Program-made: the position numbers and the translations under genes
Notes under the pieces: model-generated
The model's input: only the letters and a program-made list of their open reading frames with translations
Told to the model about the DNA's origin: nothing
Database searches by the model: none
Shown: piece by piece, positions 1-64,000 of the stretch
Layout of the letters: each line of letters starts with the position of its first letter
How positions within the stretch are numbered: the first letter of the stretch is position 1
NCBI GenBank assembly: GCA_951406725.2
Contig: OX597837.1
Coordinates: 11,284,001 to 11,348,000, forward strand
Direction: 5' to 3'
From: Octopus vulgaris
Taxonomy: Eukaryota
DNA: 64,000 bases

Positions 1-111
1 ACAGCTTATGTTTGAGTGGACTGAATTACTGAAGAGGCCATTGTAAAGGCAACGATTAAATAAAGCACTTCAGACCGAATCTGAAACAAACACAACAGAT
101 GCGCGCGCAGA

Positions 112-421
112 CATACATACATACATACATACATACATACGTACGTACGTACGTACGTACATACGTACATACATACATACATACATACGTACATACATAC
201 ATACGTACGTACATACATACATACGTACGTACATACATACATACATACATACGTACATACGTACATACATACATACGTGCATACATACATACGTACATAC
301 ACATAAATATATATTCACACTCATATATATATATATATATACACACGTATACATATACATACACATACATACATATGCATATGTATATATATGTATATAT
401 ATACATAGATACATACATATA

Positions 422-496
<75 letters not shown>

Positions 497-515
497 ATAG
501 ATATATCTATACCTG

Positions 516-547
<32 letters not shown>

Positions 548-550
548 CAC
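112..550. repeat. Compound (TACA)n/(TACG)n/(TA)n microsatellite
   Basis: Directly visible; explains ORFs 6..678. Confidence 0.95.
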
Positions 551-1418
551 GTAGGTATTGACAAGGCGGTGGGATAGAGAGTGAGAGAGAGGGAGATATA
601 CGTATACAAATGAAACAGTGCCACAAAGAAATAAATTGAAAAGCAATGAAAGAAAACGAAATTAATTGCAATTTTCAAATAATTAAATAAATAAATGATA
701 TAACCGATGTCTCCGATCGAAAAGAAAACCGGTTGAGGATAAGGTGGGAAACCGGCAACGGTATCGTAGAAGGGAACAACAACAACAACATATATATATA
801 TTGGAGGATTTCTGTTGTACGAATCAACTAAAATTTAAAGCCTGTAACCAACTCTATCGATCTTTTGTGCCGAACTGCGACGTTACAGACTGCACGTCCT
901 AAATGTGTAGGACCATCAATGGATCATCAGTGATGTTTTAGCATTTTAATATTTCGAATATTTTTGTTTATATACAATCATGCTTAAAGAAAGAACGTTC
1001 TGGTAACTTTTATCATTTGGTTGCTTTATTCATTGAACCACGACCAGGCTGGAGCACCACCTTGAAGTGTTTTAGTCGAATAAATCAACTGCAGTGCTTA
1101 TTTGTTTTAAAGACAGGCACTTATTCTGCTGATATCTTTGGCTGAACCGCTAAGTTACGGTTATCAGGTGGGGGTATCGGTGACAGACACAAGCACAAAA
1201 AATATTTACATACACACATATACACACACACGCACACACACACACTCACTTTCTCCTTCGCTCTCTCTCTCTCATATACACACACATACACACACACCCG
1301 CTTTCTCCCCCCCTCTCTCTCTCTCATACACACACACACATACATGCACACACACACACATATGGATATATAACAAATGATGGAGAAGGAAAATGGACTA
1401 AACGAAAATCTTTATGGC

Positions 1419-1522
1419 TCACAACGATCGTTTCGACCCATTTTGTATCAATCCCTCGCGAATGAGATAATGTACAACTGGTTGTGATGCATCACTCGGT
1501 ACAGATGTGTCTCGTCAGGTGA
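1419..1522 (-). ncRNA. Minimal type-I hammerhead ribozyme motif (Penelope-like)
   Basis: Minus strand TCAC-CTGACGA-GAC..(long loop)..GTC-GAAAC-GATC-GTT-GTGA: canonical core, stem I TCAC/GTGA, palindromic GATC loop III. Confidence 0.8.
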
Positions 1523-1563
1523 TTTTACAAGAAAAATCTCGTTAAAAGCCTCTGTTTTGCTCT

Positions 1564-1635
<72 letters not shown>

Positions 1636-2121
1636 GGGTTAGGGCTAGGGTTACACCCATAACCTCTATCTTACTTTGTACTATATATATATGTATATAT
1701 ATATAAGGTTACAGTAAATCTCATGGGGATCACTTCTCTATGTTTCTCGACCCAATATTTTATGCAAGTAAATCCCAAATCACGTTGAATGTATATAATT
1801 TTGTTACATCAAAACAAACAGTCAATGGGATTCTGTTGTTCTGGACAGATGTGACAGGAAATCGATGTCATAATAAAGTTGTCAAGATCTCCACTGTCAG
1901 TTAAACACATTTGAAATCTGGTGAGTACACTATGTATGAAAAAAGCGGTAATTTAACTTAATGAGCAGTGCAAAATAATTTTTTAATGTTAAAATGTTAA
2001 ATTACCATAAGAAACAAAGGGAATATATATATATATATATATAATTATTATTTGAGGGAATATAAATCCAAACTTACAGGGGAAAAATTCAATTTAGAAA
2101 TACTAAATCAAATTTCACACA

Positions 2122-2187
<66 letters not shown>

Positions 2188-2357
2188 TATGTAATTAGAA
2201 AAAACCCCACCTTTCATCAATTCAAAATGAACAATAAAATTACACCATCTAGAAAATTACATATAATAGAAATAGTAAAATTAAAATAACAATAAAATAT
2301 CAATGATTAAATAAATTGCAAAAAAAATAATAAAAATGTATATAATTGGTATATATA

Positions 2358-2440
<83 letters not shown>

Positions 2441-2568
2441 TGCTTCAGCAAGCATCAACTATGGAAATATATGGAATGTGGGTTTCTTTAATTAGTACAA
2501 GGACGAGATAACTTTCATCTACAATAAATGCAGCTACACACACACGCGCACACACATACATACACACT

Positions 2569-2627
<59 letters not shown>

Positions 2628-2977
2628 GTGTGTGTGTGTATACACATTCCCAAAAGCACACACACATAGAATTGAGCTGAGAAAATAGACGTTCACTGCA
2701 TTCATTTCCAGCTGTTTCTCCCTCACCTCACTTACTTTCTATCTTCTGTTCATAATATACGTTCGTTCGAGCATCGTAGCATTGTATCTCCCGCCATTTT
2801 CACAACGACGCTTAGAGTTATACTAACCACAACCAAGCTCGTTCATGTCACTTAGTTTACTTGGCGGAGAGGCTTACGTGTCACATCTGTTTGATTCCTT
2901 GAATCCCTATTAAATATACATACATACTCACACACGCACACACACATATGTATATATATATATATGTACATATATTC

Positions 2978-3088
<111 letters not shown>

Positions 3089-3246
3089 TGTATGTATATG
3101 TCATTTTTTGTGTAATTTCCGCTGATATTAACGATTTCCTCGTGCATGTCCAATAAAAGTGGAAGTCTTACTGAATGATTGCTTCTGTTCTCTCTGATAA
3201 CAGTCAAGGATCTTTGAAAAACACATTGTAAGGTTATCACCCAGAT

Positions 3247-3302
<56 letters not shown>

Positions 3303-3355
3303 ATTGTATATTATATGTGTATATAAATACACACACATATATGCTTATATATATT

Positions 3356-3406
<51 letters not shown>

Positions 3407-3495
3407 TTATTCACTCGTGAATTTCATCACTCACAACATGGACCAAATTTCTTCTTAAGAAAAGAAAATATATATAATCAAATAAGTAAAACATA

Positions 3496-3530
3496 ATATC
3501 ATGAATAGCGATAGCAAAACCGGTCGATAT
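3496..3530 (+). ncRNA. Degenerate hammerhead-like motif with A3:U8 core
   Basis: ATATC-ATGAATA-GC-GATA-GC-AAAAC-CG-GTC-GATAT; stem I ATATC/GATAT, GUC site, G12 changed to A. Confidence 0.45.
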
Positions 3531-3619
3531 ATTAAAAATTATATTAAAACTATGTAAGTGTGCATATTTTCCTTTTTTAATTTCTTATATATTTATATAT
3601 ATATACATATATATATATT

Positions 3620-4340
3620 ATCTGGGTAATTTGTGACGTATGTAACACGCTACACATGGCTTATGGCTCAATATGAATAATGCTTCCATAAACAACTGTC
3701 AATTTTTGTATGGAAATTCTATAAGTTTTGAAAATATTATATGTTAATATTTTCCTATCAAGCTTCGCTATTTTTTTTTGGTGGGGGGTATAGGATATTC
3801 TGCGTTTCTATTGATCTATGTTTTATATGCATAATGAGTTTATGAGAGTTCGTTGTACATGTATGGCCATTATAACAGTTGGGAATGTGAAGTTTGCAAA
3901 TTTTCACTTTTTCATCCAATATTATAACATTGGACCTTTATAAGTTTGCCCTCGAGATTACATTCTTAGACTGCGTCAGTGAGGTATATTGAAAAGATGT
4001 GAAAGAAATAGCATAAGTAATACGTCATATACGGTCATACATATATGCATTCTCATATTCAGTAAAATTATAAGGAAAGATTTTGAGAAAAGAAAAGAAT
4101 ATCCGACGGTAGAGAATGTCAGCTTACTTTTTGCGAAACTGAGATGACGTGCGAGATGAGGAATATAAGGTCGATAGTTTTTACGAACTCTTCTAGTTTT
4201 TATACGCAAAGAAGAAGGCTTTAATAAATCTTGTAATAATCTTTGGATAGGAAAACATAGTTCCTTGGTCTTTTTCGTCGGTTTTTCTTTGCACGGATAA
4301 ACCTAATCTGTTTTTGGCTATATGTGGCTAATAAAGAAAC
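3620..4340 (+). mobile_element. Old diverged Tx1/L1-type LINE 3' fragment ending in (TATC)n
   Basis: Same frame gives QLSIFVWKFY (~3690-3725) and CFIC..EFVVH (~3819-3860), with stops; 3' end GGTCTTTTTCGT..CACGGATAAA..TGTGGCTAATAAAGAAAC is shared with the 4406 and 6545 copies. Confidence 0.55.
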
Positions 4341-4405
<65 letters not shown>

Positions 4406-4424
<19 letters not shown>

Positions 4425-4922
4425 TTAGCGAACGTTTTAAAAAAGATGGGTGAATGTAGCAAGGATGGCACGTATGAATGACGGAGCCACCTTGAGCATA
4501 ATCCTATGAACCCAGAAATTGAAAACAGAGGGTTACCCACTTGCAAACAAATGTGGTAACAAATAACAATATTGACCGAGGTTACCGTGGTCTTTTTCGT
4601 AGGCTTTTCTTCCCACGGATAAATCTTACTTGCTTTCCCCTTTACACCATACATCATGACACTGTGATACACGATCCCTATTGATCGTTTTTTTTTCCTC
4701 TCCCCCTTTTTTCCTCTTTTTTCTTTCTTTTCATTTTTCTTTCTTTTTTCTTTTTTCCTTCTTTTTCTTTTTCTTTTTTCTTTTTTTTTCTTTTTTCCCT
4801 TTTACGATCCCTTTTGATCGAAAACCTACGCCAACTTTTTCTTTTTTTTCTCCCCCAAAAGAAAAGCTCTACCTTGTAACTTGTCCCATCTGTGTGCAGC
4901 CCTGTGTGGCCAATAAAGAAAC
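4406..4922 (+). mobile_element. 5'-truncated Tx1-type LINE (ORF2 tail + 3' UTR) between (TATC)n tracts
   Basis: Closely matches the reverse complement of 6545-7005 (encodes ..FKKRWVNVARMARMND.ATLSI); ends AATAAAGAAAC-(TATC)n. Confidence 0.9.
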
Positions 4923-5019
<97 letters not shown>

Positions 5020-5094
5020 CATCTATCTATCATTTCATTTATCTTTCTCTCTCTTTCTGTCTGTCTCCCCCTCTCTCTCTCTCTATATATATTG

Positions 5095-5138
<44 letters not shown>

Positions 5139-5354
5139 ACAGATATGTATATATATATATATATATATACATACACACACTCACCGCACACACCGCATAC
5201 ACACACGCATAAATAGATAGATTGAATGATAGATAGATAGATAGATAGATACATACATACATACATGGATATATGCATTAAGTTGTACAAAAGTTCCAAT
5301 ATCATTCATTGATTGCAAACATAAATGTTATATGTGTAATTATGCAGAAGAATA

Positions 5355-5356
5355 AG

Positions 5357-5390
<34 letters not shown>

Positions 5391-5526
5391 CAGACAGAGA
5401 AAGTGAAAGTGAGAGAGAAGCAGACTGACAGAGACAGAGAAAGAGAGAAGAAGAGAGGCAGAGAAAGGGAGAGGAAAAGATGCAGGCAGAGAAAGAGAAA
5501 GAGTGAAGGAGAAAGAAAGACAGTGT

Positions 5527-5559
<33 letters not shown>

Positions 5560-5716
5560 GCAGACGGAGAAAGTGAAAGTGAGAGAGAAGCAGACTGACA
5601 GAGACAGAGAAAGAGAGAAGAAGAGAGGCAGAGAAAGGGAGAGGAAAAGAGGCAGGCAGAGAAAGAGAAAGAGTGAAGGAGAAAGAAAGACAGTGAGAGA
5701 GAGAGAGAGAGAGAGA
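5355..5716. repeat. GA-rich tandem duplication, period about 170 bp
   Basis: CAGAC(A/G)GAGAAAGTGAAAGTGAGAGAGAAGCAGAC.. at 5391 and 5561. Confidence 0.85.
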
Positions 5717-5954
5717 CGTAAAAGAAGCGATAAGGAGAAAATGGATAACGAAAATAAGGATAAGATAGAGCAAAAGAATAAAACTAAAGGAGAAGGAGAG
5801 AAAGAAGGGAAAGAGAGAGGAACAGAATAAAAGTGAGAGAGAAAATAGAGAATGAAGCGAAAAAAGAATGAATGTGGTGAGCGAAAACGAAGAAGAAGAG
5901 GAGCAGGAAGTGGATCACAAGGAAGAAAAGAAAGGAAAGATAAAGTTTTCTTTT

Positions 5955-6105
5955 CTACTCTACGAACAAGGCCCAAAATTTTGGAGAAGGGGCCAGTCGA
6001 CTAGATCTACCCCAGTACGCAACTGGTACTTAATTTATCGATCCCGAAAGGATGAAAGGCAAAGTCTACCTCGGCGGAATTTGAACTCAGAACGTTCCGG
6101 CAGAC
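5955..6105 (-). mobile_element. SINE family B fragment
   Basis: CCCCAGT.CGCAACTGGTACTTAATTTATCGA.CCCGAAAGGATGAAAGGCAAAGTC shared with the 51585 and 60998 copies. Confidence 0.8.
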
Positions 6106-6240
6106 GTACATGTTTCTATGCGTGTGCAGATGTGAGCGTGTGTGTGTGTGTACGCGCGCGTTTTATTGAGATGGAGTGAAAAGCAGAAAAAGAGACAGTA
6201 GACAGAAACATAAAATAAATACATCGATAGATAGATAGAC

Positions 6241-6356
<116 letters not shown>

Positions 6357-6369
6357 TAGATAGACAGAC

Positions 6370-6437
<68 letters not shown>

Positions 6438-6450
6438 TAGATAGACAGAC

Positions 6451-6506
<56 letters not shown>

Positions 6507-6544
6507 TAGATAGACAGACAGATAGATAGATAGATAGATAGATA

Positions 6545-8067
6545 TGTTTCTTTATTAGCCACACAGGGCTGCACACAGATAGGACAAATTACAAGGTAGA
6601 GCTTTTCTTTTGAAGGGTTAGAAAAAAAAAAAAAAAAAAAAGGAAGGGGGAGTTTCGATCAAAAGGGATCGTAAAAGGAGAGAAAGAGGACAAAAAAAGG
6701 GGGGGTTAAAAAAAGGGGGGAGGAAAAAAAATTGATCAATAGGGATCGTTATCACAGAAATGTCAATATGAAGTGTAAAGGGGAGGACAGGTGAGGTTTA
6801 CCCGTGGAAAGAAAAGCCTACGGAAAAGACCACGGTAACCTCGGTCAATGAAGTCACATTTTATATTTCTTTTTTTTTTTTTTTGCAAATAAGCAACTCT
6901 CTGTTTTCGATTTCTGGGTTCATAGGACTATGCTCAAGGTGGCTTCGTCATTCATACGTGCCATTCTTGCTACATTCACCCATCTTTTTTTAAAACATTC
7001 GCTAGACAAAACTTGCCTCTCTACTCTCACTTTCCTTTTCAAGTGGTACTTGAAGAAGTTGATGAGAGATTGACCAGAGAGGAAAGTGTTTGTCTCCAAT
7101 CCTTTCAGACGCGTCCACCAGATACATTCTTTCGCCATAGCCACAAGGATGATGAAAATAGATCTTCCTTCCCGTTTGAAGGAAGGAGGCGTGACAATAT
7201 TGACGATAGACTCAGCTGATAAACCGACTCGTCCCACACGTGACAGCAGTTGTTCGACACAAGCCCACAGGTCGGAAATTGTTGGACACTGAACGAGTGC
7301 GTGCAGAACGGTTTCGTCGCTCTGACCGCATCTCGGGCAGGTCGGCCCCGTGTTTCTCGAGCCGTGTCTGTAGAGCTTATCCCGAACGGGTAGCGCTTCT
7401 CGGTAGCACTGCCAGGCCAGGGATCTCTGGAAGTTGTCCATGGGCCCTGGCCCGAAAGTCGTCCTGAACAGGCGGGTCAGGTACTCCTCGTCGACGTCCA
7501 GGTTCGCCCCGAGCTCGTCGTCGTACCTCCCCTCCACTAAACCCCTATAGAATGCTTTGGTTGTGTTGAAGTCACTTAAGGTCGACCCAGGACGGCAGAG
7601 TTGCTTGAGAGCAACGCGACACTCGCGGTGCCATTCGCCCTTCCTCGGCCTCTTTTTGATCCACGACTGCAGTTCGGTCATGGAGACGAGCTGCGGGAAA
7701 GCGTGCCTCACAAACGGCGACCACACCTGTTCACCGTCGTCTACATAGAGCCAGAGATGTCGCAGTCTCAGCGCGTGTCTGCGCATCATCAACCACGGCA
7801 TGCCCAGCCCTCCTTTTAACGGGTGTTGACAGCAAATGGATCGCCTGACCATCGGGACGCATCCTTTCCACAAAAAGCGAAAGAGGATGCGTTGTAGTTT
7901 GGTGATGGTAGGGTCGGGACAAGGTACGACGGTCAGGCGGTAGTAGATGACGGACGCGATGTACGTGTTCGCCACCTCCGCTCGACCTTTTAGGGACAGT
8001 TTCCTCTCGGCCCATTGCCGGGCGAGAGTGACCACCCTACTCGTTATCTCGTTCCAGTTCTTCTCCA
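6545..8067 (-). mobile_element. 5'-truncated Tx1/L1-clade non-LTR retrotransposon in a (GATA)n array
   Basis: GC-rich island flanked by (GATA)n on both sides; ORF2 tail, 3' UTR and AATAAA signal. Confidence 0.92.
6920..8035 (-). CDS. Tx1/L1 ORF2 C-terminal fragment (post-RT region and zf-RVT zinc knuckle)
   Basis: W..RKLSLKGR, FLW, GGLG, WQCYREALPVRDKL and CPRC..ETVLHALVQC motifs typical of L1/Tx1 ORF2; the frame stays open up to the 5' truncation at about 8067. Confidence 0.9.
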   Translation of the reverse strand: MVTLARQWAERKLSLKGRAEVANTYIASVIYYRLTVVPCPDPTITKLQRILFRFLWKGCVPMVRRSICCQHPLKGGLGMPWLMMRRHALRLRHLWLYVDDGEQVWSPFVRHAFPQLVSMTELQSWIKKRPRKGEWHRECRVALKQLCRPGSTLSDFNTTKAFYRGLVEGRYDDELGANLDVDEEYLTRLFRTTFGPGPMDNFQRSLAWQCYREALPVRDKLYRHGSRNTGPTCPRCGQSDETVLHALVQCPTISDLWACVEQLLSRVGRVGLSAESIVNIVTPPSFKREGRSIFIILVAMAKECIWWTRLKGLETNTFLSGQSLINFFKYHLKRKVRVERQVLSSECFKKRWVNVARMARMNDEATLSIVL

Positions 8068-8099
8068 GATAGATAGATAGATTAGATAGACAGACAGAC

Positions 8100-8166
<67 letters not shown>

Positions 8167-8235
8167 CAGATAGAGAAATAGGTAGATAGATAGATAGCTA
8201 TCTATCTATCTATTTAGATAGATAGACAGACAGAC

Positions 8236-8328
<93 letters not shown>

Positions 8329-8505
8329 AAGAGATAGACAGACAGACAGGCAGGTAGAGAAAAGACAGAGAGGGATAGAAAATCAGAAGGAGAGAGAGAC
8401 AAAACCAGAGACAGAGATAAAAAGAAAAGGAACAGGCAGAAGGATAAAGGGTTAGAGAGGTAGAGAGGTAGAGAGAAGCAGAGGGAGAGAAAGGCATTGG
8501 GAGGC

Positions 8506-8539
<34 letters not shown>

Positions 8540-8874
8540 ATAGAGAAAGAGAGAGAGAAAAGTAAAGAGACTCGTCGGAAAACGAAAGAATGAAATAAAT
8601 CTTGACTGGAAGAATCGTTTAAAGGTGTAAATAAACGAACAGAACAGCTGGACAAACGTGAGGCGAATGAAACGGAATGAAGAGAATGAAGGGAATGAAG
8701 GGAATGAAGGGATAGAAGTAATTGTAACACGTTCCTTGTGGGATGGATTGCAAGGGAGGAGGCGCAGGTGGCGGGACAGATGAAGTAACTTAATACCTTA
8801 CGGAGCATACGGTAATTTGCGCGCTTGCTTGCATGTGTGTGTGTGTGTAAGCTATATTCAAATAAGTTCTGGCA

Positions 8875-9030
8875 TAGCTGTGTGGTAAGAAGTTTGCTCC
8901 CAGTCCACATGGCTCTGGGTTCAGTCCCACCGCGTGACACCTTTGTTAAGTGTTTTCTACTATAGCCTCGAGCCGACCAAGGCCTTGGGAGTAGATTTGG
9001 TAGACGGAAACCGAAAGAAGCTCGTCGTAT
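8875..9030 (+). mobile_element. SINE family A 5' half (tRNA-like head)
   Basis: GCTGTGTGGTAAG..GGTTCAGTCCCAC..GGTAGACGGAAAC; similar halves at ~11685-11840(-), 12705-12850(+), 22298-22437(+), 54942-55089(-), 61245-61345(+). Confidence 0.8.
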
Positions 9031-9427
9031 ATATATATATATATATAGGAATGGTAAATCGCGTAGGTGGTTCTGTTCGAAACTCCCTCCTAAACTAAGT
9101 ATACCTGGCTTAGTGGTTAGAGTGTTGTCCTCGTGGTTTCGATTCTAAGACACCGACAGTGCGTCGTATTCTTTAGTAAAACCCTTCCTTTCACGTTGCT
9201 CTAGTTCATTGTTTGTCAATAGGTTAACTCCACAACGGATTGCCACCCATTCAGGAAGAACACTGGCCAACCCGCCTACCCAGCGCGATGGCGCCATTCG
9301 GAAGCCACAACAATGCAAAGAAAAGCATTGTGACCAGCGAGGTATTACAACATCCGATTGTCTGGTCAAAACAGTAATACTGTGATATGCGTGTGTCTTT
9401 GTACGCATTTACGTAATACACACACAA

Positions 9428-9492
<65 letters not shown>

Positions 9493-10283
9493 TATGTATG
9501 TAAAATAAAGGTGGTTAGATGCAATATAAAACCAGAAAGGAAAAATTCAACTATCACTAATAGTAACTAAGGGTGCACAATAGCACCTACATTGCTAGAA
9601 ACAAGAATTAAAGACCCTTATAGTCACAAACGTAGCACAAGTCTATGTACTGACTGGGGTGTTAAGCACCCCAAAATGAGTGAGGGTACTGTATTGGCAT
9701 GTCAATTTTACTTGGGATTAAAACTCGTCCATCGCCATGAGAATAAACCGCTTGATAACCGGTGTTGGCGTGTTCATGTCCCCGTAACATAGTGGTTTGG
9801 CAAAAGAGACTGATAGAATAAGTACCAGGCTTTACAAAAAAAAAACAAACACTGTAGTTGATTCATTCAATTAACAATACTTCAAGGCAGTGCCCCAGGA
9901 TGGCCACAATCCAATTACCAAAACAAGTGAAAGATAAGCTAGAAAAGACGTGATTATCTGTACATTGTACGCTAATCCGCCCACTTGGTCCGTCTGATAA
10001 AATCCGCCTCTGGCAAAAAACTCCATCTCAATCACTTGAATGATTCTCTCCATTATTCATTGCATTTCTATTTTCAGAAACTTATGATACAAACGATGAA
10101 ATAATCAAGGGCAAAAATCAGCGGAGGATTTCCAAATGCAATTAAATCCTAAACTCAATGGTGTCTAAATGGTGTTCGCTGCCAAAAACAGCGGAAATCC
10201 ATTGTGAGAGAAAGCGTGGCAATAATAAAGAAAGACAAAGGAAAACCTTGATCCCTTGATCAGGTATCTCTTCTCCGTTTTCC

Positions 10284-10651
10284 CTTCTTCTTCTTCTTCT
10301 TCTTCTTCTTCTTCTTCTTCTTCTTCTTCTTCTTCTTCTTCTTCTTCTTCTTCTTCTTCTCATTCTTCTTCTTCTTCTCATTCTTCTTCTTCTTCTTCTT
10401 CTTCTTCTTCTTCTTCTTTCATTCTTCTTCTTCTTCTCATTCTTCTTCTTCTCATTCTTCTTCTTCTTCTTCTTCTTCTTTTTCTTCTTCTTCTCATTCT
10501 TCTTCTTCTTCTTCTTCTTCTTCTTCTTCTTCTCATTCTTCTTCTTCTTCTCATTCTTCTTCTTCTTCTTCTTCTTCTTCTTCTTCTTCTTCTTCTTCTT
10601 CTTCTTCTTCTTCTTCTTCTCATTCTTCTTCTTCTTCTTCTTCTTCTTCTT
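10284..10651. repeat. (TTC)n array followed by (CAT)/(CAC)/(CA) repeats
   Basis: Directly visible. Confidence 0.95.
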
Positions 10652-10799
10652 CCGCTTCATTTTGATTTTTCATTGTCGTCTTATCGTCGTCATCATTGTC
10701 GCCGTTACCATCATCATCATCATCATCACTCACCACCACCGTCATCCCCACCGTCACTCCCCACCACCGTCACCACCACCACCACCACCACCACCATCA

Positions 10800-10841
<42 letters not shown>

Positions 10842-10966
10842 CACTTAATAATTTCCATTGAAATTTTAAAGTTCACTTGGAGCACTACATCGCCAGTCTG
10901 TATTTTATTTGCGAATATTAACACTTGCAAACTCAAAATAAAGCAGTGCACGTTTTATATATAGAT

Positions 10967-11515
10967 ACAACTTATAAACAAGGGCAAACGAAAAAATTTC
11001 TAATGCCAAATATGCCGAAAAATTGGTCATATTGTCCATTTACCATATAATTTTTTTCCCCAGTACGCACGCTACTCGAAAAAAGGCCGACAGAAATCCC
11101 TAAAAAAATCCATTATTACCATATCGGACCGATTTCAGGGTTAGTTCGTAAGAACCCTCCCATCGTCAGTGATAAATGTGGCAAAAGAAATAAATGAGAC
11201 ACTTACTCATACCCATGGATTTATTTGGGGTACTTAATTGTGCTCATGACTTAGTGTTTTGCTTCTTCCATGGGTATGAGTAAGTATCTCATTTACTTCT
11301 TTGCCACATTTATCACTGACGAAGGGAGGGTTCTTACAAACTAACCCTGAAATCGGCCCGATATGGTAATAATGGAACTTTTTAGAGATTTCTGTCGGCC
11401 TTTTTTCGAGTAGCGTGCGTACAGGGAAAAAAATTATATGGTAATGGACGATATGTCCAATTTTCGGCATATTTGGCATTAGAAATTTTTTCGTTTGCTC
11501 TTATTTATAAGTTGT
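10967..11515. mobile_element. Long inverted repeat (about 250-bp arms, about 47-bp spacer), Penelope inverted pseudo-LTR-like
   Basis: 10967-11219 is the near reverse complement of 11267-11515; each arm has a hammerhead motif (11122-11174 minus, 11311-11363 plus). Confidence 0.8.
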
Positions 11516-11584
11516 TTATAATTTAACATTTAAAGGTATTTTTTAATATACTGGCCATTGATAAAAAATGTTATCCTACATTAG

Positions 11585-11636
<52 letters not shown>

Positions 11637-12156
11637 GTATGTATATATATGTGTGTATGTATGTCTGTATGTATATATACATACACGACGGGCTTTCAGT
11701 TTCCGTCTACCAAATCCACTCACAAGGCTTTGGTCGGCCTGAGGCTATAGTAGAAGACACTTGCCTAAGGTGCCACGCAATGGGACTGAACCCGCAACCA
11801 TGTGGTTGCTAAGCAAGCTACTTACCACACAGCCATTCCTATGTTTAAAATAACTAATATATTTTAACGTAATCCCTAATGTTTAATTATTAAAATATAA
11901 TGGGATATTTTTAACAAAGTGTCAATCAATGTGCAACACGAAACAAAGGGGTCCTTAGGGTGTTCAGAACCCCTGGTTCACATGGTCTGGTGTTGTACAA
12001 ATGTGTGCGTGTGTGTATTTGTGTATTTGTTTGTGTGAGTGCGTGTGTGTGAGTGTGTTTGCGTGTCTGTGTGTACGCGGAGTGTGTGCGCGTGTTTGCA
12101 CATGTGTGAGTGTTTGTATACGTGTTGTATGTATGCATAGGTATGTATGTACATGC

Positions 12157-12199
<43 letters not shown>

Positions 12200-13100
12200 C
12201 GTGCATGCATGTCTGTGTGTATGTGTCTTCCTGCTTCTGTATGTGTGTGTTGTGTGCGTGCGTGTGCAAGTGCATATGTGTGTCGTGTGTGTGTGTGTGA
12301 GCAAGTGTGCGAGGATGTGTGCATGTGTGTTTGTGCGTATGCGTGTGTGTGTGTGCGTGCTTGTGTGTGCGCGCATGTGCGTTCGTATATGCGCATGCGC
12401 GTGGGTGCGTACGCGCGCGCGAGTGTCCGTTGTTTTGATAATTTAGTCCCAGATCAGCCACAGCTGAGAACATTCGATGATTATAGTCGTTCCGGACGTG
12501 GCATCACGTCAGTTTCTATACGAAAGTCATTCATCAATTTTTCCTTTACTTTTTGTTGACTTCCTTATACATTTTGTTTGAAGGAATTTGGTTGCTATTT
12601 CTAGCATAGCCAATGGTCACATTGAGGTTTCTCATTGGCGTGTGTATTTTGCGTATGTCTGTGCCTGTTATGTATGTGTATATGTGCAGATATGCATGCG
12701 TTTGTGTGTAGTAAGACGCTTCCTTCCCAACCACATGGTTCCGGGTTCAGTCCCATTGCATGGCACCTTGGATAAATGTCTTCTATTATAGCCCGGGGCC
12801 GACCAAAGCCTTGTGAGTGGATTTGGTAGATGGAAACTAAAGAAGATACGTTTGTGTGTGTGTGTGTGTGTGAGTTTGCATTGTGTGTGTGTGTCTGCGT
12901 TGTGTGTGACTGTGTATGCATAACTGTGTGTGTACGCACTGTGTCAGCGCTTTCTATGTCTCTGTGCGTGTGTATACATATATACGTGTGTGTGTGTGTG
13001 AGTGTGTTTGTGTGTATGTTAAGCGTATTCGTGTATTTTGTGTGCGCGCATATCTGTGTCCGTGTGTGTGCATGTGTGGTAATGTGTTTGTACGTGTGTA

Positions 13101-13141
<41 letters not shown>

Positions 13142-13272
13142 TAAGTGCGTATACATAAATATATATATAAATGTGTTTGTGTGTGTGTGTATGAGTGTGT
13201 ATTTGTAGGTATGAGTCTGTGAGTGTTGTGCGTTGCATGTGTGTGTGTGCGTGGCATGTGCATATATATTTA

Positions 13273-13320
<48 letters not shown>

Positions 13321-13542
13321 TGCGTGCGTGCATGCGTGTGTGTGTGTGCGTTCATTAGTCTTCTCTTAAGAGTGCCTGACTGCTGTTTTCGGAAACGACG
13401 GTTCCTGTACCGTATTTTCCCAATATGATATCAGCTTAGAGAACATAATAAACAAACAAACAAAACACAAATAGTTCTCTGACATAATGTGACATTGAAT
13501 GGCATGTGTGCTTGCGCAGGTGCCAACATATACATATACATA

Positions 13543-14105
<563 letters not shown>

Positions 14106-14270
14106 CATGCATGCATCCACCCATCTGTACAAACATACATACATACCTTCACATGTAGACAAACCTTTGAAGGGATCGATGAATGTATAAAGAGCTGTTT
14201 ATATGAATGTAGGAATTTGCTTATATATATAAACTACAAAAGTCATCAAAGATATATATGTGTGTGTGAG

Positions 14271-14319
<49 letters not shown>

Positions 14320-14686
14320 GTATGTATATATATGTATATATATATATATATTTATCTATATATATTTCTATATGTATATAAATTTAGATACATGCATACT
14401 TACACACACACACACACATATATACAGACTTGCACACAAATATATACAGACTTACACACACAGATGCACATGCATTCACCTGTACGTCCCAGTAACTTAG
14501 CGGTTCAGTAAAAGACATCAATGAAATATGTACCAGATTTATATTTAAAAAATTATGATAATGGGATGGATGTGCTGAACGAAACACTTTCAAAGCAATG
14601 CTCCAGCATGGCAGTAGTCAAATGCTAAAACAAATATATATATATATATATATCCACACATAACACTAATATATATATATCTAAAG

Positions 14687-14726
<40 letters not shown>

Positions 14727-14728
14727 TT

Positions 14729-15055
14729 AGTGGCTGTGTGGTAAGTAGCTTGTTTACCAACCACATAGTCCCAGATTCAGTCCCACTGATGGCACCTTGG
14801 GAAAGTGTCTTCTACTATAGCCTTGGGCCGACCAAAGCCTTGTAAGTGGATTTGGTAGACGGAAACTGAAAGAAGCCCATCGTATATATGTATATATATA
14901 TATATATACTTAGCGGTTCGGCAAAAGAGACTGATAGAATAAGTACTGGGCTTACAAAGAATAAGTCCCGGGGTCGATTTGCTCGACTAAAGGTGGTGCT
15001 CCAGCATGGCCGCAGTCAAATGACTGAAACAAGTAAAAGAGTAAAAAAGAGAATA

Positions 15056-15103
<48 letters not shown>

Positions 15104-15320
15104 TGCGTGTCTGTGTTTGTCCCCCTAGCATTGCTTGACAACCGATGCTGGTGTGTTTATGTCCCCGTCAATTAGCGGTTCAGCAAAAGAGACCGATAGA
15201 ATAAGTACTGGGCTTACAAAAAAGAATAAGTCCCGGGGTCGAGTTGCTCGATTAAAGGCGGTGCTCCAGCATGGCCGCAGTCAAAATGACTGAAACAAGT
15301 AAAAGAGTAAAGAGTAAAGA

Positions 15321-15322
<2 letters not shown>
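14729..15322 (+). mobile_element. SINE family A with duplicated 3' half
   Basis: Head 14729-14885; tails at 14909-15050 and 15110-15322. Confidence 0.85.
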
Positions 15323-15376
<54 letters not shown>

Positions 15377-15464
15377 GCACATCCTATATGATACAAGAAG
15401 GCAGGACACGGTTTCGAAACGCTGAGCTGCAGCGCCGTCGAGCGCACATTTCCATTCGGACAGC

Positions 15465-15695
15465 AGCCACTACAACAACAACAACTACTACTACCACTAC
15501 TACTACCACTACTACTAGTAGTACTGCTGCTGCCGTTGCTACTGCTGCTGCATTTGTCGCTTCTGCTGACGGTGCTGCTGCTGCTAATGTTACTGCTAAT
15601 TCTGCTTCAAGTGCTGCTGCTGCTGTCATACGTACGTACTACCACCACCACCACCACCACTACTACTACTACTAGTTCTACTACTACAACTGCTG

Positions 15696-15726
<31 letters not shown>

Positions 15727-15925
15727 CGCTGCTGCAGCTGTCGATGTTACCAGTATTATTATTACTAATACACGCACGGCGACGTGCACGAGTACATCAA
15801 TAACACTGTAGCCAAAACCACAACCACCACCGACACCACCACCACTACCACCACCACCACCACCAGTACCGTCACAAACACAACCGAAACAGCAACAACA
15901 ACAAAAACAACAACAACAACACACA
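15465..15925. repeat. Mixed trinucleotide repeats (ACT/GCT/ACC/ACA)
   Basis: Directly visible. Confidence 0.9.
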
Positions 15926-17029
15926 ATTAATTCAATTAATATTATTGTTTCGATAAATTGTTACTCCGCTTGGACTTCTTAGTGTACACGGGATCGTTTC
16001 TCAGCCGAGTTTAAGGTAAGTGCATTTTATATTCTACACATGCGATGCCTTCTTATAAATAAGCATGCATGCATATACACACGTATATATACATATACAT
16101 ATACGTGTACATAGTGTACATACATATATACATGTATATACACACACCCTCACACACACTCATACACATATACATACAGACAGATATATACATGTATACA
16201 AACATCCCTCAATACATAAACATATATACGTATATAAATATGATATATATATATATAATATATATATATACATACATTATATACATTATATATACATACA
16301 CACATAATCGTAGAATTTATACTGACATATATACATACATGCACACAAATGCATATATATATATATGTATGTATATTTGTATGTATGTATGTATACATTA
16401 TTACTTAAATATATACATGCATATGATATATATATACACACATATACATACATGTACATACATCTATACGTAATTATACACGTAACAATGTAAATGGATC
16501 GAGGTGGTTCCCGATGTCCAACGTGCTCAAAAAACTTTGGGAATTAGAGTGGAACATGGCCGAGTATTCCACACACTATATATATATATGTATATATATA
16601 TGTATATATTAAGGTAATGCGCAGAGCAAGTTCGATGTCATCATGTGAACTGGAATCAACAAGATAGGCCTTTTCAAGGACAGAGAGGGCCTATTCCAGT
16701 GGCCCACACCCGAGGCCCATATAGTAATTTGGGGTCCATATGGCGTTTCGGGGTCTATATAAGGTTTTGTTGTTAAAGTTTTAGTGCAACAAACTGAGGT
16801 AACTTCTAAAATGCACAAAATATTGGAACTTTTTAATTGTAGCTGTGCGGTAAAATCTTTGTTTCCGAACCACATGGTCCTAGGTTCAGTCCTTTGAGAG
16901 TGGATTTGGTTGACGGGAACTATAAGAAGTCCGTCGTTTATATATATATATATATATGTGTGTGAGTATATATGTTTAAGTGTATGTACACACACACACA
17001 CACGTACATATATACTCTCTCTTTTTTTC

Positions 17030-17277
17030 TCTTTTACTCTTTTACTTGTTTCAGTCATTTTGACTGCGGCCATGCTGGAGCACCGCCTTTAGTCGAGCAA
17101 ATCGACCCCGGGACTTATTCTTTGTAAGCCCAGTACTTATTCTATCGGTCTCTTTGCCGAACCGCTAAGTGACGGGGACGTAAACACACCAGCATCGGTT
17201 GTCAAGCAATGCTAGGGGGACAAACACACACACACAAACACATATATATATATATACATATATACGACATATATATA

Positions 17278-17332
<55 letters not shown>

Positions 17333-17356
17333 ATATTTATACGGACATACATAGAC

Positions 17357-17440
<84 letters not shown>

Positions 17441-17605
17441 GGATAGATAGATGGATAGATGCAAATAGTATGTGAAGGCGTGGCTGTGTACTAAGAAACT
17501 TGCTACCTAACCACATGCATCCGTGTTCAGTCTCAGTGCGTGTCAACTTTTGGGAATGTTTTCTACTATTGAGTCGGGTCGACCAAAGTCCTGTGAGTGT
17601 ATCTG

Positions 17606-17668
<63 letters not shown>

Positions 17669-17919
17669 TACATACATACATACATACATACATACATACA
17701 TACATACGTACATATATACATACAGGCGTCTCTGTGCTTGAGTTTGACTCCACCACCACTTGACAACCGGTGTCGGTTTCTTTACGTCCCCGTGACTTAG
17801 CGGTTCGGCGAAAGAAACGAATACAATAAATATCAGGCTTAAAAATAAGTAATACAATCGATTTCGCTGACTAAAACCTTTCAAGTTTGATACCCAGCAT
17901 GGCTGCAGTCCAATAAAAG

Positions 17920-17954
<35 letters not shown>

Positions 17955-18093
17955 GTATGTGTGGTTGTGTGGTATGAAGCTTGCTTTCCAACCACGTTAT
18001 TCCGGGTTCAGTCCCACTGCGTGGTACCTTACACAAGTACTTTCTAACATAGCCTCGGTCCTACCCAAGCCTTGTGAGCGGATTCTGTAGACG

Positions 18094-18142
<49 letters not shown>

Positions 18143-18350
18143 TGTGTGTCGGCGTTTGTCCCCCCATCACCATTGCTTGACAACCGATGCTGGTGTGTTT
18201 ATGTCACCGTTGGCTAACTGTTCGACAAAAGAGACCGATAGAATAAGTACTAGGCTTACAACGAATAAGTCCTGGGGTCGATTCGTTCGATTAAAGGCGG
18301 CGCTCCGGCATGGCCGCAATCAAACGACTGAAACAAGTAAAAGAACAAAA
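17030..18350. mobile_element. Cluster of SINE family A copies (17030-17240 minus; 17477-17915 and 17960-18350 plus)
   Basis: Shared head and tail blocks, with microsatellites between. Confidence 0.8.
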
Positions 18351-18365
18351 GAATACATAGATGTT

Positions 18366-18405
<40 letters not shown>

Positions 18406-18430
18406 CATGTATATGTATATATATACACAA

Positions 18431-18483
<53 letters not shown>

Positions 18484-19109
18484 TAGATATGTACATACAT
18501 GTATATTAAGCTGAATTTCCAAGGTTGTTCATTAAGGTTTCTCTTGCATTACGGTCTTTGAGGTGTCATTATTGAGGTACGAAATTAATGGAGTGGATCC
18601 TCCGTCGGAATCGACGATGACCCTCCGGTTACGTAATCAACTAAGTGAGCGTCCCTTTGATCGAACGCTAGACGTGACTGAATTTTGTTCAGTGGAGTTT
18701 CATGGCGTCACAGCGTGTGACAAAGCTGAGTCTTTGAAATGCTAGCTCAATGCATCTTTCGTAGGGCTTTCGAACAGTTTCCTGTCTTCCGAATTTTATC
18801 CACAAATGTGGCGAATTTTCGACTAACCCCCTCCCCCCCCCCCACAAATATCAATAAGAAGCAAAAAAGAAAAAAAAACACACTTATTAGCATAAGACGC
18901 TATGCAGTGGGGTTGAACCCCCGACCATGCGATCGTGAGACAAACGTTTTAACTATTTGTTCGTGCTGTACTCGTTATCTCCAACACTTCCTACAAACAT
19001 ATACATACACAAACATATACATACACACACACAAACGTATACATATACACACATGATATGAATCTATACATTCATACTTACACATATCATGTTATATTAT
19101 TAATTACAC

Positions 19110-19229
19110 ACACTCACACATGTATTTACATACATATATACGTACACACATACATACATACACACATACACACACATACATGCATATATACATACACGCA
19201 TACATACATATATACGTACGCAAATATGT

Positions 19230-19260
<31 letters not shown>

Positions 19261-19961
19261 TAATACATACATACATGCATACATACATACATGCATACAT
19301 ACATACATACGCATACATACATACATATATAAATACATACATGCATACATATATACGTACACAAATATATACATACATACATACATACACACACATAATA
19401 CATACATACATGCATACATACATACATACATACACATACATACATATATAAATACATACATACATACATATATATATACACGCATACATACATATATACG
19501 TACACAAATATATACATACATACATACACACACACACACATAATACATACATACATGCATACATACATACATGCATACATACATACATACGCATACATAC
19601 ATATATAAATACATACATACATACATATTTACGTACACAAATATATACATACATACATACATACACACACATAATACATACATACATGCATACATACATA
19701 CATACATACACATACATACATATATAAATACATACATACATACATATATATATATATACACGCATACATACATATATACGTACACAAATATATACATACA
19801 TACATACACGTACATACATACACGTACATACATACATACATGCATACATACATACACATACATACATACACACATACATACATACATAAATACACACACA
19901 TACATACATACATACATACATACATACATACATACATACATACATACATACGTACGTACGT
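19110..19961. repeat. Higher-order (TACA)-based compound microsatellite
   Basis: Recurring blocks CACACATAATACATACATACATGCATAC and TACGTACACAAATATATAC. Confidence 0.9.
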
Positions 19962-20261
19962 AGATAAGTGTTTTGAGATTTAAGATTTAAGAACACGAAA
20001 TATTAACTATGAAAACCGATTCGATGCCTACGGCTAGGAAAACAGTTGTTGCTTGGTTAATGAAGTTTACAATAACTTATTAGAGAATCTTTTGATAAAA
20101 AAAAAATGGAGAAAAAAATTCCGAAACACAATTTTCATAAACACTCAAGATTTCTCGTGCGCTGCGAACGTTGTTTCTTTTTTTTTTTTCCTTCTCCGTT
20201 TTGAAAAGTTCGATGACTGAATTAAATAGACAAATTGTTATTAGACTAATTATTGTATATA

Positions 20262-20432
<171 letters not shown>

Positions 20433-20433
20433 G

Positions 20434-20480
<47 letters not shown>

Positions 20481-20481
20481 G

Positions 20482-20518
<37 letters not shown>

Positions 20519-20625
20519 TTATATATATATATATATTTGTATATATATATGTATATATATATGTATATTTGTATATATATATGTATATTTGTATATATAT
20601 ATATATGTATGTATGTATGTATATA

Positions 20626-20679
<54 letters not shown>

Positions 20680-21095
20680 CATCTATATATCTATATCTGT
20701 ATATATGTATATATATGTGTGTGTGTATATACATATATATACACATATATATGTGGGGGTTGCGTGTGAGTGCGCTTATACATTTGTCTATATATATATG
20801 TGTGTGTGTCTGTATATATATGTATATTATTATATGTATGCATGTATGTAAGTATGTATATGTATGTGTGTGCGTGTGTGTGGGAGGTATTACAAACAGG
20901 ATATATATATCACGAGTTTATAATCATGAGTATATATACACACATATTTTAAAAAAATATTTATTCGATAAATGTCACTCAATAAATAATGGCATTCATG
21001 CGTGCAACTCTCTGCCTTGGGGTCACTTTGTACAGAGATACGTAGAAACATACATACATACATACATACATACACGTACACACACACAAACACAA

Positions 21096-21132
<37 letters not shown>

Positions 21133-21149
21133 CATATATATCATATATA

Positions 21150-21537
21150 TTCTTTCAGTCATTTGACTGCGACCATGCTGGAGCACCGTCTTTGATCGAA
21201 AAACAATCGACCCTAGTACTTATTCTTCGTAAGCCTAGTACTTATTCTATCGGTCTCTTTTGCCGAATTGCTAAGTTACGGGGAACTAAACACACCAACA
21301 ACGGTTATCAGACGATGGTGGGAGGAGAAACGCAGACACACACAGACACACGCATAGACACACACACACACTCGCATATATACGACGGGCTTCTTTCAGG
21401 TTCCCTCTGCCAAATTCACTCACAAGGCTTTGGTCAGTCCGAAGCTATAGTAGAAGTCATTTGCGGAATGTACCACGCAGTAGGACTGAACCCAGAACCA
21501 TGTTAATGATAAGCAAGCGTCTTACCACACAGTCACG
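21150..21537 (-). mobile_element. SINE family A, diverged full-length copy
   Basis: Tail and head blocks in reverse orientation. Confidence 0.8.
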
Positions 21538-21546
21538 CTACATACA

Positions 21547-21610
<64 letters not shown>

Positions 21611-21672
21611 AATGTAGGTAGGTAGATAGACAGATAGACAGACAGACAGATAGATAGATAGATAGATAGATT

Positions 21673-21739
<67 letters not shown>

Positions 21740-22164
21740 TATACAAAGAACGATTTAATTGCTTGAAAATAAACCAAAATATGTCAACTTTTGGCTATTA
21801 CTCTCTTAAGGTGTAACAAATTTATCTGTAAATGGAGGAAAATTTCATGTTTATTTGCAGGAACAACAATGGCGTGTCTCTCGTTAGCTTTGTACAATTC
21901 ATTCCAAAATTCTCAGATCATTCGGTGAAACTTTGCAAATACGTAAAGTGTTCCGAAATATGTTTGGCAATAGATTGAAGTACGGTCCATTGGTTTTGAA
22001 ACTTCCTTTGTATTCTTGTGGCTCATGTCCACTGTAGTTTCAGTCCCATGGTACCCATTTTTGGTATCTTACTGCAGACGTGTTTTATTTTCTGTAAGAG
22101 TACTGGGTCGACCAATCAAAGCTTTTTGAATGAAAATGGTTGATAGAAACAGATAGATACGTCG

Positions 22165-22255
<91 letters not shown>

Positions 22256-22748
22256 GTCTGCCTGCCTGCCTGTCTGTCTGTCTGTCTTTCTGTCTGTCAG
22301 CTTGCTTCCCGACGACATGGTTCTGGGTTCAGTCCCACTGCGTGGCACCTTGGGCAAGTGTCTTCTACTGTAGCCTCAGGCCGACCAAAGCCTCATGAGT
22401 GGATTTGGTAGACGGAAACTGAATGAAGCCTGTCGTATATGTATATATATATATATATATATACATATACCGTGATTTTTCTGTTGTGATTTTTGCTACC
22501 CAGGTATCGGTTATCATTTGAATAATCCGTAACAAGATAATTCATTTATCCATTTCAATAATTATATATATATATATATATATATATAAGTAGGTGAATG
22601 AATTATCCTATGTTTACCGTCAGCGTGGAAAATTCGTATAACCGAAACCTGGGTAGCAAATTCACGTCAGAAACACGGTTGAAGCGACCTGTCAAGGGTA
22701 GAAACTCCGGGTTCATGTGCAGAAATTTGTGTGTTGTATATGAATAAA

Positions 22749-22812
<64 letters not shown>

Positions 22813-23030
22813 TATATATATATATACACACACATATATGTGGGGGTTGTGTGTGAGTGTTTGCGCTTATACATTTGTCTATATATATATATGTGTATGT
22901 GTGTGTGTATCTATATGTATATGAATATATGTATGCATGTATGTAAGTATGTATATGTATGTGTGTGTGTGCATAACTCTATAAATCATTGAAATTTTTG
23001 TTTGTCTTGTTGTCGAGAGAGGCTCCCTTT

Positions 23031-23112
23031 CTTTCCTGATGAGAAGATTGCATAATGCACCCTTTATTCCTTTGGAATGAAAACATGCTGTCTTCGAAAC
23101 ATATGTCGAGAG
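23031..23112 (+). ncRNA. Canonical minimal type-I hammerhead ribozyme
   Basis: CTTTC-CTGATGA-GAAGAT..GTCTTC-GAAAC-ATAT-GTC-GAGAG: complete core, stems I and II, palindromic loop III, GUC site (cut after 23107). Confidence 0.88.
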
Positions 23113-23399
23113 TAAAGGAATTTTGTTAACATCTTCGTTCGACTCCATTCTTTCATTTATTCATATATATATATCTTTATTTATTTATGAACATATATAT
23201 ATATTTATTTATTTATTTATTCATATGTATGTGTGCGTGTCTGCCTGTGTGTCTGTCTTTGTTTGTCCCACGCCATCAATGTATAAGCGTTAAAATGCGT
23301 CGAAATAATTGCAGTGATTTTGAATCATGAATGTCGTTCATTCCATACAAACATATAACGTGTGTATAAACATATATACTCATATATACATATATTTAT

Positions 23400-23494
<95 letters not shown>

Positions 23495-23933
23495 CACACA
23501 CATAAGTATATATATTGATGTATATATGTATGTATGTGAGTATAGAAAGATAGAAATATATATGTGTGTGTGTATGTCTGTGTGTGTCTACGTGTGTTTG
23601 TATTTGCCTCTACGTTCGCCTTAGCTTTGCTAAAATAATTAGCAGATTTGACAAAAAAGGACAGAGATAGATAGAAAGATAGAGAGAGAAACAGGGACAT
23701 ACAGACAGACAGACAGACAGATAGGCTGACAGTCAGACAATACGACTGAGACAAAGAGAGTCCTCGGATCGATACAATCTTGTAAAACCTTTCAATGACC
23801 GGCAGATCAGCTCCAATATGACATCAGTCTGGAAAGAGAAACAAGGAAAAGAGCGAAATCGAAAAGAATAATTAAAGAATATGACAAGCTAGCGAGAATG
23901 GCTCGAATGCTTTCCTTCACATATGTATGAACG

Positions 23934-24043
<110 letters not shown>

Positions 24044-24079
24044 AATATATATATATATATATATATATAATAAAATATT

Positions 24080-24345
24080 AGGGAATAAATCCAAACTTAC
24101 AGAGAAAAATCAGATTTAAGATTGAATCCAATTTTATAGTAAAATATTATATTATATTAAATTAGAGATAAAACCACTATTAGGCAAATCATACAATGGA
24201 AAAGATAATTAATTAATTAATTATCTTTTTTAATAATTTTGATATATATTTAAATAATATAAATTAATTAATCTTATATATTGGCTTAAGTTTTTCATTT
24301 TATGATTTGCCTAATAGTGGTTTTATCTCTAATTTAATATAATAT
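24080..24345. repeat. AT-rich interspersed repeat in inverted configuration
   Basis: AATTAGAGATAAAACCACTATTAGGCAAATC and its reverse complement; family also at ~2056-2125, 41218-41400, 57420-57632. Confidence 0.75.
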
Positions 24346-24350
24346 ATATA

Positions 24351-24386
<36 letters not shown>

Positions 24387-24639
24387 TGTATGTATGTATG
24401 TATGTATGTATGTATGTATGTATGTATGTATACATGTGAAAATGGTGGCAGTTTATATTAGCCTTTCGGTTCGTTAACCGAAATCTTCAAGGCAAAAATT
24501 TTGAAGAGTTCGGTTAACGAAAGTGCTAATAACGATTATCCAAAATTCATATATATACACATTTATATATATATTTTGATCTAGTTTCAGCACATGAGTT
24601 GTGGCCATGCTGGGGCACCGCCATATATATATATATAAT

Positions 24640-24930
24640 CACGTGATCATGTGACCGACCAGACCGTCAGATGTTGTTACACATCGCTGGTCACAATGCG
24701 TTCGCATTGTTTTAGCCTTCGAATGACGCCACCCCGCTGGCTAAGCGAGCAGGCCAACAGACGAAAGAGTGAGAGAAAGAGTGGTGAAAGAGTACAGCAG
24801 GGATCACCACCCCTTGCCGGAGCGTCGTGGAACTTTTAGGTGTTTTCGCTCAATAAACACACACAAATCGAAACCGCGATCCTACGACCGCGAGTCCGCT
24901 GCCCTAACCACTGGGCCATTGCGCCTCCAT
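24640..24930 (-). mobile_element. SINE family C (tRNA-like head GGAGGCGCAATGGCCCAGTGGTTAGGGCAGCGGACTCGCGG)
   Basis: Head matches the 35121 and 63646 copies; A- and B-box-like motifs. Confidence 0.85.
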
Positions 24931-25536
24931 ATATATATATAATATCAGTGGTTAAAAAATAAACATCAGGATTGCGCAAACAACTTCATATCATACCCAC
25001 ATACCCACCCCGTTGAATACACATAAATATATATTAAAATACCAGGGCGTTCAGCAAACAGAATTAATGTGTTAATGGATTGTGGCAGTGGCTCCTAAAA
25101 CGGCCGTAGACTTTACGATGGACATTATTCTCCATTCCTGACTTGAATTACTTCTTGCACATTACGATGGACGTGATTCTGGATTCCTTTTACCATTAAT
25201 AGTTTCACTGTGTTATACTCTTTTACTCTTTTACTTGTTTCAGTCATTTGACTGCGGCCATGCTGGAGCACCGCCTTTTAGTCGAGCAACTCGACTCCGA
25301 GACTTATCCTTTTTTTTGTAAGCCCAGTACTTATTCTATCGGTCTCTCTTTTGCCGAACCGCTAAGTGACGGAGACGTAAACACACCAGCATCGGTTGTC
25401 AAGCAGTGCTAGGGAGACAAACACAGACACACAAACACACACACACACACACATACATATACATATATACGACAGGCTTCTTTTTTTAAATTATCAGTAA
25501 CCAAAAATATCTTGTAAGGTGAAACAATTATAAATA

Positions 25537-27000
25537 AGGGCAAAAGAAAAAGATTTCTATGCCAATATGCTGAAAAAAAAACAAACTTTAGATCGTCTAA
25601 CCACATATAAAATTTTTCACCGTGTATCTATAGTGAAAAATATTGTATTTGGTTAGACGTTATAAAGCCTATTTTTTCAGTATATTGGCATAGAGTTTTG
25701 TTTTTCTTTTGCCCTGTTTTTCCCTGTCCTGTCTTTTACTGTTTATATTTTTGTACTGTCGTTACTGTCCTGTTTTTTTACCTTTTTTTTACCATTTTTT
25801 ACCCCTCTGCGAAAAGATCTCAGAATTTTAATTGATTTGCTTTTCGCAGGAAGGAAAGTTTCTTGTCGAAGATACGTCTCGCTTTTATCCTTCGAAACGT
25901 AGAGTAGATGAAACCATAGCGACTGAAGAAGGGGTTTTTTTCTTTGTGTTAATTGTCCTGTACTCCATTTTTTTGTTGTTTTTAAAAAAATGTCCAGTTC
26001 CTTTGGTTTGTGTCTATGTTTTCGTTTCTCTTTGTGTTCGACGTCCCTTTGGTGTCCTGTACTCATATATGCGTGTATATGTACATGTAGAGGTAGGTAC
26101 GTACATATATGTTTATATATATGCATATGTTTTATTTCATTTATTAATATATTATATGACTAAACGCACGCACCCACTTAAGTAAGATTGTTCTGTATAT
26201 CAAGTTTTGGTCTTGATATTAACTCTGACGCGCACTCTTCACCTTTCTGTCCCATCCCTATTCTTTGATTTTCTTTTTCCTCTACTTAACTTGTCTCTTC
26301 TTCTCTCTCTCATTCTTCACTCTCTCTCTGCCCCTCACAATTCTTCATGGTTTCCTCGCAGCCATTCCCCTTCTTCTCTCCCTTCCTCTTGCTCCTCCTC
26401 CCCCTTCCCGTCGTCCACCCGCGACGATACTTCCGCTCTGACTATCTTTCTGGCCTGGCCTTTCAAGGTAACGGACGACATTCTTCCTGCTCCCCTGTCG
26501 TTCACAAAAAATTCTGCGTTTGCAATACTTTTGTTCGTTCGGCGTCAACAGCCCTTCTTATCTTGTTTTTCCCTGTCCTGTCTTTTACTGTTTATATTTT
26601 TGTACTGTCGTTACTCTCCTGTTTTTTTACCTTTTTTTACCATTTTTTACCCCTCTGCGAAAAGATCTCAGAATTTTAATTGATTTGCTTTTCGCAGGAA
26701 GGAAAGTTTCTTGTCGAAGATACGTCTCGCTTTTATCCTTCGAAACGTAGAGTAGATGAAACCTTTAGCGACTGAAGAAGGGTTTTTTTCTTTGTGTTAA
26801 TTGTCCTGTACTCTATTTTTTTGTTGTTTTTAAAAAAATGTCCAGTTCCTTTGGTTTGTGTCTATGTTTTCGTTTCTCTTTGTGTTCGACGTCCCTTTGG
26901 TGTCCTGTACTCATATATGCGTGTATATGTACATGTAGAGGTAGGTACGTACATATATGTTTATATATATGCATATGTTTTATTTCATTTATTAATATAT
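25537..27000 (+). mobile_element. Penelope-like relic: inverted repeat plus about 430-bp direct repeats with hammerhead variants
   Basis: IR 25537-25621/25632-25715; ~25715-26150 repeated at ~26563-27000; TTC-TTGTCGA-A..GAAAC-GTA-GAG at 25860-25904 and 26708-26752. Confidence 0.6.
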
Positions 27001-27013
27001 ATATATATATATT

Positions 27014-27059
<46 letters not shown>

Positions 27060-27126
27060 ACATATACACGCCATGCTCGACCGCGAAAATCTAGAAATGT
27101 TTTTATTCTGTTTATTTTCTCTTATT

Positions 27127-27164
27127 CCTTTCTGTTGAAGAGCGTAGGCTCGAAACGTTAAAGA
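27127..27164 (+). ncRNA. Hammerhead-like A6U variant (family shared with 28603, 37774, ~49773)
   Basis: CCTTT-CTGTTGA-A-GAGC-GTAG-GCTC-GAAAC-GTT-AAAGA. Confidence 0.6.
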
Positions 27165-27498
27165 CATTTTCATTTTTCCCGGTCGTCAAACTAATACACT
27201 TGCTTGTTGTTCATATACCTGTCTTCGTCTTTTGTTTTTCTGTAAATTTCAACTATACATATATGTGTATGTTTTTATATATGTATGTGTGTATGTACGT
27301 ACGTGTCTTCAAACCCACTCACCTGACGACGTCAGACACAACAACTGGTGGTGGATCCTATTTATTTATACAATATTAATATGATGTATGAAACTCAGCA
27401 ACTAATACCTGCTACCTGCTACCAATGCACAGAAACAATTGTTTTGCTTTTACGATTGAAATCGGTGTGCGAGTGTGAGTATGTGTGTTGTATGGGTG

Positions 27499-27537
<39 letters not shown>

Positions 27538-27726
27538 CTCGACTACGCAGGGTTTTGAAATCAGAATCAATACAACCATGAACGATTACATAACTTAATT
27601 TGTCATAATAAATTATCTTCTCAGATGTCCGATCGATTTCCTTGTGTTCCCATGGTGGATAACATGAATACTAATCAGAATATTACCAGCCGATGGTATA
27701 ATCAACTATGCCAGCTTTCTGTAATG

Positions 27727-28520
27727 CAGTGGTTCTCAACATTTTCCCGGCCACCGCCCCCCTAGAAACGATTTTTAACGTAAGCTAATTAATAATCGCC
27801 CATCAAAAAATGATATTAAATATAATGTAATTACGACTAATCAGCACTAAAAAAATTGTGCATGTAAATGCAAAATAAAAATTAATTAAAATAAAACTTT
27901 ATTCTAAATTTAAATGTAGAAAAGGACTAACTAGTGAAAACCCTGAGATTGGTGGTGTTCCGCTAAAAATTCAATGTCAGGTTTAATGCTACTCAAATAG
28001 ATACGAATATTCCCAGGTGAAATGTCAAATCTGTTTCCTTCCTTCCGCAAAATGTGATTGACAGTACTAAATCCGGTTTCGACAAGATATGATGTCGGGG
28101 AAACAAAAACGGATTTTCGACATTTGTGACCACAAATTGCCAACATTCAGACAATCTTTTTTTTTTTTAACTTAATTTGAAGTTCATCATTGCATTTCAT
28201 CTCGATGACTTCTTCCTAGATATTTCCGTGTGTCCCGCGAGGATCACAATCGAACGGATCAATCATGCATTGTTGAATAGTGAAGTTAAATAAATCGGCA
28301 AATCTGGTTTTTAAATCATTTTTTCCAAGGCACACAGATGGTCGCAATGGATACCAATGTCATTTTCACGTAAATCGATCTCCGCTAGTTCGGACGTATG
28401 AAAGTGTCTTTGTTTTAAATGAAACAAAAGCTCTCATCACTCGTTTACAGTCTATCAACGTTATCATTTTTCCCTGATGCAGAAGAGAGACCTCGTTGAG
28501 CTTACGAACATCCAGCTAAG
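27727..28520 (-). mobile_element. hAT (Charlie/Buster-type) DNA transposon remnant with one TIR
   Basis: TIR CAGTGGTTCTCAAC at 27727; ORF 27931-28146 PTSYLVETGFS..NRFDI..IKPDI..HQSQGFH is the Charlie/Buster transposase C-terminus. Confidence 0.85.
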
Positions 28521-28602
28521 GTAGTGTGTTCGAAGTCAGGACGCCATGATAGATCGTTAGCTCCTACACGCATTTTTTTCTCTCCTTGTTTTTTTCTGTG
28601 TA

Positions 28603-28640
28603 TCTTTCTGTTGAAGAGCGTAGGCTCGAAACGTAAAAGA
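28603..28640 (+). ncRNA. Hammerhead-like A6U variant
   Basis: TCTTT-CTGTTGA-A-GAGC-GTAG-GCTC-GAAAC-GTA-AAAGA; perfect stems I and II. Confidence 0.65.
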
Positions 28641-28789
28641 CTTTTTCTATTTCTATTCCTGAGCGCTATACTAATACATTTGTTTGTTTGTACTCCACCT
28701 GCCTTCGTCTTTTGTTTATTTTCGTAAACTTTCCCGTTAAGGTAGTGTATGTTCTTTTGAGCTGAAATTTCGGCGACTAAGTAGTAGGC

Positions 28790-28817
28790 TAAGTAGTGGT
28801 GGTAGTAGTAGTAGTAT

Positions 28818-28848
<31 letters not shown>

Positions 28849-28891
28849 GGTGGTGGTGGTGGTGGTATTTGTAGTAGTAGTAGTAGTAGTG

Positions 28892-28982
<91 letters not shown>

Positions 28983-29189
28983 TAGTGGTGGTAGTAGGGG
29001 TGGTGTTGGTGGTAGTGTTGGTGGTGGTCGTAGTAGTAGTAGTAGTAGTAGTGGTGGTAGTAGTGGTGGTAGTAGGGGTGGTGTTGGTGGTGGTGTTGGT
29101 GGTGGTCGTAGTAGTAGTAGTAGTAGTAGTAGTAGGTGGTAGTAGTGGTGGTAGTAGGGGTGGTGTTGGTGGTGGTGTTGGTGGTGGTC

Positions 29190-29234
<45 letters not shown>

Positions 29235-29235
29235 A
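28790..29235. repeat. (TAG)/(TGG) compound array with internal higher-order duplication
   Basis: Directly visible. Confidence 0.95.
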
Positions 29236-29952
29236 TTACCCTGCGAAACCGCGCTGGTCTCTGGCTTTATCGCGCCTACCACACGAGGAGAAGAGCTGGC
29301 TAGTCTTGGCTGAGAGACTCCTAAATATGATCTCCCGATAAAAGATTTGGCAGTTATGTTACTTTATCTCAACCGTTTCTTTATGAGTGTAATACCAAGA
29401 TAAAAACGCATATCAAAGCAGCACTAACGAAGCTAATAAACTTCCTCTTTTGTTTAAATTTCTTTGGGAAATATTTTCGGAAAGTTTTAAATTTTCATTT
29501 TTCAAAGAACTTTTGAAAAGAACGCATACTCAATCCACTTTTGATAATTATTTGCGAATTTCTTGTCCTGAATATTATGCATAAAACGTAGGAGTCTACA
29601 ATATTGGAAGCAAAACTTCGGTTTACGGTTACTGTGGGAATTTTAAGGAGGAATTTGGAGTTTAAGCTTACGGTTTAGAGCTAAGAATTAAGATTGGGGA
29701 TTATGTTTAAATTTTCAGTACGTTTGTTGGTAGAAGACAGGAAGAAGGAAGTATTTCTAGAGAAGAAAATGGATTTGTGATTTTTAATACGTGCTTACAC
29801 GAATACTAAGAACATTTTCACTCCCTTACCTTTACTCTCTGCCCTTACTTAGGGGTCATTCTAATAACTCTTTTGTCTTAATAACGGTCAATAACACAGT
29901 AATTCCCCTTTTTTTTAACGGTCATTTTCATAGCATATTTTCGATGACCGGA

Positions 29953-30009
29953 TAACTGAAGAGATGGCGGCGTGGGTTTCCACCCCGACATCTGAAACTC
30001 GGTGTTTTA
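29953..30009 (+). ncRNA. Hammerhead-like motif with long GC-rich stem II
   Basis: TAA-CTGAAGA-GATGGCGGCGTGG-GTTT-CCACCCCGACATC-T-GAAAC..GTT-TTA. Confidence 0.55.
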
Positions 30010-30170
30010 CCATGGCTACCGAATAATTGTCCACATATATATATATATATTGTTGTATTTCGGAATGGTCATTTTGCCAGTTTAGCCAATAAAAACACAC
30101 GCACTATATATTTGGTGTTATTTTGCTTCAGTGTTATTTATTTTTTACATTAATCTTAATCTTATTTCAG

Positions 30171-30210
30171 CCAGAGTTCTTTCGTCACACTCCTGTGACC
30201 GCATCAGTGG
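30171..30210 (-). ncRNA. Hammerhead-like A9C variant
   Basis: Minus strand CCA-CTGATGC-G-GTCAC-AGGAGT-GTGAC-GAAAG-AA-CTC-TGG. Confidence 0.55.
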
Positions 30211-30905
30211 TCCTTTGCTTTCTTCTTTCTTATATATGTGTCTCTCCTTACTAACCGTCAGCCATTTTGTATTTCAATTGTATGTGTATTCATTTGCGCA
30301 TGCGTATATCTCTATGTACGTCTATGTTATATATATATGTGTGTGTGTGTATTATGTGTGTATGTGTGTATGCCCGTGTGCGTGGCGCGTGGTCATGTGT
30401 ATATTTTATAGATATATTATGCAAATGTACTTAATTTCGAGGCATTTCTACCTATTGTATGGTAAGGCTTCATTAGCAATAACAATGTGAAGCTGACCAC
30501 GTGCCGGCCAATCATTTTTTCCGCGTACAAACAGACGAAGAATTAGTAGAAAGCATGTCTTCTCTTGAATTCGAAGAAAATAAGGTACATTTTGCTTCAG
30601 GTGGAGTAATTTTGGTACCAAATGAAGCAGAGGAAAGAGTTTAAATATGATATCGGTTCTATTTTCTTGGAATTATTAGCTTCCTCATTATTTGCATCAA
30701 AGAATAGCATCAGTCTCGGGGGGGGGGATAAAACTAGCAGAAGAGGAATCATTATGGTAACAGTTTGGAATCCCATTTCTGAATTTCAAAGAATCACAAC
30801 GACGAAAGAATCAATCCATTTCTTCGGAATTACATGGTTTGGCAGTATCCAGTTGATTGTAATGTCGTATCATCTTAGAAGCAGCAAATGGTCTCCAAAA
30901 TTTTC

Positions 30906-31318
30906 TTTACTCTTTTACTTGTTTCAGTCATTTGAATGCGGCCATGCTGGAGCACCGCCTTTAGTCGAGCAAATCGACACCGGGACTTATTCTTTGTAAG
31001 CCCAGTACTTATTCTATCGGTCTCTTTTGCCGAACCGCTAAGTGAAAGGGACGTAAACACACCAGCATCGGTTGTCAAGCAATGCTAGGGGGACAAACAC
31101 AGACACACAAACAAACACACACACACACACATACATATATATATATACATATATACGACAGGCTTCTTTCAGTTTCCGTCTACCAAATCCACTGACAAGG
31201 CATTGGTCGACCCGGGGCTATAGCAGAAGACACTTGCCCAAGATGCCACGCAGTGGGACTGAACCCGGAACCATGTGGTTGGTTAGCAAGCTACTTACCA
31301 CTCAGCCACTCCTGCGCC
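30906..31318 (-). mobile_element. SINE family A, young full-length copy
   Basis: Nearly identical to 57665-58091; head GGCGCAGGAGTGGCTG, tail (TAAAAGAG)n. Confidence 0.92.
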
Positions 31319-31546
31319 TATGAATATTTTTTAAATAATTCACCAAACTCGATTCCTTCCCTAATGTTCCTTCTGATATTCTTCAACCACTGTTCTTCAT
31401 TCATTGTATTTCATCACACCTCTCTATCGTTCTCTCACTTACATAACCTTGTTCATCGGTTGTGTTCTCTCTTCATATTTTCGTATCTTGATTTTCTCTT
31501 TGATCCAGTTCGGGCCTCAGTTATTTGGTGTGTTATTCTTTAGCAT

Positions 31547-31624
<78 letters not shown>

Positions 31625-31781
31625 ATAAATGTAAAAAAAATACAAACTGGGACAAGAACGCAAAACATTTAGAAGACGATACAAAAAAACGGACGGGACA
31701 TTCGAAGCGTTCGATCTTCAGTCAAGAACCGGATCATCTTCGCAATTTCGGATGATTATACACACATATACACACACACAC

Positions 31782-31842
<61 letters not shown>

Positions 31843-31905
31843 ACAAGTAACAGATTAGAAACGAACGAATTCTGGGAATAAAAGAAAGCTTAAAACAAAA
31901 AGGCA

Positions 31906-31961
<56 letters not shown>

Positions 31962-32156
31962 GGAGTAAACACATAAATGTGAAACAAGGTGGAAAAAAAG
32001 AGTACTCAAATACCAGTGGTAGATAATATTATATATTATATAAGCAGCAGAAAATTCAACAAAATCTGTTATATCTGATATTCATATATGCCGTTCATCA
32101 GACAGTTCTATAAAAACTGTCTGATGAATAATAAACTCATAGTAATATATATGTTG

Positions 32157-32222
<66 letters not shown>

Positions 32223-32461
32223 TGCCTTTTTGTTTTAAGCTTTCTGTTATTCCCAGAATTCGTTCGTTTCTAATCCGTTACTTGTTTCCATCTCACTCTT
32301 TCTCTTCTCGCTTTAAATCTTTTTATCTCGTTTCCTTGTCTTCACTTCCATTTCAATGCTGTTATAATCTGTGAAAAGAACAAAGTTTTTGTCGCGTCTT
32401 GAGAATATCATTATGGCAATACTAAACACAAGTACAGCTTCCGTTACATCTTTTACTTTTA

Positions 32462-32855
32462 CTAGCAGTATCGCCCGGCGTTGCTCGGGTTTGTAAGGGA
32501 AATAACTATATAAGCATTTTTAGAGATGTAAAGTATAACAGCCATCTCAATATGGCTAACCACAAAGGGGGGGTTACTGTAGCTTTTTACGTTCTGAGAT
32601 TTAATAATAAATATTTAGAGAGTTACTTCTCTTATATATGCCAAAAATGCATTAAAAATGGGAAAAATTGATGGCAATTTTTTTTTTTAATCGTAAACTC
32701 TTCGTAGACGCGCGCTAATACCCAGAAGGGCTCGATATGAATCACGACTATAAGATACCCGGTTTTGGTTAAACTGCACCGCAAAATGTGGGAGTAGTTA
32801 GGAATCTAAATCGTAGGAGACAGACAGCACACAACCTTACTTTTATATATAAAGA
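32462..32855 (-). mobile_element. Non-autonomous Helitron
   Basis: Minus strand begins TC, ends CCCGAGCAACGCCGGG hairpin + CTAG, inserted between A and T; second copy 60234-60628. Confidence 0.85.
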
Positions 32856-32882
32856 TTAGTCAACTAATTCCCCATTTGTGAA

Positions 32883-33220
32883 GGCGCGTGGCTTAGTGGT
32901 TAGAGCGTCGAGCTTACGATCGTGAGGTTGTGAATTCGATTCCCGGACCGGGCTGTGTGTTGTGCTCTTGAGCAAGACACTTTACTTCACGTTGCTCCAG
33001 TTCACTCATCTGTAGAAATGAGTTGCGACATCACAGGTGCCAAGCTGTATCGGTCCCTTTGCCTTTCCCTTGGATAACATCAGTAGTGTGGAGAGGGGAG
33101 GCCGGTAATCATGGGTGACTGCTAGCCTTCCATAAACAACCTTGCCCAGACTTGCACCTCGGAGGGTAACTTTCTAGGTGCAATCCCATGGTCATTCATG
33201 ACCGAAAGGGGTCTCCTCCA
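32883..33220 (+). mobile_element. SINE family D (tRNA head GGCGCGTGGCTTAGTGGTTAG)
   Basis: A/B boxes plus CTTGAGCAAGACACTT core; related copies ~9105, 45206-45460, 48680-48780(-), ~53230. Confidence 0.85.
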
Positions 33221-33319
33221 ATTCCCCATTTAACCACTTGTTCGATTAATTGTTAGGGCAGTCAATCAGTCACCCAGGTTCGTCAAAGTCCATTCGACTA
33301 TTTAAGACGTTGTCAATGA

Positions 33320-33800
33320 TGCATGTCTAGTCATTTCATGGTTAGACGAAGTTTATGCAGAGTTGATTCCTTGTAGAAACTTGTTAACTTCTACGACACC
33401 TCTTGAATTTCTTATGGATGAAGATTATTCTTAATGGGATAACTTTCAAAAATCATCTTTTCTTTTTGGTAGATTTATATCTAGAATTTAACGAAATACA
33501 AAACTGCTTGAGAGACAAAAATGTTATCAGTTAATTATTCAAAGCCGAAGAATTCAAATAAGATTCCAAGCTAAAACGTGTCTATTTAAGTATTCATTGC
33601 GATGCAGAAATTACAGTTATTTTTAAAATTTACGGCAGATGGAAGATAGAAAATTTTAAAATAGTGTGCTAACAATATGTATAAATCACACCAGGAAATT
33701 AAAAGAAGACTTGGAAATACGTATTGAGTAACTGGAAAAAAATATAGTTGCCAGAGTGGATCGTTAATATCGTTTAACGAGGAAATAGCAAAATGCAGGC
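33320..33800 (+). pseudogene. Highly degraded hAT (Charlie/SCAND3-like) transposase fragment
   Basis: Frameshifted fragments such as FYDT.LEFL, DLYLEFNEIQ, RFQAK and LPEWIV recall Charlie-type transposases. Confidence 0.5.
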
Positions 33801-35120
33801 ATTGAATCAAAGATGCAACATAAGCTTACTGATGCGTGTAGGGATCTTGATGCTAAATTCTTATTAGGTCGGTTTCTTATGGTCGGTTTCTTATGGTCGG
33901 TTTCTTATGGTCGGTTTACAGGATTACTCGTTTTCGCCAGCTGAGTGGACTGGAGCAATTTGAAATGAAATGTTTTACTCAAGCGCACAATGAACTCAGA
34001 ATGTATTGAACTCAGAACGTAGCGGCAGACGAAATACTGCTACGCATTTCGCCCGGCGTGCTAACGTTTCTGCCAGCTCGCCGCCTTTGGAGCAATATAA
34101 TAAATACCACAGATATATTTAACCCTAAGCTTAGTGCAACAGTTCGAGCGATTTTACTTACATTTTCTAGTTGATGGACAGCTGAAGCAGGTTTTAGCCT
34201 TCGAGGTCACTCTCAACGAAGGAGAAAAACAATGAAGCTGGAGGAGCAAGGCTAAAACTCACTAATTTCCAGCCAAATATCGATGCAGTAACTAAAATTC
34301 GCCAAACATATTCCACGTTAACTAATCCGACCAAAAATCAATAAAATATGATCGAATTTTTTAATTGTTCTTTATCAATTTCGTTAACTATTTTCATCAA
34401 ACTTCTTTAAATATTTATTAATGAAAATGTAATGACTCAAAAGAACGAAAATAAATAATTGTCTTTAATGAAGAATGTTTTTTTTTTCATTAATTACACT
34501 TTTTAATTTTATTTTAGAAATCTAAATCATGTAGCGGGGTTAGGGTGGGGGTCGATAGGTAATCAACAATTTTAGGAAAGGGTCAGACGTATGATGTTTG
34601 TCGATGTCTTGTCTAGAGTAACGCATAAACTAGAATAATCATTTTTAAAAAATGTTTTATTAAATATTTTCCAGAATGAATAATCAAATTTCAAACATTT
34701 GGAAAGTCGATTTCTCTGGAAATTAGACGTAAAATAGGTTAAAGCAACTTCGGAATGGAAACTATTCAGCAAAAAGCATGAAACGATAAAAAAATATAAT
34801 GGTTGGGCTTTAAGTAACGTTAAAAAGGAAACACAGGTAATACACAGGTAATAACATTATGAAAACAATGAGAAAACCTGTATTATTTTGAAAACAGATG
34901 CACTTCAAATTTATGATAGTGTCTGTGCACACACACAAGCACATACACACACACGCACATGCACATATATACTTGGGTATACATATAAAACTATATATAT
35001 ATATATATACATATATGTATGTATATGTATGTTTATATGTGTATGCATATATATATATATGTGTATATATATATGTATGTATATATGTACATGTGTGTGT
35101 GTATGTGTGTGTGTGTGTGT

Positions 35121-35490
35121 GGAGGCGCAATGGCCCAGGGAGTTAGGGCAGCAGACTCGCGGTCGTAGGATCGCGGTTTCGATTCCCAGACCGGGCGTTG
35201 TGAATGTTTACTGAGCAAAAACACCTAAATCTCCATGAGGCTCTGGCAGGGGGTGGAGTGGCGAACCCTGCTGTACACTTTCACCATAACTTTTCTCTCA
35301 CTCTTTCTTCCTGTTTCTCTAGTACTTGTATTTCAAAAGGGCCAGCCTTGTCACATCCTGTGACACGCTGAATCTACTCGAGAACTACGTTAAGGGTACA
35401 CGTGTAACTGTGGAGTGCTCAGCCACTTGCACGTTAATTTCACGAGCAGGCTGTTCCGTTGATCGGATCAACTGGAACCCTCGTCAAAAT
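35121..35490 (+). mobile_element. SINE family C
   Basis: Near-identical to 63646-64000. Confidence 0.88.
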
Positions 35491-35569
35491 GGAACGCTAA
35501 TTACCAGTCGTTAACGTTAATTACATTTAATATAATGCGTTAATATTATTCGCAATCAGTTGTTGTCAC

Positions 35570-36460
35570 TCTGTTCGTGTCTATGGCATGACTGGATGAG
35601 CTTCCTCCATACTGGTCGCTTTCTAACTTGAGTTTGCCATTTATTATGATCAATCTGATCATTATGATCAGGAGTGGCTGTGTGGTAAGTAGCTTGTTTA
35701 CCAACCACACGGTCCCGGGTTCAGTCCCACTGCGTGACACCTTGGGCAAGTGTCTTCTACTATATAGCCTCGGGCTGACCAAAGCCTTGTGAGTGGATTT
35801 GGTAGACGGAAACTGAAAGAAGCCCATCGTATATATGTATATATATATATATTTCTTTACTACCCACAAGGGGCTAAACACAGAGGAGACAAACAAGGAC
35901 AGACAAACGGATTAAGTCGATTACATCAACCCCAGTGCGTAACTGGTACTTAAGTTATCGACCCCGAAAGGATGAAAGGCAAAGTCGACCTCGACGGAAT
36001 TTGAACTCAGAACGTAACAGCAGACAAAATACGGCTACGCATTTCGCCCGGCGTGCTAACGTTTCTGCCAGCTCGCCGCATATGTGTGTGTGTGTGCATG
36101 TATGTTTGTGTGTTTGTGTTTGTCCCCCTAGCATCGCTTGACAACCGATGCTGGTGTGTTTATGTCCCCGTCGCTTAGCGGTTCGGCAAAAGAGACCGAT
36201 AGAATAAGTACTGGGCTTACACTGAATAAGTCCCGGGGTCGAGTTGATCGACTAAAAAGGAGGTGCTCCAGCATGGCCGCAGTCAAATAACTGAAACAAG
36301 TAAAAGAGTAAAAGAGAGTAAAGAGAGTAACTCCTTCCCACTTCGTATTCCGTTATGCAGTATCTTTGAATCTCAGTCTAGGTCCTCCCCGGTTTCTTTT
36401 CCCCCTGCATGGTTGGGCGTATAGGGTTTTGTCTGGGGCGTCTGCCTGTTGTTGTGCATC
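35570..36460 (-). mobile_element. RTE-clade LINE 3' fragment interrupted by nested SINEs
   Basis: Minus strand PDKTLYAQ..GKRNRGGPRLRFKDTA (36330-36450) continues at 35655 as [11 protein letters not shown]; related fragment at 37372-37470(+). Confidence 0.7.
35669..36328 (+). mobile_element. SINE family A containing an inverted SINE family B (35851-36078)
   Basis: Family B sits in the internal (TA)n tract of family A. Confidence 0.88.
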
Positions 36461-36683
36461 CTGTGTACCTCACGTAATTCCTATCCACGAGGAACTTAGG
36501 CAGAACAGAACGCTGTAGGATCTTTTCGTTCCCGAACTAGTCAAAGAGAGTGATATTCATAATTCGTCGCTGCTGCCTCATTATTTATATATGAAACTTG
36601 CCTACTTGGACTTTATAGGCCGTCAAATTTTCAGCGCTATGCCCTCGTGTACCGAATATTTCACACATATTCTTGATAAATTA

Positions 36684-37052
36684 CGGAGGTGTACTCGCAT
36701 AGCAAGTGATTTGATCTGAGATCGTGTGCTGGAACGAAAACAATTGCAGCGTGGAAGGTGTTAGTAAGCCATTTAAGAAACACACAAAAGCCGTTCGATT
36801 CACTGCAACATTTAAGTTTAATTTGTCAAAATATTTTCGTCGCTAAAATCCGCGACGTGTTCACTGACAAAGTCCGTGCTGCATCTCGATTAACATGCAT
36901 CGTAGAGATGCAGCACGGATTTTTGTCAGTGAACACGTCGCGGATTTTAGCGACGAAAATATTTTGACAAATTAAACTTAAATGTTGAAGTGAATCGAAC
37001 GGCTTTTGTGTGTTTCTTAAATGGCTTACTAACACCTTCCACGCTGCAATTG
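36684..37052. mobile_element. Palindromic insertion with 13-bp target-site duplication (Penelope-like inverted pseudo-LTR)
   Basis: Arms 36740-36887/36905-37053; TCTTGATAAATTA at 36671-36683 and 37053-37065. Confidence 0.85.
36922..36971 (+). ncRNA. Hammerhead motif with G3:C8 swapped core (mirror copy 36822-36871 minus)
   Basis: TTTGTCA-GTGAACA-C-GTCGC-GGATTTTA-GCGAC-GAAA-ATAT-TT-TGACAAA. Confidence 0.65.
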
Positions 37053-37606
37053 TCTTGATAAATTATACAACCACAATATCACTAATGTCTGGTGGCGCTG
37101 AAGTGTCAATTTATCGAAGGTCGCCGCTCCAGACCTTTCCATAAACAGGAAGAATAGTCCATAACATGTTAATAAATGTTATTTAACAATTTCCTTAGCC
37201 TACAACTGTGTCTGCTACTTTAAAATGTGCACACTGTGTTAAGTGTGATGTCTTGTAGCTTCCTGAGAGCCATTCGAATGACGATTTCATATATATGTTT
37301 GCTTCTCTCAGTATATATATATTTGCCATACGCATATATTGCTGGTTTAGAGAAGTGCCAAATCGTATAGTATAGACTAAGATCCAAAGATATTGCAAAC
37401 AGGAATATGGAGTGGGAAGGAATTGATCATAATAAGTGGCAAACTCAAGTGGGAAAGCGACAGGCATGGGGAAAATTTATATATACGCATACACACATAC
37501 ACACACACGCACATACATACATACATACATACATACATACATACACACATATATATATTCATACATACATACATAGATACATACATACATACATACATAC
37601 ATATAC

Positions 37607-37681
<75 letters not shown>

Positions 37682-37773
37682 TATAGGGAGAATTCATAAA
37701 AAAGCAAAAGACGAAGACAGGTGGTGGAGAAAACAAACAGATGTATTAGTATAACGTTCTGGAATTGAAAAAG

Positions 37774-37811
37774 TCTTTTACGTTTCGAGCCTACGCTCTT
37801 CTACAGAAAGG
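37774..37811 (-). ncRNA. Hammerhead-like A6U variant
   Basis: Minus strand CCTTT-CTGTAGA-A-GAGC-GTAG-GCTC-GAAAC-GTA-AAAGA. Confidence 0.6.
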
Positions 37812-38573
37812 AACACAGAAAGAAACAAGGAGAGAAACTAGGAGAGAAAAAAATGTGTGTAGTGGCTAGCGATCTATCATATATATAAAATTCATAAACT
37901 ACCAAAAAAACTAATAAACAAATATAAAAAAGTCTTGATCTGTGCATGTTTCTCGTTTATCCTGATGAGGTGGCGGGGATCATCGTTGCGATGCATTTTA
38001 GTGTAGATAAGCTGCGCTGGTGAGCTCCCGAAATGTTCATAGATCTATGTGAATGTTGAATTTGACCTATGAAGTCTGCTTATCATGAAATTTTGGACGT
38101 ACTTGTGTGAGGGGAGTAAAAGACTTTTTCAAATATTAAAAAAAAAATTTGTAATTTAAAAAAATATCTTAATCGCCTGATAAAACATTTTTAGTCGGTG
38201 GACATTTATTTTACTTTATATAATTTTTTTCACCTTTGCTTATTTTATATTTCTCTCAAGTTTTTTTGATAGTTTATGAATTTTTAGCCGTTTATATCTA
38301 AATTTTTGATAAGCCGTTCTATTTGTATTTTATTCGATTATATATATTTACCTTGTGTGATTTTGTGCATAAGTATTATTATTTTTTTTGTGTAGACCAT
38401 GGTGTTTTTTTTATATATATGATTAGATGTTTGAGGGGTGGGGTTGTATGTCATTGACCCAAATTCAATGTTTGTTCTACAACCAATGCTTCTTTATCCT
38501 CGTCTCATTTATATTTCAGCACTTTTGCACTCTTTTGTTTCTATAAAAGAAACAAATATTGTTTCTTGTTGTG

Positions 38574-38624
<51 letters not shown>

Positions 38625-38774
38625 CTTTACTACCCACAAGGGGCTACACACAGAGGGGACAAACAAGGACAGACAAACGGATTAAGTCGATTACATTGCG
38701 TAACTGGTCTTAATTTATCGACCCCGAAAGGATGAAAGGCAAAATATAAAGACAGACAAATGTTTCATTTGCGT

Positions 38775-38864
<90 letters not shown>

Positions 38865-39166
38865 ATAATATATAGACAGTAACTGCTCGATAACATAGTT
38901 ATCGAGCAGTTATATATATATATATATGTCGAACAGATTTCGAAATCAGCAAATGTATGAAAATCTATATATGAATAACCTGCAGAGTGAGATTTCGTAG
39001 GCCTACCACACGTTGACGATATACACCTTGAAACCATGGTCCGTGTGTGGTTTCCGCTTCATACAGGTTAAAGACATATATACGTCGATGTTCGCCTGGG
39101 GCTAAATGCAACAGTAACACCCCACCACCCTGCCCTGTCCCTAGCCATATCAGATGGCTTTATATG

Positions 39167-39221
<55 letters not shown>

Positions 39222-39239
39222 CTCTTTACTCTTTTACTG

Positions 39240-39560
39240 GGTAGTAAAGAAATAGGTATTACGTTCTAAGTTCAAATTCCACCGAGGTCGACTTTGCCTT
39301 TCATCCTTTCGGGGTCGATTAAATAAGTACCAGTTACGCACTGGGATAGATGTAATCGACTTAATCTGTCTGTCTGTCCTTGTTTGTCCCCTCTGTGTTT
39401 AGTCCCTTGTGGGCAGTAAAGAAATAGGTATTACGTTCTGAGTTCAAATTCCGCCGAGATCGGCTTTGCTTTTCTTCCCTTTCGGGGTCGATAAAATAGG
39501 TACCAGTTAGAGCGTTGGGGTCGATGTAATCAACTGGGCCCCAAAATTGTTGGCCTTGTG
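39240..39560 (+). mobile_element. Tandem SINE family B fragments
   Basis: Two successive copies of TACGTTCT.AGTTCAAATTCC.CCGAG..GGGGTCGAT; a further fragment at 38620-38745(-). Confidence 0.8.
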
Positions 39561-39699
39561 CCAAAAAATGAAACCAATAACAAGAATGTCAATAATTATA
39601 GTTAGGAAGTATAATTATGAAGTATAATGGGAGAAAAAATTATAATTATTTAATAAATATATTGAGAAATGCAGATGAGAATTTAATGATATTCTTTCA

Positions 39700-40360
39700 C
39701 TTAATTGAAGGAGTTTAAACAATGTATGAGGCGTGTCATTGATTTAAGGAACGCAGTAAATATCGATGTTCAAAATGCAGTGAATGAAAATAATGATGAA
39801 GAATAGTTTAATGGGAGGAGTAGATGTGTGACATTTGCTAGTAAAAATGGAAGCGAAATAATTGCCATAGTAGCAACGCGGATAGGCACAGCAAGACATC
39901 GGTTAATCGAAAAGGTAATGATGGACATTTGGATTCTGTTAACATGGAAAAAACCCTGTAGTAGCAACACCTTAAACAATGGATCTCAGTGACATCATAA
40001 TAGGAATAATTGAATTGCTGAGAGAAATCTTGATATTAGTAGTTACAGCAAACATCGCGGAAGCGCATGCGATGCCAAGATATGCAGCCGTAAGATATTT
40101 GGTAATTGCCTCTCGAGCGGTAATCGTTGATGATACACCGAGGCGTATAAATGAGATGTCCTTAACAAACAGCAGAATTCCACAACAAATACAGGGTGTC
40201 TCAAAAAAATGCATACACACCTTAAATAATTGTAAATTTGTTATTCTTTGTAAGCGTAGTACTTATTCTATCGTTCTCTTTTGCCGAACCATTATGTGTA
40301 TACATTTTTTTGGGGGACACCCTGTATATGAAGATATCACCGTTAACTTAAAGCGTTGAT
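39700..40360 (-). pseudogene. Class A GPCR-like pseudogene (molluscan chemoreceptor/FMRFamide-receptor-like)
   Basis: Hydrophobic stretches ICCGILL..ISFIRLG, KYLTAAYLG, TM3-like SIITFSINRCLAV.P and IISLPFLL; frameshifts, stops and a MITE insertion. Confidence 0.5.
40192..40324. mobile_element. Tc1-type MITE, TA-flanked
   Basis: TIRs CAGGGTGTCTCAAAAAAATGCATACACA / TGTGTATACATTTTTTTGGGGGACACCCTG; TA on both sides. Confidence 0.85.
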
Positions 40361-40545
40361 ACGAGTTGTATTCCAGATATCTTAAAACTAAGATTATAAG
40401 GAATAATAACATACCGTGTGGTATGACCATCAATAATAATGGTTAGACCATTATTGACAGTGTAATCATTATTAATGGAATTCCATATCAAAGAAATACA
40501 ATTTGCTCCATACAATTTGTGTTAATGAATTCATTATATATGTAT

Positions 40546-40579
<34 letters not shown>

Positions 40580-40583
<4 letters not shown>

Positions 40584-40815
40584 AGTTAAAGAAGAATGTT
40601 ACGATCGGGAAGGTGTGTCACAATGACCTTTTTGTGTGCAGTTTGTGACAGGTCATGTCTTTCTTTTTCTGGGATCAAATCTCATTTGCGGACCCATGGA
40701 AAACGAAACCCCACCAACTATTCCGCCTATGTGTCTGTGCACACCTTTCAATGCAGTGTATTATTGTTGTTGTCGTTGGCATCCTTTTGTCTCGGGAGAC
40801 AATGGAGTTGCACAT
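40580..40815 (+). mobile_element. RTE-clade LINE 3' end with terminal C2H2 finger
   Basis: FLCAVCDRSCLSFSGIKSHLRTH, the single C-terminal finger typical of RTE/BovB-like ORFs; starts at a (GA)n tract. Confidence 0.65.
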
Positions 40816-41668
40816 AAACTAATCCAGTCTGGATTTTACATTTCATGTCCTCTCCAGTTTTGTGCAGGCCTGGGTTAGATGTAAGAAAATCCTGGGTAGC
40901 CCAATCAGCAAGATTCCTCTCTCGACCTTGCTGACTTAGTCCAAAGGAGTGCAGAGCATTACGTTTGGCACCAACTTTGGTTGCAGGAGCTGCCGGAATA
41001 GTGTCGAGTCAAACACTAAACCGCCTACAGGGCACCACTTTCTTTGTAGGTTGTCTCCTTTCCGTAACCGTAGATAGGGGCCCATACCGGGTACTGTCAG
41101 CCAGAGCCAGCCGAGCCCGGAACTCGTGTCAGGCGGGGTCATCACTCTCTGAAGTAGTGAAGAAAATCGCTATCCACTACCTAAATATATATATATATAA
41201 TTAATAATAATAATATTAGGGAATAAATCCAAACTTACAGGGAAAAATTAGATTTAGAATTAAATCCAATTTTATAGTATAAATATATTATATTATATTA
41301 AATTAGAGATAAAACCACTATTAGGCAAATCAAACAGTGAAAAACATAAGCCAATACATAAAAATTAATTTAAAAATATAAAAGATAAAATTAAATTATT
41401 TAAATAATTTAAACTTATAAATTTTAAATATATATATACAGATATATATATATATATCACACCAGTGGTCTAGCATTAAAAAAAAACTGAGGGTACAGTA
41501 AAACTGTATTATATATATATATTAGAGGGAAACCGGTAATTTAGCGCGCCAAAACGAGGACATTTAAAATAGTAGCCACGAGTGTAATAGGTAGGACTGT
41601 TTTTACAAGTCTGACTTTGTGCGGACGTCTTAGTATGCAGTCCTGCAAATAATATTTACCTTGGACGG

Positions 41669-41740
41669 TCGTACCGATGATCTACGGACAATTACGTAAG
41701 TAAGATTACGTAATTTGTTGATAGTGAAACATGTATACGA
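41669..41740 (+). ncRNA. Hammerhead-like U4C variant
   Basis: TCGTA-CCGATGA-TCTA..AATTACG..CGTAATT..TAGT-GAAAC-AT-GTA-TACGA; stem I TCGTA/TACGA. Confidence 0.65.
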
Positions 41741-41886
41741 ATAATCCATATTTTTATTACTTTTTCCTTTGTCTGCTCGATTAACGTTTTGGTTGTTTTG
41801 CTAAATTTTTCTTGAGAACATTTCTTAGTGGTGAGACCGTAGCGGATCTATTTCTAGCATAAGGGTGTCCACATAGTGGTTTCCCC

Positions 41887-41937
<51 letters not shown>

Positions 41938-42260
41938 AACTGTGTACGTAGGTTGGAGCTAGACAGATGTATTCTACTTTCCTAGTAGGTGTGTGTATCA
42001 TATTCTATTTAATGTATTATCTATTACTGTTTCTTATGAACATGTTTGCAAGAGGTGTATATACCTGCATCTACAACTAGATATATACATGTATATTTTG
42101 TACTTTTGATTTTGCTAATTTATTTCTGTCTTTAGAAGATGTAAGCGTGCATATAAGAAGTGGATATGAGTGCATGTATAGAGATATGCGTATATATATC
42201 ATTTCTACCTCATCATGCTATTTCTTTCTTGGCTCTACTGCAGTAAGAATGTACATAAGA

Positions 42261-42297
<37 letters not shown>

Positions 42298-42530
42298 GTA
42301 TGTGTGTATGTATGTGTGTGTGTGTGTGTGTATACATATGCATGTATAAATTGGCACATGTGCCTATGTGTTTATATATAAACACAAGTGTATACATATA
42401 CTTGTCTGGATATATAACAATATACACACTACATTGTACGTGAATTAGACTTTCAACGCAACGTATGTGAATTTATATAAAAAGTAAAAGTAATTATTAT
42501 ATTCCTAAGAAGTATGTATATACAAACATA

Positions 42531-43444
42531 CGAGGTGGTGTCAAAAATATCTCAGATTAGTTCTGTAGCGCGCCAACAGGTGGCAGCGCATGGTTGCGCT
42601 GCACAGTGAGAGCTAGAAGTGACCTTCATGAGGCGGTGCGCCGAGTGATATTGTTGTGTTTACTATGCATGTTGTGACATTTGTGTTTTTGTGACCAGGT
42701 GTATGCTGTAGTCCAGGTGTTGTAGACCAGGTGTTGTAGTCCAGGTGTTGTAGACCAGGTGTATGCTGTAGTCTGTAATTTTGTCATGGGGATGAGCAAA
42801 GAACCAACATGTAAATTTGCGTTAAACTTAGAAGGTCAGCTACAGAGACATTGAGCATGCTTCGGCAAGCTCACGGCGACGAGGCAATGGGTCGTTTGCA
42901 ATGTTTCCAGTGGTACGGGGATTTGAAAAGAGGAGGTACTCTCCCCGGAAGATAATGAGTGATCTAGAAGATCTGTTACTAGCGTCAACCCCAAAATTGT
43001 GGTATTGAGCCTTGAGAATTCGTCCCCCAGGCCCAGTCCGTCAATCGACAGTCCTACTGCGACGTTTTGAAGCGTTTGAGGGAGAACATTTGGCGACAGA
43101 GATCGGATCTGTGGAACGCGAAGAATTAGTGGTATCGCTCTTGCACCTGCCCTATTCGTCAGATTCAGAACCTACGAACTACCAACTCTTCTTTGAGATG
43201 AGAATGCGGCTCAAAGGTCACCGTTTTAACACGGTTGTCGAAAATCCGGAGCGAATGGCAGAAACTGCTCGACTCGCTTTACGGAAAACAGCTTCCAGCC
43301 CGGATTCTAAAAGTGGCAGGAATGCTGGGACTGGGGCATCGCTGCGCAAGGAGACTATTTCGAAGATGATGTTAAGACTTAGGTAAAAAAATAGTTATTT
43401 TTTATTAAATATAGCTAGTCTGGAAACCATTTGCTACCACCTCG
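42531..43444 (+). mobile_element. Internally deleted mariner element with both TIRs
   Basis: TIRs CGAGGTGGTGTCAAAA.. / ..TTTGCTACCACCTCG; remnants SATETLSMLRQAHGDEAM..QCFQW and HLPYSSDSEP..LFFEMRMRLKGHRF (YSPDLAP motif). Confidence 0.88.
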
Positions 43445-43459
43445 CATGTGTGTGTGTGA

Positions 43460-43519
<60 letters not shown>

Positions 43520-43712
43520 AAAACACTACGCTGCAGGTGATTGTATTTTTTATCTATTTCTGTATTTCGTTTATAATTGTATTTTGTCTGCCACTATGTG
43601 TATGGATTTAGTTTTGTCTGTAAATTGCTGAAAATTACAGGTTGCTTTGGGTCTGCATTCTCAGACTGAGTGAAATGACGAGAGGATCAAACGGAAAAAA
43701 TTATTTAAACAA

Positions 43713-43831
43713 TCACCTGAGGAGGCGCGCATTTTACACCTTGGATGTAAGATAATGGTTACACAACATCTCAAACGTCTCACCAATGTACTATACTACA
43801 GGTGTAAAATGTGTCGAAACAATTGTGGTGA
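43713..43831 (+). ncRNA. Hammerhead motif with long stem II, GUG at the cleavage site
   Basis: TCAC-CTGAGGA-GGCGCGCATTTTACACC..GGTGTAAAATGTGTC-GAAAC-AATT-GTG-GTGA. Confidence 0.7.
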
Positions 43832-43998
43832 ATTTACGTACAGAATGTCATTCATTTCATTTTCTGTCATTTATCTCTATACATATATATACACACACAA
43901 ACATATAAATTCATGCATACATACATATACATATATATACATACATACATACATATATATATATATATACATACATAAGTACATATACATATATACAT

Positions 43999-44045
<47 letters not shown>

Positions 44046-44088
44046 CATACATACATACATACATACATACATACATACATACATACAT

Positions 44089-44153
<65 letters not shown>

Positions 44154-46789
44154 TTATATATATATATATATATAGCAATCCAAAGGAATATACTAATCAA
44201 ATAAGATCAGGCTGTATTACCCATAATTCAGTGCGAATTTTCTATGCATATATCAATATATTAACTTCCAGCAACTGTATATTCTGTCATCCCCCCCTTT
44301 ACAACAAAGCTTTGACTGACATTGTCCAAATACAAACGGGTATATCGTTTGCACGGTATGTTTAGCTGTTAACCATAATGTCAATATCTCACCGACTACA
44401 TCAAACGCTGTTATATCCTTGAATAGGTGGGGGATATAAACATACAACTTCTTTGATATCCGCTTTTGTTTGGGCAAGAATCTTTACCGAAAAAATTTGC
44501 GATATTGCTTTTTTGGAAGCAGAGGCGTGTGCTACAGAAGAAGTTGATATTACATGCATAAAAAATATATATTACACTGTGGGAGTTTATATTATGCATT
44601 ATGACGGCTGAGAAAAGATTATCGTATTTATAAGACTTATAATAGCAAACGAGAACTACAACATCCATGGAAGGGAATAATATAAGCTACAGTGGTTTTG
44701 AAGCATAAAGGTGTTCACCATTCGAGAAATATAGATCGATAAGATAAATATCAGACAGAAATATTATCTGGAATTGATTCGATCGAACTAAATCACTTTA
44801 ATGCGATACCTCAAAATGGCCGCGGTCCAATGAGTGAATCTTGTAAATGAATAAAGAAACCAATTAGTTTGTGTTATAGATGTTTAACTGCTGTTTCTAA
44901 CAAATCGAACAGCAACACAAAAGCTCTCTCAATCTATGTCTCTCTTTCACGTAAATGTAAGGTTTCGGAGATATTTCTTTCGGATTTTTACATTTCAAGT
45001 TCAAATCTCGCCAAGTTCAATTTTGTCTTTCCATATCCCTTAGTCGATTAAATAAAACACCAGTCAAGTAACAGGGTCGAGGGTATCTTGGGGTCGATAA
45101 AATGGGTACAAGTGGAGCACTGGGATCAATCGACTTAACCCCTCCCCCGAATTTGCTGGCCCTGTGCTGAAGTTTGAAATTGTTATTGTTATTATGTGAT
45201 GAAGTGGAGGCGCGTGGCTTAGTGGTTAGGGTGTCAGCACCATGCTCGTAAGATTGTAGTTTCGATTCCGGGACTGGGCGACGCGTTGTGTTCTTGAGCA
45301 AAACACTTCATTTCACGTTGCTCCAGTCCACTCAGCTGGCGGAAAGTGAGTAACGCTGCGATGGACTGGCGTCCCGTCCAGCTGGGGAACACATACGCCA
45401 TAGAAACCGGGAAATCGAGCCCACGAGCCTGGCTAGGCTTTAAAAAGGGCGCATTTATTTTATTATGTAATGAAAACTCATAACTTATTTTGTTGCGTAT
45501 GATGAACAACGATGACGACGTTCAAGAGAATGATGGTAATAGAGATGATGATGATGATGACAATGATGATGGTGATAATGTTCATGATAATGATGACATA
45601 TGATAGTGATAATGTTGACCATGACGATGATGATGATGATGTCTATTGTGTTTACGTTAATTGCTTTCGCATCTTAACCCATAATTCACTCATATCTTGT
45701 CAAGGTGATTAACGGTGGAAAATCATATGCAAATAATTAATTTGATAATTAATTTCTTTCCTTCTTGCCTTTCTTCTTTCTTTTTTTCTTCTTCCGTTCA
45801 AGTAATTATTATTTAATAGATAGAGAAGTTCTCGAAGATTCAGATTTGCGCGAAACGGTTTCAATTCCTGTTCGGGCCAGTTTCCCTTTCGGCAGTGGCC
45901 CACTTTTTCTGTTTATTGCTTAGTAAAAGAAGCAATGCGATTGATACCTCTCACTCGCATTCCGTGTTTTACTGTTGAGCGTCTATAAAAGTCATCTTAA
46001 TAAAAATAATGGTTGTGAGTCACAACAGCTGTCTGTTTTTTTTTTGTATGAAAATTTTGCATTATATAGTTTTAAAAAAATGGATGACTCAGAAAGCAGA
46101 CATGCCGTCGGGCCATGCCGTCGGGCCATGCCGTCGGGCCATGCCGCTTGCGCAGGATTGGAAACGTGAAACATCAACAGGGCACTAATTTGAGGTGCAC
46201 TGTATGAAAGATTTCGCTACCACATATTCATTAATAGTGAGCACAAAGCTTTAATTCAGATCAAATATTCCCTTATTATATACCAGGGGTCTTTATATTC
46301 TTCTCTTTCGCACGCAAATAATGTTAAAACTACCTCGATTTAAATCCTATGAATACATACTGTTTCCTATTTAATATTCAAATTTATTTCTTGATAACAA
46401 CCCATGTTTCTACAATTTGATGACATCATAATTATTCAGATTCCTACTACATCCCTATGTTCTCATTCAAATCCATTATTCTAATTTACAGGACAATTTT
46501 CTTCCTGTGGAGGCACACCAGTTTTCTTAATTGAATAACAGCATGCTTTCCACTCAAGTTAATATTTTCTTAGGACCTCGGAGGCGTAGGCAAACAAGCA
46601 TCTTACTATATAAATTATTACTATGATTCATTTAAACTTTATTTCATATGATTAATTAAAAATTTATAAGATTTTTGCATTATTTTAACATATTTTATTA
46701 TATAATTTATTTTTTCTTAATATTTTCATTTGTGTTGTTGCTTCAATCGATCAAGTACATATGTTATAAAATATACTGTATGATTTTCA

Positions 46790-49430
46790 TAATAGAAACT
46801 TCATTATAAACCTCAGTCAATTGTTAGGTTTTCTTAGACTAATCAAAAGCCTCTATCCAATCAAAAGTACTGCAGCTGCTCAAAATATACGAATGACAGG
46901 GTTTCCAACTCAATTTCGACATCGTCAGCTTTAATCTCAAATTAGCAATCGTCTGTCTCAAATTCGACATCGTCTGCTTTAATCTCAAATTAGCAATCGT
47001 CTGTCTCAAATTCGACATCGTCTGCTTTAATCTCAAATTAGCAATCGTCTGTCTCAAATTCGTCATCGTCTGCTTTAATCTCAAATTAGCAATCGTCTGT
47101 CTCAAATTCGACATCGTCAGCTTTAATCTCAAATTAGCAATCGACTGTCTCAAATTCGACATCGTCTGCTTTAATCTCAAATTAGCAATCGTCTGTCTCA
47201 AATTCGACATCGTCAGCTTTAATCTCAAATTAGCAATCGTCTGTCTCAAATTCGACATCGTCAGCTTTAATCTCAAATTAGCAATCGTCTGCTTTAATCT
47301 CAAATTAGCGTTCGTCTGTCTCAAATTCGACATCGTCTGCTTTAATCTCAAATTAGCGATCGTCTGTCTCAAATTCGACATCGTCTGCTTTAATCTCAAA
47401 TTAGCAATCGTCTGTCTCAAATTCGACATCGTCAGCTTTAATCTCAAATTAGCGATCGTCTGCTTTAATCTCAAATTAGCAATCGTCTGTCTCAAATTCG
47501 ACATCGTCAGCTTTAATCTCAAATTAGCAATCGTCTGCTTTAATCTCAAATTAGCGTTCGTCTGTCTCAAATTCGACATCGTCTGCTTTAATCTCAAATT
47601 AGCGATCGTCTGCTTTAATCTCAAATTAGCAATCGTCTGTCTCAAATTCGACATCGTCTGCTTTAATCTCAAATTAGCAATCGTCTGTCTCAAATTCGAC
47701 ATCGTCTGCTTTAATCTCAAATTAGCAATCGTCTGTCTCAAATTCGACATCGTCAGCTTTAATATCAAATTAGCAATCGTCTGTCTCAAATTCGACATCG
47801 TCAGCCTTAATCTCAAATTAGCAATCGTCTGTCTCAAATTCGACATCGTCAGCTTTAATCTCAAATTAGCAATCGTCTGTCTCAAATTCGACATCGTCTG
47901 CTTTAATCTCAAATTAGCAATCGTCTGTCTCAAATTCGACATCGTCTGCTTTAATCTCAAATTAGCGTTCGTCTGTCTCAAATTCGACATCGTCTGCTTT
48001 AATCTCAAATTAGCAATCGTCTGTCTCAAATTCGACATCGTCAGCTTTAATCTCAAATTAGCAATCGTCTGTCTCAAATTAGCAATCGTCTGTCTCAAAT
48101 TCGACATCGTCTGCTTTAATCTCAAATTAGCAATCGTCTGTCTCAAATTCGACATCGTCTGCTTTAATCTCAAATTAGCGTTCGTCTGTCTCAAATTCGA
48201 CATCGTCTGCTTTAATCTCAAATTAGCGATCGTCTGTCTCAAATTCGACATCGTCTGCTTTAATCTCAAATTAGCGTTCGTCTGTCTCAAATTCGACATC
48301 GTCTGCTTTAATCTCAAATTAGCGATCGTCTGTCTCAAATTTGACATCGTCTGCTTTAATCTCAAATTAGCGATCGTCTGTCTCAAATTCGTTATTGTCA
48401 GCTTCAGTTTACATATCGTCAATCTCCGTTACTTGACATGATTTATCATGATTTCCTCACCGTTAAGTTTCATTTCGTCATCATAAATTTAAATATTGTC
48501 ACTGTAGGACGGACCGAATTTTATTTTTATTTGGTTTTTATGATTAAACATCGACACCAGTGGTTAAGTGTCCCCTAATTGTAAAAAAAGTGTAAATATT
48601 AAGTTGTTTTATAAAGGATTACAAGTTTTCTATAATAAAAAGGTTTTTCTCAGTCATCCTCATTACTTCTCTAAAGTGTTCTGCTGCTCAAAACACAAGG
48701 CGTCACCTGGTTCAGGAATCGAAACCACAATCTTAGGATTATGAGTTCAACACCCTAACTACTAAGCCACGCGCCTCCACAATATTCGGTCTTAATAACT
48801 TCAAATTCATTATAAAACATAATCATTTAGAAGGTTTACTTAGACCAGTCGAAAGCCTCTCTCCTAATATAAATATAGCAGGCTGCTGAAATATACAAAT
48901 GCGCCTTTAAAATTACAAGATTTCCCGTTTAGATTCGATCCTGTCATCCTCATACTCGTCTACGTCAACCTCAAATTCGTCATCGTCTGATTAAATTCCC
49001 TTATTGTTTGTACCTATTACGTTGTCATCCATCGCGATTTCCCAATCGTCAACTTTAATTCCGTCATAATTCAGTTGACTACTGTTATTGTAGGACAGAG
49101 CGAGTCTAATAATTTTTAAGAACAGACATTCACATCAGTAATTCTTTGTCACAGAATTGTAAAAGAAATTATATATTAAAAAGTTTCGTAACGGATAACA
49201 AGTTTTGCATAATATAATTCCTTTCTTAATTACAATAATTTTTCTTATCGGCAGTTTTGATACGTTACTGTCTCTCTCGATTTCGTTATCATCAAATTAG
49301 ATATCGTCAGTGAAGGATGGTATGAATTTTATTGCGTTCTTTTATTATGAACAGACAATAACATCAGTGATTATTTGTCGCAGAATTGTACGTGAATGTA
49401 AACATTAAAAAGTTTGAACAATAGAATTTG
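46790..49430 (-). repeat. Diverged tandem triplication of an acidic-heptad-repeat module
   Basis: Copies ~46790-48640, 48790-49225, 49255-49430 share TGTAGGAC/TGAAGGAT..ACA(T/C)CAGT..AATTGTA..ATTAA; copies 1 and 2 also share TAGAC..AAAGCCTCT..GCTGCT..AATATAC. Confidence 0.75.
46909..48400. repeat. 48-bp minisatellite built from 21-bp and 27-bp subunits (about 30 units)
   Basis: Unit AATTCGACATCGTCTGCTTTAATCTCAAATTAGCAATCGTCTGTCTCA; highly homogeneous; yields the 527-aa ORF 46839-48422(-). Confidence 0.95.
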
Positions 49431-49897
49431 TCGCGCCTTACATTAATGTGAATAGACAGAGATTTAGAACATTCGGTGTAAAACTGTATACTGTTCTGTG
49501 TACACATGCAACGCATCACAGAGGAAAATAAACAGAAGTGTAAGCTTTTATCCATTATTCCTGTATCTTAACTCTCTTAAGATTAACGGTAATCGAAGTC
49601 AATCCAGTGTCGATATATTTATACATATAAACACACATATATTTATATATATATATATATATACGTAAATAAACATAATACATATGATACATATAGGAGC
49701 ACTCCGTCGGTTATATATATTGGCCATGATAGATCGCTTGCCACGACACGTTCTTTATTTTCTCTCCCTGTTTCTTTCTGTGTAAGAGCGTAGGCTCGAA
49801 ACGGTAAAGACGTTTTCACTTCCCGAGCGTTATACTAATGCATCTGTTTGTTTTCTACACCATCTGTCTTCGTCTTTTGTTTTTTTCTGAATTCTCC

Positions 49898-50021
<124 letters not shown>

Positions 50022-50586
50022 AAATGTAATGACAACCAAGTTAGACAAATCGATTTACACAGAATATTGAATGCATTTAATAGAAAAATGTACATCTGCA
50101 TGGATAGAAAATAATCCGACCAACAGATTATAAGATATAAGGAGTTTAAATGAGTAGAATTTTTCATATCCAGCGGCTGCTTCAGTGGGCGTGGTGGCCC
50201 GGAATAACGACAATAATTTGAATCCACAATCTTCAGGGGAGAATTTTACACCTATCCTCTCAACACCTCAAATGTAGAATTCTCCAATGAAAAAACTCTC
50301 CCCAAAAGACGGGGTTGCTGTTATCTGATAATGGATCCATTTAACCGTAATTATTCCGGAAACAGTTGTTGGACTCGTAAAACCCTACCCATTTAACTCC
50401 TGATATCATTTATATTCTGTAAGTCGGAATATTTTATATTCATACGCATGTACATTTTTTTGTATTAAATGTATTTAATATTCTGTGTAAATCGATTTGT
50501 CTAATTTGCTTGTCATTTCATTTACTCATCTTCCCGCTCAAATTCACCCTTCGAAGTGTATTCTATATAGAGAACACCTGTCTTAC

Positions 50587-50650
<64 letters not shown>

Positions 50651-50680
50651 TGTGTGTATATGAATGCATGTGACTATATG

Positions 50681-50741
<61 letters not shown>

Positions 50742-50981
50742 ACATATACATATATATGCGTGTATATGAATGAATATATGTGACTATATGCTTATGTATT
50801 TGTCTGTCTCCGTCTTTATCCCTTCCTCCATCACCCCCTTTCTCTTCCTTTCTCACTCTCTGTCTCTCCCTGTCTCCCCATCTCTCTCTCTCTTTATATA
50901 TATATGTATATCTCTATATACCATATATTTTATATAGATAGATAGATATATAGATATATAGATAAAGATAGATAGATAGAT

Positions 50982-51098
<117 letters not shown>

Positions 51099-51101
51099 TA
51101 C

Positions 51102-51197
<96 letters not shown>

Positions 51198-51584
51198 TTA
51201 CGTGCATATATTTGCATTTATAATCTGCCTAGAGAGATGAAGGTGAGAAACACAACCAGCCTGATATAGTTTATATTTTGAGAACGGATGGATGAGGTGA
51301 AAGTTTATATCCAGGTATAAAAGTCAATTATCTTACATTACAGATCTGAACGTTTCCTTTTTAAAGAAATCAACAAGGAAAAGGATTTTTCACACCTTCA
51401 AATCTATTTCAAACTTTCAGTGTCTCTTTGCAGATTATATATTCACGTCCATAAGCTGATCAACAACTATAAAATTTGCATATTTGCAGAAAATATTCAT
51501 AAGAATTCCTGGTATTTTATGAGAGCTGACTCTAAAACTGATATTAGTTTTGCTAAATAATCTCATGGATATGGAAGATTATAA

Positions 51585-51818
51585 GGCGGCGAGCTGGCAG
51601 AATTGTTAGCACGCCGGGCGAAATGCGTAGCCGTATTTCGTCTGTCGTTACGTTCTGAGTTCAAATTCCGCCGAGGTCGACTTTGCCTTTCATCCTTTCG
51701 GGGTCGATAAATTAAGTACCAGTTGCGCACTGGAGTTGATGTAATCGACTTAATCCCTTTTATCTGTCTTTGTTTGTCCTCCCTGTGTTTAGCCCCTTGT
51801 GAGTATTAAAGAAATAGG
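51585..51818 (+). mobile_element. SINE family B, full length with degenerate about 14-bp TSD
   Basis: GGCGGCGAGCTGGCAG..AAAGAAATAGG; flanks TATGGAAGATTATA / TATGGAATATTACA. Confidence 0.88.
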
Positions 51819-52304
51819 TTATGGAATATTACATACCCCGTCAAATAATGATCTTAGCCCCATACCATCTACAGCTGCCTATATATTCTGAAGTATTAGA
51901 TTTATCTTTTATTCTACAACATTGTCTTTAATCAACATTGTCTTTAATTTTATTGCTTTTGTACGAAGTAGGTTCAAAAATTTCGATTGCTTTCCGTTAC
52001 CTCTGTGGTGCCTACGATTTGTTAAAATCAGAAGGAAACGTCTTCGGGAAAAATAGGATAACAGGCTCATTCTGAATTGAGAATATGGTCACTATTATAT
52101 CTTCGGTTCCTCATATTTGTGAAACATATGCAGGTTAACTACGACAATGGAGTGATAAATTGGAGGGTGGGGAAGTTTGAACTTTGCTGAGCCTCCGATA
52201 TGTAAGAGCCAAACCCACCCCTACCCCCACCGAAACCCCTGCAATGGATTGTCATTTTTGTGCTGTGAATGTAAAACTGTTTCAAATATTCCAGATCATT
52301 ATTA

Positions 52305-52395
52305 TGGCGTAGTGGTTAAGAGCGCGGGTTACTAACCCCAAGATTCCGAGTTCGATTTCAAGGCAGTGACCTGAATAATAATAATAATAATAATG

Positions 52396-52491
<96 letters not shown>

Positions 52492-52688
52492 TATTCAGAC
52501 AAATACATAACAAAAACACCAGGACTTACAAACACATATAACATACAGAAAATTGCACTACTAGGCACTGCACACATCCTACGCAGAACACTTTCTATAC
52601 AATAACCATCAGAGCATCACAACAAATCACAGCACACAGAGCTGCGCTCGGTAGTGAAATGAAAGTACGCTATAAAAATAAAACTACA

Positions 52689-52748
<60 letters not shown>

Positions 52749-52930
52749 CAACAGCAACATCGAAAAATACCTTAGGAATGAGAACCCAGGTTCGAAATTT
52801 CCCCAAGACACCTGATGAAGGCTGGAGGGTATATCAACCGAAACGTGTTAACAACAAACAAGATGAGGACAAATATCCATCAATTATAAATAATGTAAAA
52901 AATTCCTCATCTCTTAATTATAGAACTGTA
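52305..52930 (+). mobile_element. Composite: tRNA-like head, (AAT)n, and tail with hammerhead-like motif
   Basis: TGGCGTAGTGGTTAAG..GAGTTCGATT head; tail ACAC-CTGATGA-A-GGCTG..CAACC-GAAAC-GTGT at 52808-52850. Confidence 0.6.
52489..52690 (+). mobile_element. R4/Dong-type (RLE) non-LTR retrotransposon 3' fragment in (TAA)n
   Basis: KYITKTPG..IQKIALLGTAHILRRTLSIQ* (stop 52603-52605), the typical R4/Dong C-terminus; (AAT)n on both sides. Confidence 0.78.
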
Positions 52931-53565
52931 TTAACGAAGAAATGTTTATAGAGAGTATACTACTTGTAACATTCATGATAAGAATGATATAAACTGTATT
53001 TTATCTTGGATTCGTTAACACTGCATCACAATGTTTATGGTTTTGCAATTAAAGAGAGTTCACTGCGTCCAATTAACGAAAGAGGCTGTGAAACAAACCC
53101 CCCCAAGATGAAAACTAAAATGTCCATTATATCACATTTCGCTGCCAGTTATTACGCAAATGTTAAGCAGCTGCCCGCCATTATTATTAAGTTACTACTT
53201 GTTAATAAAGTATGCTGTTGTTGCTGAAGAAGACGCGTAACCTTGTGGTTACGGCGTTTAGCTCACGATTATCATGTCGTGGTTTCAATTCTTTGATGGG
53301 ATGTGGGCGGAACTTTGTTTCCTTGGGCGAGGCACTTCACCTTGCCCCTGTCCCCTCAACTCTAAATGAGTACGAGCCGAATGTTTGGTGTCGTTTTCTC
53401 TTCCACCAGATGTTACACGCTTGGCATACTGCCGGCTCAAAGAAAAGGAGATTTCACGAACCCCAAAACCCAATTAGAAACAGCATGGCACATGTTACCA
53501 AACAATACTCGTTCGCGAGTGATAGTTGGCTTTTTGTCGCTATCATTTCGAATGGCGTTGCCGTA

Positions 53566-53602
<37 letters not shown>

Positions 53603-53898
53603 CACACACACACACACGCACCCACACACATTCCTTGTCTTTGAAACTCTCTTGTTTTTAAAAATCATTATTCGTCTACCTTTCAACTTCTGTTCTTTCA
53701 ACATGTGATCTCTTGAGCACCACCAGCAAAAATATTTTTTTCCTCTGTCTTCCCTTCTCGGGATCTTTCCTTCTCCTTTGTTTCCGACGAAGAGTTAAAC
53801 TCTCCTTTCCTTCCTTCTTTCCTGAGCGTCAAATAATACTTTAATTGTTCCACGTCCTCGCGTTGCTGTGTTTTTTTTCTGCGGTTTCTTGTTTGGAT

Positions 53899-53973
<75 letters not shown>

Positions 53974-53993
53974 GTATAAATATATATATATAT

Positions 53994-54495
53994 ATATAAG
54001 TACATAAATGGAGTTGAACGCAGGTGTTATTCAAATTCTTTTACTTTCGACATGTGTTTAGAAGACAACATTGGTTTTATTCCAAAGGAATAAACGCTGT
54101 AAAATAATGCAATCTTCTCATCAGTAAAGAAAGAGAACCTATCTCAGCAACAAGACATTATAACAATTTTGATGACTGCATAGATGATAAACAGAACGCT
54201 ATTAAGTATTTAAAAAAATATAACGTTAGTAAATCTGACGTCAAAGGCTGATGCTAGAAAGAGAAGGGGTAAAGAAATATTAAGTAGAGAACAAATAAAG
54301 AGGGATATATTGGTTGAAAAATGTTCAAAGGCTTGGAAGTAGATTTCTCTATTGAAGTAAAGTGCAAGGTGAACTAAATGATTTGAACACGTAAAAGAAT
54401 TTGAATAACACCTGCGTTCAACTCCATTTATTTACTTATACTATACAAATTACTGCACATTAACCCGGAGTTTCTACCTTTGAATAGGTCGCTAC
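53994..54495 (-). mobile_element. Penelope-like relic with inverted ends and mutated hammerhead (54044-54129)
   Basis: IR 53994-54043/54391-54440; hammerhead paralog of 23031 with GAAA changed to TAAA; 54450-54492 matches 22683-22730 inverted. Confidence 0.7.
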
Positions 54496-54588
54496 ATCCT
54501 TATTATTTGCTTGAAGTTTGTTACCCTGGTAACTGTTTATTGAATTTTCCATGATAACTGTAAACAAAGGATAATTCATTCATCCATT

Positions 54589-54674
<86 letters not shown>

Positions 54675-56359
54675 CAAACATATATGTACACATGAGTGTA
54701 CATGTGTACATATGTATGTATATATTAAATATCCTGTTATTATTTCTACATATATAGTTGGAATTTACAAAAAAATAGCACGGGGCGAAGACGGGTGTGG
54801 TTGCAACAAATAAAGGCACAAAGACGCCCACAAAGACACATACACACACATACACACACACACATACACACACACACACACACACACATACACACACATA
54901 CACACACATACACACACATACACACACACACACATATATATTCGACGGGTTTCTTTCAGTTTTCCACAAGGCTTTGGTCGGCCCGTGGCTATACTAGAAG
55001 ACATTCGACCCAGGGGTCACGCAGTGGGACTGAATTCGGAACCATACGGTTGGGTGGAAAGCTTCTTACCGCACAGCCACGCCCGCGCCTATTCTCCAAG
55101 TAGTTTAATAAAGACAATGGAATAGGGTTGTAGAAAGATGGAGGGTGGTGTGTGCTGCTGTGAATAAATATATATTAATGAAAAATTTGATAAAGCTATA
55201 TAGACAGACAGACAGACAGTCAGAAAGACAAAGCTACTTCTTAATTAACTGAAATTATGAAGCTTTCATTAACAGAAATTATCTATTAAAGATTACTATA
55301 TCTAGAAAATGCTTATAAATTAAAATTATAATATATTCTTATCAGAATGAGGTTTTCTATTTTCTCTATAATTGAACATGCTTCATTCATAGAGTTAAAT
55401 TTCGTTCTTTGCAGCATGTTATTCACTTTCTCTCTCTTTCTCTTTCTCTCTCTCTCTCTCCTCTTTCTGTCTTTTTGTCTCTGTCTTTACGACTCTATCC
55501 AATTATTTCCTTAAAATACTTATATTTACTACACCATATATCACCCTCCCTCTTGCTGTTGCACTATTCAATTATTTTTCATTAAAATAAATAATAACAA
55601 AATTTTTTTCTTTCACCTATTTTGAAATAATTTGCCGAAATATTTACATTATATTTATTTTTCATATCATACTCATCTTAAAGACGTATTTCCTTACAGG
55701 CAAATGTACTCCTTAGAACAATGAAAGCTTTGTATCATTTTCTTTGTCTAAGTCGACATTGTACTCTTTTTGTTCACGTTTGTTTTTGTATCATTGTCTT
55801 CCATCGTTCAGTCGTTTTCATCTTCCAATTTAAAACATTTTATCATTCACAGATAATTGCCCTTTTTCAATTTGCTTCCTTCCTTCCTCCCCCTTCCTTC
55901 CTCCATTCCTTCCTTCCTTCCTTCCTTCCTTCCTTCCTTCCTTCCTTCCTTCCTTCCTTCCTTCCTTCCTTCCTTTCTCTTTTTTTATCTCCTTCACTCG
56001 CTCGCCCGCTCTCTACCGCCTCTTTTCATAAAAATACAAACACCAAGGACACAGACACACAGATACTTACACACTCACTCACACGCACACACACACACAC
56101 ACACACACAGAGGCAGACACGCAAGCAAACACATACACGTGCACACGCACGTAAGCACGCCCATGCAAATTAGTTGCTAATTTCTGCGGAGTTACTGGAA
56201 AAAACGTCTATGTAAACAGATTGGTTACATGTTTTAACTGGAATTGGTCACATGACGGAGACACCTCTGATCAGAGCGAAAGTAAAGGTCGAAACTCGAT
56301 TAAGGTTGTTTATCATTTTCAATCTACTGAGAAATAGTCAAGTTTAACATATAGATACG

Positions 56360-56423
<64 letters not shown>

Positions 56424-56515
56424 GCACACACATTCACACGTATGTATGTATAAATGTATGGATTATGTATATATACGTAAATATATGTACATGTATATAT
56501 GTGTATATATATGTT

Positions 56516-56552
<37 letters not shown>

Positions 56553-56662
56553 TGATTGATTGATTGATTCTAGTTTCAGCTCATGAGCTGTGGCCATGCT
56601 GGGTGGGGCACCGCCATTTTGCTGGGGCACCGCCATTGTATATATATACGTATCTGTATTTC

Positions 56663-56695
<33 letters not shown>

Positions 56696-56755
56696 ATGTG
56701 TGTGTGTGTGTAGAATTATTTGACTACACACATGCACACATACACGCACACACAC

Positions 56756-56786
<31 letters not shown>

Positions 56787-56926
56787 GGTATATATTATGT
56801 ATGTACATGTAAATATATATATATGTATATATGTATATATATATAGTGTGTATATATGTATATATATATATATATATAAATATATATATATATATGTAAA
56901 TATATATATATATATATATATAAACG

Positions 56927-56959
<33 letters not shown>

Positions 56960-57664
56960 GTAAAAATATTAGACTACACACGTACACACACGCACACCAA
57001 CAAACACACACGTGCGTGCGCACATACACACATACACACACGCATTCGTATATTGTCAAAAATGACTGAAAGGCACTTGTTTCAAACTGATTCCAGATCA
57101 ATGAAGGAACGGCTTTACATAACGTGAATAACATCTATTTCTAGAATACAGGCTTATAAATTAAATGGAGGCACAGCTGCAGAATAAGTATTTTTCAAAG
57201 AGTCGACTCGTAAAACAGTAATAGAAAAATGGTGGCAGAAAATACACATTACTAACATATAGATGTATATTACTACACGTTAACGCACATACAAATATAC
57301 GCGTACATAAATGCACAGATGCAGGTACATACACACAGACACAAACACATACATACATGATCGTCGTGTTTTACTCTCTATCTTTTTAAACTTTTAATAC
57401 TTTTGATATATATTTAAAATAATATAAATTAAATTAATTTTATGTATTGGCTTATGTTTTTCATTGTTTGATTTGCCTAATAGTGGTTTTATCTCTAATT
57501 TAATATAATATAATATAATATATACATACTATAAAATTTAATATAATATAATATAATATATTTATACTATAAAATTGGATTTAATCCTAAATCTGATTTT
57601 CCCCTGTATGTTTGGATTTATTCCCTAATATTATTATTATTATATATATATATATATATATAAT

Positions 57665-57887
57665 CTTTTACTCTTTTACTCTTTTACTTGTTTCAGTCAT
57701 TTGACTGCGGCCATGCTGGAGCACCGCCTTTAGTCGAGCAAATCGACCCCGGGACTTATTCTTTGTAAGCCCAGTAATTATTCTATCGGTCCTTTTTGCC
57801 GAACCGCTAAGTGACGGGGACGTAAACACACCAGCATCGGTTGTCAAGCAATGCTAGGGGGACAAACACAGACACACAAACACACAA

Positions 57888-57920
<33 letters not shown>

Positions 57921-58091
57921 CATATATACGACAGGCTTCTTTCAGTTTCCATCTACCAAATCCACTAACAAGGCATTGGTCGGCCCGGGGCTATAGCAGA
58001 AGACACTTGCCCAAGATACCACGCAGTGGGACTGAACCCGGAACCATGTGGTTGGTAAACAAGCTACTTACCACACAGCCACTCCTGCGCC
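57665..58091 (-). mobile_element. SINE family A, young full-length copy
   Basis: Near-identical to 30906-31318. Confidence 0.92.
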
Positions 58092-58095
58092 TATA

Positions 58096-58138
<43 letters not shown>

Positions 58139-58171
58139 TAGCAGTAAAACCCGTCGTTGATTGAGTAATTA

Positions 58172-58523
58172 TTGGGTTGTCCGGAAAGTTCGTGCTGATT
58201 TTTAAAAGAAGGAAAAATGTCAATAAATACTTGCCATTACATCTTTCAATCAACCAAATATGAATCATTTTGTTGCACAATGCGTCTCCATCTTTCATTT
58301 AACTTGAAAACACCCTCTTCCCAGGATTGAGGTGGTTTCATGGCAAAGAATTCATCAAGGTATCGTTTTACGTCATTCAAGGAATTGAAATTTTTACCAT
58401 AAAACTATTCTGCAGAGACCTGAATAAGTGGAAATTCGAAGGAGCAATATCTGGTGAAAATGGAGGGTGGGGTAACACATCCCAGCCGAGCTGCAGCAAT
58501 TTTTGTCTGGTTCCCAAAGCATC
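58172..58523 (-). mobile_element. Mariner transposase 3' fragment with TIR
   Basis: [45 protein letters not shown]; TA-TTGGGTTGTCCGGAAAGTTCGTGCTGATTTT end. Confidence 0.9.
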
Positions 58524-58564
58524 ATATATATATATATGTATGTGTGTGTGTGTGTATATATATG

Positions 58565-58651
<87 letters not shown>

Positions 58652-59084
58652 TATTTTTGTTATTGATCGACAGGATCTACATAGGGTCCCAAGGTCAGAG
58701 AGTTTCGTTTATAGGCCCTTATGAAACTCGAAACGCTCAGCCTTCAAGTCACTCTTTATATTCTGCCAATGAATAGTAAAAAATGTAATTATATGTATAT
58801 GTATATATATAGACATACACACACACATAAATACAAGCACACCACACACAGACACACACACACATACACACATACACACAGCACGACAATCATGTCTGCC
58901 AGCGTTTGTGTCAAGATAAATTCCTTGTAAATATAAAGATGGTGAACTGCTTCCCGAACATTACGATGCATTTACAAATATATATGGACGTAGATTAATG
59001 ATGAATCAGATATACACAACCTAAGTATACATATACGCACGTACGCACGAGCATATAATTATATAAACATACTTTACACATGCT

Positions 59085-59562
<478 letters not shown>

Positions 59563-59670
59563 AACACGTGCGCTACATATTTATTGAAGTCTCAGAATAT
59601 AACGAAGATACATTCAGCCTCGGGCTTATTAAGATGAAAACGTGGCGTCCGTACATAAGGTACAACGTAA

Positions 59671-59736
<66 letters not shown>

Positions 59737-59809
59737 CATATATATATATATTATATATACATATGTGTGTGTATGCGCAGACGCATACACGTTTGTTCTT
59801 AAGATGTAG

Positions 59810-60186
59810 ATAAATAGCTGTGTATTGTTTGCATTGATTTAAACGCAAAGCACAGAGATCAAGTTTGTTTCTTTTCAATGAACTTCTTTTGATTCTTGAT
59901 TCACATTCATGACACCCGACCGATGGAAAATAACGAAAACATTTACAGCTATACATTGAAAACTTCATCTCATATTTCTTCAGGCAATATATAATTATGT
60001 TTATCCCAGCCAACAGAACTGCTTACCTGCATGGCCTCGACATTCTTCCTTCCATATTTACACATCGAATAGTTTTCCCCGAGTTTGTTTGAGTTCAAAA
60101 GGTACAGATTCTTTCCATTCCTTGAAATACAACTCTTGTTAATGTGTACATACTTGACCCCAACGTTCTGTGTTGTGCTAATTGCC
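59810..60186 (-). pseudogene. Possible degraded C-type-lectin/WSC-like coding segment
   Basis: Acceptor-like TTTAG at ~60186; Cys-patterned peptides SCISRNG..SMCKY and SVGC..LKRNKLDLCA..QC in different frames. Confidence 0.3.
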
Positions 60187-60195
60187 TAAAGTATA

Positions 60196-60233
<38 letters not shown>

Positions 60234-60234
<1 letters not shown>

Positions 60235-60625
60235 TAGCAGTATCGCCCAGCGTTGCTCGGGTTTGTAAGGGAAATGACTATATAAGCATTTTTAGAGAAG
60301 TAAAGTATAATAGCCATTACAATATGGCTAACCACAAAGGGGGGTGTTACTGTAGCTTTTAACGTTCTGAGATTTAATAATAAATTTTTAGCGAGTTACT
60401 TCCCTTATATATGCCAAAAATGCATTAAAAATGGGACAAATTGATGGTAAATTCTTTTTAAAATCATAGACTCATCGTAGACGCGCGCTAATACCCAGAA
60501 GGGCTCGATATGAATCACGACTATAGGATACGCGGTTTTGGTTAAACTGCACCGCAAAATGTGGGAGTAGTTAGGAATCTAAATCGTAGGAGACAGACAG
60601 CACACAACCTTACTTTTATATATAA

Positions 60626-60628
<3 letters not shown>
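60234..60628 (-). mobile_element. Non-autonomous Helitron (second copy)
   Basis: Close match to 32462-32855; TC..CTAG ends. Confidence 0.85.
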
Positions 60629-60670
<42 letters not shown>

Positions 60671-60738
60671 ACCTCGTGTGTACCGTTGGCGATTTTTTTC
60701 CCTCTGTCTTCCCTTCTCTGGATCTTTCCTTCTCCTAT

Positions 60739-60773
60739 GTTTCCGACGAAGAGCTCCGCTCGAAACGTTAAAC
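60739..60773 (+). ncRNA. Hammerhead-like U4C variant
   Basis: GTTT-CCGACGA-A-GAGC-TCC-GCTC-GAAAC-GTT-AAAC. Confidence 0.62.
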
Positions 60774-60888
60774 CCTCCTTCTTTCCTTCCTTTCCTGAGC
60801 GTCCAATAATACTATATTTGTTCTACGTCCTCGCGTTGTTGTGTTTTTTTTGTGCTTTCTTGTTTGGATTAACTATATATATATATAT

Positions 60889-60955
<67 letters not shown>

Positions 60956-60997
60956 GTACAGTGCATAATTATGTAGCTCAATATATTCAAATAATAT

Positions 60998-61227
60998 ATT
61001 TCTTTATTGCCCACAAGGGGCTAAACATAGAGAGGACAAACAAGGACAGACAAAGGGATTAAGTCGATTACATCGACCCCAGTGCGTAACTGGTACTTAA
61101 TTTATCGACCCCGAAAGAATGAAAGGCAAAGTCGTACTCGGCGGTATTTGAACTCACAACGTAACGGCATACGAAATACGGCTACGCATTTCGCCCGGCG
61201 TGCTAACGTTTTTGCCAGCTCGCCGCC
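60998..61227 (-). mobile_element. SINE family B, full length
   Basis: Reverse complement of 51585-51818. Confidence 0.88.
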
Positions 61228-61403
61228 TCTCATATTCAAATAATAGGCGCAGGAGTGGCTGTGTGGTAAGAACCCTGCTTCCCAACCATATGGTTCTGGG
61301 TTCAGTCCCACTGTGTGGTACCTTGAGCAAGCGTCTTCTTCTATGTAGTTCTTCTTTGATTATTTTACACGTTTCAGCCATTTGACTGTGGCCATGCTGG
61401 AGT

Positions 61404-62515
<1,112 letters not shown>

Positions 62516-62519
62516 AAGA

Positions 62520-63009
62520 GTATGTATGTATGCATGTATGTATGTGTGTGTGTATTATGTATGTATGTATGTATGTGTGTGTGTATTATGTATGTATGTA
62601 TGTATGTATGTGTGTGTGTATTATGTATGTATGTATGTATGTATGTATGTATGTGTGTGTATTATGTATGTATGTATGTATGTGTGTGTGTATTATGTAT
62701 GTATGTATGTATGTATGTGTGTGTGTATTATGTATGTATGTATGTATGTATGTATGTATGTATGTATGTGTGTATGTATGTATGTATGTATGTATGTATG
62801 TGTGTATGTATGTGTGTATGTATGTATGTATGTATGTATGTATGTGTGTATGTATGTATGTATGTATGTATGTATGTATGTATGTGTGTGTGTATTATGT
62901 ATGTATGTATGTATGTATGTGTGTGTATTATGTATGTATGTATGTATGTATGTATGTATGTGTGTGTGTATTATGTATGTATGTATGTATGTATGTATGT
63001 ATGTATGTA

Positions 63010-63044
<35 letters not shown>

Positions 63045-63342
63045 ATGTATGTATGTATGTATGTATGTGTGTGTGTATTATGTATGTATGTATGTATGTA
63101 TGTATGTATGTATGTGCGTGTGTATTATGTATGTATGTATGTATGTATGTGTGTGTGTATTATGTATGTATGTATGTATGTATGTATGTATGTATGTGTG
63201 TGTGTATTATGTATGTATGTATGTATGTGTGTGTGTATGTATGTATGTATGTATGTATGTATGTATGTATGTGTGTGTGTATTATGTATGTATGTATGTA
63301 TGTGTGTGTGTATTATGTATGTATGTATGTATGTATGTATAT
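62520..63342. repeat. (TATG)n compound array punctuated by TGTGTGTATTA
   Basis: Directly visible; explains the 411-aa ORFs. Confidence 0.95.
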
Positions 63343-63645
63343 GTCTGCTTGTGTCTATTTGCTCCCCCACCAGCACCACCACGATTGTTTGACAACCTAC
63401 GCTGGTTTGTTTACGTCCCAGTAACGTGCGGTTCGTCAAAAGAGACTCATAGAATAAGTACTAGGCTTACAAAGAATATATCCTGGTGGTCGATTTCTTT
63501 GACTAAACCTTTTAAGGTGGTGCTCCAGTATGGCCGCAGAAACAAATAAAAGAACAGAAGAATAAACTGTTGAAATGCAATTCGTATTTGAACATAAAAC
63601 TAATGCAAATTCATATGTGTCCGTAACTACTTAATATAATATTGT

Positions 63646-64000
63646 GGAGGCGCAATGGCCCAATGGTGAGGACAGCGGACTCGCGGTCGTAGGATGGCGG
63701 TTTCGATTCCAAGACCGGATGTTGTAAGTGTTTATTGAGCGAAAACACCTAGGGTTTCACGAGGCTCTGGCCGGGGGTGGCATAGTGAACCCTGCTGTAC
63801 TATTTCATCACAACTTTCTCTCACTCTTTCTTCCTGCTTCTGTTGTACCTGTATTTCAAAGGGTCAGCCTAGCCACACTCTGTGTCACGGTGAATCTCTC
63901 CGAGAATCACCCCGAGAATGCTCAGCCACTTGCACGTTAATTTCACGATCAGGCTGTTCCGTTGATCGGATCAGCTGAAACCCTCGCCGTCGTAACCGAC
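63646..64000 (+). mobile_element. SINE family C (runs off the window)
   Basis: Matches 35121-35490. Confidence 0.88.

Follow-up and report, generated by a model that had tools for sequence, protein, structure and literature searches.

A probable Penelope-like end-pair insertion in Octopus vulgaris with a G3:C8 hammerhead motif in both arms

Penelope-like elements (PLEs) are the closest described counterparts of the locus analysed here. In Adineta vaga, PLE insertions consist of inverted, head-to-head pseudo-LTRs (pLTRs) with an optional tail on one of them and a target-site duplication (TSD) of 8–10 bp, and the first codons of the open reading frame (ORF) lie in pLTR and tail (PMC3846280, Arkhipova 2013); the same layout with tails of 30–40 bp is described in PMC8557442. 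For PAc, a Poseidon PLE of Anolis carolinensis, the protein has been characterised: at AT-rich sites it cleaves both strands and extends them, and two start sites of reverse transcription (RT) define the tail (Frangieh 2024, PMC11167929). The pLTRs of PLEs contain minimal hammerhead ribozymes, pairs of which lie on opposite strands 100–700 bp apart and which share a conserved extra base between A9 and G10.1, a G10.1:C11.1 pair, GAAA, a short palindromic stem III and an NUH cleavage triplet with frequent U17 (Cervera and de la Pena 2014, PMC4209133). In D. virilis Penelope, the intron ends at helix I of the ribozyme (PMC4209133). PLE minimal hammerheads cleave poorly (PMC4209133, PMC11167929); that of PAc depended on protein, and insertion in vitro did not require its cleavage (PMC11167929).

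The core of these ribozymes includes a pair between positions 3 and 8, which is normally C3:G8. The sole natural covariation of this pair reported in the sources consulted is U3:A8 (Perreault 2011, PMC3088659), found also in Schistosoma Cercyon PLEs (PMC4209133); in one of these instances the covariation extends over about 1,300 PLE-related motifs (PMC3088659, PMC4209133). The inverted pair, G3:C8, has been made in the laboratory, where the double change restores part of the activity to hammerheads in general (PMC8495972) and, as C3G/G8C, to that of PAc (PMC11167929). A further report, given as ‘data not shown’, is that G17 makes G3-C8 more active than C17 does (PMC3884650). For an octopus genome, recently active Penelope families have been listed, in a description whose main text mentions no ribozymes (PMC13282606).

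Here we analyse a 395-base insertion in a 64-kb stretch of microsatellite-rich Octopus vulgaris DNA, referred to below as the window, in which an inverted pair of arms lies inside an exact 13-bp duplication (Table 1). At the local composition, an exact 13-mer match at a given place is expected by chance with a probability of about 7e-8. The arms differ by two mismatches and one indel (2.0% divergence) and are arranged head-to-head, with their sense strands pointing outward. A reading made from the sequence alone had recognised the near-identical arms of about 148 bp and the exact TSD, and both descriptions hold; all of the parts that it listed are present, but it missed the extra C at 36936, the tail and the placement of the two motifs on opposite strands. 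The tail makes the insertion asymmetric, and it is a part of the repeat family, with a summed contig depth above 1 million compared with 19–56 in the adjoining flank bin. The final 4 nt of the left TSD can be aligned in many family contigs, so that they may reflect target preference or microhomology. The fold-back in the spacer is possibly a snap-back or template-switch scar. No further copy of the unit occurs elsewhere within the window.

Table 1. Features of the insertion, in positions of the window
Feature	Position	Strand	Description
Insertion	36671..37065		inverted arm pair inside TSD
TSD, left copy	36671..36683	.	13 bp, AT-rich, exact match to right copy
Tail, one-sided	36684..36740	-	57 nt; 3' extension of sense unit; belongs to family (contig depth)
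Left arm, putative pLTR	36741..36887	-	147 nt; sense is minus strand
Minimal type I hammerhead, left arm (mirror copy)	36822..36871	-	G3 36864, C8 36859; predicted cut between 36829 and 36828
Spacer	36888..36904	.	17 nt; carries short fold-back copy of arm start
Right arm, putative pLTR	36905..37052	+	148 nt, without tail; sense is plus strand
Minimal type I hammerhead, right arm	36922..36971	+	descriptor match; G3:C8 core
Right-arm stem I	36922-36928/36965-36971	+	7 bp
Right-arm core	36929, 36934, 36935	+	G3, C8 and A9
Right-arm extra C	36936	+	between A9 and G10.1 (stem II)
Right-arm stem II	36937-36941/36950-36954	+	5 bp, G10.1:C11.1
Right-arm GAAA	36955-36958	+	
Right-arm stem III	36958-36963	+	palindrome AAUAUU
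Right-arm U17	36964	+	
Possible ORF start	37021..37052	+	ATG 37021; about 10 codons in arm, 29 with tail; weak, no protein match
TSD, right copy	37053..37065	.	13 bp, exact

The insertion has the head-to-head pLTR-like arms, the one-sided tail, the AT-rich TSD and the hammerhead inside the arm, here with a variant core, that are known from PLEs. Although the sequence-only reading treated the palindromic insertion as odd, its layout is thus a described PLE structure. Compared with the A. vaga insertions, two ends are present without an internal ORF, the TSD is 13 rather than 8–10 bp long and the tail is 57 rather than 31 nt (PMC3846280); tail and TSD also exceed the 30–40 nt and 8–10 bp of published PLEs. 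With PAc it shares a pLTR hammerhead, an AT-rich target and a tail of the kind that arises from two RT starts, and the distance of 88 nt from the predicted cut to the arm end falls within the 85–92 nt that separate, by subtraction, the cut from the RT start in the anole element (PMC11167929); the present tail is longer, and the swap is natural here, whereas PAc has a C3:G8 core. The single ORF of endonuclease-bearing (EN+) PLEs, which encodes a telomerase-like RT and a GIY-YIG endonuclease, is not found in the studied short copy, and none could be linked to the family. A 53-codon open frame on the minus strand had no match in a protein search, the ESM Atlas or Pfam, and a 47-codon frame had none in Pfam. 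The frame that opens at ATG 37021 resembles the 12 codons in the pLTR and 22 with the tail of the Adineta element (PMC3846280). In the studied copy its fourth codon is a stop, and 99.8% of the depth in one run (X2, see below) has another letter there; three other listed differences change amino acids or are of CpG type, which weakens the ORF reading. Taken together, these comparisons make it likely, with high confidence, that the insertion is a PLE end pair of ordinary layout; by itself it is an ordinary-looking PLE remnant.

Several other repeats surround it. A SINE-like dispersed repeat at 35675–36340, with more than 30 blastn matches in the window, is presumably an abundant octopus SINE, and the left flank holds two further multi-copy, diverged repeats (36340–36435 and 36500–36627; depth 200–5,500 in runs X2 and X4). 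On the minus strand, a 425-codon open frame at 6923–8197 matches zf-RVT (E 4e-8) and is probably a LINE ORF2 fragment. A long minisatellite-like stretch at 46842–48438 is open for more than 500 codons on both strands; its Pfam matches are to four mixed families, with no stretch passing by itself.

The anatomy of the hammerhead in the sequence-only reading, with its 7-bp stem I, core, 5-bp stem II, GAAA and AAUAUU, was borne out in both arms. A descriptor that admits any Watson-Crick 3:8 pair matches at just two places in the 64 kb, with G3 at 36929 (+) and 36864 (-). When the unit was subjected to 40,000 dinucleotide shuffles and both strands were scanned, nine of the 80,000 strands passed a loose descriptor, and none did so with a palindromic stem III or at the stringency of the real motif. 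The motif has the U4, G5, A6 and A9 of the PLE consensus, the extra base, G10.1:C11.1, G12, A13 and A14, A15.1:U16.1, the palindromic stem III and H17, so that every feature of the published consensus fits except positions 3 and 8. With G3 and C8, the literal core CUGANGA is not matched, and we therefore class the motif as a variant, not as an ordinary PLE minimal hammerhead; a Watson-Crick 3:8 pair is present in both arms. The prediction that standard CUGANGA searches would miss it agrees with the lack of any Rfam hammerhead match at the gathering threshold in the 64 kb, but either the swap or the minimal shape may account for the miss. At E values up to 10, Rfam gave ten matches, all to hairpin-type models and none to a hammerhead. 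Terminator-like predictions in the unit were rejected, as they correspond to stem II itself. The stem III palindrome extends to 10 nt (36956–36965), including A13, A14, U17 and U1.1, with -3.8 kcal/mol as a duplex; on this folding estimate, it could favour dimer capture or misfolding.

How unusual is the swapped pair? In a hand count of the published alignment of PLE hammerheads (PMC4209133 supplement), 53 of the 56 sequences have C3, three have U3 and none has G3, although the descriptor behind that alignment was built on the canonical core and so could not directly retrieve G3. The same 56 sequences include 24 with U17, one of them with UUU, and 11 in which the extra base is C. The natural U3:A8 covariants are compensatory at the 3:8 pair, as G3:C8 would be; they require two transitions, after which position 3 is still a pyrimidine and position 8 still a purine, as opposed to two transversions that invert the pair (PMC3088659, PMC4209133). 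Viral contigs served as a control. With the first type of stem II, 128 of 130 matches (126 loci) in 16 of the 64 parts of the collection had C3:G8, 108 of them with both other stems, whereas the whole collection yielded four G3/C8 matches, none with the other stems, and two U3/A8 matches, one with them. With the second stem type, a full fold was found at 99 of 125 canonical loci (3 of 64 parts scanned) and at 1 of 120 G3/C8 loci (43 of 64 parts), where about 0.5 are expected by chance; altogether, one of the 124 G3/C8 motif loci in phage contigs had a full fold. This one, on the minus strand of phage contig L174 (match 61–90), looks like a complete type I hammerhead, has G3:C8, C17 and a stem II of 7 bp, and may be genuine. 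Another phage motif (L133, match 41–68, +) has a U3:A8 core with both flanking stems. The family pattern itself had no match in the viral contigs or in GTDB genomes, and blastn of the element against phages returned none. Its single metagenome match was rejected as chance, having A3/C8, no fold and a position inside a long bacterial ORF, which we take to resemble a 2-oxoglutarate dehydrogenase. In a literature search that was not exhaustive and drew partly on excerpts, no report of a natural G3:C8 hammerhead was found, and the pair was met as a laboratory rescue mutant only. To reach it, two transversions have to pass through nearly dead single mutants; should it cleave, the octopus motif would be a rare natural counterpart of this laboratory-made variant.

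The two arms belong to a repeat family of very high copy number in animal DNA. Of 24 listed public runs, four were compared with the element. Contigs of three of them matched it at a likeness of at least 80% (7,983 in X2, 11,038 in X4 and 420 in X17); X2 and X4 are DNA runs, whereas X17 may be RNA. The one run of raw reads, X22, gave no matching read and carries no weight either way. Summed depth is 26 (X2) and 42 (X4) over the right flank and up to 1.9 million (X2) and 3.3 million (X4) within the element; the ensuing ratios of 2e4 to 9e4 mean ‘very many’ only and are not copy numbers. Most family contigs are 90–95% alike to the element, with 979 of the 7,983 in X2 at 99% or above. A 5'-truncation gradient suggested by the depth was rejected, as clipping at the divergent loop II shortens the contigs. 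The majority of the loose ends before 36949 reads G3 U G A A C8 A; a G follows, and after it comes an unchanged stem II, closed by a 9-nt loop of other sequence. These loose ends stem from 63, 68 and 7 contigs in X2, X4 and X17, respectively (agreement 0.74, 0.74 and 0.87), and have median lengths of 13, 21 and 27 letters, such that only part are long enough for G3. As G3 and C8 are the majority in all three runs, the swap is family-wide, and the expectation that GTGAACA is the family consensus was confirmed, apart from differences in the extra base and loop II. About 99% of the family depth has G at 36936, so the C of the studied copy is a minority letter.

Among the 40 of 101 difference rows listed, none concerns 36929 or 36934. 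Both C>G places in X17 are listed (36389 and 36936), which puts a change of C8 to G below 3% in this run. In X2 and in X4, a single C>G is left unassigned, and so is a single G>C when the mirror of 36936 is included; since full reversion seen in both arms would need two of each, a canonical C3:G8 subfamily above 3% of the family is unlikely. The majority differences listed include none in the core or stems; they fall in loop II, at the extra base, at five downstream places and at three places of the tail. This retention of core and stems while other places changed is suggestive, short of a covariation test. No C3:G8 sister subfamily was seen in the family contigs (40 of 101 difference rows listed); hence there is no covariation within the family, and conservation within an expanded family can be plain descent. 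Overall, we are confident that the family carries a real G3:C8 minimal hammerhead motif.

The family contigs also delimit the unit. Loose ends before 36680 (45 contigs in X2, 43 in X4) are heterogeneous and AT-rich, as are those before 36743 (11 contigs in X4); the two family termini, at about 36680 and 36743, match the tail end and the arm end of the studied insertion. At the other side, loose ends before 36906 (43 contigs in X4, 6 in X17; agreement 0.49 and 0.62) have low-agreement majorities with a branch-point-like CTAAC, a pyrimidine tract and AG directly upstream of the right-arm start. Its likeness to an intron end and its place ahead of stem I recall D. virilis Penelope (PMC4209133). 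Both arms and many family joints begin at about 36905–36913. Seven of the 15 joints listed (of 115) connect variable left-arm or tail positions to 36905–36912, so that inversions seem to recur; joints in repeats need caution.

Contigs of X2 bridge both junctions, reaching 36 and 53 letters inside, and X2 could be the source sample. X4 has another organism code and is 2.2% different over two pieces; its contigs enter the element by 26 and 18 letters, fewer than the 31-letter threshold asks for, yet match both ends, and this approximately 2%-divergent sample seems to carry the insertion. A single flat contig covers the right flank in X2 and in X4, and no empty-site joint occurs among the 15 of 115 joints listed. 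The insertion had been called young and recently mobile. The 2.0% divergence of the arms accords with this view, but the joints listed and the flank contigs that enter the element in both DNA runs do not: the insertion is recent in a loose sense, and polymorphism is not supported by the joints listed.

Would the motif cleave? Rescue by the engineered swap, to which the sequence-only reading appealed, is known but partial (PMC11167929, PMC8495972). The same reading singled out the UUU triplet as a mark of slow cleavage; yet U17 occurs in 24 of the 56 sequences of the published alignment, once as UUU, and the triplet is nothing special (PMC4209133). The greater activity of G3-C8 with G17 than with C17 is consistent with a mispairing trap between positions 3 and 17 (PMC3884650); by analogy, U17 may ease a G3-C17 trap, and UUU thus need not mean a crippled ribozyme. 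Nor can the two arms dimerise in cis. Their motifs lie on opposite strands, so that a read-through transcript, with one motif and its complement, is predicted to fold into a long hairpin of about -270 kcal/mol (-272 or -266 in the folding model). In a model of the motif alone, the extra C at 36936 of the studied copy pairs with G12 (P=0.98), and the 6-bp stem III duplex is worth -0.2 kcal/mol only. As C is the extra base of published PLE hammerheads too, it need not be fatal (PMC4209133). On these models cleavage at the studied locus is unlikely, and with the arms paired to each other the genomic copy would be silent when read through. For the G3:C8 hammerhead of the family type, we would predict activity with a confidence a little better than even.

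The account that we prefer, and consider reasonably probable, is that a PLE made this end-pair insertion and that the G3:C8 motif of its family keeps weak self-cleavage, assisted by dimerisation or by protein. By analogy to the anole PLE, the protein would have cut both strands of an AT-rich site, and reverse transcription would have begun once at the distal site, giving the tailed arm, and once at the proximal site, giving the tailless one. Uncut RNA would have been copied through the ribozyme, with copying stopped near the intron end, and the two cDNAs joined at the 17-nt spacer. The swap would be compensatory in that it keeps the 3:8 tertiary pair, and U17 would avoid the G3-C17 trap. A more demanding form of this account, in which a very successful animal PLE lineage has fixed the inverted pair, U17 being a companion change, and has a ribozyme that is predicted still to cleave, is in our view possible and on balance doubtful.

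The main competitor is a PLE remnant whose G3:C8 hammerhead is catalytically silent, its fold being kept by descent or as an element that serves the PLE protein in binding or folding, such that loss of cleavage costs nothing. Cleavage of the PAc ribozyme is dispensable for insertion in vitro, and no read in the anole RNA-seq data, as described, ends at the cut site (PMC11167929); Naiads reach huge copy numbers without canonical hammerheads (PMC8557442). Both arms, moreover, appear to have been copied through the predicted cut site, so that the template would have been uncut or religated, rescue by G3:C8 is incomplete (PMC11167929, PMC8495972), and phage contigs very rarely show a full G3:C8 fold. 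Against silence, the two transversions fall exactly at the paired positions 3 and 8, while G10.1:C11.1, the stem III palindrome and all other core positions are intact and loop II has turned over, a pattern hard to explain without selection on catalytic geometry. We consider a silent ribozyme unlikely, if far from negligible. Much less probable is a non-autonomous retrozyme- or SINE-like element that lacks a coding master, is mobilised in trans by PLE proteins and uses its ribozyme to process tandem or circular RNA. The very high abundance and the absence of a detected ORF are in keeping with it, as is the proposal that animal retrozymes are PLE derivatives (bioRxiv 10.64898/2026.07.22.740005). 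The head-to-tail tandem hammerhead units of non-LTR retrozymes are, however, absent at this locus, which has two inverted copies only; the motif, extra base included, belongs to the minimal PLE type, the family sequence extends upstream into the intron-end-like motif, and the family letter keeps the frame open from the ATG near the arm end. The long, near-perfect inverted arms and the target duplication would also suit a fold-back or MITE-type DNA transposon with a hammerhead likeness by chance. Such elements have inverted repeats at both termini beside the TSD, whereas here the left arm begins 57 nt of tail away from the left TSD; in other family contigs, left-arm positions that vary are joined to 36905–36912, and the motif withstands the comparison with shuffled strands (0 of 80,000) and is located where PLEs carry hammerheads. 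A DNA transposon is, accordingly, the least probable of these origins, and a very improbable one.

The preferred account, of a PLE family that keeps a weakly active G3:C8 ribozyme, bears on how such ribozymes are found. The G3:C8 family marks a blind spot of descriptor-based ribozyme surveys: if a lineage has indeed fixed a cleaving G3:C8 core, many thousands of hammerheads in its host would escape CUGANGA searches, and swapped cores may exist in some of the PLE families that are at present regarded as ribozyme-less. As a natural family of many copies, it also lends itself to asking whether selection on PLE hammerheads acts on catalysis or on shape alone.
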